The notes under the pieces are model-generated. The model was not told the DNA's origin, did not search any database, and saw only the letters and a program-made list of their open reading frames with translations. DNA of 64,000 nt from Candidatus Eiseniibacteriota bacterium (GTDB lineage: Bacteria > Eisenbacteria > RBG-16-71-46): positions 96,001 to 160,000 of the forward strand of contig JBBRLX010000006.1 of assembly GCA_038231135.1 (NCBI GenBank), in the 5' to 3' direction. The translations under genes and the position numbers were made by a program. Positions 1 to 64,000 of this stretch are shown here, piece by piece; the first letter of the stretch is position 1, and the number at the start of each line of letters is the position of its first letter.

Positions 1-630
1 GCCGCGATGTTCCTGGGCCCATGGGGACGCGGTTCCCGGGCATGGCCGCGCGTCGTCATGCTCGTGGTGTTCGGGCTGGTCGCCGCGCTGTTCACGACCG
101 GCCCGTTGCGCGCGGCGCTCGAATACCGGATGCAGGCGAGCGCGCTCGACTACTCGGGCAGCGAGCGCATGCTGCTCTACCGGCTCGCGATCGACGAGGG
201 CCTGCGCCATCCGCTGCTCGGCATCGGCATCAACAACTTCTCGGTGGCGTCGCACTCGCTGCACGGGCTCGACACCGTGCCGCACAACCTCGAGCTGGGA
301 TTCTTCGCCGAACTGGGCGTGCCGGGACTGGCGCTCGCGCTGGCCTGGTGCGCGGCCCTGCTCGGCACCGCGTTCGGCGCGGTGCGCGCGAGCCGCACGG
401 CGCGCGACCGCACGCTGGCGCTGGGCGTGGCGGCCGCCGTGGTCGCGGCGCTGCTCCACAATCAGGTCGAATCGACGCTCTATGGCGAGCAGTTCAAGCT
501 GCTGCTGTTCGGCGTGGCGGCCGCGGCGTGGCGGCTGTCGTTGCAGGATGCGCCGGGTGTCGTTGCGGGATGCACGGGTGAAAACCCCATGCCACCCGGC
601 GAATCGTGCGCGATGCACGAAACCCCGTGA
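1..630 (+). CDS. O-antigen ligase/Wzy_C family membrane protein (5'-partial)
   Basis: Hydrophobic helices with S-x-x-E-R...HPLLGIG-x-N-N-F...HNLELGFFAELGVPGL, the typical WaaL/Wzy_C motif series; frame is open from the window edge. Confidence 0.8.
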   Translation, partial: AAMFLGPWGRGSRAWPRVVMLVVFGLVAALFTTGPLRAALEYRMQASALDYSGSERMLLYRLAIDEGLRHPLLGIGINNFSVASHSLHGLDTVPHNLELGFFAELGVPGLALALAWCAALLGTAFGAVRASRTARDRTLALGVAAAVVAALLHNQVESTLYGEQFKLLLFGVAAAAWRLSLQDAPGVVAGCTGENPMPPGESCAMHETP

Positions 631-820
631 TTCCTGTGGAATTCCTGGGTGCCCGCCCGGGCGCCCGTTAGAATTGGAGCAGCATCCGCGCGCGGCACAG
701 TGGTTTCCGTCGGGTCGCGCACTCCTTCAGGAATGAGCCCTCCGCAGGTTCCGGGAGGGAACGCCCAGGCAGGCCAACGGCAGAGCGCGTCCACCGACGC
801 AGCGAGCCCGCGGCACTCGC

Positions 821-1831
821 GTGCATCGTCGAAGTGGTTCCACCGCCTCCCTCATGCTGCTCGGAATCCTGATCACCTCCATGCTCCAGCCCGCGCGGGC
901 CCGCGCGTTCACGCCGGACGCCGCCGTGCGCGTCGCCATGCGCGCCGCGGACGCGCTGCCTCAGGGGGCATGGGATCCCGCGATGGACGGCGCCGTGCAG
1001 GCCGCAATGTCGCAGCGGGTGGCCGCCGAGGATGCCGACCCCGAGAGCTGGCTGCCGCTGCATCGCTACGCGGCCCCGGCCGCCGGCGACATCACGCTGG
1101 CCGGCACGCTGGCCGCCGACGCGCCCCACGCGTTCGCCGGCGCCGTGGCGTCGCTGTCGGATGCGTTCGCGAGCGGCGATCGCAACCGCTGGCCGCAGGC
1201 GCTGGAGCGGCTGGCGGCGTACGCGTGCGACCTCGCCGATCCCTACCAGAATTCGGCGCTCGATCTCGACGAGGCCCCGGGTGGCCGTGCCCGGTTCGGT
1301 GACCTGCTCGCCCCCGAATCCACACCGGCCGTGACCGCCCGCGCGGAATCGCTGGCGCCCGGACGGGCGCTCGCCGAGGCGGTCGCCATGGCCCGCGGCA
1401 GCGCCGCGCTGCGCGACACGCTCGAGCGTCTCGCCGCGACCGGGGACAGCACCGCAATGGACCGGCTGCAGCACGACCGGCTCGACGCGGCGACGCTGCT
1501 GGCGCGGCGCGCGGTCGTGGCCGCCTGGCGCGCCACGGCGGCGCTGCCCGATCCGGGCACGATGCCGCTGCATGTGTCGCCCAATCCGGTCCGCGGACAC
1601 ATGACGCTGACGTTGTCGTTCGTGGTACCCCGCTCCGGAGCCGCCCGCTTCGAGCTGTTCGATCTCGCCGGCCGCCGCGCCGTAGCGCGGGACTTAGGCC
1701 GCCTGGCGGCGGGCGCCCACGTGATCGACCTCGACGACGTCGCCGGCGCCGAGCGTCCGGGGCTCTACTTCGCCCGGATCACGACCCCCGCTGGCATCGC
1801 CACCGCGCGGGTCGTCCTCGCCACGCGCTGA
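821..1831 (+). CDS. Secreted protein: degenerate S1/P1 nuclease / Zn-phospholipase-C-like helical domain plus C-terminal FlgD-Ig/T9SS-CTD-like domain
   Basis: Signal peptide ending ARA|F; AAYACDLADPYQ resembles HYxxDxxxPxH; C-terminus SPNPVRG...FDLAGRR...PGLYFARI. Confidence 0.6.
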   Translation: MHRRSGSTASLMLLGILITSMLQPARARAFTPDAAVRVAMRAADALPQGAWDPAMDGAVQAAMSQRVAAEDADPESWLPLHRYAAPAAGDITLAGTLAADAPHAFAGAVASLSDAFASGDRNRWPQALERLAAYACDLADPYQNSALDLDEAPGGRARFGDLLAPESTPAVTARAESLAPGRALAEAVAMARGSAALRDTLERLAATGDSTAMDRLQHDRLDAATLLARRAVVAAWRATAALPDPGTMPLHVSPNPVRGHMTLTLSFVVPRSGAARFELFDLAGRRAVARDLGRLAAGAHVIDLDDVAGAERPGLYFARITTPAGIATARVVLATR

Positions 1832-1854
1832 ACGACCCCGAACCCGGGGTTCGT
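1832..1854 (+). terminator. Possible hairpin after the 821-1831 gene
   Basis: ACGACCCCG-aacc-CGGGGTTCGT imperfect stem directly after the stop; no U-tract. Confidence 0.3.
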
Positions 1855-2242
1855 CCGCAGGTCATCCCATCTTCAACTCGCGCGGCCGCAATTCGATGCC
1901 GCCCGGGACCGCCACTCGAACCAGCTCCGCCGCATCGCCATGCTCATGCGTGCATCGAAAGATGTGCGGCGGCAGAGAGGGAGTAGAACGGCTCACCGCC
2001 AACTCGATCACCTTCTGGTCTCGTGAGGATTGGGTCGGAGTGGCTTACTGAGGGGGAGTCGATTCCGGCGGTTCCACGGATCGAGAGGGTGACCTACGTG
2101 CGGACGCTCTTCGAGGCGACTCGGGGAGCGTCTTCGCTTGGGTGGTGCTTCTTACAGCCGGGGTCGGCAAACATTGCCAAGCCGCAGGTAGATTTTGACC
2201 CAACCCGGTCCGCTGGCCCCGACTGGCGTGGCTTTGAGTCGA

Positions 2243-2257
2243 TGGCACGCGAGATGC
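2243..2257 (+). promoter_or_regulatory. Candidate sigma54 (-24/-12) promoter upstream of the YHS gene
   Basis: TGGCACGCGAGATGC matches TGGCACG-N4-TTGC with exact GG-N10-GC spacing, ~55 nt before the ATG at 2313. Confidence 0.5.
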
Positions 2258-2312
2258 CCGTCCCGGGGGCGAGGCCCGGCGAACGGTGTCGCGCCTCCTT
2301 CCAGGAGACGTC

Positions 2313-2474
2313 ATGATCGTCAAGGATCCCGTGTGCGGACAGGAAATCGAGAGCTCCTCCAACGAGGGCCACTCGGAGTACGACGGGCACTCGTATTTCT
2401 TCTGCTCGGACAACTGCAAGACCATGTTCGAGCTGGATCCGCAGCGCTGCATCGTCGCGGCCTACTCCAGGTAG
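2313..2474 (+). CDS. YHS-domain (TRASH-like) small metal-binding protein
   Basis: KDPVCGQ...EYDGHSYFFCSDNCKTMF..DP; AGGAG RBS at 2303-2307 favours ATG 2313. Confidence 0.9.
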   Translation: MIVKDPVCGQEIESSSNEGHSEYDGHSYFFCSDNCKTMFELDPQRCIVAAYSR

Positions 2475-2583
2475 CCGCTTCGCTCCCGGGCCGCGCCGGG
2501 GTCACAGACGGCCGGCATCCGTGCAGGCGCGCGCAACGATGCCCCCGGGAATTCCCTCAACAGATGACCAGGCGTAGGGAGGA

Positions 2584-3129
2584 ATGACCATGCGCGATGT
2601 CGAGATCGAACGCGAGGCCGCGCAGCGTCGTCGTCAGGCCGCCGAACGCTACCGGCCGCCGACCATCCACGTGCTGCTGGTGGCGGAGTCGCCTCCCGCG
2701 TTACTGTCACGGCACTTCTATTTCGAGGACGTGGACCATCACGATGGTCTGTTCTGGGACATCGTGAAGGCCGTCACCGGCGGTCTGATGACGGATCGGC
2801 GGGAGAAGCCCCAATACCTCGCGGAATTGATGGCGATGGGTGTATTCCTCGTCGACCTCAAGGAGGATCCCGCCGATTGCACCCCGCTCGACCAATGCGT
2901 CGAAGCCTTGATCGTCCGCTGCCTGGCGCTCGCCCCGCGGAAGATCATCATCATCAAGCCCGAGGTGTTCGACCTCGCGTTCCTGCCGCTGAGGAATGCC
3001 GGTCTGCCGGTGGTGAATCGGCGCATTCCGTTTCCCGGCACCGGGCGGCAGCTGCAGTTCGCGAGCGCGTTCGCGGCCGCGCTCGAGCATCATCCCCCGC
3101 ATTCGCCCGAGGACCTCGAGCTGCCCTAG
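2584..3129 (+). CDS. Hypothetical protein, uracil-DNA-glycosylase-like fold
   Basis: YRP...VLLVAESPP...HFYF, GVFLVD and IPFPG motifs resemble the UDG-like superfamily. Confidence 0.55.
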   Translation: MTMRDVEIEREAAQRRRQAAERYRPPTIHVLLVAESPPALLSRHFYFEDVDHHDGLFWDIVKAVTGGLMTDRREKPQYLAELMAMGVFLVDLKEDPADCTPLDQCVEALIVRCLALAPRKIIIIKPEVFDLAFLPLRNAGLPVVNRRIPFPGTGRQLQFASAFAAALEHHPPHSPEDLELP

Positions 3130-3190
3130 CGCACGTCGGGTCGGCGGCGGATCCATCGCCCGGCCCGGCGACCCGCTGCGGGGAGGCGCG

Positions 3191-4150
3191 ATGAGGCTCG
3201 GGGTGTGCGCGCAGGCGCTCCAACATTTGCCGTTCGCCGACGGCGTGCAGCGTGCCCGCGACCTCGGATTCCACGCCATGGAGCTGCCGGTTCACGCCGG
3301 AAATCCGTGGGTGGACCTCGCGGCGTCGCTGGCAGGCCGGTCCGAAGACGTGCTGCTGCCGTTTCGCGCCGCCGGCCTCGACATCTCCGCGCTGTCGAAC
3401 CACACCGAGGGCCAGTTGCTGCTGGGCCCGCATGGCGTCGACACCGACCAGGTGTTCCGCGGCGACGCCGCGGCGAAGTCGGAGTTCGCGCGCAACCGGC
3501 TGATCCTCACCGCCGAGCTCGCCCGCCGGCTGGGCGTGGGAGTGGTGTGCGGATTCACCGGCTGCGAGGACTACTCACGCTGGTTCCCATACCCGCTCGC
3601 GGATGGTTACGAGCGCATGGTCCCCGAGTTTCGCGAACGGCTGCTGCCGGTGCTCGACGCGTTCGAGCAGCGCGGGGTGCGGTTCGCGATCGAGTGCCAT
3701 CCGAAGCAGTTCGCCTACAACCTCGAGACTGCGCAGCTGGCGCTCGCGGCGGTGGATCACCATCCCGCGCTGGCGTTCAACCTGGATCCCGCGAACCTGC
3801 TGATCGCCGGCACCGACCCCGTGGTGTTCGTCGCCGAGCTCGGCGACCGCATCGCCCACGTCCACGCCAAGGACGGCGAGAGCGTCGCGCACAATGCCGG
3901 ACGCTCGGGATTGCTGGCGCACGGCGCGTGGGGGCGGCGCGACCGCGGTTTCCGGTTCCGCATCCCCGGCTGGGGCGACGTGCCGTGGCGGCGCCTGCTC
4001 ACCGAGTTGCAGCTCGCGGGCTACGATGGCGTGGTCGCGCTCGAGCACGAGGACCCGGCGTTCTCGCCGATGGAGGGGCTGGAGCGTGGCGCCGAATTCC
4101 TGGAGCCGCTGCTGTTCCGGGATCCGAAGCCGCGGGATACGTGGTGGTGA
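3191..4150 (+). CDS. Sugar phosphate isomerase/epimerase (xylose-isomerase-like TIM barrel)
   Basis: FAIECHP, NLDPANL, HVHAKD, GWGDVPW, LEHED metal-ligand motifs; GGAGG RBS. Confidence 0.9.
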   Translation: MRLGVCAQALQHLPFADGVQRARDLGFHAMELPVHAGNPWVDLAASLAGRSEDVLLPFRAAGLDISALSNHTEGQLLLGPHGVDTDQVFRGDAAAKSEFARNRLILTAELARRLGVGVVCGFTGCEDYSRWFPYPLADGYERMVPEFRERLLPVLDAFEQRGVRFAIECHPKQFAYNLETAQLALAAVDHHPALAFNLDPANLLIAGTDPVVFVAELGDRIAHVHAKDGESVAHNAGRSGLLAHGAWGRRDRGFRFRIPGWGDVPWRRLLTELQLAGYDGVVALEHEDPAFSPMEGLERGAEFLEPLLFRDPKPRDTWW

Positions 4151-4221
4151 GCACCGCGGGTTCCAGAACGGACCGGTGTCTGGAGCTTGCCTGGTCATCA
4201 GGGTGCGGCACAGTGCCGTCG

Positions 4222-4704
4222 TCAGCGCAGCTGCGGCAGTGGCATATCCATCGACCACACGATCGCCATTCCCGCGAGGCCGCCGGCCAGGCAGGCCAGC
4301 CAGAACCGCTTGACCCCCTTGGGATTGCTTAGCCGCGGGTCGAAGACAACGAGGTTCGCACGGAGGAACTCGGCACCACCGCGAAGGAATAGCCAGTAGG
4401 TACCGAGCATCCACACGACGAATATCGATGCGTACCACGCCAGGACCCAGGGGTTGCCGTCTCCAGGCCGGAAGTAATACCAGAGGGACGGGACGTGCCC
4501 GAAGACCATGCCCAGACCCATGACGATCCAGGGGATGTTGGCGTAGGTGAGGTACCCGCGTGCAAGGATGTCGTAGCCGTTCGCCAGCGCGGGATCACCC
4601 TGGATTCGCTCCTGCGCCTGATTCCGAAACCCGGCGATGCTGACCCCGGTCGTGACGATGCATATGAGCCAGAAGTATCGCGAGAAGAGTTCGAACGCGG
4701 TCAC
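4222..4704 (-). CDS. Hypothetical membrane protein (~4 TM)
   Basis: 160 aa aromatic/hydrophobic ORF with GGAGGG RBS upstream of GTG. Confidence 0.7.
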   Translation of the reverse strand: MTAFELFSRYFWLICIVTTGVSIAGFRNQAQERIQGDPALANGYDILARGYLTYANIPWIVMGLGMVFGHVPSLWYYFRPGDGNPWVLAWYASIFVVWMLGTYWLFLRGGAEFLRANLVVFDPRLSNPKGVKRFWLACLAGGLAGMAIVWSMDMPLPQLR

Positions 4705-4916
4705 GGCAAATCACCCTCCGCCCCGTTGGCAACCATTCCGGCGCGATCGTGAATGCTGATTCATCGGCAGGGTTGCGCGACGACTCCCGTGAAAACGACC
4801 GGCCCATGGAAATCAGGGGCGCTCCGGCAGCGGGGCAGATCGAAGACCTTCGATTACAGGACGCGCAGATCCGGGCAGAGTTGAGAGAGTTGCCCAGGTT
4901 CAGCGGACGCGGCAGC

Positions 4917-7900
4917 CTACTGCCCCGTCAGCACCACGCGTCCCGTCCGGACGCCTTCGCGCGCCTCGAGCCGGTAGAAGTACAGCCCCGGCCGCAGGCT
5001 CAGGCCCCGGTCGTCGGTCAAATCGATGCCGAGGTGATGCTCGCCCGGATCGAGTTGCGCTTCGTCCAGCAGGCGCCGTATGCGGCGGCCCGAGGTGTCG
5101 TACAGATCGGCGCGGACGGATTCGCGCGCGGTCGTGGTGAAGTGCAGCGTGGCGTGTCCATAGACGGGGTTCGGCGTCATGCGAGCGCCGAACACCAGCC
5201 CGCCGGGGGTAATCGCGGTGGTGACGTCGTCACCCGCCCTGCCCATGGCGAGCGCCGATGAGTTCGCGACCACGTTGATTCCCACGTCGTCGACGAGGAA
5301 CGTCTCGCCGGCGACGACCGGGGCGTCGAGCACCTGCATGTCGAGAGTGTTGTTTGCGCCACCGGTGACGACGTCGACGCTCACGAACTGCCACACCGGC
5401 GACAGCGTCACGGCGGCGGACTGGATCGTGGTGCCGACCTGGACGCCGGCGGGCGTGTACTCGCGAACCTTGATGCGCACCTGCCCCGTGTTGGACGGCG
5501 AGCGTACCCAGGCGGCGAACCGGTAGCGGGTCCCTGCCACGGGGATCGACATGATCCAGTTGGGGCTGTCGTTGAGACCCATGGAGGCGGTGCCGGTAGT
5601 GGTGGCGCCCCGGACTTGCACGGCGAAGCTGTCGACGCGCCCGCCCGCGACCCGGGTGGTCGTGGCGCTGCCGGCGCCGTTCCAGCCGTTCAGATTGGTC
5701 TCGAATGTCGGATTGCCGCACAGGTTGCGGTCGGCAGGCGGAATCACGCCCTGCCCGGGGCTCACGGTGATCGCGAGCGTCGCCGAGCCGGACATGGCGT
5801 TCACCGCCGTGAACGTCACGGAGTAAGGAGTCGAGCGCGACGCTCCGCCCAGCGGCGTCCACGTCAGCGTGCCTCCGGTGCGCGTGGCGTTGGGCGTGAA
5901 CTCGGCGTCGTTGCCGGCGGGCAGACCCGTCAGGCCGGCCGTCAGCGAGGCGATCGCGTCGGAGTCGGGATCGGCGGCCGCAATGACCACCGTCAGCGTC
6001 TGGCCCTCGGCCACGCTGGCCGTGGCCGGCGACGTCACCACCGGCGACCGGTCGACGTTCGCGACGGTGATGGACGTGGTGGCGGATCCGGACTGCGTGT
6101 TCGACGCGGTGAACGTCACCGTGTAGGGGGTGGCGCGGCCGTCGAACCAGCCGGGGGTCCATGTGAGCGTGCCCTGGGTGTGCGCGGCGTTGGTCACGAA
6201 CGACGCGTTGTTGCCGGCGGGCAGTCCCGATACGGCGAGTGACGTGATCGCCTGGCTGTCGGGATCGCTCGCGGTCACGGTCACGGTGAGCTGGCCGTTC
6301 TCGGTCGCGGTCGCCGTGGGCGGTGCGAGCACGACGGGCAACTGGTCCGCGCCCGGCAGCAGGGTGATCGAGACGTCGTCGGTCTGGAACACCTCGCCGG
6401 CGGCGACCGGGTAGTCGCTCAGTTCGAGATCGATCGTCGAGCCGGCCTTGAGCGTTACGAAGTCGACGGACATCAACTGCCACGCAGCCGTCAACGGAAT
6501 CGCATTCGAGTACACCACAGCGCCCTGCAGCACGCTGTTCGAATACTCGCGCAACTTGAGCTTGGTACTGCCATGACTCGACGCCGACCGCACCCAGGCG
6601 CTGAAGCGGTACCGCGAGCCTGCCGCGGGCGACGACGCCACCCAGTTGGGCTGATCGCCGATGCCGAACGTGGCGGTGGCGGCCGCAGGAGACCGCATTT
6701 CGAGCGCCCAGCCGCCGTCATGGCCGCCGGCGACGCGCGCCAGCGTGGCGCTCGCGGTGGACTGCCAGCCGGCGATGTCGGTCTCGAACGACGGGTTCGC
6801 GCACAGGTTGGGCGGCGGCGGCGCGGCCTGAACGGTGATCGCGGTCACGGCCGAGCCGGTGAGCGCATTCGCAGCGCCGAAGCTGACAGGCCAGGGGCCG
6901 GGGCCATCGTAGTAGGCAGGCGTCCAGGTGAACGTGCCGGACTTCTGGTCGGAGGCCGGCGTGAACGTGGCAGCGGCTCCCGCGGGCAACGCGCCGAGGT
7001 TCGCGGCGAGCGACGTGATCGCGTCGCCATCGGCGTCGGCCGCCGTCACCGTGATGGACAGTGGCTGGCCCTGAACGACGGTGGCCGTGGCGGGAGCCGT
7101 CACCACCGGCGCGCGGTCGACATTCGCGACCGAAATCGTGATGGAGGCGGTCGCGATCAGCGCGTTGGCGGCCGTGAACGTCACGACATAGGGGCCGGGC
7201 GCGTCCGCGAACGACGGCGTCCACGTCAGGCTGCCGGCGGTGTTCGAGGCGTTGGGTACGAACGTGGCGTTGTTGCCGGCGGGCAGGCCGGCGAGCGCCG
7301 CAGTCAGCGAGGTGAGAGCGTCGCCGTCGGGATCCGACGCGGACACGGTCACCGTCAGCGGCTGGTTCTCGGTCGCGGTTACGCCGGCCGGCACGGTCAG
7401 CACCGGCGCGCGATCGGCGGGGGTCACGCTGATATCGGTGACGGCCGAGCCGCTGAGTGCGTTGGCGGCGGTGAACGTCACGGTGTAGGGCCGGGCGCTG
7501 TCCGCCAGCGTCGGGGTCCACGTGAGCGTGCCGGTCTTGTGCGAGGCGCTCACGACGAACACCGCGTCGTTGCCGGCCGGCAGCGCCGACAGGTCCGCGG
7601 TCAGCGTGGCGATCGGGTCGAGGTTGGGATCGGCCGCCGTCACGCTGAGCGTGAGCTTCTGGCCCTGGACGACCGACGCGGTCGCCGGCGCCGTCACCGA
7701 CGGCGGCGCGTCCACATTGGTGATGGTGATCGAGGTCTGTGCCGAAGCGCTCAGGCCATTCGCCGCGGTGAACGTCACGACGTAGGGGCCGGAGCCGTCG
7801 GTGGGACCCGGCGTCCACGTCAAGGTCGCTCGGGTGTTGTCGGCGTTCGGGGTGAACGTGGCGCCTCCCGCGGAGGGCAGCGTGCCCAGATCGACGCCGA

Positions 7901-10421
7901 GCGAACCAATCGCGTCGCTGTCGGGATCCGAGGCGTGGACCACGATCGTCAGCGGCTGGCCCTGCGTGGCCGCGGCCGTCGCGGGCGCGGTCACCACCGG
8001 CGCGCGGTCGGAGTTCAGCACCTGAACCGACACCGTGGCCGAACCGCTCAGCGCATTCGCGGCGCGGAACGTGATGGCATAGGGGCCGGGCGCGTCGGTG
8101 AACGACGGGGTCCAGGTCAGTGTTCCCGCGGTGTGCGACGGGTTCGAGCTGAACGAAGCGGTGTTCCCGGCCGGCAGCCCGTCGAGCACGGCGGTGAGCG
8201 ACGCGATCGCCTCGCCGTCGGGGTCGGCGGCGGAGACATCGATCCTGAGCGGCTGGTTCTCGGTGACGGTCACCGTCGCAGGCGCGGTGACGGCAGGCGC
8301 CCGATCGGCTGCGGCCACGGTGATCGACGTCGCGCCGGACCCCGATAGCGCGTTCGACGCCGTGAACGTCACCGTGTAGGGACCGGGCCCGTCGGACAAT
8401 GTGGGAGTCCAGCTCAGCGTGCCCCCCGTCTGCGACGGGTTCGGCGTAAAGACCGCGGTGTTCGCGGCCGGCAGCCCGGACAGATTCGCGGTCAGTGACG
8501 CGATGGCGTCGCCGTCCACGTCGGACGCGGTCACGGCGACGCTGATCGGAGCGCCCTGCGTGCCGCTCGTGCTCGCGGGCGCGGCGACGGTGGGCGCGCG
8601 GTCCACGTGCACGACCGAGATCGTCGTGGCCGTGGTGCCCGACAGTCCATTCGCGGCGGTGAACGTGACGGTGTAGGGCCCGGGTGCGGATCCGAACGCC
8701 GGTGTCCAGGTGAACGTGCCCGACGTGGCATCCGCGGACGAACCGAACGTCGCGTGGTGCCCCGCAGGCAGGCCCGCGAGGTTGGCCGTCAGCGTGCTGA
8801 TGGGCTGGGCGTCCGATGCGGACACGGCGAACACCAGCGGCTGGTTCTCGCTCACGGACATGCTCTGCGGCGCGACGACCACCGGCGGCAGATCGCTGCC
8901 CACCGCATGCTCGAACGGCCCGCGATCCATGTACGTCACGGGACCGATGCCGGCATTCGGGACCGACGGATCGTCCGCGCGCGGATTGCCGTCCGCGTCG
9001 AACGCGGGCCAGTACGGCAGCCCGGACATGCCGTTGTCGATTGCCGCCGAGCCCCCCAGCAGATGGAAGTCGCCGATCGCGGGGTTCGCGAACCGCGGAT
9101 TCGCCTCGAGCGTGTGAACGTCCTTGCCGCTGGCGGCGGTGTAGGCCGACACCGAGCTGTACAGCGTCTTCACGTACTTGACGGGATAGTGGCCCCATTC
9201 GGAGTTCCAGAACAGGTTGTAGTCCGACTGGAACCCGACCGCGGACGTCCCGTCGACCCACAGGTTGAACTCGGTCGTCGTGAAGCCGTTGTCGACCGCG
9301 ATGCAGTCATAGAGCTGGTTGTTAGGCGACGAGCCTTCGATCGACCAGCCGTCCTTGTAGTTCTTGTACGCCAGGTCTCCGATGTACAGGTTGCCGACCG
9401 CGCCCAGGTTGTCGTAGCCGTGGTCGCCGTTGTTCCACGAGTAGTTGCCGAGGCAGATGTTGTAGTTGGCGCCGGTGTAGAGATTGAGGCCGGTGTCCTG
9501 GTTGTGATGCAGGTTGTTGTTCTCGAACCGGTTCCCCACGCCGTGCGACAGATAGATGCCGTTCGCGGCGCGCTCACGCGGACGCCAGTTGCCCCACGAC
9601 TCCAAGTTGCGCACGACGGAGCTGTCGCAGGAGGTCAGGTAGACGCCGTGATCCGCGTTGAGCCACGCTCGGGAGTTCTGGATCAATTCGTAGGACGAGT
9701 TCACGATCGAGATGCCGTACTTGCCGCAATATGAGATCGCGAGACTCGCCAGCGTGCAGTGGTTCGCCGCGGCCGACAGGTAGATCGACTTGTCCTCGGT
9801 GCGCGTGATCGTGAAGCCCTGCAGCGTGACCCACGAGCGCGCCGGCAACAGGAATGCCGAGAGGCGCTTGCCCACCATCAACTGCTGCGCCCCGGGGTTG
9901 CCGCCACCCACGTTCACGTACAGGCCGGTGCCGCTCACCCACGTGCAGGAGTTCGCGGGGATCGTCGTCGGCGAGACGAACGTCGAGTCGAGCAGCCGGG
10001 CGCCGTTCGCGAACACCTGCACCGGGCTCCAGTTGACGGTCGATGCGAGCCACACGTCGCCCGCGACCTGCGTCCAGCGGCTCGGCGAGCCGAAGTCGTC
10101 GGCGCCGTCGATCACCGTCGCCGGGCTCTCCGCCAGCACGGTGTACGGGCTGGCCGCCGTTCCGGAACTCTTGATCGTCACCTGTTCACGATAAACGCCG
10201 GCCTTCACCAGGATTGTGGTGCCGGCGGCCTGGCGCGCGGTCACCGCCGCTGCGATCGTCCGGTAGGGAAGTGCCGCGGTGCCGGGATTCGCGTCGTTGG
10301 CGGACGGGTTCGGGCCGTCCACGTAGTACGTGTCCGCGGCGACGCGTCCCGCCGCCCACAGCATCAAGGCCAGCGTGACGACGACAATCTTGGATGTAGT
10401 GCGCGATAGGCGCAGGAACAC
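4917..10421 (-). CDS. Large secreted/surface protein: right-handed beta-helix (pectate-lyase-like), 9 Ig/cadherin-like repeats, 2 CBM4/9-like modules, FlgD-Ig/T9SS-CTD-like tail
   Basis: Start GTG 10421 with AGGAG RBS; signal peptide then DTYYVD...PGTAALPYRTI; Asn-rich beta-helix; repeats DRAPxVxAP...DPDGD...WTP...YxVTFTA; NPSFET...W...DDV modules; TPNP...YDTSGRRI...PGLYFYRL. Confidence 0.85.
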   Translation of the reverse strand: MFLRLSRTTSKIVVVTLALMLWAAGRVAADTYYVDGPNPSANDANPGTAALPYRTIAAAVTARQAAGTTILVKAGVYREQVTIKSSGTAASPYTVLAESPATVIDGADDFGSPSRWTQVAGDVWLASTVNWSPVQVFANGARLLDSTFVSPTTIPANSCTWVSGTGLYVNVGGGNPGAQQLMVGKRLSAFLLPARSWVTLQGFTITRTEDKSIYLSAAANHCTLASLAISYCGKYGISIVNSSYELIQNSRAWLNADHGVYLTSCDSSVVRNLESWGNWRPRERAANGIYLSHGVGNRFENNNLHHNQDTGLNLYTGANYNICLGNYSWNNGDHGYDNLGAVGNLYIGDLAYKNYKDGWSIEGSSPNNQLYDCIAVDNGFTTTEFNLWVDGTSAVGFQSDYNLFWNSEWGHYPVKYVKTLYSSVSAYTAASGKDVHTLEANPRFANPAIGDFHLLGGSAAIDNGMSGLPYWPAFDADGNPRADDPSVPNAGIGPVTYMDRGPFEHAVGSDLPPVVVAPQSMSVSENQPLVFAVSASDAQPISTLTANLAGLPAGHHATFGSSADATSGTFTWTPAFGSAPGPYTVTFTAANGLSGTTATTISVVHVDRAPTVAAPASTSGTQGAPISVAVTASDVDGDAIASLTANLSGLPAANTAVFTPNPSQTGGTLSWTPTLSDGPGPYTVTFTASNALSGSGATSITVAAADRAPAVTAPATVTVTENQPLRIDVSAADPDGEAIASLTAVLDGLPAGNTASFSSNPSHTAGTLTWTPSFTDAPGPYAITFRAANALSGSATVSVQVLNSDRAPVVTAPATAAATQGQPLTIVVHASDPDSDAIGSLGVDLGTLPSAGGATFTPNADNTRATLTWTPGPTDGSGPYVVTFTAANGLSASAQTSITITNVDAPPSVTAPATASVVQGQKLTLSVTAADPNLDPIATLTADLSALPAGNDAVFVVSASHKTGTLTWTPTLADSARPYTVTFTAANALSGSAVTDISVTPADRAPVLTVPAGVTATENQPLTVTVSASDPDGDALTSLTAALAGLPAGNNATFVPNASNTAGSLTWTPSFADAPGPYVVTFTAANALIATASITISVANVDRAPVVTAPATATVVQGQPLSITVTAADADGDAITSLAANLGALPAGAAATFTPASDQKSGTFTWTPAYYDGPGPWPVSFGAANALTGSAVTAITVQAAPPPPNLCANPSFETDIAGWQSTASATLARVAGGHDGGWALEMRSPAAATATFGIGDQPNWVASSPAAGSRYRFSAWVRSASSHGSTKLKLREYSNSVLQGAVVYSNAIPLTAAWQLMSVDFVTLKAGSTIDLELSDYPVAAGEVFQTDDVSITLLPGADQLPVVLAPPTATATENGQLTVTVTASDPDSQAITSLAVSGLPAGNNASFVTNAAHTQGTLTWTPGWFDGRATPYTVTFTASNTQSGSATTSITVANVDRSPVVTSPATASVAEGQTLTVVIAAADPDSDAIASLTAGLTGLPAGNDAEFTPNATRTGGTLTWTPLGGASRSTPYSVTFTAVNAMSGSATLAITVSPGQGVIPPADRNLCGNPTFETNLNGWNGAGSATTTRVAGGRVDSFAVQVRGATTTGTASMGLNDSPNWIMSIPVAGTRYRFAAWVRSPSNTGQVRIKVREYTPAGVQVGTTIQSAAVTLSPVWQFVSVDVVTGGANNTLDMQVLDAPVVAGETFLVDDVGINVVANSSALAMGRAGDDVTTAITPGGLVFGARMTPNPVYGHATLHFTTTARESVRADLYDTSGRRIRRLLDEAQLDPGEHHLGIDLTDDRGLSLRPGLYFYRLEAREGVRTGRVVLTGQ
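5760..6350. repeat. Two further ~99-aa Ig-like coding repeats between the two CBM-like modules
   Basis: Same repeat unit as 6826-8894. Confidence 0.8.
6826..8894. repeat. Seven tandem ~297-nt (99-aa) Ig-like coding repeats
   Basis: Diverged DRAP...WTP...TFTAAN units inside the 4917-10421 gene. Confidence 0.85.
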
Positions 10422-10988
10422 GTCCACGCTCCTGAGGCACCGTCCATGGCACGGTGAACTTTGGATGGGAATACAAAACGGCACGCGCGGCGTTGCCCTG
10501 TAGTTGAACAAAGCGGTCGCCGCGTTCGATACCTGCGAGGTCTCTACAAAGCCGTCAACGCAACTTCCGTACCCTGGGGTCCGGACCGCGGACGCGACGG
10601 CTGCCAAGCAATTTGCCCGGGTTTCCTCTCGGGAAACCTTTGGAAATCCGGAGGAATCGTCGAGATTCACGACAATTGCGCTGGGTAGTCATGCGATTTG
10701 AGTGCAGTCTGGCCAGGGTTCAATTGGGTCTGTGGCAGTTCGCCACAGTCGCATCCGGAGTCCCCCGGATCGGCGGGGGAGGGAGTCCACCCCGGCTGGG
10801 GGAATTCACCCGTCGCTTGCGCCATGAGGCACGGGTCCCGTACCGCGATGACGCGCGCCGGCCGCGGCTCACGGGACAAATCGGGCCGTGGAGTGATGTA
10901 TGATCGTGTCCGAATCGGAAGCATAATCGTGACCCCTCGAGCGCCAGCGCGAGCCGGGCGATCATGGCCGCTGGGAGCTCCCACATTC

Positions 10989-12353
10989 ATGCCGGTGCAT
11001 TTCGCTGAAGACGATGCCGGTGCGGCGCCGCGGCGGTTCGCGCAACGCGTAATGCTGCTCGGGGTCGTGGTGGTGTCGGCGCTCGCACTCGCGATCCCGC
11101 GATTCCACAACGACACGGCCGGCCCCGGTCCCGATCTGCGGGGCATCCAGGTCGCACCCGCGCCCGTGGGGACGCTCGGTAGGATGGCCCCCGACAGCGC
11201 CGTCGTGATCGTCTATGGCGACAGCCGCACCGGGCATCGGGTGCTGACGCAACGATCGGGCGCCCGGATGCTGTACGAGGCGGCGCAATCGCATCGTCCG
11301 TCGATGTGGCTCGCCGGGCTCGAGAATCTGCCGGCGACGGCGCTCGAGGTCGTGTACCCGGACTTCATGGGTTTGCGCGACGTGTGGTCCACGTTCGTCA
11401 GCCATCGATTCACAGGCGGCAATCAGCCGGGCGTGCTCCGCGCGCTCGAGGCCAACACAGCGGTCGATTTGATCGTGAACACCGGCGACCTGGTGGAGGA
11501 CGGCCGGCAGCACGTGCAGTGGGAGGAGTTCGCCGGGTCCCATGCGGCGTTGCGCAACCTCGCGCCGTTCGTCGCCGCCCCCGGCAACCACGAGGCGCTG
11601 TGGAAGGCCGCGGCGCGGCGGAACTGGGACGCGATCATGGGGCCGCCGCGCGCGCCATTCAGCTACTGGTCGTCCGTGGCCCTCGGTCGGCTGGCGCGGT
11701 TCGTCATCCTCGACAGCAACCTGTTCACGGATCCTCACGACCACTATCCGCCGGCGCTCGAGCAGGCGCTCGTCGACGAACAGCTCGCGTGGGCCGACTC
11801 CATGCTCGCCGGTCCCGAGCGGTTCAAGTTCGTGGTGCTGCATCATCCGCTGGTCACATCGGGGCACCACTGGGACGAATGGACATCGCAGGACGAGCAC
11901 CCGGCCCAGGACCGCCGCATCCAGCTGCTCGAGATCCTGAGGCGCCGCCACGTCACCGCGGTGCTCGCGGGCCACGAACACCTGTTTCAGCGGAGCTGGA
12001 TCTCGGAGCCCGGCGGCGGCGGATTGTGGCACATCACCACCGGCGGTGGGGGATCGCCGCTGCACTATGTGACCGACGACGATCGCCGGCGGGCCCGGAC
12101 GCAGTCGCTGCCGGACTCGGCGGCGATCGGCGAGATGTTCCCCGAGCAGTCGGTCTACCACTATTGCCGGCTCGTGCTGCGGCCGGATCCCGCGCCCGGC
12201 ATGGCGGCCGCCGAGTTGCGCATCTACCGGGTCGACAGCGCCGGCGCGGCACGGTTGATCGACACCGTGGATCTCGCGTCGCCGCCGGGCGGGCCGGCGG
12301 TGAGCGCCGCCGATCATTCCCCTTTACGCAGGCGGAGTCCGGGCCTACCGTAA
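10989..12353 (+). CDS. Exported/membrane-anchored calcineurin-like metallophosphoesterase (start uncertain)
   Basis: YGDSR, NTGDLVE, PGNHE, VLHHP, AGHEH, TGGGG motifs; N-terminal hydrophobic segment. Confidence 0.85.
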   Translation: MPVHFAEDDAGAAPRRFAQRVMLLGVVVVSALALAIPRFHNDTAGPGPDLRGIQVAPAPVGTLGRMAPDSAVVIVYGDSRTGHRVLTQRSGARMLYEAAQSHRPSMWLAGLENLPATALEVVYPDFMGLRDVWSTFVSHRFTGGNQPGVLRALEANTAVDLIVNTGDLVEDGRQHVQWEEFAGSHAALRNLAPFVAAPGNHEALWKAAARRNWDAIMGPPRAPFSYWSSVALGRLARFVILDSNLFTDPHDHYPPALEQALVDEQLAWADSMLAGPERFKFVVLHHPLVTSGHHWDEWTSQDEHPAQDRRIQLLEILRRRHVTAVLAGHEHLFQRSWISEPGGGGLWHITTGGGGSPLHYVTDDDRRRARTQSLPDSAAIGEMFPEQSVYHYCRLVLRPDPAPGMAAAELRIYRVDSAGAARLIDTVDLASPPGGPAVSAADHSPLRRRSPGLP

Positions 12354-12371
12354 TGGGAGTGGTGCGCCGCC

Positions 12372-13163
12372 ATGGCGCGCCGATCGGGTGCAGGGCCGGA
12401 CCGGGTCCCACGTTCCTCGACCGGGTTCGGAGTGGCAGTGACCGCACGCATCCCATTGTTCGAATTCATGCCGTACGGAGCACCCGAGCTGCATGAGGCG
12501 TCGCACCGCCACATGTTCCGCGCGCTGGCCGCCGCGAGTCTCGTGTGGGTCTTTGTGTTCGCGGCGGGCGTGATGACCGGCGCCCTGCCCGCGCCGGCGA
12601 CTCGTTTCGTGACACCGACGGTCGAAGTGCTGCTCGCTCCACCGCCGCCCATGCTGCCGCCACCGCCGGCCCGGACCCAGCCGATCGCGCCCGCGACCTT
12701 GTCGCGTGCGCACGGCGCCATCATCCCGGTGATCGACGAGCCGCCACCGCCGCCTTTGGCTCCGGACTGGCCGGGTGGCATCCGCGATGCGCAGGGCCTG
12801 CTGGGCGGCGAAGCCGGCGACGCGCCGCCCGTCACCGATCGCGGCGTCGTGGCCGAGCCGCCGCTGCCGAATCTTGGCGACAAGGTGCGCACCGACGAGC
12901 TGCCGGTCCTCGTCACCCTCAACCAGCCCGAGTATCCGGACATCGCGCGCGAAGCCGGCGTAGAGGGTCTCGTCGTCGTCCACGTGCTCGTCGGCCGGGA
13001 CGGTCGCGTGATCGACGCGCGGCTCGACGCGAAATTCTCGGTGCCGATGCTCGACGCCACGGCGCTGGCGTCCGCGCGCAAGCTGGTGTTCCAGCCCGCG
13101 ATCGTGGACCACCATCCGGTGGCGGTGTGGGTCGAAATGCCGTACCGGTTTCACCTGCATTGA
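12372..13163 (+). CDS. tonB: Energy transducer TonB (TonB_C) protein; start may be ~12438
   Basis: TM anchor, Pro-rich linker, PEYPDIAREAGVEGLVVVHVLVGRDGRV...FQPA...PVAVWVEMPYRF. Confidence 0.8.
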   Translation: MARRSGAGPDRVPRSSTGFGVAVTARIPLFEFMPYGAPELHEASHRHMFRALAAASLVWVFVFAAGVMTGALPAPATRFVTPTVEVLLAPPPPMLPPPPARTQPIAPATLSRAHGAIIPVIDEPPPPPLAPDWPGGIRDAQGLLGGEAGDAPPVTDRGVVAEPPLPNLGDKVRTDELPVLVTLNQPEYPDIAREAGVEGLVVVHVLVGRDGRVIDARLDAKFSVPMLDATALASARKLVFQPAIVDHHPVAVWVEMPYRFHLH

Positions 13164-13171
13164 GTGACCGC

Positions 13172-13198
13172 CGGCCGCGCGACCCCTTCGCGCGGCCG
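13172..13198 (+). terminator. GC-rich hairpin after tonB
   Basis: Perfect 11-bp stem CGGCCGCGCGA-CCCCT-TCGCGCGGCCG starting 9 nt after the stop. Confidence 0.55.
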
Positions 13199-13396
13199 CG
13201 GTCCCGGAGCGTCCGACCCGGGTGCGGCAGGGGTTCGATGCCGCTGCACATCGTGTCGGGCGCGTTCGCCATCCCGTCCCACAACACTCCCGGTTGAAGT
13301 TTCTTCCACTCGGGAAACGCTGGTTGGGATGCGGCTCGCGCCGTCCCTCATCGCCAAGTTCTTAAGGCGAAGCGACTTAATAACTCCCACCGACGC

Positions 13397-13411
13397 TGGC
13401 ACCAAAGTCGC
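13397..13411 (+). promoter_or_regulatory. Candidate sigma54 promoter of the Omp85/kinase/NTT operon
   Basis: TGGCACCAAAGTCGC with GG-N10-GC spacing, preceded by an AT-rich AAGT-N15-ACTT dyad (13356-13378). Confidence 0.45.
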
Positions 13412-13525
13412 CTAGACCATGCCGACTGCAATCACCGCAGCATGGTCGAACCCATGCCACCGGCCGGAAGTTCGCGTCGTTAACAGCCAGACACGACCGA
13501 CTTCACATCGAACGGACAAACTGCC

Positions 13526-14908
13526 ATGAATGCCATCGCACTCGCGATCCTGCTGCTGTCCGTGTCCGTGTCCCCCGTCGGCGCTGCCGCGCCTGCGGAT
13601 TCGGACCGAGTGTCCGACCGCGCGAGCGCACCGCCGATTGCGGAGAACGCGGACAGCCTCGCAGCGTCCTATGCAGCGCCCTGGAATCCGCCGCGGCCCC
13701 TGCTCGCGCGCCGGCCGTGGGAGCGGGCGATGCTGTTGCCCGGGCGCATCATTTCGCTGCCGCTATCGGGCCTGGGATACCTCACGCGGCGCTCCATGCT
13801 CGTGATCGAGGACAGCGGCCGGGTGCCGATGGGCCCGCAGCCGCCGCGCGCGAAGCACTCGCCGTCCGTGGCGGTCGGATTGTCCCACTTCGGCGATCGC
13901 ACGGGCGTAGGGCTGTCGCTGGAGCTGCGCACCCCGGAGCCGCGCCGCGAGTTCGTGCCACGATTCGGCGTCCAGTACTCAGCCACGACGCATTTTTATA
14001 ACCGCACGCAGGCCACGCTGACGAGCGGCCCCGCGAGCCTTCAGTATGCATATGAGTGGCGCCCGCAGGAGCAATTCCATGGCATCGGTCTCGAGAGCGC
14101 CGAGGACAGCCTGTCCGACTATGCCATCGAGTTCGAGACGGCGCGCGCGGGACTCACCAGAGCCTGGGGCCGGGACCCGGATCGCAATCAGCCCCGGCTG
14201 ACCCTCAATGCGTGGGGCGGCCCGCGCAGCGCCCTCACCAGCACCGGCCGCGACGCCAGGCAGGTGCCGTTCGACCGCCGCTTCCCCGGGCTGGCCGGGC
14301 TCACGCTCGGACGGCGCGTCGAGCACCTGACCTACGGCGCCGCGATCAAGCTCGACGAACGTCGGGGCGCTCCCCACTGGAGCCGCGGCGGCGCGCTGAC
14401 GCTGGCGGCGGAGAACTTCACGGACCCGGTGCGCGCGCTGGCGCTCCACGATGCCGCCGCGACCGGAGCGGGGTTCCGCCGCTTCACCGGCCAGCTCGAC
14501 GTGGGCACCTCGTTCATGCGCGACCCGCGCTCCCTGCGGCTGATGGCGAAGGTCGTCGATCAGCAGGTCGACGCGCGCGCGGACCGGTTCCTGGTGGCCG
14601 ATCTGGCCACGCTCGGCGGCCGCGACGGACTGCTGGGTTACTCGCCAGGACGGTTTCGTGACAAGGACCTGCTGCTCACGCGGCTGACGTATGTGTTCCC
14701 GCTCGCGCGGCGGTTCGAAGTCGATCTGCATTCTGAGTTCGGCGGGGTCTATGGCGACGTGTGGCACGACGTCCGGATCGGCGGGCTCAAACACTCGTTC
14801 GGCATGTCACTGAGGGGACGCGGGGATCGCACTGCGCGCGGGGCGGTCGGATTCGACATCAGCCCCGAATCGATCCGGATCAACTACACACTGGGGGTGC
14901 CGGAATGA
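13526..14908 (+). CDS. Omp85/BamA-TamA-like outer-membrane beta-barrel without obvious POTRA domains
   Basis: Signal peptide; amphipathic beta-strands; LATLGGRDGLLGYSPGRFRD resembles the Omp85 loop-6 LGG..(V/L)RGY motif. Confidence 0.7.
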   Translation: MNAIALAILLLSVSVSPVGAAAPADSDRVSDRASAPPIAENADSLAASYAAPWNPPRPLLARRPWERAMLLPGRIISLPLSGLGYLTRRSMLVIEDSGRVPMGPQPPRAKHSPSVAVGLSHFGDRTGVGLSLELRTPEPRREFVPRFGVQYSATTHFYNRTQATLTSGPASLQYAYEWRPQEQFHGIGLESAEDSLSDYAIEFETARAGLTRAWGRDPDRNQPRLTLNAWGGPRSALTSTGRDARQVPFDRRFPGLAGLTLGRRVEHLTYGAAIKLDERRGAPHWSRGGALTLAAENFTDPVRALALHDAAATGAGFRRFTGQLDVGTSFMRDPRSLRLMAKVVDQQVDARADRFLVADLATLGGRDGLLGYSPGRFRDKDLLLTRLTYVFPLARRFEVDLHSEFGGVYGDVWHDVRIGGLKHSFGMSLRGRGDRTARGAVGFDISPESIRINYTLGVPE

Positions 14909-16299
14909 GCCGCTCGATCGCAGGCGTGATGCTGGCAGTGCTCCTCGCCGGCACGGGTGCCGCGGGCGCGATCGCACGGGCGGCCGATACGACGAAGGAG
15001 CACGCCACGGCACCGGGCGCCGCGGCCGCGCGTGATTCGGGCTCGGCCAGGCATGCCGGCCCCGAGCCACATCCCTATTCCTATGCCTACGACATACTCG
15101 ACAACAGTTTCGTGCGACCGGCCACCCGGGTGCTCGACGTGGCACTGCTGGCGCGCAAGCTGACCGGCAATCTCCGCGAGGCGGCGAACATCGACGACCA
15201 GGACCAGGTGCGGCTGCCGAGCACCTGGTGGCAGCCGCGCCTGGGGTTCCGCCCGGTGACGGTCGCGCAGATGCTCACCGGCCCGGGGCCCGGCACCGGT
15301 CCCGCCCCCGGCAAGTGGACGGTGACGAAGGCCAAGGACCAGGGCGTGACGCCGGGATTCCAGATCGAGGATTCACACGGGGACAAGTTCCTGCTCAAAT
15401 TCGATCCCGTGGGATGGCCCGACCTCGCGTCCGGCGCCGCCGTGATCGGCAGCCGCCTCATGTGGGCGGCCGGCTACAACGTGCCCGACGACGCGATCGG
15501 GCAGTTCCGCCCCGAGGATCTCGAGATCAAGCGGGGCGCGACCTACACCGACGCCAACCGCCGCAAACAGCCGATCAACGACGCGTACATCCAGCAACTC
15601 CTCGCGCGGGTCGCGCGTCAGCAGGACGGCAGCTACCGCTGCATCGCGAGCCGGATGCTCGATGGCAAGCCGCTCGGGCCGTTCGAATATCATGGCCGCC
15701 AGCGCGACGATCCCGAGGACCGGATTCCGCACGAGCTGCGGCGTGAGCTGCGGGGGCTGTGGACGGTGTGCGCGTGGCTCAATCACGCGGACAGCCGCGG
15801 CCCGAATACGCTCGACATGTGGGTCACCGATCACGGCCGGTCGTTCGTACGCCACAACCTGATCGACTTCAGCGCCATCCTCGGCGCCGGTGCGACCGGC
15901 AAGCGGGCGTACGCCACCGGGACGGAGTACTATGTCGACTTCGGCGTGATGCGCCGGGAGTTGACGACCCTGGGGCTGCGGCCCTTCGCCTGGGAATCCT
16001 CGGTGGATCCAAACATGAAGGCAGTCGGGTTCGTGGAGTCCGCGACGTTCGATCCCGTCGGGTGGCGGCCCGACTATCCCAACCCCGCGTTCGACGCGCG
16101 CACCGAGCGCGACATTCGCTGGGGCGCCCGGATCGTGGCGGGCTTCACGGATGACCACATTCGTGCCGCCGTCGACGCCGCGAAGTATTCCGATCCGCGT
16201 GCGGCCGCGTACATCACCCGCGTGCTGATCGAGCGCCGCGACAAGCTGGTGCGGCGGTGGCTCGGCGCGGAGGCCGCTCGACTGCAGGCTGGCCGATGA
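14905..16299 (+). CDS. Exported atypical kinase-fold protein (HipA/PI3-4K/CotH-like), function unknown
   Basis: ATGA overlap with the upstream stop; signal peptide; KDQGVTPG loop, FLLKF, GYNVP, NHADSRGPN (D-x4-N), LIDFS. Confidence 0.65.
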   Translation: MSRSIAGVMLAVLLAGTGAAGAIARAADTTKEHATAPGAAAARDSGSARHAGPEPHPYSYAYDILDNSFVRPATRVLDVALLARKLTGNLREAANIDDQDQVRLPSTWWQPRLGFRPVTVAQMLTGPGPGTGPAPGKWTVTKAKDQGVTPGFQIEDSHGDKFLLKFDPVGWPDLASGAAVIGSRLMWAAGYNVPDDAIGQFRPEDLEIKRGATYTDANRRKQPINDAYIQQLLARVARQQDGSYRCIASRMLDGKPLGPFEYHGRQRDDPEDRIPHELRRELRGLWTVCAWLNHADSRGPNTLDMWVTDHGRSFVRHNLIDFSAILGAGATGKRAYATGTEYYVDFGVMRRELTTLGLRPFAWESSVDPNMKAVGFVESATFDPVGWRPDYPNPAFDARTERDIRWGARIVAGFTDDHIRAAVDAAKYSDPRAAAYITRVLIERRDKLVRRWLGAEAARLQAGR

Positions 16300-17831
16300 G
16301 GCGAGCCGCCACCGTCGCGATGCTGCTGATGCTGGTGGATGGGTGTTCGCATATGGGCCGGCTGCGGTATCAGCCGCAGACGGTATCGCCCACGCTCACG
16401 CACAAGGCCGGCGAGGCGCCGCCGGCGAATCCCGCGGCCATGCAGCTCCAGCCGCTGTTCGGCGACACGCTGATCGGGCTCGTGCCCGGCACGGCGGATT
16501 CCTCGCGGCGCTACCTGGGCCGGCTGCACACCGGATTCACCGCCGACACGCTCAACCTCATGCTGTTCGGAGACAATCGCCCCGGCTGGCGCGCGTCGCG
16601 GCTGAGCACCGAATACACCGCGCTACGGGAGATGTTTTCGCCGAACCTCGCGAAGATTGGCCGCGGGCTCGTGACGATTCCGTGGGCGCTGGTGAAGGGG
16701 CTCTATCCGGACCTGGCGCTGATCCGCGACATTCCCGACCGCCTTCGCAAGGCTCCGACCGCGGGTCGCGAACGGCAGGTGGTGAGCGCGATGCTGGCCA
16801 AGATCGATTCGCTGCAGGCGCACGGCCAGTCGGTGGCGGCGGTGCTCAACACCGGCGACCTGGTGTACGACGGCCGTTACCCGTCGACGTGGGAGCGGTT
16901 CCTGCGCATTACCCGCCCGCTGTCGTCGCGGGTGCCCTACTTCCCGGTGGCCGGCAACCACGAGCGTACGGACACCGAGGACGGCCGCGAGAACTGGCGC
17001 ACCGCGACCGGGCTGCCCGTCGGCGGCGACCGGCTCTACTACTGCTTCGACACCGCGGACGGCTGGCTGCGCGTCATTGCGCTCGATTCGAATCCGATCG
17101 TCGATCCCGGCAACCTCTGGACCCGCGAGGTGCAGATCAAGTATTCCGCCGAGGAGTTCGCGTGGCTGACGGAGCGCGTGAAGGAGCATCGTGGCCCGGT
17201 GATCGTGTTCATGCACCACCCGCCATTCTCGGCCGGCTTCCATCGCGTCGAATGGCAGCGCGACTCGGTGCTGTCGAAGCGCCGCGAGACCATGGTGGAG
17301 GACCTGCACAAGTCCGGCATCTCGATCATCGCCGGCGGCCACGAACACGCGTACGAACGCGCCCTGCTGCGGTGGCCGGACGCGGTGCTGATCGCGATCG
17401 TCTCCGGGGGCGCCGGCGCCCCGCTCTACCCGCTGCCGCCACGGGCGGAGGCCGCGCGGGTGATGAGCGAATACCACGTCGCGGGCTCGACGGTGCAGCC
17501 GGCAGACGTGTTCACCGCCCAGGCATTCCACTTCATCCATCTGCGGTTCTGGTTCGGCGGCGGCGAGTTCTACACCTACGCCGTGGATGACAAGGCGAAG
17601 GCCACGCTGATCGACAAGGTGCAGATCGACCTGTCGCGCTACGGCACGCCCAAGATCGACCAGTTCAAAATTCCGATCCCGCCGGCGAAGGGCCAGACGA
17701 GCGCGTCCGAGGCCACGGAGGAGAAGAAGAACCAGACCGTCCACCCGGTGACGAAGGCGGATTCGACCGCGAGCAAGCGTCTGCTGTCGAAACCGGCGCC
17801 CGCCAGGAAGACGACCAGGCGCAAACCCTGA
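16296..17831 (+). CDS. Exported (probable lipoprotein) calcineurin-like metallophosphoesterase, purple-acid-phosphatase-like
   Basis: ATGA overlap; LMLVDG-C lipobox-like site; FGDNR, NTGDLVY, AGNHE, FMHHP, GGHEH. Confidence 0.85.
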   Translation: MRRAATVAMLLMLVDGCSHMGRLRYQPQTVSPTLTHKAGEAPPANPAAMQLQPLFGDTLIGLVPGTADSSRRYLGRLHTGFTADTLNLMLFGDNRPGWRASRLSTEYTALREMFSPNLAKIGRGLVTIPWALVKGLYPDLALIRDIPDRLRKAPTAGRERQVVSAMLAKIDSLQAHGQSVAAVLNTGDLVYDGRYPSTWERFLRITRPLSSRVPYFPVAGNHERTDTEDGRENWRTATGLPVGGDRLYYCFDTADGWLRVIALDSNPIVDPGNLWTREVQIKYSAEEFAWLTERVKEHRGPVIVFMHHPPFSAGFHRVEWQRDSVLSKRRETMVEDLHKSGISIIAGGHEHAYERALLRWPDAVLIAIVSGGAGAPLYPLPPRAEAARVMSEYHVAGSTVQPADVFTAQAFHFIHLRFWFGGGEFYTYAVDDKAKATLIDKVQIDLSRYGTPKIDQFKIPIPPAKGQTSASEATEEKKNQTVHPVTKADSTASKRLLSKPAPARKTTRRKP

Positions 17832-17872
17832 GCCCGCACGGCATCGTGTCGTCCGGCCGCGGAGGAACGGTC

Positions 17873-19273
17873 ATGAACTCGACAGTGACGGAAGCCACGC
17901 CGGACCCGGTCGCCAGGCGCCCGCTCGACCGGTTCCTCGGCATCTTCGCCGACGTTCGTGGCGGGGAGGCCGGCACCGCGCTGTTGCTGATGCTCAACAT
18001 CTTCCTGCTGCTCGCGGCTTACTACCTGCTCAAGACGATCCGCGAGCCGCTGATCCTCACCGTCGCCGGCGGCGCCGAGGTCAAGAGCTACGCCGCGGCG
18101 GCGATGGCGGCGTTGCTGATCGTGGTCGTGCCGATCTACAGCGCGGTGGCGTCGCGGGTGTCGCGCGTGAAGCTCATCAACGGCGTGACGCTGTTCTTTA
18201 TCGCCTGCCTGATCGCGTTCTTCGCCCTCAGCCGTGCCGGCATCGAGATCGGCATCCCGTTCTTCATCTGGGTGGGCATCTTCAACCTGATGGTGATCGC
18301 CCAGATGTGGGCGTATGCGAACGACGTCTACACCGTCGACCAGGGCAAACGGCTGTTCGCGATCGTCGGATTCGGCGCGTCGCTGGGTGCGATCGCGGGG
18401 TCGTTCGTCACCGGGCAACTGGTGAAGCAGTACGGTCCGTACCCGTTCATGCTCGGCGCCGCCGCGCTGCTCGGCGTGTGCATGCTGCTCACGAACTGGG
18501 TGAACATGCGCGAGCGTCGCGCCCGCGGCGGCGCCCCGACTACCGCGGGTGACCGAGGCGCGACGGAGAACGCCGCGACGGAGAACGCCCCGGCGGCCGG
18601 TGCGGACGGCGCCGTGAAGGGCCGCAGCGGCTTCGCGCTGGTGTTCTCCGACCGTTACCTGCTGCTCATCGCGGTGCTCATGACGGTGTACAACCTCGTG
18701 AACACGAACGGCGAGTACATCCTCGGCAAGACCGTGGTGAACCTGTACACCGCGGCCCACGGCGCCGCGGCTGCGGGGGGCCTCAACGAGAAGAAGGTGA
18801 TCGGCGAGTTCTACGGCAACTTCTTCACGCTCGTGAACATCCTCTCCGCGCTGGTGCAGGCGTTCGTCGTGTCGCGGGTGCTCAAGAAGTTCGGCGTGCG
18901 CGTCGCGCTGCTGGTGCTGCCGATCGTGGCACTGGGCGGCTACGCCACGATGGCATTCATTCCGGTGCTGTGGCTGATCCGCTCCGTCAAGCTGGCGGAG
19001 AACTCGATCGACTATTCGTTGCAGAGCACGACGCGCAACGCCCTCTATCTCCCCACGAGCCGCGAGGCCAAGTACAAGGCGAAGCAGGCCAACGACACGT
19101 TCTTCGTGCGGCTCGGCGACGTCATCTCCGCCGGAGTGGTGTTCGCCGGCACGACCTGGCTGGGATTCGCGCCGCCGCAGTTCGCGCTGGTGAACGTCGG
19201 GCTGATCGTCGTGTGGCTGGTGCTGGCGGTCGCGATCGGCAGGCGGTTCCGCAGCATGGCCGGCACGGCCTGA
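17873..19273 (+). CDS. NTT/TLC (Npt1/Npt2-like) nucleotide translocase
   Basis: GGAGG RBS; ~12 TM; YYLLKTIRE, QMWAYANDVY..QGKRLF..G.GASLG, LYLPTSREAKYKAK...DTFFVRLGD. Confidence 0.85.
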   Translation: MNSTVTEATPDPVARRPLDRFLGIFADVRGGEAGTALLLMLNIFLLLAAYYLLKTIREPLILTVAGGAEVKSYAAAAMAALLIVVVPIYSAVASRVSRVKLINGVTLFFIACLIAFFALSRAGIEIGIPFFIWVGIFNLMVIAQMWAYANDVYTVDQGKRLFAIVGFGASLGAIAGSFVTGQLVKQYGPYPFMLGAAALLGVCMLLTNWVNMRERRARGGAPTTAGDRGATENAATENAPAAGADGAVKGRSGFALVFSDRYLLLIAVLMTVYNLVNTNGEYILGKTVVNLYTAAHGAAAAGGLNEKKVIGEFYGNFFTLVNILSALVQAFVVSRVLKKFGVRVALLVLPIVALGGYATMAFIPVLWLIRSVKLAENSIDYSLQSTTRNALYLPTSREAKYKAKQANDTFFVRLGDVISAGVVFAGTTWLGFAPPQFALVNVGLIVVWLVLAVAIGRRFRSMAGTA

Positions 19274-19337
19274 CGACATCGGTGGCCCGGTCCGGCGTGA
19301 TGCATCCCGCGCCGGCGCCTGGGGCGAGGGAGGCACG

Positions 19338-22055
19338 CTGAAGTTCCTGAACAAGTTCATCCGCCGCCTCGGCCTCGAGCGCGGCGAGGCCACGACGCTC
19401 GGCTTGATGGGCGTGCTCGTGGCCACGCTGATGTGCGCCTACACCATCGCCAAGGTCGTGCGCGACGCGCTGTTCATCACCGAATTCGGCGCGCTCAAGC
19501 TGCCGTATGGCTACATCGGCGTGGCGCTCGCCTCGGCCGGCTTCGTGTGGCTCGAGGGTCAGGTGGCCAGCCGGTTCACGCGCGTCGGCGCCTCGCGCTT
19601 CAACCAGTACGCGGCGATCGCGGTCAGCGCCGCGGCCGCGGCGGCGTTCCCACACGCGCCGCATCGCATCACCGGCGTGTTCTACGTGTGGACCGGCAGC
19701 CAGGCGATGATGCTGCTGCCGCACTTCTGGGTGCTCGCGCTCGACGTGTGGGACTCACGGCGGGCACGGCGGGTGTTCCCGATTCTCGGCGGCTTCGGGC
19801 TGCTCGGCGGCCTGGCCGGCGGCGCGTTCGCGGGCTGGGCGCAGCCGTTCGTGCACCGCATGGGCCTGCTGTGGGTGCTGTTCGGCCTGCTCGTGATCGC
19901 GCACGTGCTCACGCGGTTCGTCGAGGTCCATCGTGCCCACATGCCGGGGCCGGCGGATGCGGTGTCGGCGCTGTCGAGATGGGAGATCATCCGGCGGTCC
20001 AAGTACATCCGGATCTTCGCCGTCGGTCTCGCGCTGTCGGTGATCGTGTCCACGCTGGTCGATTTCCAGTTCAAGCTCTACCTGCAGCACGCCTATCCCG
20101 ATTCGCGCTCGCTCACCCAGTTCCTCGGCCGGTTCTACGTGGGATTGAACGCCGCCGCATTGCTGTTCCAGTTCGGCGTGGCGGGGTGGCTGATGCAACG
20201 GTTCGGACTCGCGGCGTCGACGGGTCTCCAGCCCACCGCGGTCATGGTGTTCGCCACCTGGGCCGCGATCAGCAGCGGCTGGTGGATCGTGATCGCGATG
20301 CGGTGGGTGCAGGGGGTGGTGTTCCAGACCCTCGGCAAGCCCGCGGCGGAGATCTACTACGCGGCCATCCGGCCGATCGAGCGGCGCTCCATCAAGCCCG
20401 CGATCGACACGCTGGTGGAGCGCTGGTCCGATGCCCTGGTGGGCGTGGTACTGGTGGTGGTGCTGCACGCGCTCAAGGCCCCGATGCCGGTGATCGCGAT
20501 CGGCACCGTGGCGCTGTGTGCGATCTGGCTGCTCGTGCTGCTGCGGTTGAACCGGTACTACGGCAAGGCGTTCCAGAACATCCTCAGCGCGCGCTGGATC
20601 GAGCCCGAAGCTTCTCCGGAATCGTTCAAGATTCCATCCGCGCGGCGGGCGCTCCGCGCGGCTCTGCAGTCGCCCGACGAGGCCCAGGTGGTGCTGGCGC
20701 TCAAGCTCAGCCGCAACGCGCGGGATGCCGGCACCGCCGCCGCCGTGCGCGCGTGCCTGGGGCATGCCTCGCCGGGCGTGCAACTGGCCGCCGTCGAGGC
20801 GATGGAGGCGCTGCGACTACGCGATGCCGATGGCGTGATCGAAGGGTTCCTGGGCGCCCGCTACGATCGTCTGCGCCGCGCGGCCGTCAGCTACCTGCTG
20901 TCGCGCAGCAGTCAGCCGGCGGAGCTCGCCGGCCGCCTGCTCGAAGGCGACGACGCGGCGCTGCGCCAGCACGTGCTGGATGTCATGAGCGAGCGCCCGC
21001 AGGAAGCCGAAGGCTGGGTGGCGCCGCAATGGATCGATGCGCGGATCGCCGCCGGCACGCCCGAGGATCTACTGCTGGCGGCGCGGGCGCTCGGCACGAC
21101 CGCCGCGGCCGGGGCGGTGCCCAAGCTGCGCCTGCTGCTGGCGCACGACGACCTCGAGGTCCGGCGCGCGACGTTGCAGGCCGCGGCCCGGCGGCCGCGG
21201 CCCCAGCTGCTCGAGATGCTGCTGCCCCTGCTGCTCGTGCCCGAGCTGAACTACGAGGCGCTCGATGCCGTGGCCGCGATCGGCGACCCCGCGGTGCCCG
21301 CGCTGCAGAAGATGCTCGAGGCCGCTCCGGACTCGCCGTGGCAGCCGATCGCGGCGCGCACGCTGGCGCGCATCGCCACATCCCGCGCCGCGGGCGTGCT
21401 GCAGAAGCTCGCGCGCAGCGGCGATCCGGGCATGCGCCAGGTCGGGTTGGAGTCGCTGGCCCGCATCCGCCTGCGCTCGGGCCAGCCGATGATCCCCCGC
21501 GGCCTCGCGCACCGGTTGTTTCTACGCGAGCTGGGTGACTATCGCGCCTGCCTCGAGCCCACGATCACGCTCGATGCCGTGCCCGCGGCGGAAGTCCGGC
21601 TGCTGTCCGAGAGCTACTGGGAGTCGTCGGAGCTGGCGCTCACGCGTGCGATCGACGCGCTCGCCTGCTGGTACGATCCACGCCCGCTGTTCGGCGTGAT
21701 CGGGCGGCTGACGTCGAAGGACGCCCGGCAGGCGGCGCCCGCGCTCGAATACCTGGGGCACGTGCTGCCGAGAAGCGTGTTCCGATCGGTGAGCCGGATC
21801 TTCGAGACTCAGGCGAGGGAGGACCCCGCCGGTCCGCCCGACGACGCGGCTGTCGCGGCCTGCATCCGGTCGGCGTGGGGCAGCGCCGATGCCTGGTTGC
21901 GCGCCTGCGCCGTGCGCGCGTCCCGCGCGATCCCGGGATTCGACACCGGGCTGTTCGCGGGCGGCGACGAGCATCCCGTGGTGCGTGCGGAGCTCGAGGC
22001 GCTCGCGCACGGCGGTCGCCGTGGAACGGCGCTGCCGGCCGGGGCGGCCGCATGA
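19338..22055 (+). CDS. NTT-like transporter fused to HEAT repeats; probable CTG start
   Basis: AKVVRDALF, HFWVLALDVWDSRRARRVFP, LVDFQFK, RRSIKPAIDT; C-terminal L..D..EVR.A / AIGDPAVPAL HEAT-like helices; GGAGG then CTG at 19338. Confidence 0.8.
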   Translation: MKFLNKFIRRLGLERGEATTLGLMGVLVATLMCAYTIAKVVRDALFITEFGALKLPYGYIGVALASAGFVWLEGQVASRFTRVGASRFNQYAAIAVSAAAAAAFPHAPHRITGVFYVWTGSQAMMLLPHFWVLALDVWDSRRARRVFPILGGFGLLGGLAGGAFAGWAQPFVHRMGLLWVLFGLLVIAHVLTRFVEVHRAHMPGPADAVSALSRWEIIRRSKYIRIFAVGLALSVIVSTLVDFQFKLYLQHAYPDSRSLTQFLGRFYVGLNAAALLFQFGVAGWLMQRFGLAASTGLQPTAVMVFATWAAISSGWWIVIAMRWVQGVVFQTLGKPAAEIYYAAIRPIERRSIKPAIDTLVERWSDALVGVVLVVVLHALKAPMPVIAIGTVALCAIWLLVLLRLNRYYGKAFQNILSARWIEPEASPESFKIPSARRALRAALQSPDEAQVVLALKLSRNARDAGTAAAVRACLGHASPGVQLAAVEAMEALRLRDADGVIEGFLGARYDRLRRAAVSYLLSRSSQPAELAGRLLEGDDAALRQHVLDVMSERPQEAEGWVAPQWIDARIAAGTPEDLLLAARALGTTAAAGAVPKLRLLLAHDDLEVRRATLQAAARRPRPQLLEMLLPLLLVPELNYEALDAVAAIGDPAVPALQKMLEAAPDSPWQPIAARTLARIATSRAAGVLQKLARSGDPGMRQVGLESLARIRLRSGQPMIPRGLAHRLFLRELGDYRACLEPTITLDAVPAAEVRLLSESYWESSELALTRAIDALACWYDPRPLFGVIGRLTSKDARQAAPALEYLGHVLPRSVFRSVSRIFETQAREDPAGPPDDAAVAACIRSAWGSADAWLRACAVRASRAIPGFDTGLFAGGDEHPVVRAELEALAHGGRRGTALPAGAAA

Positions 22056-22747
22056 TCACTCCCGTCGAGCGCGTGCTGATCCTGAAGGGCGCCGATCTGC
22101 TCAAGGACGTCGGTCCGCGCCACCTGCTGCGGCTCGCCGACGTCGCGCGCGAGATCCCGCTGACCAAGGGGGACACGATCTATCGCGAGGACGACCCCGC
22201 CGACGCGCTCTATCTCGTGGTCGAGGGCCGGGTGCGCATCACCGCCGGCGACCGCACGACGTCGGAGGTCGGTCCCGGCGAGGCGTTCGGCACCTGGGCG
22301 CTGGTCGACGATTCGAGCCGCGGGCAGCAGGCGGAGTGCCTCGAGGACGGCATCGCGCTCGCGCTCGGCCGGGACGAGTTCTACGAAGTGGCGGCGGGCG
22401 ATCTGACACTGCTCCAGCAGGTCGTGCGCGTGCTCGCCAAGCGATTGCGCGCGATGGTCTCGGACCGGCCTGGTGAGGCGCGGGTCGAGGGCGAAGGCAT
22501 CGAAAAGCCCGAGGCGAAGGTCGAGGCGGAGCAGGCAGCGGCCGGTGCAGCACCCGCGCCGCAGGGAACGGCCGCTGCGGGTGCGGCGCCCGGGCCCGCG
22601 GTGCCCGTGACGCCGGGTGCCGCGCTGGCGGCGGCGGCGCTCGGCCAGACGGTTCCCGAGGGCGCGTCTCCGGTCGCGGCGGCGCCCGCCGGCTCGAAGG
22701 ATGCGATCGATGAAGCCTACGACCGTCCGAACCCGGACCCGCTGTAG
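22052..22747 (+). CDS. Cyclic-nucleotide-binding domain protein with low-complexity tail
   Basis: ATGA overlap; ERVLILK..DLL, GDTIYREDDPADALYLVVEGRV, GPGEAFG..AL...SR. Confidence 0.85.
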   Translation: MITPVERVLILKGADLLKDVGPRHLLRLADVAREIPLTKGDTIYREDDPADALYLVVEGRVRITAGDRTTSEVGPGEAFGTWALVDDSSRGQQAECLEDGIALALGRDEFYEVAAGDLTLLQQVVRVLAKRLRAMVSDRPGEARVEGEGIEKPEAKVEAEQAAAGAAPAPQGTAAAGAAPGPAVPVTPGAALAAAALGQTVPEGASPVAAAPAGSKDAIDEAYDRPNPDPL

Positions 22748-22915
22748 ATGCCACGTGCCTGCGATTCGCATCGGAGCCATGACGTGGTATCGCGGCGGCC
22801 CCGCGGCACTTGATTCCGCGGCCGGTCCGGGTCCACCCTTGGTGGGCTGCCGTGCGCTGCCGATGGAATGATCGAACGCCGTGAACCCCCACCCTAAGCT
22901 GGAGTCCCCCACGTC

Positions 22916-24817
22916 GTGAAGACCGGTTCGCAGGATCCGAACGAACTCTTCCGCGCCCTCGTCGACGGGGTGCGGGACTACGCGATCTTCATTCTGGATC
23001 CCGCGGGCAACATCGTCACCTGGAACACCGGCGCGGAACGCATCAAGGGCTACCTCGCCCACGAGATCATCGGCAAGCACTTTTCGGTGTTCTACCCGCC
23101 CGATGCGCTGGCGGCCGACTGGCCGGCGACCGAACTGCGCGCCGCCACCAGCGAGGGCCGGTTCGAGGACGAGAACTGGCGCATTCGAAAGGACGGGACG
23201 CGGTTCTGGGCGAACGTCATCATCACCGCGATCCGCAATCCGGCGGGCGAGCTCATTGGGTTTTCCAAGATCACGCGCGACCTGACCGAGCGGATGGAGT
23301 CCGTCGCGGCGCTGCGCGACACGGAGTCGCGGTATCGTGGAATGTTCGAGGGCTCGCGGGACGGGGTGCTGATCGTGAACGCCGTCACGCACCAGATCAT
23401 CGACGCCAATCCGGCAATCGCCGTGCTGCTCGGCCGGTCGCGCGAGGAACTGCTCGGCAAGCTGCCGTGGGAGATCGGCCTGTTCCGTGACGAGGACGCG
23501 AACCGGACGGCTCAGCGCATGATGCTCGAGCAGGGCTATGTCCGGCACGACGACGTGGTCCTGTCGCGCGGCGATTCCGATCTCGAAGTCGAGCTGCAGG
23601 GCAACCGCTACGAAGTGGCGGGGCAGCCGGCGATCCAGTACAACGTGCGCGACATCCGCGAGCGCCGCCAGCTGGAGCGCGCCCTGCGGCAGACCGAGTC
23701 AATGGCCGAGGTCAATCGCCGCAAGGACGAGTTCCTCGCGCTGCTGTCGCACGAGCTGCGCAATCCGCTGTCGGCGATCACGAATGCGGTCGAGCTCCAG
23801 CGTATGCAGCCGGAAGCGGGCGGCGTGCCGGGGCAGATCCGCGCGATCATCGAGCGCCAGGTGGGCCGGCTGACGAGCATGGTCGAGGATCTGCTCGAGG
23901 TGTCGCGCATCGCGACGGGACGCCATCGGCTCAATCTCGAGTCCGTGGAGGGACGCGAGCTCGTGGAGCACGCCGTCGAGACCGTGCGCCCCCTGCGGGA
24001 GCAGAAGAATCACACACTGGCGCTGAAGTTGTCCGACGCTCCGATATGGCTCGACGCGGATCCGGTCCGGGTGGAACAGGTCGCGGTGAATCTGCTGACG
24101 AACGCCGTCAAGTACACCCCGACCGGCGGCCACATCGAGGTGTGCTTCGAGATCGAGGACGGCAAAGCGGTGCTGCGGGTGAAGGACAACGGCGTCGGGA
24201 TCACCGCCGATCTGCTGCCGCACATCTTCGAATTGTTCACCCAGGCCGATCGCACCCTGCACCGCTCCGAAGGCGGACTCGGCGTGGGGCTCACCGTCGT
24301 GCAGCGCGTGGTACAGCTCCACGGGGGAACGGTCGAGGCGAACAGCGCCGGCCTGAATCAGGGGGCGGAATTCATCGTGCGCCTGCCGGTCTCGAGCCCG
24401 CAGCACGGCGAGAGGCCGGAGGCCGATCGCGCGTCCGCCACCGGCAGGCGGCGCCTGCGCGTGGTGGTTGTGGACGACAACCGCGATTCCGCGGATACCA
24501 TCGCGATGCTGCTGGAGGGCTCGGGACGCGACGTCCGGGTCGAGTACACGGGGCCGGACGGGCTCGAGACCGTGCGGTCGTTCCGGCCCGATGCCGTGCT
24601 GCTCGACATCGGATTGCCCGGCCTCGACGGCTACGAGGTGGCGCGCGCGATCCGGCGGGACCCGGAGCTGAGCGGGGTCAAGCTCATCGCCGTGAGCGGC
24701 TACGGTCAGGAATCCGATCGCCGGCGGTCGAAGGACGCCGGGTTCGACGTGCACATGGTGAAGCCCGTCGAACCGCAGACGATCGAAGATGCGCTGAACG
24801 CGGTGACCGGGACCTAG
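22916..24817 (+). CDS. Hybrid sensor kinase PAS-PAS-HisKA-HATPase-REC
   Basis: DYAIFILD..WNTGAERIKGY PAS; SHELRNPL H-box; NLLTNAVKY, DNGVG, GLGVGL; VVDDN...LLDIGLP receiver. Confidence 0.95.
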   Translation: MKTGSQDPNELFRALVDGVRDYAIFILDPAGNIVTWNTGAERIKGYLAHEIIGKHFSVFYPPDALAADWPATELRAATSEGRFEDENWRIRKDGTRFWANVIITAIRNPAGELIGFSKITRDLTERMESVAALRDTESRYRGMFEGSRDGVLIVNAVTHQIIDANPAIAVLLGRSREELLGKLPWEIGLFRDEDANRTAQRMMLEQGYVRHDDVVLSRGDSDLEVELQGNRYEVAGQPAIQYNVRDIRERRQLERALRQTESMAEVNRRKDEFLALLSHELRNPLSAITNAVELQRMQPEAGGVPGQIRAIIERQVGRLTSMVEDLLEVSRIATGRHRLNLESVEGRELVEHAVETVRPLREQKNHTLALKLSDAPIWLDADPVRVEQVAVNLLTNAVKYTPTGGHIEVCFEIEDGKAVLRVKDNGVGITADLLPHIFELFTQADRTLHRSEGGLGVGLTVVQRVVQLHGGTVEANSAGLNQGAEFIVRLPVSSPQHGERPEADRASATGRRRLRVVVVDDNRDSADTIAMLLEGSGRDVRVEYTGPDGLETVRSFRPDAVLLDIGLPGLDGYEVARAIRRDPELSGVKLIAVSGYGQESDRRRSKDAGFDVHMVKPVEPQTIEDALNAVTGT

Positions 24818-25043
24818 AACCTGACGTCCGGCGCAGCGTCCGGAGCGCGATCGCGAACGAACCCGGTACCCGGCGCGACTTTCGTCCCCCGGTTCCCCGC
24901 GCCCATGCCCCCGCGTCGCCGCACTCGGCCCAGTTATTCCCGGCATGACATCCCCGTGAGACGTGGATGGTGCCATGCGACCTCGCCGCGCAGCATGCTG
25001 GAACCGCGACGCCACCGGTCGCCGCACGATGGAGCCGAATTTC

Positions 25044-27374
25044 ATGACCTCTCGATTCGTTCCGGTTCGCACCCGACTGCTGACGAGCTCCGCCGCTCCG
25101 CCGCTCATGCGAATGTTGCACGCGCGGTGCGGCGCGCGGACCCTGGTGCTGGCGGTCGCGCTCGCCGCCGCCGTTCCGGGATCCGCCGCGCTCGCCGCGG
25201 CGCCCCAGCCCGGGCCGCCGATCACGATCCAGCGCATCCACGGACCGATCACCGTGGATGGCGACCTGTCCGAGCCCGCGTGGCAGGGCCTGCCCGCGAT
25301 CACCCAGTGGTACGAGACGCGGGTCGGCGACAACGTCGAGCCGCAGGTGAAGAACGTCGCGTACCTCGCGTACGACGACAAGTACTTCTACGCCGGGTTC
25401 GTGTTCGACGATCCCGCCCCGGCCGCGATCCGCGCGCCGATCGGCGATCACGACGTCGTGCCGTCGTCGACCGACTACGCCGGCGTGATCATCGACAGCC
25501 GGAACGACGGCAAGACCGCGCAGATGTTCCTCGCGAACCCCCACGGTGTTCAGTACGACGCGATCAGCAGCGACGTCTCGGGCGAGGACAACTCGCCGGA
25601 CTTCTTCTGGGACGCGGCCGGCAAGGTCACGGCGACCGGCTGGTCGCTCGAGATCCGGATTCCGTTCTCGTCGCTGCGTTATGGCGACGTCGCGCAGCCC
25701 ACGTGGGGCATCCTGCTCTATCGCAATTATCCGCGTGACCGCCGCTATCAGTTCTTCAACGCCCGGCTGCCCCGCGATGTGAACTGCTTCATATGCAACT
25801 CGAGCAAGCTGAACGGCCTCGCGAACCTGCCGCACGGCGAGCATCTGGTCGTGGCGCCGTTCGCGACCGCGGCGCGCAACAGCGCGCCCGGCGGGGACCT
25901 CGGCAGTCCGCTCGAGGACGAGAACATCAGGACGGACGCGGGCGTGGACGTGAAATGGAATCCGCTGGCGAACACCGCGATCGACGCCACGATCAATCCC
26001 GACTTCTCGCAGGTCGAATCGGACGCCGCTCAGATCACCGCGAACGAGCGGTTTGCGCTGTTCTTCTCGGAGAAGCGGCCGTTCTTCCTCGAAGGGGTGG
26101 ATCTGCTCGCGACGCCGATGCAGGCGGTGTACACGCGCACGATCACGTCGCCCCACGCCGGCCTGCGCGCCACGGGCAAGTTCGGTTCGACCGCGTACAC
26201 CGCGCTCGTCACCGAGGACCGCGGCGGCGGCCTCGTGATCCTGCCCGGACCCGAGGGGTCGGACTTCGCGCTCCAGGACTTCAAGTCGCGCGTCGGGGTG
26301 GCGCGGGTCCGGCAGGACTACGGCAACTCGTTCGGCAGCTTCCTCGTGACCGGGCGCGACATCGACGGCGGCGGGCACAACGTGGTGTTCGGACCCGACG
26401 GCCAGTGGCGCCCGCGGCCGTCCGATTCGTTTACCGGCCAGGCGCTGTGGAGCGACAGCCGCACCCCCAACCGGCCCGATCTCGCGGCCGAGTGGGACCG
26501 CCGGCAACTGCAGGATCACGCGGTCACGCTGCAGTGGTCGCACAGCACGCCCCATCCCGACTGGTTCTTCCAGTTGCAGGACATCGGCAGGAATTTCCGC
26601 GCCGACGAGGGGTTCATGCCGAACGTCGGCTATCGCGAGGCGTTCCTCGACGGCGGCTATACGATCCGCCCCAAGGACCAGTTCCTGTCGCGAGTCCGCG
26701 TGTTCACGACGGACTACTTCGACGGCGACGCGAACGGCGGGCTGCTCAACCGCCGGATTGCGGTGGGCTTTGGCGCGGACGGCAAGCTGAACAGCTTCGT
26801 CCGGCTCGAGCTCAATCGCGACGACATTCGCGTGGGGAACCAGGTGCTCGACCGGTTCCGGCCGCGGCTCTACATGGAATCGAGCCCTGGCCGCATCCTC
26901 AACTTCCTGTCGCTCGACACCTATGCAGGACAGGAGATCGACTTCGCGAACGGCCGCAAGGCGCGCGGCCTGACGCTGATCGGCAGCCTGTCGCTGCGGC
27001 CCGGCGACCACCTGGAGCTGCGCGGCGACGCCAGCCGCCGGTTCGTGAACGTGAACGCGAACGGCGTGTCCGGCCGGCTGTTCACCGCCGAGGTCGAGCG
27101 CGTGCGCGCGACATGGTCGCTCAATTCACGGTCATTCGTGAGATTGATCGGCCAGTACGTCCAGACGCGCCGCGACACCGCGCTCTACACGGTCACGACC
27201 GGAGCGAAGGACGCCGACCTCAGCGCGTCCGGGCTGTTCGCATTCAAGCTCGACTGGCAGACGGTGTTCTACGTGGGGTACGGCGACAACCACACGTTCC
27301 TCGAGACGACGGACCGCCTCGAGCCATCGGCGCGGCAGTGGTTCACGAAGGTGTCGTACGCGTGGCAGCAATGA
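25044..27374 (+). CDS. DUF5916 / CBM9-like sugar-binding outer-membrane protein (start uncertain)
   Basis: ITVDGDLSEPAW, EIRIPFSSLRY, TINPDFSQVESD, EKRPFFLEG, terminal FTKVSYAW. Confidence 0.85.
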   Translation: MTSRFVPVRTRLLTSSAAPPLMRMLHARCGARTLVLAVALAAAVPGSAALAAAPQPGPPITIQRIHGPITVDGDLSEPAWQGLPAITQWYETRVGDNVEPQVKNVAYLAYDDKYFYAGFVFDDPAPAAIRAPIGDHDVVPSSTDYAGVIIDSRNDGKTAQMFLANPHGVQYDAISSDVSGEDNSPDFFWDAAGKVTATGWSLEIRIPFSSLRYGDVAQPTWGILLYRNYPRDRRYQFFNARLPRDVNCFICNSSKLNGLANLPHGEHLVVAPFATAARNSAPGGDLGSPLEDENIRTDAGVDVKWNPLANTAIDATINPDFSQVESDAAQITANERFALFFSEKRPFFLEGVDLLATPMQAVYTRTITSPHAGLRATGKFGSTAYTALVTEDRGGGLVILPGPEGSDFALQDFKSRVGVARVRQDYGNSFGSFLVTGRDIDGGGHNVVFGPDGQWRPRPSDSFTGQALWSDSRTPNRPDLAAEWDRRQLQDHAVTLQWSHSTPHPDWFFQLQDIGRNFRADEGFMPNVGYREAFLDGGYTIRPKDQFLSRVRVFTTDYFDGDANGGLLNRRIAVGFGADGKLNSFVRLELNRDDIRVGNQVLDRFRPRLYMESSPGRILNFLSLDTYAGQEIDFANGRKARGLTLIGSLSLRPGDHLELRGDASRRFVNVNANGVSGRLFTAEVERVRATWSLNSRSFVRLIGQYVQTRRDTALYTVTTGAKDADLSASGLFAFKLDWQTVFYVGYGDNHTFLETTDRLEPSARQWFTKVSYAWQQ

Positions 27375-27411
27375 CGCGACGGCGCCGGCGCGCGCCGAAT
27401 TCGGACGCGGC

Positions 27412-28083
27412 CTACTTCCGCCGCTCCCAGCGGCGGGTCAATTCGCGCATCAGCGAATCCCGCGCACGGTCCGGTGTGACGAGCGTCATGCCGTCGTATT
27501 TGAAATCGTGCACGGCGCGATAGCCCCCGCTGGAATCGCGCGCGACGACGGCCATGAACGGGTTGACCGCACGATAGTGCGGTTCCACGTGACTCCAGCC
27601 CCGCGGCATCACGGTTCCCGGATACGGGACCAGGTTCACCATCGTGACGCGGCTCTCCTCGTCGCTCGAGATCCTGACGTGGATGTGCGGCGGTCCCTCG
27701 GCGACTCCGGGCAGCACGGAGTGGATGAAGAATTCGCCGCGCGCGCTGGTGCGCAGCACGCCCGCCAGGCGGGGGATGTCCGCGGGATCACCGGGGCGCG
27801 CGTAGTTGCCCTGAGCGTCGGCGTGATAGACGTACATCCTCGCGTGACCCAGCGGCGTCCGTCCATCCACGTCGTAGACCCGTCCCGAGAGCACGAATCG
27901 CGGGCCCGGCTCGCCGGGTGCCAGGTCCACGCGGTCGCCGGTGGGCTCGCGGTTCCACGGCAGAACGTAGCCGGTAGACCCGGGTGCCCGTTTCCACGGC
28001 GGCACGTAGGGCGCGGGCTTCAGCGACATGATCGCGACGGCGAGCCCCAACCATGCGAACGTACGGATCCAGTGACGCGTCAC
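27412..28083 (-). CDS. Exported intradiol-dioxygenase-like protein
   Basis: EPGPRFVLSGRVYD...YHADAQGNY...GEF...PG...PHIH; N-terminal signal. Confidence 0.7.
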   Translation of the reverse strand: MTRHWIRTFAWLGLAVAIMSLKPAPYVPPWKRAPGSTGYVLPWNREPTGDRVDLAPGEPGPRFVLSGRVYDVDGRTPLGHARMYVYHADAQGNYARPGDPADIPRLAGVLRTSARGEFFIHSVLPGVAEGPPHIHVRISSDEESRVTMVNLVPYPGTVMPRGWSHVEPHYRAVNPFMAVVARDSSGGYRAVHDFKYDGMTLVTPDRARDSLMRELTRRWERRK

Positions 28084-28111
28084 GGCGGCCTCCCGGACTC
28101 GAGAGTGGGGC

Positions 28112-28498
28112 TCAGTAGCTCGGATAGCTCTTCTCCTCCAGGAGCTCCGAGCCGAGTACGACGTTCAGTTCGCGCTTGATCGCGGCGCGGCGGTCGTTCG
28201 TGCGGTAGACCGAGCGCGCCAGCTCGATGAACTCGGCGTCGAACGCCTGGGCCGCTTCCTTGAGGCGGATGCGGTCCTCGATGTCCCACAGCGCCTCGTT
28301 CACCACCCGGAGCTGCGCGGTCAGCGCGCTCACGTCGCGGCCCGCCAGCGGCGACGCGCTCCACGTGGCACGCAACAACTCCAGCTCGCGGCGCACGTTG
28401 GAGAGCCGGGATTCGGCGGTGATGCGCTCGGACTTGATCTCGAGGATCGAGAGCTTGTCGAGGAATTCGCCGGGGGACGTCCGAACGCTGAGCAGCAT
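28112..28498 (-). CDS. DUF6165-family protein
   Basis: SPGEFLDKLSILEIK, LWDIED, FIELARSVY..ND.R..IK, EEKSY. Confidence 0.85.
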   Translation of the reverse strand: MLLSVRTSPGEFLDKLSILEIKSERITAESRLSNVRRELELLRATWSASPLAGRDVSALTAQLRVVNEALWDIEDRIRLKEAAQAFDAEFIELARSVYRTNDRRAAIKRELNVVLGSELLEEKSYPSY

Positions 28499-28804
28499 TG
28501 TGGGAATCTCCGCGTGGACGATGGTGGCGCTCCGCGGATGCGATCTGCGCCGGCGGGGCGCACGCCGTCCGGAGCCGGTCCACACCGCCACGGGTGACTC
28601 TACGCGGCGGTACGCGTGCGGCGCCAGCGCCCGGCCGGCCCGGCTCGCACGGCTCGCCCGGCTCGCAGCGGCGATCCCGGGTGGGTGGCGGGGTGCGCGC
28701 GGTGAAATACTCGGGGTACACTTGCCGGGAATCCCGGCCCGGGATCGATCGCGAAGTGAGTTCGTGCAGGACTTCCCATGGGGCGATGGCACTCTGCCAC
28801 TCCG

Positions 28805-30790
28805 ATGACGAACGACGGCCGCCTGTCAGCACTCGAGAGTGAGATCCTGCGTTTGCGCGAGGACAACGCGCGCCTGGCGGCGCAGCTCGCCGCGGTCGCC
28901 GGTCCGGCCGCGGCTCAGGCGCCCCTGGACTTCCGCGTAATCGCCGATGCCATTCCGATTCCGGTGGTCATCAGCCGGCTCTCGGACGGCCAGCTGGTGC
29001 ACACCAATACACTCATGACCCGGATGTTCGGGCTGTCGCGGGAGGAATTCCTCCGCCATCGGTCGGTGAATTTCTATGGGAATCCCGCCGACCGCCAGAG
29101 GTTTATCGAGGCGCTGACCAGCTCGCCGCTGCCGATTCACTTCGAGATCGAGGCGCCGCCGCTGCCCGGAATGCCGGCCTGGGTCGGCTTGACCGCGCAG
29201 CAGATCGTGTTCGATGGCGGGCCCGCCATCTTCGTGTGCATGATCGACATCACCACGCGCAAGCAGGCCGAGCAGGCACTGCGCGCGTCGGAGGAGCTGT
29301 ATCACGCCCTGTTCGACTCCAGCCCGTTCCCGACGTTCATGGTGGACGTGCAGAGCTGGGCGTTCCTCGCGGTCAACGACGCCACCTGCCGCCACTACGG
29401 CTACGCGCGCGAGGAGCTGCTACAGAAGACCATTCGCGACATCCGCGCTGCGGGCGACGAGGCCATCCTGCAGAGCCAGGTTGAGGCATCGCTGCGTGAG
29501 CAGGGCCCGATGACCCACAAGGCCCGGCATCTCCGCAAGGACGGCACCATCCTCCAGGTCGAAGTCACGGCGCGCCCGGTGATGTTCCGCGACCGGATGG
29601 TGTGGATCTCGACCATCCACGATGTGACGGACCGCATGCTGCTCGAGAGCCAGCTTCAGCAGTCCCAGAAGCTCGAGAGCGTGGCGCGGCTGGCCGGCGG
29701 CATCGCGCACGACTTCAACAACCTGCTCACCGCGATCCTGGGATACACGGAATTGCTGGAACATCGGTTCCGGTCCCAGCCGGACGCGGTCGCCGATCTG
29801 GGCGAGATCCGCACGGCCGGCATGCACGCCCGGGAGCTGACGCAGCAGCTGCTCGCGTTCGCCAGGCGTCAGAGCGGTGATCCGCGCGTGATCGACCTCT
29901 CCCGGCTGCTGCTCGATCGTATGTCGCTGCTGTGCCGGCTCGCCGGGGAGGGCATCGAGGTGACCGAGCAGCTGGCGCCCGATCTGTGGTCGATAACGGC
30001 CGATCCCGGGCAGTTCGAACAGGTGCTGATCAACCTGGTGCTGAACGCGCGGGACGCGATGGGTGGGCGCGGCACCCTGACGCTCGTCGCCACGAACCGG
30101 ACGCTCGACGACCATCAAGCGTCGTTGCGACCGCGCCTCACTCCCGGGGACTACGTGCTGCTCGAGATCCGCGACACGGGCGGCGGCATGTCGCCCGAGG
30201 TGCTGTCGCACGTGTTCGAGCCGTTCTTCTCGACGAAGGCCGACGGCGCCGGCACCGGCCTCGGTCTCGCCGCGGTATACGGGATCATGACCCAGGGCGG
30301 TGGTGATGTCTGGGTGGGGAGCGAGGTCGGCGTCGGAACGAGCTTCACGCTGGCGTTCCCGCGCGCCCAGGGCCCGGTGGCCGACGTGCGGCCGGCGGCA
30401 CCCGTGGAGTCCCCGCGCGGCACCGAGACCATCCTGCTGGTCGAGGACAACGCGGCGCTGCGATCGCTCACGTCCCGCATGCTCGAGGAGGCGGGCTATC
30501 GCGTCACGACGGCCGAAAGCGGGCCCGATGCGATCGAGTTGGCCGCGCGGGCGTCCGGGCGGTTCCGGCTGCTGATCACGGACGTGGTCATGCCGCACAT
30601 GAGCGGCAAGGCGCTGGCCGAACGCCTCACGGCGGAGGATCCCCACCTGTGTGTGCTGTTCGTGTCGGGGTTCTCGCTCGACATACTCGGCCGACACGGC
30701 GTCACCGGCGGATCCGGGCAGTTCCTCGCCAAACCGTTCACGGAGACGATGCTGCTGAGCAAGGTGCGGGAATTGCTCGACGTGAACTGA
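28805..30790 (+). CDS. Hybrid sensor kinase PAS-PAS-HisKA-HATPase-REC (CckA-like)
   Basis: LAGGIAHDFNNLL, NLVLNARDAM, FEPFFSTK, GTGLGL, LLVEDN...TDVVMP. Confidence 0.95.
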   Translation: MTNDGRLSALESEILRLREDNARLAAQLAAVAGPAAAQAPLDFRVIADAIPIPVVISRLSDGQLVHTNTLMTRMFGLSREEFLRHRSVNFYGNPADRQRFIEALTSSPLPIHFEIEAPPLPGMPAWVGLTAQQIVFDGGPAIFVCMIDITTRKQAEQALRASEELYHALFDSSPFPTFMVDVQSWAFLAVNDATCRHYGYAREELLQKTIRDIRAAGDEAILQSQVEASLREQGPMTHKARHLRKDGTILQVEVTARPVMFRDRMVWISTIHDVTDRMLLESQLQQSQKLESVARLAGGIAHDFNNLLTAILGYTELLEHRFRSQPDAVADLGEIRTAGMHARELTQQLLAFARRQSGDPRVIDLSRLLLDRMSLLCRLAGEGIEVTEQLAPDLWSITADPGQFEQVLINLVLNARDAMGGRGTLTLVATNRTLDDHQASLRPRLTPGDYVLLEIRDTGGGMSPEVLSHVFEPFFSTKADGAGTGLGLAAVYGIMTQGGGDVWVGSEVGVGTSFTLAFPRAQGPVADVRPAAPVESPRGTETILLVEDNAALRSLTSRMLEEAGYRVTTAESGPDAIELAARASGRFRLLITDVVMPHMSGKALAERLTAEDPHLCVLFVSGFSLDILGRHGVTGGSGQFLAKPFTETMLLSKVRELLDVN

Positions 30791-30809
30791 GACGCACTCG
30801 GGGTTTCCG

Positions 30810-31556
30810 CTAGCGCGGCCCGCCGTAATGCCGGATCGCTTCCTCCGCGTGCGGACGGCCGCTCGCACGCAGGATGCGAACGTATTCGTTCACGTCGTAC
30901 GGCACCCGGCGAAAGTCGAGGCTCACCCGCGCGCCCTCGACCTCCAGCACGGCGTACTCGGCCCAGGGATCGATGCGGAGCTCACCCGGCGATGCGTCGT
31001 GCCGGTAGGCGATGCCGATGCTGCCGGGGTTGAAATGCGTCGAGTCCCCGAAGCGCCGCGCGAACTGCAGATGCACGTGGCCGCCGGCCATGAAGTCGGC
31101 CGCGCACGGGGCGAACGCTCGCTCGAACGCCTCACGCGGGGTGTCGGGCAGCAGGATCTCGTCGAACGATGCGGGTGAGCCGTGGTAGCCGACGAACGAG
31201 CGGCCGCCGCAGTCGAGCGCCACCATGGGCACGAACCCTGAGATGAATTCGCGATCGGCCGCGGTCAGCCGGGACAGCGACCACACGCGCACGTCCTCGA
31301 GGATCGCGCGCTGCTGCGGCGTCCTGGGCTCGGCACCGGTGTCGATTCCCGAGAACAGCCATGCGTCCGCATTGCCCATCACCACGGGGCACGCGAGCGA
31401 CCGCAGCCGCTCGACGACTTCGGCGGGCTGGGCACCGCTCTGGACGGTGTCGCCGAGGCAGACCACCCGGTCGGCGGGCCGGCGCCCGAGGTCGGCGAGC
31501 ACGGCGTCCAGAGCGGTGGCGTTGCCATGAATGTCGGACAGGACCGCGAGGCGCAT
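30810..31556 (-). CDS. Metallophosphoesterase (YfcE/MJ0936-like)
   Basis: MRLAVLSDIHGN, CLGD, GNAD, HGSP, GGHVH, NPGSIG. Confidence 0.9.
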   Translation of the reverse strand: MRLAVLSDIHGNATALDAVLADLGRRPADRVVCLGDTVQSGAQPAEVVERLRSLACPVVMGNADAWLFSGIDTGAEPRTPQQRAILEDVRVWSLSRLTAADREFISGFVPMVALDCGGRSFVGYHGSPASFDEILLPDTPREAFERAFAPCAADFMAGGHVHLQFARRFGDSTHFNPGSIGIAYRHDASPGELRIDPWAEYAVLEVEGARVSLDFRRVPYDVNEYVRILRASGRPHAEEAIRHYGGPR

Positions 31557-31582
31557 CGGGTGTCGTTGAGTCCTTGAGGGGA

Positions 31583-32407
31583 TCAGTTCTTGAAGAGCAG
31601 CGGATTGCGGGCCAGGAACACTCCGGCCTGGAGCCGGTCCGCGAGCCCGAGCTTCGCCAGCACGTGCCCGACGTGCTTCTTCACCGTGGGTTCGCTGATC
31701 TCGAGCGAACTCGAGATCTCCTTGTTGGACTGACCCTCCGCGATCAACGCCGCCACCTGCAGCTCGCGGTCGGAGAACAACGGCCGGCGCCCGCCTGGCT
31801 GACCGCTGTCGCGGCCCGTCGCGGACAGCATGCCCGAGGCGGTCGTCGGGTCGTACCACGCCTGTCCGCCCGCCACGGCGCGAACGGCGCGGAACAGATC
31901 CTCGGGGTCGGCGCTGCGTCGCAGCGTCGCCATGGCGCCCTGACTCGCCGCGAGCTGCAGACAATCGATGCCGACCGGGCAGGTGCCGAGCGGGATCCCG
32001 GTCAGCCACTGGCGTGACGGCGGGTTGAGCACCACGCAGTTGTCGGCCCCGCGCTCCGACAATGCCAGGATGCGCAGCGCGGGCAACTGCGACCGGATGC
32101 CGGGAATCGCGGCCTGTCGGTCCTGGCCGGGCAGGTTGAGCGCGAGGATCAGCACGTCGGGCGCGAGCGCTCGGCACTGCTGGATGGTCTCCTCGACCGT
32201 GGCCGATTCTCCGACGATCTCGAATTCCACCTCGGACGCGAGCAGAACGATGAGTCCGCCCCGGTCGATCGCCTGGTTGTCTGCCACGACGATGCGAATC
32301 CGGCCCGGCGTGTCGGGGCCAGCGGAGCGTCGCGATTTCCGCGACGGGATGGCGCGCCTGCCCGCGGGCCGCCGACTTGCGGCCGCCGCCCGACCTCGTG
32401 GTGGCAT
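31583..32407 (-). CDS. Atypical NarL/LuxR-type response regulator with Cys-rich insertion
   Basis: REC-like RIVVADN...PDVLILALNLP; LuxR HTH FSDRELQVAALIAEGQSNKEI...TVKKHV. Confidence 0.85.
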   Translation of the reverse strand: MPPRGRAAAASRRPAGRRAIPSRKSRRSAGPDTPGRIRIVVADNQAIDRGGLIVLLASEVEFEIVGESATVEETIQQCRALAPDVLILALNLPGQDRQAAIPGIRSQLPALRILALSERGADNCVVLNPPSRQWLTGIPLGTCPVGIDCLQLAASQGAMATLRRSADPEDLFRAVRAVAGGQAWYDPTTASGMLSATGRDSGQPGGRRPLFSDRELQVAALIAEGQSNKEISSSLEISEPTVKKHVGHVLAKLGLADRLQAGVFLARNPLLFKN

Positions 32408-32562
32408 TCCGAACACACTCCAGTTCCTGGTAGGTGCACGTCGAACATCGGACGGTACCCATGATACCAGAGGACCACGAGCGCGGCTCCCGAAGGCCCG
32501 TTGTGGCGGGCGCACGATAACGTCGAATCTGGATGCAGTCGCAGGCAACGAAGGAGGCGCTG

Positions 32563-33066
32563 GTGAAGGTCCTGATCGCAGTCGACGAATCGATCCATTC
32601 GGAGCGCGCCGTCCGGTTCGTGGCCGGCATGCACTGGCCAGGCGGCAGCCGCGTGATCGTGGCCACCGTGATGCCCGCCGTCCCGCCGCCCGCGATGGCT
32701 CCGTCCGATCTCGCGGAGGCCAGGCAGGGGAGTGTTATCGCCGAGTGCCGGCGCGGCTGTGACACCGTGATCGCACGCTCTCAGAGTCGACTACGCGAGG
32801 CCGGGCTCTCGACCGAGGGACGCATTCTCGAGGGCGACGCTCGCGAGCAACTGGTCGCCCTCGTTCTGGCCGAGCGGGTGGACCTGCTCGTGCTGGGTTC
32901 CCGGGGGCGGAGCGGTGTCGCACGTCTGTTGCTCGGCAGCGTCTCGGCCCACGCCGTAACCCACGCTCCCTGCTCGGTCCTCGTGGTGAAGGAACGGCAC
33001 GCCCGCGCGGCGTCCGCTCGCCGGGCGCCCCGGCGCGCCACGAGTGCACGCCGGCACCCTGCCTGA
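32563..33066 (+). CDS. Universal stress protein
   Basis: KVLIAVD.S...DLLVLGSRGRSG...LLGSVS...HAPCSVLVVK; AAGGAGG RBS. Confidence 0.92.
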   Translation: MKVLIAVDESIHSERAVRFVAGMHWPGGSRVIVATVMPAVPPPAMAPSDLAEARQGSVIAECRRGCDTVIARSQSRLREAGLSTEGRILEGDAREQLVALVLAERVDLLVLGSRGRSGVARLLLGSVSAHAVTHAPCSVLVVKERHARAASARRAPRRATSARRHPA

Positions 33067-33231
33067 ATCCAGCATCCGTTGGGACCGCACCACCCCATCC
33101 GTTGGTCCCGTTGCGGGCGGTCCGTTCTCACCGGCGGGATGGCTCCCAGCGTCCACTGGCATGCCCGGCCGCCCAGGCGGATGCTGACCCATAGAGGAGC
33201 AACTCGACAGCAGGCACGATAGGAGGAGGTC

Positions 33232-33672
33232 ATGAAGATCCTGATCGGCGTCGATGATTCGCCACATTCGAAGGCGGCGGTGGATTTCGTCCGGAAAATG
33301 ACATGGCCGAGTGACACGAAAGTGGTGGTGTTGTCGGTGGCTCAGCCGGTGGTGCTGGCATACTCCGAAGTCTTCGTGCCCGCGGAGTCCCCGGTGGAGC
33401 TCATGAAGGGCATTACGGACATGCATCAGGAGACGGCGTCGAGCGCCGAGCGCATTCTGCACGGCGCCGGACTGACCACGGAAGCGAAGGTGCTCCAGGG
33501 GGATCCGCGCACGACCCTCGTCGATGTGGCGTGCGCCGAGCGCGCAGACCTCGTCGTCGTCGGTTCCCACGGCCGCACCGGCCTCGCGAAGCTCATCATG
33601 GGCAGCGTGGCCAGTCACGTCGTGACCAATGCTCCGTGCAGTGTCATGGTGGTGAAGCTCGAGAAGCGGTGA
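33232..33672 (+). CDS. Universal stress protein
   Basis: MKILIGVDDS...GSHGRTG...[18 protein letters not shown]. Confidence 0.95.
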   Translation: MKILIGVDDSPHSKAAVDFVRKMTWPSDTKVVVLSVAQPVVLAYSEVFVPAESPVELMKGITDMHQETASSAERILHGAGLTTEAKVLQGDPRTTLVDVACAERADLVVVGSHGRTGLAKLIMGSVASHVVTNAPCSVMVVKLEKR

Positions 33673-33746
33673 GCCCGGTGCGAAACCGCGAGCTCGGACG
33701 GCCCTGACGTGCCGCGGTACGGGGCCATCTTCCAGTGGGAGTGCAG

Positions 33747-34868
33747 ATGAACCACGCGAACACAGTGCTCGAGAAGGGTGGCGCGCAGCCGAGCGCGCCC
33801 AGGGTTCACCGTTCGAAGACGATGCGCGCCGCCGTGTTCGTGGAGCCGGGCCGGATCGAGCTTCAGGAGCGGCCGGTTCCGAACGTCGGCGCCACGGATG
33901 CGCTGGTGCGGGTGACGACGACCACGATCTGCGGCACCGACGTTCACATTCTCAAGGGTGAATACCCCGTGGAGCGCGGGAGGATCATCGGCCACGAGCC
34001 GGTCGGAGTGATCGAGGAACTGGGGTCCGCGGTCACGGGCTACACGATTGGCCAGCGGGTGATCACCGGCGCCATCACGCCGTGCGGCCAGTGCCACTCG
34101 TGTCTCGACGGCCATGCGTCCCAGTGCGGCGGGAAGGCGATGGGCGGATGGCGGCTCGGCAACACGATCGACGGATGCCAGGCGGACTTCGTCCTGGTGC
34201 CGAACGCGATGGCGAACCTGGCTCCGATCCCCGACGGTCTCACCGACGAGCAGGTGCTCATGTGTCCCGATATCATGAGCACGGGATTCAGCGGCGCCGA
34301 GAGCGGCAGGATTCGCATCGGCGACATCGTGGCGGTGTTCGCGCAGGGTCCGATCGGTCTGTGCGCCACGGTGGGAGCCAGGCTGCGGGGCGCTTCGCTC
34401 ATCATCGCGGTCGATTCCGTTCCCGAGCGTCTGGCCCGGGCACGGCAGATGGGAGCGGACGTGGTCGTCGACTACAAGCAGCAGGACGCGGTCGCCGAGA
34501 TCCTGGCACTCACCGGCGGCCGTGGGGTCGACGTCGCGATCGAGGCGCTCGGCACGCAGGCGACATTCGAGAGCTGCCTGCGAGTGCTCCGTCCCGGCGG
34601 CGTGCTGTCGAGCCTCGGTGTCTACTCCGGCAAGGTGGAGATGCCGCTCGACGCGTTCGCGGCCGGGCTCGGCGACCACCGGATCGTGACGACGCTGTGC
34701 CCCGGCGGCAAGGAGCGCATGCGACGGCTGATGAACATCGTCGCCGCGGACCGCGCGGACATGAAGTCGCTCGTCACGCACCGGTTCAAGCTGGATGACA
34801 TCGGCGCCGCCTACGATCTGTTCGCGGCGCAACGCGACGGTGTCGTCAAAGTCGCGATCACGACCTGA
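33747..34868 (+). CDS. Zn-dependent alcohol dehydrogenase (MDR family)
   Basis: ICGTDVH, GHE, CGQCHSC..C structural Zn site, PDIMSTG, QGPIG. Confidence 0.92.
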   Translation: MNHANTVLEKGGAQPSAPRVHRSKTMRAAVFVEPGRIELQERPVPNVGATDALVRVTTTTICGTDVHILKGEYPVERGRIIGHEPVGVIEELGSAVTGYTIGQRVITGAITPCGQCHSCLDGHASQCGGKAMGGWRLGNTIDGCQADFVLVPNAMANLAPIPDGLTDEQVLMCPDIMSTGFSGAESGRIRIGDIVAVFAQGPIGLCATVGARLRGASLIIAVDSVPERLARARQMGADVVVDYKQQDAVAEILALTGGRGVDVAIEALGTQATFESCLRVLRPGGVLSSLGVYSGKVEMPLDAFAAGLGDHRIVTTLCPGGKERMRRLMNIVAADRADMKSLVTHRFKLDDIGAAYDLFAAQRDGVVKVAITT

Positions 34869-34879
34869 TCGTTCCGGAT

Positions 34880-34902
34880 GCCGGAGGCTCCTGGCCTCCG
34901 GC
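34880..34902 (+). terminator. Hairpin between the ADH gene and nirK
   Basis: Perfect 9-bp stem GCCGGAGGC-TCCTG-GCCTCCGGC. Confidence 0.4.
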
Positions 34903-34934
34903 GCATGTTCCAACCCATCGCGGAGGTGCGCACG

Positions 34935-36416
34935 ATGCGCGGATCCACTGCCAGTTCTCGGTCACTCCGGTGTTCCCGTGTCACGGCACGCACGACGCTG
35001 CTCGCCGCCACGCTGCTGCTCCCGGCGGGCTGCAGCCTGCGCGCTCATGACCCATACGACGAGTCGCGGATGGATCTCCATCCGAAACCCGCGACGGTTT
35101 CGGACCGCCGCCATACGGGCGCGTTCACCTCGGGTGCGTCGATCAGCACCGCCCCGACCGTGGCGCCGCTGGATGGCGCGACGGACCGGACGATTCAGAT
35201 CGACATCGTCGATCGCGTCGTCGAACTGGCGCCCGGAGTGCGATTCAGCGCATGGACGCTGGGGGGGCAGGTGCCCGGACCCGTGGTTCACGCGCGCGTG
35301 GGTGACACCATCCACTTCAGCATGACGAACCGCAGTGACGAGATAATCCCCGGCGTGGCCTCGTTCCCCATGCCGATGATGCATTCGATCGACTTCCATG
35401 CCGCGATGGTTTCGCCGCAGGACAAGTACCGGTCGATCGCCCCCGGGCAGACCATCCAGTTCGAGTTCCGGCTCAACTACCCGGGCGTCTTCATGTACCA
35501 CTGCGGCACGCCGATGATCCTGGAACACATCGCCTCCGGCATGTACGGCATGTTCATCGTCGAACCGCGCGACGGCTACCCCACGAAGGCGGATCGCGAG
35601 TACGCGGTGATCCAGAGCGAGTTCTACACCAAACCCGACCCCGCGGGCCGCAAGGTGGATGGCGAGCCGCTGTATGTGCTCGACACCGAGAAGGTCCGGA
35701 CGAAGGTCTCGACGTATACGATCTTCAACGGGGTCTACAACGGGATGGTCGAACATCCGCTGATGGCGAAGCCCGGTGAACGGGTACGCCTGTTCGTCCT
35801 GAACGTGGGGCCGAGCAACACCTCGAGCTTCCACGTCGTGGGCACGTTGTTCGACCGGGTGTGGATGGACGGAAACCCCGACAATCAGTTCCGCGGGATG
35901 CAGACTGTCCTGCTCGGCTCGAGCAGCAGCACGATCGTCGAGTTCCGCATTCCCGAGAAGGGCAAATACGTGATGGTGGATCACCATTTCGCCAATGCCT
36001 CGCAGGGGGCGATCGGAGTCATCGATGCCACGGGGGAGACACCCGAGCCTGCGGTCGCCTCGATCGAACACAACAATTTTCCGGCAACGCCCGGGACCCC
36101 CGGCGATCCCGACGCCGTGCAGGGCAAATTGCTGTTCGAGAGCAAGTGTTTCGTGTGCCACACGATCGGTCAGGGGCCGAAGATCGGGCCCGACCTGAAG
36201 GATGTGACCCGGCGGCGCGCGGACATGTGGGTGACCCACTGGCTCGAAGCGCCGGAGAAGATGCTCGCGGTGGACGACACCGCGAAGGCCCTGCTCGCCC
36301 GGTTCAAGATCCCCATGCCGAACCAGAGCCTGTCGCCGGACGACATCCGGCGGATGCTCGCCTATTTCCACTGGACGGCAGGCGGGGAGCTGGCGGGCAA
36401 GCCCGCGGGCGAGTGA
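34935..36416 (+). CDS. nirK: Copper-containing nitrite reductase (NirK/AniA type) fused to C-terminal cytochrome c; lipoprotein
   Basis: GGAGG RBS; LPAG-C lipobox; HSIDFH, YHC, HIASGM, SSFHVVG, VDH ligands; CFVCH heme motif with distal Met (IPMP). Confidence 0.8.
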   Translation: MRGSTASSRSLRCSRVTARTTLLAATLLLPAGCSLRAHDPYDESRMDLHPKPATVSDRRHTGAFTSGASISTAPTVAPLDGATDRTIQIDIVDRVVELAPGVRFSAWTLGGQVPGPVVHARVGDTIHFSMTNRSDEIIPGVASFPMPMMHSIDFHAAMVSPQDKYRSIAPGQTIQFEFRLNYPGVFMYHCGTPMILEHIASGMYGMFIVEPRDGYPTKADREYAVIQSEFYTKPDPAGRKVDGEPLYVLDTEKVRTKVSTYTIFNGVYNGMVEHPLMAKPGERVRLFVLNVGPSNTSSFHVVGTLFDRVWMDGNPDNQFRGMQTVLLGSSSSTIVEFRIPEKGKYVMVDHHFANASQGAIGVIDATGETPEPAVASIEHNNFPATPGTPGDPDAVQGKLLFESKCFVCHTIGQGPKIGPDLKDVTRRRADMWVTHWLEAPEKMLAVDDTAKALLARFKIPMPNQSLSPDDIRRMLAYFHWTAGGELAGKPAGE

Positions 36417-36418
36417 CC

Positions 36419-36895
36419 ATGGGATTCGAGGGATTGGCAGGCAGGGTGTCCGGTCTGGCGGCGGCCGTGTTGCTGCTGGCGGGCATGCGATCGCCGGCGG
36501 CAGCGTGCGGGCACTGCATCGAGGACAAGGTGGCGGCGACGTACGACTATGGGGTACTCACCCGCGCGGCGCGCCGCGGCCACGTCGTCGTGTACACCGA
36601 GATTCGCGGGCCGGCCGCCGGCGCCGGCCCTGCAGTGAGGGCGTTCGTCGTGCGCGCCCTCGCCGCGATGCCCCGAGTCGATCCGGGCACGGTGCGCGTT
36701 TCCCTCGACCCGCCCGCGGCGTCATTTGCATGTGACCCCGCCGGCGATGCACCCCGGAAGCTGATCGAGGCCGTCTCCCCCCGGCTCGCGACGAAGGGGC
36801 TGAGCCTCGTCCTGATCGAGATCGATCAGGGCTCCCGCTCGTTGTGGAAGACCGGCCGTGAGGCAGCACGCCGGATCAACATCGTCGCGCGGTGA
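36419..36895 (+). CDS. Exported CxxC protein, possible metal chaperone
   Basis: Signal peptide then ACGHCIEDKVAATYD; starts 2 nt after the nirK stop. Confidence 0.6.
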   Translation: MGFEGLAGRVSGLAAAVLLLAGMRSPAAACGHCIEDKVAATYDYGVLTRAARRGHVVVYTEIRGPAAGAGPAVRAFVVRALAAMPRVDPGTVRVSLDPPAASFACDPAGDAPRKLIEAVSPRLATKGLSLVLIEIDQGSRSLWKTGREAARRINIVAR

Positions 36896-37308
36896 GATTT
36901 ATCGTTCCGCATATGTCAAGCATGCGCCATGGCCCCACTCCGACTCCGTCGCGAATATGAGTACGGACCAGACCGCAGTCGCAACGAATGACAACTGCGA
37001 TGCGATTGGTGAGTTGGAACGTGGCGGCGGCACGAACGAAACGCGCCAGATCATTGACCACGGCCCCGTTCAGTCGTCATGGTGCTGATATCGTAGAAAC
37101 TAACAGCCCAATGTGAATGCGCTGCGCGGCAGGGACTCATCCATTTGGACCATGCCAGGGGTATCCCGGGGTTTGCCGTCCTGCGGTTCGCTCACAGCAC
37201 CCGCCCGTCTCCAATCGGCCCGTAGCCCCCCATTTCAACACCGGCGATCATGACGTCGAACGCGGACCCACCCCGAGCGAATCGGGACCTTCCGCCAAGG
37301 AGGAACGT

Positions 37309-37989
37309 ATGAGATTTCGCAGAGGTGCGATCGCCACCGCCGTCGCCTGTGCGTCGGCATTCATGTTCACCGGGGTTGCCGCCCAGGCGAGCCCCGCAAC
37401 GCCCGCGGGAATCGGATTGGGCCCGGGGAGCACACTCTGGCTCCAGGGATCCTCGAACCTGCACGAGTTCGAGGCGCGCACGACCGCGGTCACCGTCAAA
37501 CTCACCGGCGATCCCGCCCAGCACGCGCCCTCGACACCGGCCGAGATCGAGTCCTACCTGCGTGCGTCCGGCGTGCGCGGTCTCGAGGTCGACGTGCCCA
37601 CGACGTCCCTGCACTCCGGAAAGACCGGGCTCGACAAGAACATGTGGAAGGACCTGCGGGCCGACCAGTATCCGGCGATCCAGTTCCATCTCACCCACTA
37701 TACGGTGACCCCTCATGAAGGGTCCGGCGACACGCTCGTCGCCAGGGTGGAGGGCGCGCTCCGGATCGCGGGCAAGGAATGCCCCGTGGCGCTGTCGGTC
37801 AAGGGCCACCGCGGCGACGGGGGGCTGTGGTTCGAAGGCAGTCACGCGCTGCGCATGACGGACTTCGGCATCAAGCCGCGCACGATGATGCTCGGCACGC
37901 TGCGAGTCCGGGACGACGTCACCGTTCACTTCCGGCTGCTGCTCGTGCCGGCAGTGTCCGCAGCACCTCTATCCGAAGGGAGTCGATAG
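37309..37989 (+). CDS. YceI-family periplasmic protein
   Basis: GSSNLHEF, LHSGKTGLDKNM, YPAIQF, G.L.IAG, MTDFGIKP; AGGAGG RBS. Confidence 0.9.
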   Translation: MRFRRGAIATAVACASAFMFTGVAAQASPATPAGIGLGPGSTLWLQGSSNLHEFEARTTAVTVKLTGDPAQHAPSTPAEIESYLRASGVRGLEVDVPTTSLHSGKTGLDKNMWKDLRADQYPAIQFHLTHYTVTPHEGSGDTLVARVEGALRIAGKECPVALSVKGHRGDGGLWFEGSHALRMTDFGIKPRTMMLGTLRVRDDVTVHFRLLLVPAVSAAPLSEGSR

Positions 37990-39369
37990 ATGCAGACGCC
38001 GAATCTGAACACCAGACGAGGTGACGTGCGCATGGGACTCGTCATGGCGCTCATGGTGCTGTGCGCCGGTCGCGCGTCCGCCCAGGACGCCGACTCGACC
38101 GAGTTCCACAACCCGTCAGCCCCCAGGGCGACAGCCCGGGCGAATCCGCAGCCGATCGTCATCTCGAACTTCCGGGCGCACGACTCGCGGGGCTTGAACG
38201 TGTTCGAGCCGCCCAAGGAGGAAGGCGTCGAGTACACCGGCTTCAAGCTGGAATGGGGCGCCGCGTTCACGCAGCAGTTCCAGGCACTGCGCCACACGAA
38301 TACGGCGACGCCCAACGTCGTGGGCGGCGTCGACCAGAACCAGTTGATCAAGATCGGTTCCGGCACCAACAACGCCGACGCGAATCTGTACCTGGACGCC
38401 CAGATTGCGCGCGGCATCCGCGTCGCGCTGACCAGCTATCTGTCGTCCCGCCACCACAACGAGACGTGGGTGAAGGACGGCTACCTGCTGATCGACGGCT
38501 CGCCGTGGGAGAACGCGGCGCTGGACCATCTGTTCAAGTACCTGACCCTGCGCACGGGACACTTCGAGATCAACTATGGCGACATGCACTTCCGGCGCAC
38601 GGACAACGGCGAGGCGATGTTCAATCCACTCGTCGGCAACCTGATCATGGACGCGTTCACGACCGAGATCGGCGCCGAGGCGTATCTGCGGGCCAACGGC
38701 TTTCTCGGCATGGCCGCGGTGACCGGTGGAGAGGTGCACGGTCAGGTGGTGCTGCCCGAGCAGCGCTCACCGAGCATCATCGGCAAGGTGGGTTTCGACC
38801 GGCAGTTGACGCCCGATACGCGCGTTCGCCTCACCGGTTCGATCTACACCACGAGCAAGTCGAACAGCAACACGCTCTATAGCGGCAGTCGTGCGGGGTC
38901 CCGCTACTACTACGTGCTCGAGAACGTCAACGCCACCGAGTCCGCGCAGGCGTGGTCGGGCGATCTCCAGCCCGGTTTCAATCACAAGGTGACGGCCTGG
39001 GTCGTGAACCCGTTCGTCAAGTTCCACGGACTCGAGCTGTTCGGCAACATCGAGGAGGCCAAGGGGCGGAAGATCGCCGAGACGACCGACCGCACGTGGA
39101 ATCAGTATGCCGGCGAAGCCGTGTACCGTCTCTGCAGCAATCAATTCTATCTCGCCGGCCGGTACAACGTGGCCAAGGGCCGGCCGTTCGGTTTCACCTC
39201 GGACGTGACCATCAACCGCCTGCAGGCTGGCGGCGGCTGGTTCCTGACGCCCAATCTCGAGGCGAAGGCCGAGTACGTGAACCAGGAATACAAGGACTAC
39301 CCGCTGACCGACATCCACAGCGACGGCAAGTTCCACGGCGTCATGGTCGAGGGCGTGGTGTCCTTCTGA
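37990..39369 (+). CDS. Outer-membrane beta-barrel/porin-like hypothetical protein
   Basis: Signal peptide; alternating beta-strands; KAEYVNQ..., terminal GVVSF; abuts yceI. Confidence 0.7.
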   Translation: MQTPNLNTRRGDVRMGLVMALMVLCAGRASAQDADSTEFHNPSAPRATARANPQPIVISNFRAHDSRGLNVFEPPKEEGVEYTGFKLEWGAAFTQQFQALRHTNTATPNVVGGVDQNQLIKIGSGTNNADANLYLDAQIARGIRVALTSYLSSRHHNETWVKDGYLLIDGSPWENAALDHLFKYLTLRTGHFEINYGDMHFRRTDNGEAMFNPLVGNLIMDAFTTEIGAEAYLRANGFLGMAAVTGGEVHGQVVLPEQRSPSIIGKVGFDRQLTPDTRVRLTGSIYTTSKSNSNTLYSGSRAGSRYYYVLENVNATESAQAWSGDLQPGFNHKVTAWVVNPFVKFHGLELFGNIEEAKGRKIAETTDRTWNQYAGEAVYRLCSNQFYLAGRYNVAKGRPFGFTSDVTINRLQAGGGWFLTPNLEAKAEYVNQEYKDYPLTDIHSDGKFHGVMVEGVVSF

Positions 39370-39380
39370 ACAGGTAGGCA

Positions 39381-40106
39381 ATGATCGCCGCGAGCGACGT
39401 TCGCAACATCAGCATCGAATGCGGTGAGCCCCCGGTCAGGCCGGGGGCCGCTCGCCGCGACCGATCAGGCCCCGCCCGGTTTGCGATGGTCCTGCTCGTC
39501 GTCGCGGGGTTCACGCGGGTCGGGACGGTGCGGGCGAACGACCACGAGCCCCGGGTCACGGTCGACAACGCCGGCAGCATCTGCCGGGTGGTGGGAGAAT
39601 TCGGGGTGCCGGTGCCGGATTCGATCGCGTGGAGCGTGCTCACCGATTATGCCCACATCAGCCGGTTCGTACACTCGATGCGCTCGAGTACCGTCGAGCG
39701 GCGCGAGGGTGACCGGTTGCTCGTCCGCCAGGAGGCGGTCGGCGGCGTGCTGTTCTTTCGGCGCCGCGTCCGCGTGCTGCTCGAGATTCACGAGGAGGCG
39801 GGCCGCCGCATCAGCTTCCACGACGTCTCCGGGCAGGACTTCCACAGCTACTCCGGAGTCTGGCGGATCGCGCGCGTCGGGTCGGGGACGCGCGTGGACT
39901 ACGAGCTGGCGACGGATCCCCGCGCGAGCCTGCCGAAGTCCATGTACCGCGGAATCCTGCGCAACATGGTTCAGGATCTGCTCGATCAGGTCCGCTCCGA
40001 GATGCTGCGACGCTCCGGCGCCCTGGGCGCCGCGGGGCCCGGCGGTCCCGCGCCGCACGTTTCCGTCGCGGATCGCAGCCGTGGCACCATGGCATCCTCG
40101 CCCTAG
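39381..40106 (+). CDS. SRPBCC/START (polyketide-cyclase-like) protein; start may be ~39486
   Basis: AWSVLTDY..I..F, YSGVWRI...GTRVDYEL. Confidence 0.75.
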   Translation: MIAASDVRNISIECGEPPVRPGAARRDRSGPARFAMVLLVVAGFTRVGTVRANDHEPRVTVDNAGSICRVVGEFGVPVPDSIAWSVLTDYAHISRFVHSMRSSTVERREGDRLLVRQEAVGGVLFFRRRVRVLLEIHEEAGRRISFHDVSGQDFHSYSGVWRIARVGSGTRVDYELATDPRASLPKSMYRGILRNMVQDLLDQVRSEMLRRSGALGAAGPGGPAPHVSVADRSRGTMASSP

Positions 40107-40163
40107 CTGCCTGCGCTCGTCGGAGGCAGCCGCGTGAGTCACAGCGTGGACGGAACGGTGACC

Positions 40164-41375
40164 ATGATTGAGTCCCTGCGCGTACTCTGCCTCAACAGCG
40201 GATCGTCGTCGCTCAAGTTCGCCCTGTTCGACATGGGCGACAGCGAGGCGCAACTGGCGTGGGGCGCGGTCGAGTGCATCGGGGCGGCGCCGGCACGGAT
40301 CTGGACCCGGACGGCGGATTCCCGTGATTCCGTGCGCGCCGAAGCCGACATCCCCGACGCGCGGCGGGCGCTCGAAGCCGCGTTCCGCGCGCTCGGGATT
40401 CCCGGCCGCAGCCTGCCGGCGGCGGTCGGCCACCGGATCGTGCACGGCGGTCCCGATCACGATGCGCCCGAATGGATCGATGCGCCGCTCGTCGCCACGC
40501 TGCGACGATTGATCCCCATGGCCCCGCTGCACCTGCCGCCGGTGCTGGATTGCATCGAGGCCGTCGCAACGCAGTTCCCCGGCCTGCCCCAGGTGGCCTG
40601 CTTCGACACCGCGTTCCATCGCCGCATGCCGGAGCTGGCACAGCGCCTCCCGCTGCCCCGCCCGTTGTGGGACGCGGGAATCCGGCGCTACGGGTTCCAC
40701 GGACTCTCGTACGAGTACGTCGTCGAGCAGCTGGGCGCGGCCGGGCTCGGCCGGCTGATCATCGCCCATCTCGGCAACGGCGCGAGCATGGTCGCGGTGC
40801 GCGACGGCCGGCCGCTCGACACGACGATGGGATTCACGCCGGCGGGCGGGTTCATGATGGGGACGCGCAGTGGCGATCTCGACCCCGGAGTCCTGCTCTA
40901 CCTCCAGAGCGCGATGGGCTACGACATCGAGGCGCTCGACCACCTGGTGAACCACGAGTCCGGTCTGCGCGGGGTATCGGGCGGCAGCTCCGACATGAAG
41001 ACGCTGCTCGCGCAGCGCGGCACGGATCCCGGCGCCGCGCTGGCCGTCGAGTTGTTCTGCCATCATTTGCGCAAGAACATCGGGGCGCTGGCCGCGGTGC
41101 TCGGGGGAGTCGACACGCTCGTGTTCACGGGCGGCATCGGCGAGCGTGCCGCCGCGGTGCGGGAGGAGGCGTGCCGCGGGCTCGCGCATCTGGGCATCCG
41201 CATCGATGTGGAACGTAACGCCCAGAACGAGTCCGTCATCAGCGATGCCACGGGCACCTGCACGGTGCGGGTCGTCGCCACGGACGAGGATCTCATGATC
41301 GCGCGGCACACCCGCCGGTTGCTGGCGGCGGGGGCGAAGGGGCGGGAAGCCGGCATGACGGCTCCCGGGGGCTGA
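40164..41375 (+). CDS. ackA: Acetate/propionate kinase
   Basis: LNSGSSSLKF, GHRIVHGG, FDTAFH, RRYGFHGLSY, HLGNGAS, MGTRSGD, FTGGIGE. Confidence 0.93.
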   Translation: MIESLRVLCLNSGSSSLKFALFDMGDSEAQLAWGAVECIGAAPARIWTRTADSRDSVRAEADIPDARRALEAAFRALGIPGRSLPAAVGHRIVHGGPDHDAPEWIDAPLVATLRRLIPMAPLHLPPVLDCIEAVATQFPGLPQVACFDTAFHRRMPELAQRLPLPRPLWDAGIRRYGFHGLSYEYVVEQLGAAGLGRLIIAHLGNGASMVAVRDGRPLDTTMGFTPAGGFMMGTRSGDLDPGVLLYLQSAMGYDIEALDHLVNHESGLRGVSGGSSDMKTLLAQRGTDPGAALAVELFCHHLRKNIGALAAVLGGVDTLVFTGGIGERAAAVREEACRGLAHLGIRIDVERNAQNESVISDATGTCTVRVVATDEDLMIARHTRRLLAAGAKGREAGMTAPGG

Positions 41376-41439
41376 TGCTCGAGGCTTCCACGGGAGTCAC
41401 GCGCAGATCCCCCGGCCCGAATCGTGGGGGCGCCTCCCC

Positions 41440-44004
41440 ATGAACGGCAGCAAGGCCATGGCCGGCAGGGCCGCGAGCCAACCGGCGTTCTGGACCGAGA
41501 GCCTCCCGGCACTCGAGGCCAGGCTCGGCGCGGACGAGGCGGGCCTCGACGATGCCGAGGCGCAGCGGCGCCTCGACGCGAACGGTCCCAACGTGCTGCG
41601 ACCGCGTCACGAGCGGGCGATCGCGCTGCAATTTCTGTCGCGATTCGGCAACCCGCTCATCGTGTTGCTGCTCGCCGCCGCGATCATCTCGGGCTTCACC
41701 GGCGACCGCGCGAGCCTCACGATCATCGCCGTCATCGTCGTGCTCAGCGTCACGCTCGACTTCGTCCAGGAATACCGGGCGGGGCGTGCCGCGGAGCGAC
41801 TCCAGAGTTCGGTGGCGCTGAAGGCCACCGTCATGCGGAACGGCCGCTCCACCGAGATCGGAGCCGACCGCGTCGTGCCCGGCGACCGGATCCTGCTCGG
41901 ACCGGGCAGCCTTGTTCCGGCGGACGGCCGCGTGCTCGAGGCGCGCGATTGTTTCGTCAACCAGGCGCTGTTGACGGGCGAATCGTACCCGGTCGAGAAG
42001 CGTCCCGGTGAACTCGCCGCCGCCGGCGCGGACCTCGCCGCCGCCACCAATGCCGTGTTCATGGGAACCTCGGTGATCGGCGGATCGGCCACGATCCTGG
42101 CGTGTCGAACGGGGCTCCAGACGTCGCTCGGCGAGATCAGTGACAGCCTGGCCGTGCGGGCCCCCGCGACCGCGTTCGAGGCCGGGGTCCGCAGCTTCGG
42201 GCTGCTCGTGCTCCGGCTCGCCATTCTGATGGTGTTGTTCGTGCTGCTCGTGAATGCAATGTTCCACCGGCCGTGGCTCGAATCGTTCCTGTTCGCCACG
42301 GCCCTGGCGGTCGGCCTCACCCCAGAACTGCTGCCGATGGTCGTGTCGATCACCCTGGCGCGCGGTGCGCTCCGGATGGCGAAGCAGCGCGTGATCGTCA
42401 AGCGGCTGCCGGCGATCCACAACCTCGGCAGCATGGACGTCCTGTGCACCGACAAGACCGGCACGCTCACCGAGGCCAGGATCCGACTGCAGCGCCATTG
42501 GGACCCGCTCGGCAAGGACAGCCCCCGGGTCCTCCAGCTCGCCGTCCTGAACAGCTCCATGGGCACCGGGCTCAGGAGTCCGATGGACGAGGCGATCCTG
42601 AGTCACACCGAGGTCGACGTCCGCGACTGGAAGAAGATCGACGAGGTCCCGTTCGACTTCGAGCGGCGCTGCGTCTCGGTGCTCGCCGACGACAGCCACC
42701 GGCGGCTGCTGGTGGACAAGGGAGCGTTCGAGGACATTCTTCGCCACTGCACGAGCTACGAAGCCGGCGGCCCGGAGCACACCCTGCCGCTGGACGACGC
42801 GGCGCAGCGGATGCTGCACGCGACGTTCGAATCGCTGGGACGCGAAGGGTTCCGGGTACTGGGGGTCGCGACGCGCGAGACCGCGCGCGATCAGGTCCAC
42901 GCGGTCGTCGGCGACGAATCCGAGCTCGTGTTCGCCGGCTTCGCCGCGTTCGAGGACCCGCCCAAGGCGAGCGCGGGCGATGCCATCCGGGCGCTCGCGG
43001 CGAGCGGCATCACGATCAAGATCGTGACCGGCGATCACGAGCTGGTGACGCAGCACGTCTGCGCGGAGCTGGGCCTGCCGGTCACCGGCATCGTCACCGG
43101 CGCCGAACTCCAGGGCATGGCCGACACGGCGCTCGCCGCCCGCGTCGAGACCGCGAACCTGTTCTGCCGCGTCACTCCGCCGCAGAAGAACCGGGTGATC
43201 GCGGCGCTCCGCAGCCGCCGCCATGTCGTGGGCTACCTCGGCGACGGCATCAACGACGCGCCGGCACTGCACACCGCCGACGTCGGCATGTCCGTGTCCG
43301 ACGCGGTGGACGTGGCGAAGGAGGCCGCCGACCTCATCCTGCTCGACCAGGACCTCGAGGTGATCCACCGCGGCGTGATCGAGGGCCGCCGCACGTTCGG
43401 TAACATCATGAAATACGTGCTGATGGGAACCAGCTCCAACTTCGGGAACATGTTCAGCATGGCCGGCGGCACCCTGATGCTGCCGTTCCTGCCGATGCTG
43501 CCCGTGCAGATCCTGGTCAACAACTTCCTGTACGACCTGTCCGAGATTCCCATTCCCATGGACAACGTGGACGCCGAATACCTGGATCGGCCACGCCATT
43601 GGGACATGGCCTCGATCCGTAGCTACATGCTCGTCGTGGGTTCGGTCAGCTCGGTGTTCGACTTCCTGACGTTCTACGTCATGCTTCATGTGTTTCACGC
43701 CGGGGAGGCGCTGTTCCACACCGGCTGGTTCGTCGAGTCCCTCGCCACGCAGGTGCTCGTCATCTTCGTGATTCGCACGCGCGGCAACCCGCTGCGTTCG
43801 AGACCCAGCCCCGTACTGGCCGTGACCTCGCTCGCCGTGGTCGCCGCCGCGACCGCCCTGCCGTACACGCCGCTCGGAGCCCGGCTGGGGTTCGTGCCGT
43901 TGCCGGGGCTGTTTTTTCTGATCCTCGCGGGGATGGTGGTCGTCTATCTCGCGGCGGTCCAGGTGGTGAAGCTGTGGTTCTATCGCAAGTTTGCGACGGC
44001 GTGA
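41440..44004 (+). CDS. mgtA: Mg2+-translocating P-type ATPase
   Basis: [47 protein letters not shown]. Confidence 0.92.
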   Translation: MNGSKAMAGRAASQPAFWTESLPALEARLGADEAGLDDAEAQRRLDANGPNVLRPRHERAIALQFLSRFGNPLIVLLLAAAIISGFTGDRASLTIIAVIVVLSVTLDFVQEYRAGRAAERLQSSVALKATVMRNGRSTEIGADRVVPGDRILLGPGSLVPADGRVLEARDCFVNQALLTGESYPVEKRPGELAAAGADLAAATNAVFMGTSVIGGSATILACRTGLQTSLGEISDSLAVRAPATAFEAGVRSFGLLVLRLAILMVLFVLLVNAMFHRPWLESFLFATALAVGLTPELLPMVVSITLARGALRMAKQRVIVKRLPAIHNLGSMDVLCTDKTGTLTEARIRLQRHWDPLGKDSPRVLQLAVLNSSMGTGLRSPMDEAILSHTEVDVRDWKKIDEVPFDFERRCVSVLADDSHRRLLVDKGAFEDILRHCTSYEAGGPEHTLPLDDAAQRMLHATFESLGREGFRVLGVATRETARDQVHAVVGDESELVFAGFAAFEDPPKASAGDAIRALAASGITIKIVTGDHELVTQHVCAELGLPVTGIVTGAELQGMADTALAARVETANLFCRVTPPQKNRVIAALRSRRHVVGYLGDGINDAPALHTADVGMSVSDAVDVAKEAADLILLDQDLEVIHRGVIEGRRTFGNIMKYVLMGTSSNFGNMFSMAGGTLMLPFLPMLPVQILVNNFLYDLSEIPIPMDNVDAEYLDRPRHWDMASIRSYMLVVGSVSSVFDFLTFYVMLHVFHAGEALFHTGWFVESLATQVLVIFVIRTRGNPLRSRPSPVLAVTSLAVVAAATALPYTPLGARLGFVPLPGLFFLILAGMVVVYLAAVQVVKLWFYRKFATA

Positions 44005-44118
44005 CGGAGGCGAGGCTGGTTCGATGCATGTTGCGGTGGGTCCGTCGAGGACGCCGCCGCCGCAAGTAATGGCAAGGGCCTCCCGTCCGGGAGTCATTCA
44101 TGAACAGGAGACTGAACC

Positions 44119-44520
44119 ATGGCAACGCAGGCAGGCTTGTGGATCGATCATCGGAAGGCCGTCATCGTGTCGGTGGCGGATGGACAGGAGGCAACGACCC
44201 AGGTGGATGCCGACGTCGAGAAGCACGTCCGGTACTCGGGCGGCACGGCATCGGGATCTCACGGGTCGCAGTCGGGAGGGGGCGAGGACACGCGGGAGCG
44301 ACGGTTCGAAGGCGAACTCGCGAAGTATTATGACGAGGTGATCGCACACGTTCACAATGCGGAAGCCATCTTCGTACTGGGTCCCGGCGAAGCCAAGCTG
44401 GAGCTGAAGGCGCGGCTCGAGGCCAAGGGGCTGGGGGCCCGCATCGTGGGCATCGAGACGGCGGACAAGATGACGAACCCCCAGGTGGCGGCGCGGGTGC
44501 GGGCGCAGTTTCTGAAGTAG
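44119..44520 (+). CDS. eRF1-domain-2/host-attachment-like (baeRF-like) small protein
   Basis: GLWIDHRKAVIV...YYDEVI...VLGPGEAKLEL...ETADKMT. Confidence 0.6.
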   Translation: MATQAGLWIDHRKAVIVSVADGQEATTQVDADVEKHVRYSGGTASGSHGSQSGGGEDTRERRFEGELAKYYDEVIAHVHNAEAIFVLGPGEAKLELKARLEAKGLGARIVGIETADKMTNPQVAARVRAQFLK

Positions 44521-44593
44521 CCATGGGCTGCTGCGGACACAGCGATGCCGCCGGTGATCGCACGTCGCGATTCCAGGTCACGAAGGAGGTGTC

Positions 44594-45037
44594 ATGAGGG
44601 TGCTGGTGGGTGTGGACGATTCGCCCCATTCGGAATTGACACTGGAGTTCGTGCGGTCGATGTCGTGGCCCGCAGGCTCCACGATCGTCGTCGCCTCGGC
44701 CGCGCAATTGCCGTCCGGGGCCTATTCCGAGACCTATGCGCCGGTCGCGGTGGACGTCAGCGTCTGGCTCAAGGAGCTTACCCAACTCCACGAGGGCATC
44801 GCGTCCCGCGGCGCCCGCAGACTCGCGGAGGCGGGGCTGAACACGCGGGCACTCGTCCTGCAGGGCGATCCGCGCGAGACGCTGGTCGAAACGGCGAGGA
44901 CGGAACACGCCGACATGGTCGTCGTGGGTTCCCACGGTCGTACGGGACTCGAGAAGCTGCTGATGGGCAGCGTGGCCTCGCACGTGGTGACGCACGCGCC
45001 CTGCAGCGTGATGGTCGTCCGGCGACGGGTGGACTGA
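44594..45037 (+). CDS. Universal stress protein
   Basis: [13 protein letters not shown]...GSHGRTG...[16 protein letters not shown]; close paralog of 33232-33672. Confidence 0.95.
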
Positions 45038-45134
45038 TGCGCGGTGTGATCATCGCCGGGTTCCGGAACGCGCGGAGTTCCTGACGGAACCCAAGCTGCG
45101 ACATCAGCCGCCGCCGCGACAGGTGCGGGAATCG

Positions 45135-46985
45135 ATGGCCGGTGTCTGGCGCCGCAAAGTCACCGTCATTGCGGCGTTCTCGCTCGCGGCGATCGTCGCA
45201 CATCTCGTCATTCGCTTCGGCTTCCATACCGGCCCGCGCGCCTCGCAGCTCCCGCTGCTGGCCGCGCTCGCGCTCGGCGGCGGGCCGCTCGTCTACGAAC
45301 TCCTCCGGAAGCTGCTGCGCCGTGAATTCGGGTCCGACCTGCTGGCCGGCATTTCGATCGTCACGTCGGTCGTGCTGGGCGAATACCTCGCGGGAGCCAT
45401 CGTCGTCCTGATGCTCGCCGGCGGCGAGGCGCTCGAGAACTACGCGCTGACCAGTGCATCGTCGGTGCTGCGGGCGCTGGCCAAACGCATGCCGTCCATC
45501 GCCCACCGCAGGGTGAACGGCACGATCGCGGACGTCGAGACCGGCGCCGTCGCCGTGGGTGACACCATCGTGATCTATCCGCACGACATCTGTCCGGTGG
45601 ATGGCATCGTCATCGAAGGGCACGGCGCCATGGACGAGTCTTACCTCACCGGGGAACCGTTTAACATCACAAAGACCTCTGGATCGGCGGTGATGTCCGG
45701 CGCGATCAACGGCGAGGCCGTGCTGACGATCCGCGCTACCCAACTCGCCGCCGATTCCCGCTACGCCAAGATCATGGAGGTGATGCGGGAATCCGAAGCG
45801 AAGCGACCCCGGTTGCGGCGTCTGGGGGATCAGTTGGGAGCGGTCTACACGCCGATCGCCGTCGCCGTGGCCGCGCTCGCGTGGCTGTTCACCGGCGACC
45901 CGACGCGTTTCCTGGCCGTGCTCGTGGTCGCGACGCCCTGCCCGCTGCTCATCGCCATCCCGATTGCCATCATCGGTTCGATCTCGCTGTCCGCACGCCG
46001 GGCGATCATCGTGAGGAGCCCGGTTGCGCTGGAGCAGATCGCCCAGTGCCGAACCGCGATCTTCGACAAGACGGGAACGCTCACCTACGGCGAACCCAGG
46101 CTCACGGAGCAGCTCATGGCACCCGGCGTTTCACAGGTGGAGATGCTGACGCTGGTCGCCAGCTTGGAACGATATTCGAAGCATCCGCTGGCCCGGGCCA
46201 TTCTGGATGCTGCGAAGGACGCCGGGATCGGGTTTCAGGAGGCAACGGAGGTCGGAGAGGCGCCCGGGCAGGGACTACGCGGTACGGTCTCCGGCCGTCA
46301 TGTGCAGGTCACCAGCCGCGGGAACCTGGACCCGCATTGCGTGTCCGGCATCCAGGAGCTGCCACCCGCCGCGTGCGGGCTCGAGTGTGTCGTCGTGATC
46401 GACGATCGGTACGCCGCGATGTGCCGGTTTCGCGATGCGCCGCGGGCGGAGAGCGCATCGTTCGTGAAACACCTGGGACCCAAGCACCGGTTCGAACGCA
46501 CGATGATCGTGTCGGGCGACCGCGAGTCCGAGGTCAGCTATCTGGCCGCGCAGGTGGGCATCACCGAGATCCATGCACAACAGAGCCCCGAGCAGAAACT
46601 CGCGCTTGTGCGCGAGGAGACCCAACAGGCGCGCACGCTGTACGTCGGCGACGGCATCAACGACGCGCCGGCCATGATGGCCGCCACTGTGGGCATGGCG
46701 ATCGGCCAGAACAGCGACGTGACCACGGAGGCCGCGGGTGTCGTGGTCATGGACAACTCGCTCCGGAAGGTGGACGAGTTCATGCACATCAGCCGCCGGA
46801 TGCGGTCGATCGCCCTGCAGAGCGCGGTGGGCGGCATGCTCCTGAGCATCGCCGGAATGGCGTTCGCGGCGGCCGGCTACCTGACCCCCGTGGAAGGCGC
46901 GATCAGCCAGGAAGTCATCGACGTGCTCGCGATCCTCAATGCCCTGCGCGCGGCACTGCCGCCCCGGGTGATCGCGGATTTCTGA
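45135..46985 (+). CDS. Heavy-metal P1B-type ATPase (P1B-5-like)
   Basis: LTGE, ATPCPL, FDKTGT, SKHP, GDGIND, Q-x4-G-x3-S-x3-M and QEVID...LN. Confidence 0.88.
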
Positions 46986-47028
46986 GGCGCGGGACGGCAG
47001 CGATCCGGCGATGCGAATCGCCTGCCGT

Positions 47029-47832
47029 TCAACGCAACTTTGCGACCGTGCGCGCCGTTCGGCCCGCCGGTGAATCCAGTCGCACGACGTAGAGCCCGGG
47101 CCCCGCCGCCGCACCGCTGTCGAGCCGACCATCCCACGACCTCACGTACGAGCCGCCGGCGAGCGATTCTCGGGCGCTGAGCGCCCGCACGCGCCGGCCC
47201 GTGATGTCGAAGACCCCCAGGCTCACCACGCCGCCGTGCGGGAGCGAGAACCCGATCTCGGTCGACCCCGAGAACGGATTGGGAGCCGCCGTGAGCACCG
47301 TCACGGACGAATGATCGCCGGCGCCTGCCACCTCGAGCGGCCTGGAGTCCACGACGAGCACCGAGTCGTGGCAGAATTCGCCGTGCAGCGAGATGCGCGT
47401 GGCGATCTGCGGGAATGTCGCAGCCGAGCGGACGAGCCCGCTGTCGAAGTGTTGCGGCGGGCCACCGTCGAACGAGAGATCGAGCGTCAGCTGCTCCATG
47501 TTCTCGAGCTCGCCGCCGTGCCGGTACGTTCCCGAGCCCGTGATCACGACGGGCTGGTTGTCATGTGCCGCCTTCCAGCGCACGTCGAGAACGTCGTAGG
47601 TGATGAACAGGGGCCCGATCCCCGACCGGCGCAGCAGGAAGTCTCCGGCGAGCGGCGACTGAATAAGCAGGGGGCACATGCAGGGCGCGAAGCAGCCCCA
47701 TTCGAACTCACTCGGGGGCTGGTTCAGCACACAAAGGAGCGAATCGGGGGCCGCGCCCTGACCATGGGCGGGCGACGCGGTGAGCAGCGATCCCACGACC
47801 GCCAGGGTTGCGAGTGTGCCGATGCGTTTCAT
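47029..47832 (-). CDS. Secreted protein with GCxxPCxCP domain and FlgD-Ig/T9SS-CTD-like tail
   Basis: GGAGG/GGAG RBS, signal peptide AHG|Q; APNPF...FDITGRRV...WDGR...PGLY. Confidence 0.8.
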   Translation of the reverse strand: MKRIGTLATLAVVGSLLTASPAHGQGAAPDSLLCVLNQPPSEFEWGCFAPCMCPLLIQSPLAGDFLLRRSGIGPLFITYDVLDVRWKAAHDNQPVVITGSGTYRHGGELENMEQLTLDLSFDGGPPQHFDSGLVRSAATFPQIATRISLHGEFCHDSVLVVDSRPLEVAGAGDHSSVTVLTAAPNPFSGSTEIGFSLPHGGVVSLGVFDITGRRVRALSARESLAGGSYVRSWDGRLDSGAAAGPGLYVVRLDSPAGRTARTVAKLR

Positions 47833-48066
47833 GCTCCGAATCCTCCAGACCTCGAACCGCACGATTGTCCTGCCGTAGCGGCCGGCCCCGCAAGTGTCTT
47901 TTCGTGGCGGCGCCGGTGACGGTCGAAACCTCGGTTCCTCGCCTGCTTTCGCAGTAGTCACGATTCGAATGGGGGCCTCGCCAGCGCCAAAAAGGCTGCC
48001 GGGAGCGGGTGTCATGGAGTAGCCTTGCCGTTGAAGAACCCCTCTTCCATGAACCGGGAGCACGCG

Positions 48067-49140
48067 ATGACAGCAAGCCGGGCTCGGTCTCTCGTGGCAC
48101 TGCTGACGGCAGGATCGACGCTCGCCATGCCGGTGATCGCGCGGGGAGCGGCGAGCTACTCGATCACGCTCCAGGGCGGCACCCAGACCTCCGCGTCGCC
48201 GCTCCGCGACAGCTTCCATACGGCGACGCCCGGTGTGGCTCCGACCCTGATTTCCGAGGATGCCTGCGCATTGCCCGCCCACGTGGGCGCCCGCGCCCGG
48301 CTTCAGACGTTTTGGCCCTTCGAGATCGTCACCGGCATTTCGGGCAACGCGGCCGGGCACGCCTCGACGGATGACTTCCTGATCGCGGGGCCGCCGGGCG
48401 TGACGACCGTGAGCGGCGCCATGCGATTTCACGCGGAGGTCCGGCTCGAACGCGGCGGAGGTCTCGCGGGCAGCGACATGCACATCGCGAAGGCGCTCGT
48501 CCACGTGACGGCCGCCACGTTCGCAGCCGACGGCTCGTGCTGGTCTGGGAACCTGAACGAGGGAGCCGACGGCGTGTTGACGGGTCAATCCCCGCCAGAC
48601 CTCGCAGCGTCGTTCTCGCTGGCGGGCACGTTTCCGGTCGGCGTTCCGTTCGCCGTGTCCATGAACCTCGAGGCCGAGGACCAGACCTACGGCGATTCCG
48701 CCGTGTCGCCGGGGATCACCGCGACCGATGGCTGGACGGTGGGCCTCGCGCTCGGCGACACCGAAGGGCCGGTCATGGATCTACCGGACGGTTACACCGT
48801 GAACGCACCGAGTTGGGGCGTCATCGCGAATCACCTGGCAGGCGTCGACGCGGCCCAATCGCGCGACCTCGAGTTTGCCCCGGCCACACCCAATCCCAGC
48901 GCGGCCGCCACGACGTTCGAGTTCACGCTTCCGCACACCGGGAGCGTCAGCCTCGTGGTGACCGATCTTCAAGGTCGGCGCGTACGCCGGCTCGCTGCTG
49001 GCCCGATGAGCGCGGGGCCGCAACGCGAGGTCTGGGAGGGGCGAGACGAATCCGGCGGGCGCGCCGCTCCCGGGATCTATTTCGGCGTGCTACGGTTCGA
49101 GAATCGCACGATCACACGACGTGTGGTTCGCATTCGGTGA
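48067..49140 (+). CDS. Secreted beta-rich protein with FlgD-Ig/T9SS-CTD-like tail
   Basis: Signal peptide; TPNP...DLQGRRV...WEGRD..G...PGIYF. Confidence 0.78.
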   Translation: MTASRARSLVALLTAGSTLAMPVIARGAASYSITLQGGTQTSASPLRDSFHTATPGVAPTLISEDACALPAHVGARARLQTFWPFEIVTGISGNAAGHASTDDFLIAGPPGVTTVSGAMRFHAEVRLERGGGLAGSDMHIAKALVHVTAATFAADGSCWSGNLNEGADGVLTGQSPPDLAASFSLAGTFPVGVPFAVSMNLEAEDQTYGDSAVSPGITATDGWTVGLALGDTEGPVMDLPDGYTVNAPSWGVIANHLAGVDAAQSRDLEFAPATPNPSAAATTFEFTLPHTGSVSLVVTDLQGRRVRRLAAGPMSAGPQREVWEGRDESGGRAAPGIYFGVLRFENRTITRRVVRIR

Positions 49141-49151
49141 TCGGTCCGAGT

Positions 49152-51809
49152 TCAGCGGCAGACGACCAATCGTCGGGTCATCACCACGTTGCCCGCACGG
49201 AACACCAGCAGGTAAACGCTCGGAGGCAGTCTGGCAGGCAGCGATCGCCGGGTCGAGAACCGACCGGCGGCGTGCGATTCGTCAAGAAGGTCGAGCACCA
49301 CCCGTCCCTGCAGATCGAGCATTCGGATCTGCACCCGCGTCGCACGCGGGAGAGTCCAGGCCAGCTGAACCTGTTCGTGGGTCGGATTCGGCCCGTTCAG
49401 ATCGAAGGTCGCAACTTCGAACTGGATTGCCGCGGTGACGTCGATGGTGCCCAGCGTCAGGACGTGGCCGTCGAGTCCGGTTGCGCGTAGACGGTACCCA
49501 TAGTGCGCCCCTGGCTCGACTGCCGCATCGAGGACCTGGCTGACGCCTCCAGATGAGGTGATCGGCGCGTCGACCGCGTTCCATCCCGTGGACGGGTTGG
49601 AGGATCGCTCGACCCGGGGATGCGTCCAGGACAGGGGATCCTCGAACTCCCAGGTGAGCCGTACGCCCGTGGCCTCCGGGACTCCGTCGAATCGGCGAAG
49701 CAGGGTCGGTGTCGGCAAGTCGGTCTGCTCGATGGCGTGCAGGATCCCCGCCGGGGTCACGATATAGAGCATGCGTTCCGCGATGGCCAGTATTCCACCT
49801 GCCGGGTACGACCACGTTGCTTCGTGGCTCGCGAGGTCGATCGCGTAGGTCGTGCCACCGTTCGAGACGAACGCATGAGAATTCGTCACGACGATGCCAT
49901 CGATGAGCGAACCCGCCGGGGGCCGCCATGACCACAGCACCGTGTGCGTCAACTCGTCCAGCGCGGTGAGGGCGCCGCCGTCGTTGGAGTAGATCACCCC
50001 GTTTGCAAACGCGGGCTGACCTATGAAATTCCGGTTCAACGTCCAGGCCTCGGCGTGTGACACGAGGTCGTAGCCACGCAGCCGGCCACGGCTCACCGCA
50101 TATGCGCGACCGGGAGATCCGAGCACGGGTGAGGAGCTGCCCAGCGGGTTCAGGACATACGGGTCCGTGTCGACGATCGTATAGGCGAGGGCGCCGCTCG
50201 CGCGGTCGATCGCGTACAGGCGCGTATCGCTTGGGTTCATGAACACGTAGATGAATGCGCTGTCGACCGCCGCGGCCCACCGGTCGTACTGCGCCAGCCG
50301 GTCGTTCATCCAGAGATTGTCGCCGGTAACGGCGTCGACGGAGTACGCGCCGTCGAAAGAGCCGCCGGTTGTATAGAGCCGCCCGTCGGCGATGGTCGGG
50401 GCCAGGAACACACCAAATTGGGTGAACCCCTTGGAATGGAACTGCAGCGCCCCGGTGCCGGCGTCAAACGCCCACACATACATGTCGCTCGCGGTGCTGG
50501 TCTGAACGTACACGCTGCCGTCCGCGTAACTTGGCGGACCGACGTAGAACATCGATTGGAATTCGTGCGACCACAGCGTGGCTCCGGTAGCCCTGTCGAG
50601 TGCAACCAGCGTGGGGCCCGGAGTCTTGAGGCAGAACACCTTGTCTTCGGCGGCCGCGATACTCCAGTAGGCGGTCACTCCGAGGTTCGACGTCCAGCGC
50701 GGGACGAACGCCGCAGGATCGATGGTCACGGGGCGATAACCGGTGTGGCGGGCGTCCGCCTGATACATCGGCCACTCTGCTCCCGGTCCCTCAGCCGGAT
50801 CTCCCGACGCCGTGACGGTCAACTCCCCCTGGAAATCGGCAAGCGTCGCCTGAAGCCTGAACGACGTGGTTCCCGCGCCGAGACTGTCCACGGTGACGAG
50901 TCCCTCTTGGACCGCGGCGCGCGAATCCCCCGACACGCTCCAGCTCGCCTGGGAACTCACGTCGATCCACAAGTTGCCGGGGTAATGCGCCCAGGCCGTA
51001 TACGGGGTTCGGGACGGCGCCAGGATGCGCCGGGGGCCGCGGATCACGACCCCTTGAAGATCGACGGGTGGAATCGGGTGGGCGAAGTCGACACGTCCAG
51101 CCAACTCGTACGTGAACGTGGAATCGAACGACGTCGCCGTCCATGGGGACGTGCAAGAATAGGTCGCGGCAAATGGCACGACGTTGGCGATTCGACTCGA
51201 GAAGTATCGAAATCCAGGCACCCCTCGCGAGATCGGCACATTCTCGAGGATGCGCACCACACCGCTCATGACCGCGACGTTCGAGCCCAGCGCGGCGGAC
51301 AGCACGAGGGGTCCCGCCACGGCCAGTGCGCCCTCGGTATACTCGTCGAGCCGGTAGAACGCGATGCTGTCGCTGGGCGCGCGCATGATGTAATGGACCG
51401 AATCTGCCGTGACGACGACCTGGTCGAGGGTCATGTAGGCGAGCGGGGCGGACCCCGCACCGTTCTCGAACGAACTCCCGTCGCTCAAGAAGTACGTCAA
51501 GGACGTTCCAAGCAGTATGAGCGGTCCGCCGGCCGCGTGACCGCCGGGTCCGCGCCCGAACGTCACCATGAGGTCGATGGTGGGTGACGCGCTCGTGGCG
51601 TTGCCGTGCGGTGGCTGCGGGGGATTGAATCGGCTGGCGGCGTGCGCATATCGCACGCCCTGGAGGAGTCCGGCGATCTCGACCGCGATGACGAGCGCGG
51701 TAATGGCGCGCGACGGCCAGCGACGAACGTGGGGTGACACGGTGCGTCCTCCTCCGTGAGGCAGGAATCCAGCGGCCCCATCCCGGAGCCTGAGCGGGGA
51801 GAATAGCAT
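49152..51809 (-). CDS. Secreted PQQ-like beta-propeller protein with Ig/FN3-like segments and CTD-like tail (start uncertain)
   Basis: WPMYQADARHTG, repeated ALD..TG..LW blades; GPNP...DLQGRVV...VYL. Confidence 0.8.
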   Translation of the reverse strand: MLFSPLRLRDGAAGFLPHGGGRTVSPHVRRWPSRAITALVIAVEIAGLLQGVRYAHAASRFNPPQPPHGNATSASPTIDLMVTFGRGPGGHAAGGPLILLGTSLTYFLSDGSSFENGAGSAPLAYMTLDQVVVTADSVHYIMRAPSDSIAFYRLDEYTEGALAVAGPLVLSAALGSNVAVMSGVVRILENVPISRGVPGFRYFSSRIANVVPFAATYSCTSPWTATSFDSTFTYELAGRVDFAHPIPPVDLQGVVIRGPRRILAPSRTPYTAWAHYPGNLWIDVSSQASWSVSGDSRAAVQEGLVTVDSLGAGTTSFRLQATLADFQGELTVTASGDPAEGPGAEWPMYQADARHTGYRPVTIDPAAFVPRWTSNLGVTAYWSIAAAEDKVFCLKTPGPTLVALDRATGATLWSHEFQSMFYVGPPSYADGSVYVQTSTASDMYVWAFDAGTGALQFHSKGFTQFGVFLAPTIADGRLYTTGGSFDGAYSVDAVTGDNLWMNDRLAQYDRWAAAVDSAFIYVFMNPSDTRLYAIDRASGALAYTIVDTDPYVLNPLGSSSPVLGSPGRAYAVSRGRLRGYDLVSHAEAWTLNRNFIGQPAFANGVIYSNDGGALTALDELTHTVLWSWRPPAGSLIDGIVVTNSHAFVSNGGTTYAIDLASHEATWSYPAGGILAIAERMLYIVTPAGILHAIEQTDLPTPTLLRRFDGVPEATGVRLTWEFEDPLSWTHPRVERSSNPSTGWNAVDAPITSSGGVSQVLDAAVEPGAHYGYRLRATGLDGHVLTLGTIDVTAAIQFEVATFDLNGPNPTHEQVQLAWTLPRATRVQIRMLDLQGRVVLDLLDESHAAGRFSTRRSLPARLPPSVYLLVFRAGNVVMTRRLVVCR

Positions 51810-51985
51810 GGTCCTCCGTCCCGGCCTGTCGGCGGCCCGTGCCGGGCAATCGGGCTATGCCGAGGGGAGGCCAAATGGCATCGTGACACGCCCTCGTCTA
51901 GGATGCGCACAGGTCTCCACTCCCGCGTGGCGGCCCCGCCGGCGCGCGGGCCATCTTCCACTCCCCCGATGGGAGAGGTGCCCCC

Positions 51986-54571
51986 ATGAGCCGTCGCTTC
52001 CTGCTCGCGCTGTTGGTCCTGTTGCTCGCCGCGACACCCGCTGCCGCCGCCAAGAAGGCGCTGTTCGACAACGCTCACGCCGAAACCGCCGGCAACGCCG
52101 ACTGGGTGATCGACAACGACCAGCCCATCCCGGTTCCCGCGCAGAGTGGCATCACCGCCGGCACCTCCGAGACGTTCTGGACCGGCGCCGTGTCGGCCTG
52201 GGGCGTCGCGCTCGTCAAGCGCGGCTACACGGTCGAGACCAACACCGCCGCGATCACGTACGGCAACGGCAGCAATCCGCGCGATCTGACCAACTACGAC
52301 GTGCTCGTGATCGACGAGCCCAATACCCTGTTCACGTCGGCCGAGGCGGCGGCGATCCTGAGCTTCGTCCAGAACGGTGGCGGGCTCGTCGGGGTCTCGG
52401 ATCACTCGGGCTCCGATCGCAACAATGACGGCGCCGACTCGCCGATCATCTGGAACGCGCTCGATCCCACGCATCTGCTCGGCCTGCACTTCGGCGTGAG
52501 CGGCGACGCCAACAACAACATTTCGCAGACCAGCACCAACGTGAATGCGCTCGGCACCGACGCCGTGACCCGCGGACCGGTGGGGAACGTGACCGGGTTC
52601 GCGTTCCACAACGGCACGACCATGACGCTGTTCCCGTCGGTCAACGCGACCGTGCGGGGCGAGGTGTGGATGAACGGCCTGTCGCAATCGAGCCTGACCG
52701 GCGTCATGGCCGCCTCGGCGAGCTACGGCGCCGGCAAGGTGGTGTTCGCGACCGACAGCTCGCCGGCCGACGACGGCACCGCCTCGTCCGGCAACACCGT
52801 GTTCAATGGCTGGGGCGAAGCCGGCGCCACCGACAGCACCCTGTTCATGAACGCCACGCTGTGGGCGACACGGTCGTCGGGCGGCGACGTGACGCCGCCG
52901 ACGGTGTCGGTGACGTCGCCGACCGGCGGCCAGACGTGGAAGGCCGGCTCGTCGCAGACCATCACCTGGACCGCCACGGACAACGTCGGCGTGACGACGG
53001 TGGACATCGCGTGGTCCACCGACGGGGGCGCGAGTTACCCGAACACCCTGGCGAGCGGCCTGTCCAACAGCGGCAGCTTCGGCTGGACCGTCCCGAACAC
53101 TCCCGGCACCACGAACCGCATTCGCGTCACCGCGCATGACGCCGCCGGGAACAGCGGCAGCGGCGCGAGTGCTGCGAACTTCACCATCGATCGCTGGACC
53201 ATCACCGCGAGTGCCTCCGCCAACGGTTCGATCAGCCCGAGCGGCGCCGTCGCCGTGGCTCAGGGAGCGAATCAGGGCTTCACGATCACCGCCAATTCCG
53301 GCTTCCACGTCGCCGACGTGCTGGTGGACGGTGGTTCCGTGGGTGCCGTGACCAGCTTCACGTTCACCAACGTCACGGCGAATCACACGATCGCGGCCAG
53401 CTTCGCCGTGAACGGCACGTTCACGATCACCGCCAGCGCCGGCGCCAACGGCAGCATTTCGCCCAGCGGCGCGGTGGTGGTGGCGTCGGGTGGCAGCCAG
53501 ACGTTTACCATGACCGCCAACAGCGGCTTCCACGTCTCGGGCGTGCTGGTCGACGGCGGGTCGGTGGGCGCCGTGACGACCTACACGTTCACCAACGTGC
53601 TGGCGAACCACACGATTGCGGCGAGCTTCGCGGCCAACGCCGGCGGCATCACGCCGTGGCCGCTGGCGAGCGGCAACTACCTCGAGAACTTCTCCGACAT
53701 CGCGAACTGGACGAACAACTTCGCGAGCGGCATCGGAGCGAACACGTACGGTTCGGTGCCCGTCGAAGGCTCCGGAACCATCCCCGACGGGTTCCACACG
53801 ACCACGAGCACGGCCACGTTCGTGACCGGCACCACGGGTGGCGTGCAGAAGGGCACGGGCGCCATCGTGCTGCTGTCGACCGGCACCACCGACAACACCA
53901 CCGCCGATGCCATCGACCTGTTCCTCGACTACACCGGCGTCACCACCGGCACGCTCAGCTTCGACTGGGCGACCGTGTTCAACTCGACCGGCGACCGCAA
54001 GGGCTCGCTGCGGATCTACACGAGCACCAACGGAGCCACGTTCACCGAGCTGACCGGCGCCGACGTGCTGAATTTCACGAACAACGTCGCCGGGTCCGGT
54101 CACATAGGTCCGGTCTCGCTGCCCGCCGGCTTCACGCACTCCGCGACCGCGCGGATCCGGTTCTACTATCACAACGGCACCGGCGGCACGACCGGCTCAC
54201 GGCCCAAGGTGAGCATCGACAACGTGTCCGCCACCACCGCCGGACCCACGGCGTTCGGCATTCCTCGCGGTGGCGACGTGGTGCCGGCCGCGACGTACCC
54301 GCTCGACTGGTCGCGCCCGGTTCCGAATCCGGGCGCCGGCGCCATGCTGCTCGGATTCTCACTGCCCGCCGCCGGCCATGCGCGCATCGAGGTGCTCGAT
54401 CTGACCGGGCGCCGGGTGTGGATGAGCGAAGGCGAGTTCGCCGCCGGGTTGCACAGCGTGCGATGGGATGGGCAGATGGCTCACGGAACGACGGTGCCCG
54501 CCGGAATGTACTTCGCCCGTTTGAGCACGCGGTGGGGTGCGAGGATGGAGCGGCTCGTGCGAACGCAGTGA
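51986..54571 (+). CDS. Secreted multidomain protein: GATase-like/DUF4350-like N-domain, Ig domain, two B-repeat-like domains, CTD-like tail
   Basis: LFDNAHAETAGNADWVID, EPN, SDH..SDRN.DG.D; DVTPPTVSVTSP..G; PNP...DLTGRRV...WDG...GMYF. Confidence 0.8.
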   Translation: MSRRFLLALLVLLLAATPAAAAKKALFDNAHAETAGNADWVIDNDQPIPVPAQSGITAGTSETFWTGAVSAWGVALVKRGYTVETNTAAITYGNGSNPRDLTNYDVLVIDEPNTLFTSAEAAAILSFVQNGGGLVGVSDHSGSDRNNDGADSPIIWNALDPTHLLGLHFGVSGDANNNISQTSTNVNALGTDAVTRGPVGNVTGFAFHNGTTMTLFPSVNATVRGEVWMNGLSQSSLTGVMAASASYGAGKVVFATDSSPADDGTASSGNTVFNGWGEAGATDSTLFMNATLWATRSSGGDVTPPTVSVTSPTGGQTWKAGSSQTITWTATDNVGVTTVDIAWSTDGGASYPNTLASGLSNSGSFGWTVPNTPGTTNRIRVTAHDAAGNSGSGASAANFTIDRWTITASASANGSISPSGAVAVAQGANQGFTITANSGFHVADVLVDGGSVGAVTSFTFTNVTANHTIAASFAVNGTFTITASAGANGSISPSGAVVVASGGSQTFTMTANSGFHVSGVLVDGGSVGAVTTYTFTNVLANHTIAASFAANAGGITPWPLASGNYLENFSDIANWTNNFASGIGANTYGSVPVEGSGTIPDGFHTTTSTATFVTGTTGGVQKGTGAIVLLSTGTTDNTTADAIDLFLDYTGVTTGTLSFDWATVFNSTGDRKGSLRIYTSTNGATFTELTGADVLNFTNNVAGSGHIGPVSLPAGFTHSATARIRFYYHNGTGGTTGSRPKVSIDNVSATTAGPTAFGIPRGGDVVPAATYPLDWSRPVPNPGAGAMLLGFSLPAAGHARIEVLDLTGRRVWMSEGEFAAGLHSVRWDGQMAHGTTVPAGMYFARLSTRWGARMERLVRTQ
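53195..53644. repeat. Two tandem 225-nt (75-aa) coding repeats
   Basis: TITASAxANGSISPSGAV...FHV..VLVDGGSVGAVT..TFTNV.ANHTIAASFA twice. Confidence 0.9.
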
Positions 54572-54601
54572 ACACGGCGAAGCCAGGTCGGCGATCGATG
54601 T

Positions 54602-54630
54602 ACTGCGGCCACCCTCAGGGTGGCCGCAGT
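54602..54630. repeat. Perfect 14-bp inverted repeat between convergent genes (REP-like or bidirectional terminator)
   Basis: ACTGCGGCCACCCT-C-AGGGTGGCCGCAGT, with TGTA (54599-54602) and TACA (54631-54634) at its edges. Confidence 0.7.
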
Positions 54631-54645
54631 TACAAAGTCGTGAAT

Positions 54646-55152
54646 TTAGCGCATCGCCGCATCGGCTCGTGGCGCCGAATTGGGTTTCCTGTCGAGGCCG
54701 AGCCGCATGCGTCCGGAAGCCAGCAAGTTCAGCAGCGGATGGTGCGCGACGAGGCGCTGGCGCAGTGGCCAGATGACCGCGATTCCGAACGCGAAGCCGG
54801 CGACATGCGCGACGAACGCCGTGGTTAGATGCCGGCCCGCGGGATCCACGAGGATCCCGAGGAAGTTGAACGCGAGCCACAGTCCAAACCACGCCCATGC
54901 CGACACGCGGCGTTGCACGACGACGAACATCATCGTGAAGCGCGCGCTCCGGAACAGGATGGCGTAGGCGGCCATGACGGCCGCGATGGCGCCGCTGGCT
55001 CCTACCAGGGGCATCGTTACGTAGAGGAAGTACATGTTGCCGAGGAGGTGCACGAGATTCGCGTGCAGGAATGCGTAAGTGAGGAGAGCCGGAATACGGT
55101 CGGTCGCCGTGGCGGTGGATGGCGAGCGAACCGGCTCCCCCAGCCCTCTCAT
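54646..55152 (-). pseudogene. Rhomboid protease remnant with internal deletion
   Basis: FLHANLVHLLGNMYFLYV joined almost directly to PLVGASGA; AH..G retained; TM1 and the TM3 region are absent. Confidence 0.65.
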
Positions 55153-55221
55153 AGCGGCTTCGATGCCGGCGACGTTCACTTGGTCGCCGGGCCCGGTCGT
55201 GTCGTACGTTCCTGTCCAGCC

Positions 55222-56280
55222 ATGACCGACCCGCCCGACGATCCCAGCCCGCCGCACCGGCGGCGGCCGCGCTACCGCGGCACGCATCCGCGTCGCTTCG
55301 AGGAGAAGTACAAGGAGCTGGCGCCGGAGAAGTATCCGGAGCTCGTGAGCCATGTGCTCGCCAAGCGCCGGACCCCTGCCGGCCAGCACGTGCCGATCAT
55401 GGTCGAGGAGGTCCTCGAAGTACTCGCTCCCCGCCCGGGTGTGCGGGGCGTCGACGCCACGCTCGGATGGGGTGGACACGCGCAGCGCCTGCTCGAGCGG
55501 CTGGTTCCCGGCGGGCAACTGCTGGGGGTCGATGCGGATCCGATCGAGCTGCCCCGCACCGAGGCGCGGCTGCGCCGGCTCGGCTTCGACGAGGCGGCGT
55601 TCATCACCCGGCGCACGAATTTCGCGGGATTGCGCCCGGCGTTGGATTCGGCCGGCTGGCACGACGGCGCCGACTTGGTACTCGCCGATCTCGGCGTCTC
55701 CTCCATGCAGATCGACGACCCGTCGCGCGGCTTCTCGTTCGCCGCCGATGGTCCGCTCGACATGCGCATGAACCCGAACCGTGGCCTCCCGGCCGCGGCC
55801 TGGCTCGAGCACGCGTCCGTCGAGGCGCTTGCCACCGCGCTCCGCGATCATGCCGACGAGCCGCTGGCCGAGATCATCGCCGCCGCGATCATCGCCCGGC
55901 GCGGCGAGCTCACGACCACGCAGGCGCTCGCGAATGCGGTGCGGGCCGCGGTGAAGTCGCGGCGCCGTGACGACGCCGCGGAGCTGTGCGTGCGGCGCGT
56001 GTTCCAGGCGCTGCGGATCGAAGTCAACGACGAGTTCGGGACGCTCGATGCGCTGCTGCGCCAGCTGCCGCTCTGCCTGCGCCCGGGTGGGCGCGTCGCG
56101 GTGATCACGTTTCACTCCGGCGAGGACCGGCGCGTGAAGCAGGCATTCGCCGCGGGCGAGCGCGACGGCGTCTACGCGGGCGTCGCGCCCGAGGTGATCC
56201 GCGCCTCCGCCGCGGAGCAGCACGCGAACCCGCGGTCGCGGGCTGCAAAGTTGCGATGGGCGCGGCGGGGGCCCGAGTGA
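55222..56280 (+). CDS. rsmH: 16S rRNA m4C1402 methyltransferase RsmH (N-terminally extended type)
   Basis: HVPIM, DATLGWGGHA, DLGVSSMQID..RGFSF..DGPLDMRM, FQALRIEVN.E, TFHSGEDR, NPRSR.AKLR. Confidence 0.92.
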   Translation: MTDPPDDPSPPHRRRPRYRGTHPRRFEEKYKELAPEKYPELVSHVLAKRRTPAGQHVPIMVEEVLEVLAPRPGVRGVDATLGWGGHAQRLLERLVPGGQLLGVDADPIELPRTEARLRRLGFDEAAFITRRTNFAGLRPALDSAGWHDGADLVLADLGVSSMQIDDPSRGFSFAADGPLDMRMNPNRGLPAAAWLEHASVEALATALRDHADEPLAEIIAAAIIARRGELTTTQALANAVRAAVKSRRRDDAAELCVRRVFQALRIEVNDEFGTLDALLRQLPLCLRPGGRVAVITFHSGEDRRVKQAFAAGERDGVYAGVAPEVIRASAAEQHANPRSRAAKLRWARRGPE

Positions 56281-56514
56281 CCATGAGGTGGCGATGCGAA
56301 CTGCACTGCCCCACGCAACGAGCGCCCGCAGGGCGCCCTCGGACTGCCTGAACGCCCGCCGGTAAAGATCCGTCAAGACGCGACCGCTGCCGCGGTCAAG
56401 CTCGCGCAAATGCACGCCGACGCAGCTTGCGACGCCGCCGTTCTGAGAGCATGCTTGGCAGGTCAAGGTGCCGCCGCGACGTTCCCCCGGCGAGCCCTGT
56501 GGAAGGAGTGCCAT

Positions 56515-57270
56515 ATGAAGAACACCGACATGAGAATCGCGAGGGCTGCCGCGCTTCGGCTCGTTCTGCTCGCGGTGATGTTGACGGCGGTTGCAGGTAG
56601 CAGCTACGCGCAGCGCACGGGGCGCGGTGGCGGTGGCGGTTCGTGGAGCGGCGGTCACGCGTCCGGCGGCCGTGGGTTTGCCGGGAACGGCGGCGCGTCC
56701 GGCGGCCGCGGGTTTACCGGGAACGGCGGCGCGTCCGGCGGCCGTGGGTTTGCCGGCAATGGCGGCGCGTCCGGGGGCCGCGGGTTTGCGGGCAATGGTG
56801 GCGCGAATGGTGGGCGCCGCTTCGTCGGTGGCAATCCCGGATTCAGAGGCCCCGCGGGCGGCGGCTACGTCGATGGCGGGCGGCGCTACTATGGCGGTGG
56901 TCACCCGTGGGCGGGTCGTCGCTACTATCCACGCTCGTCGTTCCGATTCGGGCTCGGCCTCGGTTTCGGCTACCCGTATTACGGGTATGATCCTTATCCC
57001 GTCTACGTCGCGCCGCCCGTGGTCGTGGCGCCGCAGGTAATCGACGAATCGATCCTCACGAACGATCCGCCGGCCGGCTGCGAATACTACGATCCCTACT
57101 GCGAGCGCACGTTCTCGACGCTCGACGCGTATCAGCGGCATCTCGACACGATCGATCACGATCTCGTTCTCGAGGTCGTGAGCCGCGATTCGGGCCAGCT
57201 GCTGCGCACGTTCGAGTATCGCCAGGACGGCGGCTGGACCCTGCGCGTGGACCGCAGAGGCTCGATGTAG
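56515..57270 (+). CDS. Secreted Gly-rich repeat protein with zinc-finger-like C-terminal domain
   Basis: AAGGAG RBS; signal peptide SYA|Q; ASGGRGFAGNGG repeats; Tyr/Pro-rich linker. Confidence 0.75.
   Translation: MKNTDMRIARAAALRLVLLAVMLTAVAGSSYAQRTGRGGGGGSWSGGHASGGRGFAGNGGASGGRGFTGNGGASGGRGFAGNGGASGGRGFAGNGGANGGRRFVGGNPGFRGPAGGGYVDGGRRYYGGGHPWAGRRYYPRSSFRFGLGLGFGYPYYGYDPYPVYVAPPVVVAPQVIDESILTNDPPAGCEYYDPYCERTFSTLDAYQRHLDTIDHDLVLEVVSRDSGQLLRTFEYRQDGGWTLRVDRRGSM
56659..56838. repeat. Tandem 36-nt coding repeat, 4 near-identical copies plus 1 degenerate
   Basis: GCGTCCGGCGGCCGTGGGTTTGCCGGGAACGGCGGC units at 56659, 56695, 56731, 56767 and (degenerate) 56803. Confidence 0.9.
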
Positions 57271-57292
57271 CCATCCGGCCGACGACGGCCAT

Positions 57293-57327
57293 CAGGCGCC
57301 AGGACCGCTCGGTCCTGGCGCCTGTTT
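57293..57327 (+). terminator. Intrinsic-terminator-like hairpin
   Basis: Perfect 15-bp arms CAGGCGCCAGGACCG/CGGTCCTGGCGCCTG followed by TTT, 23 nt after the stop. Confidence 0.65.
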
Positions 57328-57386
57328 GGTGAGCGGCGGGACAGTCCAGCCTTGTCTCGGGCCCGGCGGCATGCACAATCCCTCGA

Positions 57387-58685
57387 ATGATGACTACCGT
57401 CACTCGCATCCTGCGACCCATGGGGACCACCGTCCTCCTCGTACTCGTGCTGTCCCGGTCCGGCGCCTCGGCCGCCCCACCGGGACACCCGGTGCCGCAC
57501 CCGTCACGAAGCACGTACGCCTCCCAGGACACCCTCGCGTGGGTCGGTACCGGTGCCGTCACCACCGCGGGCTTCGTGCGTCGGATCGAGATGATGCCGT
57601 GGCCGGGAAAGGGCGGCGGAGCGGCGGAGCTCGATTCCGCCAAGGTGCGCGCGCTGCAGTCGCTGGTGGGCGAGGAGTTGCTCGCACAAGAGGCCGAGCG
57701 CCAGGGGCTGGGCGACGCGGGCGGCGTGGCCAGGATGCGGGCCTCGCTCCGCAAGGCGCTGGTGCGGGACGCGCTCTATCACGAAGTCGTGGCGGCCACG
57801 CCCGAGCCCACGGCGGCGGAGGTGGAGCGCAGCGTGCGGCTGCGTTCGTTGCACGCCACGCCGGACGCGCGGCGCAAGTTGCGCCGGGCCGCCGCGGATT
57901 CCCTGCGCGGAGTGGGCGAGCGCCAGCGGGCCGCGGCGTTCATGAGCCGCATGCTCGGCGGCGAGCGGGCGGTCGTGGATTCGGCGACATTCATGCTGCT
58001 GGCTGATTCGCTGCGGAGTCTCATGGCGGGCAACTCGGACGCTCCGCCGTCTCCCCGCGGGTACGAACTGCTCCCCGAGTACGTGGAGGTCCTGCGAGCC
58101 AGGCTGAGGCCCGCGCTCGAGCGGCCGCTCGTCCGGCTCCCGGGCGGACCGCTGCAACTGGGCGACGCGCTCGAGGAGTTGCGCTTCTATGTATTCACGT
58201 TGCACTCCCTCGAAGCGGGGCCGTTCGCCGCGGAGTTGAGCGTGCGGCTCCGGACCATCGTGGAAGGCGAGTGGATGGCACGCGAGGGCCTGCGCCGCCA
58301 CCTCGACCAGCGCCCGGACGTGCGGCGCGATCTCGACATGTGGACCGCAGCCTGGCGTGCGAAACTTCTGGTGCAGTGGGTTGCCGCGGGAGCCGAGACG
58401 TCGTCGGCTTCGTCCCGCCACCTCGCCGCCCGCGCGTCGGAGCGCGCTCGCGATCAGGCTCCGGAACCCCGCGCCGAGCGTGTGGCTCGTTACGTGGCCA
58501 CCCTCGCGGAGCGCAACCGCATCGAGATGAACTACGCCGCGCTGCGCGGGGTCGACGTGTCACCCGTCAACATGGTCACCCGGCGCCGCCTCGGCTTTGG
58601 CGGCGGCATGGTGGCGGCCCCGTCGCTCACGCCCCTGTGGGACTGGGTGCCGATCTGGCGCGCGTCCCGCGCGACGCTGCCATGA
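57387..58685 (+). CDS. Exported SurA/PrsA-like chaperone-fold protein (start uncertain)
   Basis: LAWVG...VT...F...ALQSLVGEELLAQEAERQGL and a second similar helical unit; no parvulin motif seen. Confidence 0.5.
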   Translation: MMTTVTRILRPMGTTVLLVLVLSRSGASAAPPGHPVPHPSRSTYASQDTLAWVGTGAVTTAGFVRRIEMMPWPGKGGGAAELDSAKVRALQSLVGEELLAQEAERQGLGDAGGVARMRASLRKALVRDALYHEVVAATPEPTAAEVERSVRLRSLHATPDARRKLRRAAADSLRGVGERQRAAAFMSRMLGGERAVVDSATFMLLADSLRSLMAGNSDAPPSPRGYELLPEYVEVLRARLRPALERPLVRLPGGPLQLGDALEELRFYVFTLHSLEAGPFAAELSVRLRTIVEGEWMAREGLRRHLDQRPDVRRDLDMWTAAWRAKLLVQWVAAGAETSSASSRHLAARASERARDQAPEPRAERVARYVATLAERNRIEMNYAALRGVDVSPVNMVTRRRLGFGGGMVAAPSLTPLWDWVPIWRASRATLP

Positions 58686-58869
58686 AGCGAGCGCCGATTC
58701 TCGAGCCGAACTCTGAAGCGCCGGACAGCGCCGGAACAGGCGTTTGTCGGCGTCGTCATGCCGAGCGTAGTCTCGCGATCACGCGCCGAAGCGTCGCGAC
58801 GCGAGGCATCACACCAGCCACGAGCGCGCGCAGATTGCGAGGAGCTGCAATGGTCGTCCGGGTCATGAC

Positions 58870-60219
58870 GTGAGCGAAACCTCCGGCAACAGAGTTCGGG
58901 CGATGAGCATGGTCGCCGCCCTGGTGGTGCTGGCCGGCGTCGGCTGGTGGGTGCTGAGAACCCGCAGCGTGAAGCCTCCGGAGTTCCGCTTTGTCGCCGT
59001 CGAGCGCGGCGATCTGCAGTCGACCGTGTCCGCCACCGGCGCGCTCAGCGCCCTGAAGACCGTGCAGGTGGGCACCCAGGTGTCGGGGCAGGTGTCCGAG
59101 ATTCACGCGGACTTCAATGCCCACGTCACCAAGGGCCAGCTCCTCGCGCGCCTCGATCCGACGCTGCAGCGGCAGGCCGTGCAGGACGCGCAGGCGAACG
59201 TCGCGAAGGCGGCGGCCCAGCTGCTGCAAGCTTCGCAGGATTACGACCGCAACAAGCCGCTCTACGACCAGGGAATCATCACCGGGACCGAGTTCGGCAC
59301 GGAGCAACTCAGCAAGTCGGTGGCGCAGGCGGGAATGAAGTCCGCGCAGATCGCCCTCGACAAAGCGAAGCAGAATCTATCCCTCACCAGCATTTTCGCA
59401 CCGATCAGTGGTGTCGTCGTCGAGCGCGACGTCGACATCGGTCAGACGGTGGCCGCGAGTCTCTCGGCCCCGCAGCTGTTCCTGCTGGCGCAGGATCTGT
59501 CGCAGATGCAGATCCTCGCCGCGGTGGACGAGAGCGACATCGGCAGCATCAAGGAGGGTCAGACCGCGCAGTTCACGGTGCAGACGTATCCGGGGCGCAC
59601 GTTCATCGGCACCGTCTCCCAGGTGCGATTGGAGTCCAAGACCACGGACAACGTCGTCAGCTACACCGTGGTCGTGATGCTCGGGAACGCGGACCAGAAG
59701 CTGTTGCCGGGCATGACGGCGACGGTGGAGTTTGTCACGGGTTCGGCGAAGGACGTGTTGCTGGTCCCCAACGCGGCGTTGCGCTTCAAGCCCACGCCGG
59801 ACATGCTCGTCGCGTCCGGCCTGCCGCCGACCGGGGCAGGCGGGTCGCGCCGCAACGGCCGCACAGCCGATTCGACGAGCCGCGGCGGGGCGGGCGCGCC
59901 TGGCGCCGCGGCGGGCGGCGGGGCCGGGAACGGTGGGGCGCCGGGCGCGAATCGCCCGCGCCGCGCCGGCTCCGGAGGCGGCATGGGAGGCGGGTTCGGC
60001 TCACTGTGGACGCTGAGCGCCACGAAGAAGCTGAAGCCGGTTCACGTGCGCATCGGCATCACCGATGGTCAGCGCACCCAGGTCACGAGCGACAGCCTCG
60101 CCGCCGGCACGCAGGTCATCGTCGGCGCGACGACGGCGGCGTCCACGACGTCGAAGACCGCCCCGGCGGCCAATCCGCTCACGCCGCCGCCCGTTCGTCG
60201 CGGACCCGGCGGCCCATGA
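58870..60219 (+). CDS. MacA-like periplasmic adaptor (MFP)
   Basis: VSATG.L...VQVGTQVSG, DFNAHV.KGQ, IFAPISGVV, GQTVAASL..P.LF, LLPGMTA. Confidence 0.93.
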   Translation: MSETSGNRVRAMSMVAALVVLAGVGWWVLRTRSVKPPEFRFVAVERGDLQSTVSATGALSALKTVQVGTQVSGQVSEIHADFNAHVTKGQLLARLDPTLQRQAVQDAQANVAKAAAQLLQASQDYDRNKPLYDQGIITGTEFGTEQLSKSVAQAGMKSAQIALDKAKQNLSLTSIFAPISGVVVERDVDIGQTVAASLSAPQLFLLAQDLSQMQILAAVDESDIGSIKEGQTAQFTVQTYPGRTFIGTVSQVRLESKTTDNVVSYTVVVMLGNADQKLLPGMTATVEFVTGSAKDVLLVPNAALRFKPTPDMLVASGLPPTGAGGSRRNGRTADSTSRGGAGAPGAAAGGGAGNGGAPGANRPRRAGSGGGMGGGFGSLWTLSATKKLKPVHVRIGITDGQRTQVTSDSLAAGTQVIVGATTAASTTSKTAPAANPLTPPPVRRGPGGP

Positions 60220-61007
60220 CGCCGGGTGACGTGGGTGCCGCGCAGGGGATGCCCGTCATCGAGCTCCACGGCGTCAAGAAGATCTATCAGATGGGCACCA
60301 ACAAGGTGTTCGCGCTCAACGGCATCGACCTCGCCGTCGCAGCGGGTGAGTTCCTCGCGATCATGGGCGCATCCGGATCGGGAAAGTCCACGCTGATGAA
60401 CGTGATCGGCTGCCTCGACGTGCCCAGCGAGGGCAGCTACGTGCTCGATGGTACGCGCGTGAACGGCCTGAATCGCAACGCGCTCGCCGATCTGCGCAAC
60501 CAGAAGATCGGGTTCGTGTTTCAGGGCTTCAACCTGCTGGCGCGCACTTCGGCGCTCGAGAACGTCGAGTTGCCGCTGCTCTACGACCGCAATCGCCGCT
60601 GGCACGACACGAAGGCGCTCGCCCGCGAGGCACTCACCAAGGTCGGCCTGGGCGAGCGGCTGGAGCATCAGCCGAGCGAGCTGTCCGGCGGCCAGCAGCA
60701 GCGCGTCGCGATCGCGCGCGCGCTCGTCACGCAGCCGACCCTGCTGCTCGCCGACGAGCCGACCGGCAATCTCGACAGCCGGATGTCCATCGACGTGATG
60801 AGCATCTTCCAGGCGCTGAACGACCAGGGCATCACGGTCGTGCTCGTGACGCACGAGCTGGACGTGGCGCAGTACGCCCGGCGGATCGTCGAAGTGAAGG
60901 ACGGCAGGCTGCGGAGCGATCACCCGGTGGGGGCCCGGCACAACGCCGTCGATGACCTCCGTGTGCTCGACGCCGCCAACCCGGAGCCGCAGGAGGGGGT
61001 GGCATGA
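60216..61007 (+). CDS. ABC transporter ATP-binding subunit (MacB/LolD-like)
   Basis: ATGA overlap; [32 protein letters not shown]. Confidence 0.95.
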
Positions 61008-62218
61008 CTCAGAAGACCCTACTGAAGCTGGCGTGGCAGAGCATCGTGAAGAACAAGATGCGCACGCTGCTCACGATGCTCGGTATCGTCATCGGCGTCG
61101 GGGCCGTCATCGTGATGGTCGCCGTCGGACAGGGCGCGCAGTCGCAGATCGAGGCGCAGATCAGCAGTCTCGGCACCAATCTCATCGTCATCACGCCGGG
61201 GTCGACCGCGGCGGGCGGCGTCAGCCAGGGGGCGGGGACGTTCAACCGGCTGACCGTCGACGACGCGATCAAGCTCAAGGACCAGGCGACGACCCTGACC
61301 GGCGTGTCGCCGGTGATCAACGCCCGGGCCGTCGTCGTCGGGCCGCAGGGCAACTGGCGCACCAGCATCAATGGAGTGAGCACGGATTATTTCACCATCC
61401 GGAACTGGGCGCCGACGTCGGGCGACCTGTTCGTCGACGCGGACCTCAAGTCCGGCCGGAAGATCGCGCTCATCGGGGCCACCGTGGCCAGGAACCTGTT
61501 TCCCGACATCGATCCCGTGGGTGCGGAGATCCGGATCGGCCAGGTGCCGTTCACGGTGGTCGGACTGATGGCGCCCAAGGGCCAGAATGCCGGCGGCCAG
61601 GACCAGGACGACGTCGTGCTCATGCCGTACACCACGGCGCAGACGCGACTCAGCGGCAACGTGCGTATCGGTCAGATTCTCGCGAGCACGTTTTCTCCCG
61701 GTGACATCCCGGCGGCGCAGCAGGAGATCACGGACATCATGCGTGAAGCGCACCGGCTCGGGGACAACCCCGACGACTTCACCGTGCGCAACCAGTCGGA
61801 GATCGCGGCCGCGGCCACGAGTACGACCTCGGTGATGTCCGGGCTGCTCGCGGCCATTGCATCGGTGTCGCTCATCGTGGGCGGCATCGGCATCATGAAC
61901 ATCATGCTGGTGTCGGTGACGGAGCGCACCCGCGAGATCGGCATCCGCATGGCGATCGGCGCGCGGGGCTCCGATGTCCTCGTGCAGTTTCTCGTCGAGA
62001 GCATCGTGATGAGCCTGATCGGTGGCATCATCGGTCTGTTGGCCGGCTATGGAGGCTCGCTGCTGCTCGGCAGCCTGACCGGGTGGCATACCGTGGTGCC
62101 GATGTCGGCGGTGTTCCTGGCGGTCGGCTTCTCGGGGGCGGTCGGCGTGTTCTTCGGATTCTATCCGGCGCGCAAGGCGGCGGGAATGAACCCGATCGAG
62201 GCGCTGCGCTACGAGTAG
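61004..62218 (+). CDS. ABC transporter permease (MacB/FtsX-like)
   Basis: NKMRTLLTMLGIVIG, GGIGIMNIMLVSVTERTREIG, FYPARKA...PIEALRYE. Confidence 0.95.
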   Translation: MTQKTLLKLAWQSIVKNKMRTLLTMLGIVIGVGAVIVMVAVGQGAQSQIEAQISSLGTNLIVITPGSTAAGGVSQGAGTFNRLTVDDAIKLKDQATTLTGVSPVINARAVVVGPQGNWRTSINGVSTDYFTIRNWAPTSGDLFVDADLKSGRKIALIGATVARNLFPDIDPVGAEIRIGQVPFTVVGLMAPKGQNAGGQDQDDVVLMPYTTAQTRLSGNVRIGQILASTFSPGDIPAAQQEITDIMREAHRLGDNPDDFTVRNQSEIAAAATSTTSVMSGLLAAIASVSLIVGGIGIMNIMLVSVTERTREIGIRMAIGARGSDVLVQFLVESIVMSLIGGIIGLLAGYGGSLLLGSLTGWHTVVPMSAVFLAVGFSGAVGVFFGFYPARKAAGMNPIEALRYE

Positions 62219-62242
62219 CGCGGGGGGCGAGAGCGCCCCGCG
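62219..62242. terminator. Hairpin after the permease gene
   Basis: CGCGGGG-G-GC-GAGA-GC-G-CCCCGCG with GNRA loop, between convergent genes. Confidence 0.4.
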
Positions 62243-62263
62243 GGGTTGCACCCGTTCCGAAGG

Positions 62264-62659
62264 TCAGCGCGCGAGGTCGATCCGGATGGGGCCGTCCCGC
62301 ACGGTTTCGACCGGCTCCCCGAGCAGCAATTCGCGGGCGCCGATCTCGAGGCACAGCGGGCCCGGGATCGGACGAGTGCGGTAGCCGGCTCCGATCTCGA
62401 GCGCGGCGGCGGTCCGCTCCTGGCCCGCGGAGCTCGTAGTGACGCCGGAGCGCGAGTTATGAAACCGCGACGGGCCGTGGGCGAGGGGAACCTGGAAGCC
62501 GACCGACCCGCCGTCGCCACCATTCCACACCGCGGTGGGCCCCATCGTGGGTTCCGCCCATGTGTGCGCGTAGGCGACATGAACCGAAACGCCGGGGCCG
62601 TCGGCGCGGGCGGACGCCGGCAGGATCAGCAGGGCGATGGCGAAGGCACGGGTGCGCAT
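62264..62659 (-). CDS. Short exported hypothetical protein, possibly an OM beta-barrel remnant
   Basis: Signal peptide ARA|D; AAALEIGAGYR beta-strand; GGGGA RBS. Confidence 0.4.
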   Translation of the reverse strand: MRTRAFAIALLILPASARADGPGVSVHVAYAHTWAEPTMGPTAVWNGGDGGSVGFQVPLAHGPSRFHNSRSGVTTSSAGQERTAAALEIGAGYRTRPIPGPLCLEIGARELLLGEPVETVRDGPIRIDLAR

Positions 62660-62796
62660 GGATCCCCTGGTGTCTCAGCGGCGCAGAGCCCCACCCGGAT
62701 GCGGAACGCGCCGGAAGGCTAAATCGTAGCCTGCCGTGGCCGTTTGTGTCACTCCCGACCGTTCGGCACAATGCGCGCGTGGACCCCACGAGCGGC

Positions 62797-63654
62797 ATGA
62801 GTGTTCCCGCGCTGGTTTCGACCGGCTGGCTCGCCAGCCACCTCGCCGATCGCGATCTACGCGTGGTGGATGTGCGCTGGTCGTTGCTCGAGCGGGACAA
62901 GGGACGAAACGCCTATCTCGCGGCGCACGTTCCTGGCGCCATATTCATGGATGTGGACACCGATCTGGCGGCTCCGCGCGGACGGGGCCCCGGCCGCCAT
63001 CCATTGCCCAGTGTGGCGTCGTTTGCCGCGAGCGCGTCGCGGGCCGGGATCGGCGCGGACACGCACGTCATCGCCTATGACTTCGGCGACGGCTCGACGG
63101 CCGCGCGTCTGTGGTGGTTGCTGCGCTACTTCGGACACGATCGCGTGTCGCTGCTCGACGGTGGGATGGCGCGCTGGGTAGTGGAGGGCCATCCGGTCGA
63201 GAGCCGCGTCCTGTCGGTTCCACCGAGCGCGTTCACCGCCAGACCGCGCCCCGAGATGACGGCCGACGCCGAAGCCATCGAGCGATGGCGCGGCGATTCG
63301 CGCACGCTCATCATCGACTCGCGAGCCGCGGAACGCTATGCGGGCGCCGTCGAGCCGATCGACCCGGTTGCCGCGCACGTCCCGGGGGCGAGGAACCACC
63401 CGTATCCCTCGAATGTGCGCTCCGCGGACGACCCGCGCTTTCTGGAGCCCGAACGACTACGTGAACGCTTCGTCCAACTCGGCGCCGATTCCGCCGAGCG
63501 CGTCGTTTGCTACTGCGGCAGCGGCGTCAACGCGTGCCAGAACGTCTTCGCGCTCCAACTCGCCGGATTCGATGACGCCGTGTTGTACGAAGGCTCCTGG
63601 AGCGATTGGTGCAGCGTCGCGAGCCGAGCGGTGAGGACGGGTTCCGAGCCTTAG
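62797..63654 (+). CDS. sseA: Tandem rhodanese sulfurtransferase (SseA/3-mercaptopyruvate sulfurtransferase-like)
   Basis: LVST.WL, HVPGA, GRHPLP, ARLWW, YCGSGV, LYEGSWSDW. Confidence 0.9.
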   Translation: MSVPALVSTGWLASHLADRDLRVVDVRWSLLERDKGRNAYLAAHVPGAIFMDVDTDLAAPRGRGPGRHPLPSVASFAASASRAGIGADTHVIAYDFGDGSTAARLWWLLRYFGHDRVSLLDGGMARWVVEGHPVESRVLSVPPSAFTARPRPEMTADAEAIERWRGDSRTLIIDSRAAERYAGAVEPIDPVAAHVPGARNHPYPSNVRSADDPRFLEPERLRERFVQLGADSAERVVCYCGSGVNACQNVFALQLAGFDDAVLYEGSWSDWCSVASRAVRTGSEP

Positions 63655-63692
63655 ACCGAGACCATTGAGAGTGCGCACGCGGGCATGGCCGA

Positions 63693-64000
63693 CTACTCCT
63701 TGCCGGCTCCGTGTCGCGCGAGCCTCAGCTCGAGATGTCTCCGAACGTCCGGCCATTCGGTGGCGAGGATGCTGTACATCACCGAGTCACGCACCGTGCC
63801 GTCGCGGCGCATGCCGAAGTGACGGATCACGCCGTCCTTCTTCGCCCCCAGAGCCTCGATGGCGCGCTGCGACCGGAAGTTGAAGTTGTCCGTCCGCAGG
63901 CCGACGACCTTGCAGCCGAGCGAGTCGAACGCATGTTCGAGCAGCAGCAACTTGCAGGTCGTGTTGACGCCCGTTCGCTGGCGGCTATGCGCGTACCAGG
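63693..64000 (-). CDS. GNAT N-acetyltransferase, RimJ/RimL-like (5'-partial)
   Basis: WY..S.QRTGVNT.CK.LLL.HAF..LGC..V..RTD..N.RSQ.AI..LGA..DG.IR...RD...YSI...EW. Confidence 0.88.
   Translation of the reverse strand, partial: WYAHSRQRTGVNTTCKLLLLEHAFDSLGCKVVGLRTDNFNFRSQRAIEALGAKKDGVIRHFGMRRDGTVRDSVMYSILATEWPDVRRHLELRLARHGAGKE

Follow-up and report, generated by a model that had tools for sequence, protein, structure and literature searches.

A conserved barrel-kinase gene pair linked to nucleotide carriers in Candidatus Eiseniibacteriota and a possible phosphorylation cycle in the periplasm

Six genes in a Candidatus Eiseniibacteriota genome (positions 13526-22747 of the window, i.e. the whole 64,000-nucleotide stretch that was analysed) encode an outer-membrane barrel, a kinase-fold protein with an export signal, a metallophosphoesterase, two relatives of nucleotide carriers and a cNMP-fold protein (Table 1). 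The barrel and kinase genes formed a conserved core, while the carriers and the phosphoesterase were accessory, being frequent but not universal. The best reading of the operon, which we put forward tentatively and at a little under an even chance, is a carrier-fed, trans-envelope phosphorylation cycle. The arrangement suggests, without proving, that phosphorylation takes place deliberately in the periplasm. A literature search whose coverage mostly excluded subscription journals returned no paper that connects an Omp85 barrel with both an exported kinase and an NTT carrier.

Gene order, starts and linkage

All six ORFs lie on the forward strand. ATGA junctions were located at 14905, 16296 and 22052 and the remaining gaps were 41 and 64 nt, so that the sequence-only reading of six co-oriented genes with three ATGA couplings and two gaps of 41-64 nt agreed with the ORF coordinates throughout. 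The 64-nt gap before gene 5 requires a CTG start, at 19338, which is preceded by gagggagg; the nearest gene 5 homologues (L035 and L043) begin with ATG, four codons further upstream of the common R.LGL motif. Pfam matches were obtained for gene 3 (Metallophos), gene 4 (TLC and MFS_1), gene 5 (TLC and HEAT_2) and gene 6 (cNMP_binding), while genes 1 and 2 had no Pfam or NCBIfam match and were identified from structure. A scan for promoters gave 0 and one for terminators 4, neither count exceeding that of shuffled sequence. A gene with a TonB C-terminal domain (12405-13163) was considered as a part of the system and rejected, its homologue being absent from the 80 loci of relatives described below and from L001.

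Table 1. Operon genes and the upstream phosphoesterase gene, with positions in the window.
Feature	Position	Strand	Length	Assignment
Gene 1	13526-14908	+	460 aa	Predicted POTRA-less (noNterm-type) Omp85 barrel, signal peptide
Gene 2	14905-16299	+	464 aa	Predicted exported atypical kinase-fold protein, unannotated family
Gene 3	16296-17831	+	511 aa	Calcineurin-like metallophosphoesterase, probable lipoprotein (Cys18)
Gene 4	17873-19273	+	466 aa	Single-domain NTT/TLC-family carrier, PamNTT4-like by motif
Gene 5	19338-22055	+	905 aa	NTT-HEAT fusion carrier, CTG start
Gene 6	22052-22747	+	231 aa	cNMP-binding-fold protein, degenerate cassette, low-complexity tail
Upstream gene	10989-12353	+		Second metallophosphoesterase; start 10989 or 10896 uncertain

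The barrel gene was upstream of the kinase gene in 78 of the 80 loci, and the two exceptions start at a contig end. A carrier was found inside the locus in 31 of the 80; these show several different gene orders, and their records bear the labels of many phyla. The other 49 loci (26 of the 39 long ones) had no carrier nearby. In five of five tested genomes whose kinase locus had none, carriers were present elsewhere in the genome. The co-occurrence expected from the sequence-only reading was clear for Omp85 and partial for NTT and for metallophosphoesterase, the last found in 20 of the 80 loci. Neighbour annotation covered sets of 85, 150 and 31 proteins, with ~160 roughly called distal singletons left out.

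Among 151 genomes of the phylum, which as kin are not independent, 75 held both a kinase and a carrier, 8 a kinase only, 15 a carrier only and 53 neither; thus 75 of the 83 kinase-bearing genomes hold a carrier. The 8 kinase-only genomes all belong to one family and gave no carrier match at E 1e-20. Of 53 genomes with the closest NTT-HEAT type, 52 also encode the kinase, and 40 of the 65 genes of this type are no more than 10 kb away from it, again among kin that are not independent. The source genome (4.09 Mb) has three carrier genes and two kinase genes, and the linkage is beyond chance, each of the three carriers lying less than 10 kb from a kinase gene. Its second barrel-kinase locus has a divergent gene order and is carrier-linked as well. 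The earlier reading depended on conserved linkage, and linkage was kept among the 80 loci and the genomes of the phylum.

The barrel-kinase core

The model of the gene 2 protein (AF2, pLDDT 92.5) was compared with 48161 chains, and the best 14 matches (Z 10.0-13.9) all belonged to the atypical-kinase clade, with the next at Z 7.2. CtkA (Z 13.9), Fam20 (13.1), CotH (12.1), PI4KII (12.0) and HipA (10.3) were among the matches, which are distant (7-13% identity, rmsd 4-5 Å), and Foldseek concurred with an atypical kinase fold. The gene 2 protein had no Pfam or NCBIfam profile match at E 0.1, and so none to the Fam20C, CotH and HipA sequence families, the named Atlas clusters reached only 0.82-0.84, and a sequence search against solved structures gave only two chance matches. 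K165, D296, N301 and D321, beside which K144 is also listed, are jointly kept in 131 of 145 family members; their roles (β3 Lys, catalytic Asp-x4-Asn and metal-binding Asp) were assigned by motif, not by superposition. The αC acidic position (179) is Glu or Asp in 122 of the 145 and Ala in the gene 2 copy, as in about one-quarter of close homologues, and Asp173 may substitute for the missing residue. An N-terminal hydrophobic stretch was present in 138 of 140 family members, and the protein and its family are predicted to be exported.

These fold matches, residues and N-termini bear out the earlier description of a signal-peptide kinase-fold protein: rather than a cytoplasmic protein or one without an ATP-binding fold, we found an export signal, a predicted ATP-binding fold and catalytic residues. 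Gene 2 is predicted to have an atypical protein-kinase-like fold of the Fam20/CotH/CtkA/PI4KII/HipA clade, with phosphoryl transfer as its putative activity. Fam20C/Fam20B, CotH, CtkA, PI4KII and HipA have the same fold clade (Z 10-14) and catalytic Lys/Asp/Asn/Asp; the Fam20/CotH-type kinases act outside the cytoplasm, like the predicted exported gene 2 protein, and Fam20 kinases depend on lumenal ATP delivered by a carrier. Besides its low identity to them and its lack of a Pfam match, gene 2 differs from the Fam20/CotH-type kinases in that its product is predicted to dock to an Omp85 barrel, in the periplasm of a diderm, and in its NTT-family carrier. Three longer fused forms of gene 2 were found, with an unannotated C-terminal domain and none fused to a barrel or a carrier; we give these little weight.

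Gene 1 was modelled (AF2, pLDDT 85.5) with 16 strands, and its top Foldseek matches were TamA, BamA and Sam50 (TamA barrel, E 2.4e-11). Pfam Omp85 was found in 61 of 76 family members, not in the gene 1 copy itself. In the model, only coil and one helix (64-96) are N-terminal to strand 1, with no POTRA and no other N-terminal domain. The POTRA-less Omp85-like barrel recognized from the sequence was thus upheld, and gene 1 is predicted to be a noNterm-type member of the Omp85 superfamily. A BamA/TamA-type insertase was considered and rejected: loop 6 reads LLGY (family consensus LRGF) and lacks the Arg of (V/L)RG(F/Y), POTRA domains are absent, and the C-terminus is GVPE, without the aromatic residue (many distant relatives end in Phe).

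The barrel-kinase complex model scored 0.73, and the best of three controls 0.00; the mark used for this score was passed by 116 of 157 solved pairs and 2 of 215 mismatched pairs. The runs shared at least 91% of contacts, with partner pLDDT at least 85. The barrel side of the modelled interface consists of the N-terminal segment 45-70 and turns 331-335, 389-401 and 434-435, all of these turns being periplasmic by strand count, and the kinase touches them with the segment after its DF motif (331-365). The kinase is predicted to dock on the periplasmic face of the outer-membrane barrel. Given this complex model, the barrel, earlier proposed as a channel, scaffold or substrate, is best read as a kinase scaffold.

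POTRA-less 16-strand barrels like that of gene 1 are described as noNterm Omp85 proteins (PMC4104836; in Leptospira, PMC11358297) and resemble Metallo barrels (Heinz & Lithgow 2014, PMC4104836); the word "kinase" occurs in neither paper. In Metallo-Omp85, metallophosphoesterase and barrel form one chain, whereas in the operon they are separate genes. The gene 1 family profile matched the Metallo-Omp85 barrel in 113 of 120 proteins, and the gene 2 HMM matched the middle domain in 0 of 120. In hhalign, this unannotated middle domain and a distant family of kinase-like proteins aligned at E 0.0021 and a probability of 13.5%, with the catalytic Asp in register, and the reverse search gave E<10 in 54 of 150 versus 3 reversed, none below 0.01. 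We take this as a weak but consistent hint that Metallo-Omp85 may be a phosphatase-kinase-barrel fusion. The 61-genome sample used to look for carriers beside barrel-fused genes (see below) consists mainly of kinase-barrel fusions rather than true Bacteroidota Metallo-Omp85.

Carriers, phosphoesterases and the cNMP-fold protein

By sequence, genes 4 and 5 belong to the NTT/TLC family. Pfam TLC (PF03219, cut-off 21 bits) scored 62.1 for gene 4 and 29.5 for gene 5, and matched 0 of 14 control genomes. The gene 4 profile matched solved NTT1 carriers at E 3.3e-27 (9j3n and 9j3j), and profile-profile alignment of gene 5 with gene 4 gave a probability of 100, with D365 opposite D416. Together with HEAT_2, these matches sustain the earlier identities of an NTT/TLC translocase and an NTT-HEAT fusion. 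Published NTT residue numbers were converted by a constant offset of 84, which fits all four published residues. The AtNTT1 K527 site (γ-phosphate/Pi) is Asp416 in gene 4 and Asp365 in gene 5, the E245 site is Gly135 in gene 4, and E385 maps to E281 of gene 4, with K155 mapping to K71 only with a four-residue gap. Family and fold are shared with AtNTT1, PamNTT1 and C. pneumoniae NTT1, but the operon carriers are without two of the four residues that ATP/ADP translocases need, having Asp for K527 and Gly for E245, and their host is free-living. TIGR00769 (ATP/ADP translocase) scored 54.7 against a cut-off of 387.2. Assignment as AtNTT1-type ATP/ADP translocases was rejected on the K527 and E245 sites.

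The gene 4 C-terminal motif with this Asp is shared by PamNTT4, as read by eye in the supplementary FASTA of PMC5381601, which describes the PamNTT4-like clade. Among characterised bacterial carriers, an Asp in the K527 position was seen in PamNTT4 alone, an NAD+/ADP exchanger. In PamNTT1 K446E, the Vmax/Km ratio of ATP-in to ADP-in/ATP-out drops from 927 to 0.08, as computed here from the table in PMC2606016, and phosphate uptake is blocked; in its authors' reading, ATP export is impaired too and ADP/ADP exchange is fastest (PMC2606016). AtNTT1 K527E binds no ATP. Asp at this site would fit ATP-out/ADP-in transport, and would fit PamNTT4-like NAD+/ADP exchange too. Beside the kinase, Asp was found in 19 of 21 single carriers and in 9 of 17 readable NTT-HEAT proteins, the others having Lys or Arg.

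Gene 3 (Metallophos, E 1.6e-13) has all five metal-binding motifs (GD, GDxxY, GNHE, HHP and GHEH), and its N-terminal Cys is conserved among homologues. It is a calcineurin-like metallophosphoesterase and, in line with the first description, probably a lipoprotein via this Cys. The best PDB match was a purple-acid-phosphatase-type diphosphonucleotide phosphatase (E 4.9e-6); the GDxxY tyrosine, a purple acid phosphatase ligand, is present in gene 3 but is T, D, N or E in the closest homologues. The upstream gene also matched Metallophos, and its product is 38-50% identical to the phosphoesterases of L036 and L038-L041, versus only 29-31% for gene 3. Phosphoesterases of this upstream type are encoded directly 3' of the kinase in divergent-type loci, the second barrel-kinase locus of the genome being without one, and the upstream gene is probably part of the system. 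Exported phosphatases of unrelated folds recur near the kinase, with PAP2 in 10 of the 80 loci beside the metallophosphoesterases counted above, and one kinase-PAP2 fusion was found.

Gene 6 matched Pfam cNMP_binding (E 1.6e-16). The canonical cAMP phosphate-binding cassette has a Glu (FGE) and an Arg; that of gene 6 is degenerate (FGTWAL...R), and in an alignment of 15 family members, with one unrelated 730-aa match left out, Glu and Arg occurred together in none. A cAMP sensor is unlikely for this reason, so that of the cNMP sensor first proposed the fold stands and the sensing is doubtful. A cNBD gene within a few bases of an NTT-HEAT gene, as in the operon, was described by Major, Embley and Williams (2017, PMC5381601), as were NTT-HEAT proteins fused to a cNBD. 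That paper assigns no function and, in its accessible part, does not connect the module with a barrel, a kinase or a phosphatase, which this operon does; the binding of cAMP that it suggests finds no support in the degenerate gene 6 cassette. The pair also occurs without the kinase, in L121 and, according to the same source, in cyanobacteria, chlamydiae and oomycetes.

A carrier-fed cycle and its alternatives

In the cycle that we favour, the Omp85 barrel would serve as a scaffold, possibly also as a substrate route, holding the kinase at the periplasmic outer-membrane face as modelled. The kinase would move phosphate from ATP to an envelope substrate, which may be protein, lipid or glycan in view of the fold relatives Fam20C/CotH, PI4KII and Fam20B. 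Because of the Asp at the γ-phosphate site, an inner-membrane carrier is proposed to give ATP for the ADP product and to return no phosphate; an inside-negative membrane potential also favours ATP-out/ADP-in. The lipoprotein phosphoesterase (PAP2 in other loci) would strip the phosphate, which would return by ordinary phosphate uptake, and the NTT-HEAT protein, together with the cNMP-fold product of gene 6, may regulate or report the flux via protein contacts, not cAMP binding. Lig E is a precedent for an ATP-requiring periplasmic enzyme (bioRxiv 10.64898/2026.03.22.713542); no dedicated carrier is proposed for it in the accessible part of the preprint, and its fold and reaction are unrelated to gene 2.

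Nucleotide salvage is unlikely, yet the strongest competitor. Here the kinase would use outside ATP that passes through the barrel or through porins, or incoming nucleotides would be trimmed by the phosphoesterase, and the carriers would import nucleotides of diphosphate type (ADP, NAD+) instead of exporting ATP. The Asp is shared with PamNTT4 and favours ADP over ATP, and genes of phosphate uptake or resembling the Pho regulon are repeatedly found next to the barrel-kinase pair. Such genes were counted in 14 of the 80 loci, a count without background rate, and would suit the favoured cycle as well. Lig E is proposed to live off nanomolar external ATP, but at ~25 nM this is below its Km (same preprint, accessible part). 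A scavenger would have no need of the kinase, yet the barrel-kinase core is nearly constant and the phosphoesterase is found in one-quarter of loci.

Trans-envelope signalling, with the barrel sensing an outside cue and switching the kinase while an NTT-HEAT transceptor reads nucleotide turnover for cytoplasmic outputs (the cNMP-fold protein, a Ser/Thr or a histidine kinase), is distinctly unlikely. It would accord with the modelled contact of kinase segment 331-365 with the barrel turns and with one cytoplasmic Ser/Thr kinase family in five loci, adjoining a shorter carrier fusion in four (L050, L084, L090 and L103; L060 ends at a contig edge). The carrier-cNMP pair has two-component genes next to it in L065, L068, L080, L088 and L094, and one lies at 22916, just downstream of gene 6, but such genes are common neighbours and were counted without a control. 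The outputs also vary among loci, many of which hold barrel and kinase only.

Kinase-fold enzymes can do other chemistry, as do SelO and SidJ, and gene 2 might catalyse nucleotidyl transfer, hydrolysis or a reverse transfer making ATP for import from an external phosphoryl donor. The distance of the fold matches, the αC residue absent from the gene 2 subclade, and nearby PPK2 (3 of 80 loci) and pyrophosphatase genes (4 of 80) would allow this. We consider it very improbable, as gene 2 retains D296 (catalytic base), N301 and D321 like a true kinase, exported phosphatases are recurring partners, and the carrier Asp disfavours ATP import. That the carriers are tied only loosely to a self-sufficient barrel-kinase pair and have a task unrelated to it is scarcely credible: it agrees with the loci lacking a nearby carrier and with a distant barrel-fused kinase-like family in which a carrier was found in 0 of 7 loci (some on short contigs), but not with the translational coupling in the operon, the carrier linkage of both loci of the genome in different orders, or the NTT-HEAT counts.

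A wider form of the carrier-fed cycle can be advanced as a possibility that we regard, on balance, as doubtful. Many diderms would have a dedicated periplasmic ATP-export route via a reversed NTT (ATP out, ADP in, no phosphate, with the γ-phosphate lysine replaced). The ATP would go to a Fam20-like kinase held beneath an Omp85 barrel, an exported phosphatase would counteract the kinase, and the Metallo-Omp85 proteins of Bacteroidota would unite phosphatase, kinase and barrel in one chain. Such a route would be the bacterial equivalent of phosphorylation in the Golgi lumen.

The traditional view is that the periplasm contains no ATP, and the workings of envelope machines have been explained accordingly. 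If true, the cycle would mean that energy is exported on purpose and that envelope modification or signalling has a further layer, new to science. With the Asp at the K527 site, the direction of transport becomes a one-experiment question. Three groups that the literature names but assigns no function, the noNterm Omp85 barrels, the Metallo-Omp85 proteins and the NTT and NTT-HEAT carriers of free-living bacteria, would each gain a first one.

The operon and its exported kinase-fold protein

Six co-oriented genes, as proposed in the sequence-only reading, were recovered with ATGA overlaps at 14905, 16296 and 22052 and gaps of 41 and 64 nt at the two remaining junctions. In gene 5 the first ATG, GTG or TTG lies only at 19404, within the first membrane helix; the CTG at 19338 was taken as the start because it yields the N-terminus found in relatives, and it may hold the NTT-HEAT protein level low.

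Features of the operon, its surroundings and two further fetched loci of the same genome (L001 and L002, on contigs G000:C12 and G000:C16)
Feature	Position	Strand	Remarks
Beta-helix protein, exported, 1917 aa	4917-10670	-	many Ig repeats, two CBM4/9 domains, FlgD/Por-type C-terminal sorting domain
Second metallophosphoesterase	10989-12353	+	type usually found after the kinase at divergent-type loci
TonB C-terminal protein, proline-rich	12405-13163	+	between upstream phosphoesterase and barrel
Gene 1, barrel	13526-14908	+
Gene 2, kinase-fold	14905-16299	+
Gene 3, metallophosphoesterase	16296-17831	+
Gene 4, single NTT/TLC carrier	17873-19273	+
Gene 5, NTT-HEAT carrier	19338-22055	+
CTG start codon of gene 5	19338-19340	+	behind gagggagg, a strong ribosome-binding site
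Gene 6, cNMP-fold	22052-22747	+
PAS-PAS-histidine kinase-receiver hybrid	22916-24817	+	168 nt past cNMP gene
Second barrel-kinase pair	L001 7774-14021		divergent to NTT-HEAT and cNMP genes
Third copy of gene-3 phosphoesterase	L002 222-1760		64% identity; at contig start, context cut off

Gene 2 had no match in Pfam, NCBIfam or PDB sequences. Its family numbers 2522 representatives at 50% identity, and the closest homologues (59-75% identity) are labelled mostly Candidatus Eisenbacteria. The AlphaFold2 model (pLDDT 92.5) matched CtkA (Z 13.9, rmsd 4.0, 225 aligned), Hydra Fam20 (Z 13.1, rmsd 4.2, 255 aligned), CotH (Z 12.1, rmsd 4.2, 228 aligned), PI4KII (Z 12.0), actin-fragmin kinase (Z 11.9) and HipA (Z 10.3), and the first structure ranked below the CtkA/Fam20/CotH/PI4KII/HipA clade had Z 7.2. 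K165, D296, N301 and D321 occurred jointly in 131 of 145 aligned kinase sequences. The position matching the alphaC acid by motif holds Ala in gene 2, and 31 of 116 close homologues likewise lack an acidic residue there. By a hydropathy heuristic, an N-terminal hydrophobic stretch was present in 138 of 140 full-length homologues versus 35 of 840 internal windows; 58 of the 140 have a lipobox-like Cys. Fold match, catalytic residues and N-terminal stretch agree with the signal-peptide kinase-fold protein first suggested, and gene 2 is predicted to encode an exported kinase-fold protein. Three family members (P0126, P0127, P0128) carry a fused C-terminal domain of 450-600 aa, with no Pfam match.

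The gene 1 model, one helix followed by 16 strands, matched TamA, Sam50 and BamA structures, as expected of the POTRA-less Omp85-like barrel proposed. Pfam Omp85 was matched by 61 of 76 family members, not by this copy. Neither the loop-6 Arg nor an aromatic C-terminal residue is present in gene 1, which is therefore unlikely to be an insertase. The predicted barrel-kinase complex, part of a check put forward in the sequence-only reading, scored 0.73 against 0.00 for the best control (a mark attained by 116 of 157 solved pairs and by 2 of 215 mismatched ones), with contact agreement between runs of at least 91% and partner pLDDT of at least 85. Barrel contacts (45-70, 331-335, 389-401, 434-435) are all periplasmic by strand count, and the kinase catalytic residues lie outside the modelled interface. 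PDB searches found nothing similar to the complex. The prediction supports barrel-kinase binding, with the barrel as putative partner of the kinase.

Neighbourhoods and possible fused forms

Of at least 579 loci around kinase homologues, the 80 ranked best were fetched, a sample biased to close relatives. Among these 80, a barrel lay upstream of the kinase in 78 (with a transposase between them in one), and the two others both begin at a contig end. Carriers were present in 31 (11 of the 12 closest loci and 20 of the 68 others; 13 of the 39 loci of at least 19 kb), metallophosphoesterases in 20, cNMP-fold genes in 14, PAP2 in 10 and a lipid-kinase gene in 3. Conserved linkage held for barrel and kinase, and the carriers, phosphoesterases, cNMP-fold and PAP2 genes are accessory to this pair. 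Five genomes without a carrier at the fetched locus were checked, and all five held carriers elsewhere, in one case adjoining a second barrel-kinase pair. Across 151 genomes of the phylum, which are related rather than independent and include one unpublished genome (G015, on which alone no claim is made), the kinase was found in 83, the carrier in 90 and both in 75. Of the 53 genomes that carry the closest full-length type of NTT-HEAT, 52 also had the kinase, and 40 of 65 genes of this type lay within 10 kb of it, many others being on short contigs.

Five loci (L069, L081, L061, L111, L043) contain two or three barrel-kinase pairs, tandem or inverted, which suggests pair-specific substrates. 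Kinases were also seen in five loci labelled as normally monoderm groups (L036, L058, L072, L073, L094), four with an outer-membrane barrel; these labels may be wrong.

Phosphoesterases adjoining two kinases led to phosphoesterase-Omp85 fusions of ~1200 aa, many named from Bacteroidota, which correspond to the Metallo subfamily of Heinz and Lithgow in the available text (PMC4104836). Their barrels matched the gene 1 family profile in 113 of 120. Their middle domain, which carries no annotation, shows a loop rich in Gly and a D-x-D-R-H motif that is invariant. It could be aligned over the full length of the kinase, the invariant Asp falling on D296 (E 0.0021, probability 13.5%), and the named Atlas clusters closest to it are those of CotH and HipA (0.76-0.77). 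This faint resemblance hints that Metallo-Omp85 is possibly a fused form of phosphoesterase, kinase and barrel. Fusions of ~900 aa joining a distant kinase-like domain to an Omp85 barrel without phosphoesterase (L124-L128; one with a variant D-K-D-R-H) had no carrier nearby among 7 loci.

Accessory genes

Metallophosphoesterases beside kinases belong to several subfamilies, and one record is a kinase-PAP2 fusion. The upstream second phosphoesterase was probably displaced from the genome's other barrel-kinase locus; the neighbouring TonB C-terminal gene had no homologue among related loci. In the sample of 80 (ranked best among at least 579 loci), PiT with DUF47 occurred in 9, PPK2 in 3 and PstCAB-PhoU, above NCBIfam cut-offs, in 2; as a raw count, phosphate genes combined were found in 14 of the 80. 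A response regulator downstream of the kinase in one Acidobacteriota group had PhoB as best match, below cut-off, in 6 of 6 tested.

The cAMP-binding cassette motif contains a Glu and an Arg. Gene 6 has the fold, but the two residues occurred together in 0 of 15 members of its family; the L001 protein keeps the Glu and not the Arg. The cNMP sensor proposed for gene 6 is disfavoured on this count, and gene 6 is better read as a putative regulatory partner of the HEAT repeats. In five related loci, too, two-component genes lie beside the carrier-cNMP pair. In L050, L084, L090, L103 and L060 the place of the cNMP gene is taken by a separate family of cytoplasmic Ser/Thr kinases, whose N-terminal ~200 aa are unannotated; a shorter carrier fusion (~750 aa) adjoins it in the first four, and L060 ends at the contig edge.

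Carriers and candidate functions

Genes 4 and 5 matched TLC and solved NTT1 carriers, so their assignment as NTT/TLC translocase and NTT-HEAT protein stood. Compared with four AtNTT1 residues, gene 4 keeps E385, is ambiguous at K155, and has Gly for E245 and Asp416 for K527, the gamma-phosphate lysine site; Asp365 of gene 5 falls in the same column. Judged by these residues, neither would be an ordinary ATP importer. Beside the kinase, Asp occupied the K527 site in 19 of 21 single carriers and 9 of 17 readable NTT-HEAT proteins (5 were unreadable by pattern).

In the available text of the mutant studies, AtNTT1 K527E bound ADP and did not bind ATP (PMC3306366), and the same lysine change in PamNTT1 blocked phosphate transport, with a Km that rose from 8.6 to 552 uM for ATP import and fell from 1401 to 29 uM for ADP import in exchange for ATP inside (PMC2606016, Table 1); the efficiency ratio computed from that paper went from 927 to 0.08. 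By analogy, a carrier feeding an outside kinase would need to behave in this way, releasing ATP, taking up ADP and leaving phosphate outside. The most likely reading, a tentative one, is that the carrier would feed phosphorylation in the periplasm by the barrel-docked kinase, which the exported phosphatase would undo. ATP export is weakened as a reading because this Asp is shared by PamNTT4, an NAD+/ADP exchanger (supplement of PMC5381601, in part), because the authors of the PamNTT1 study judged ATP export impaired too, and because the Asp is not universal beside the kinase. The portion of PMC4256464 available warns that NTT substrates are not predictable from sequence. Salvage of ADP/NAD+, with ATP from outside, was given appreciably less weight. 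Lig E, a periplasmic ATP user, is a precedent without known carrier in the accessible text (bioRxiv 10.64898/2026.03.22.713542).

A relay for trans-envelope signalling was considered unlikely. Non-kinase chemistry of the kinase-fold protein was rated lower still. Only loose association of the genes was thought very improbable. Relatives of the fold have proteins, glycans and lipids as substrates; the PAP2 and lipid-kinase genes (in 10 and 3 of the 80 loci ranked best among at least 579) keep a lipid substrate in play.

In a literature search with subscription journals mostly outside coverage, the combination of Omp85 barrel, exported kinase and NTT carrier was not described. All parts but the kinase fall in catalogued families, those of noNterm and Metallo Omp85 (Metallo: PMC4104836) and NTT-HEAT with a cNMP-binding domain (PMC5381601) being without known role in the parts available. 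The present analysis adds the replacement of K527 by Asp, a clue that can be read in two ways, together with the degeneracy of the cNMP cassette, the phosphate genes in the neighbourhoods and the second phosphoesterase upstream.
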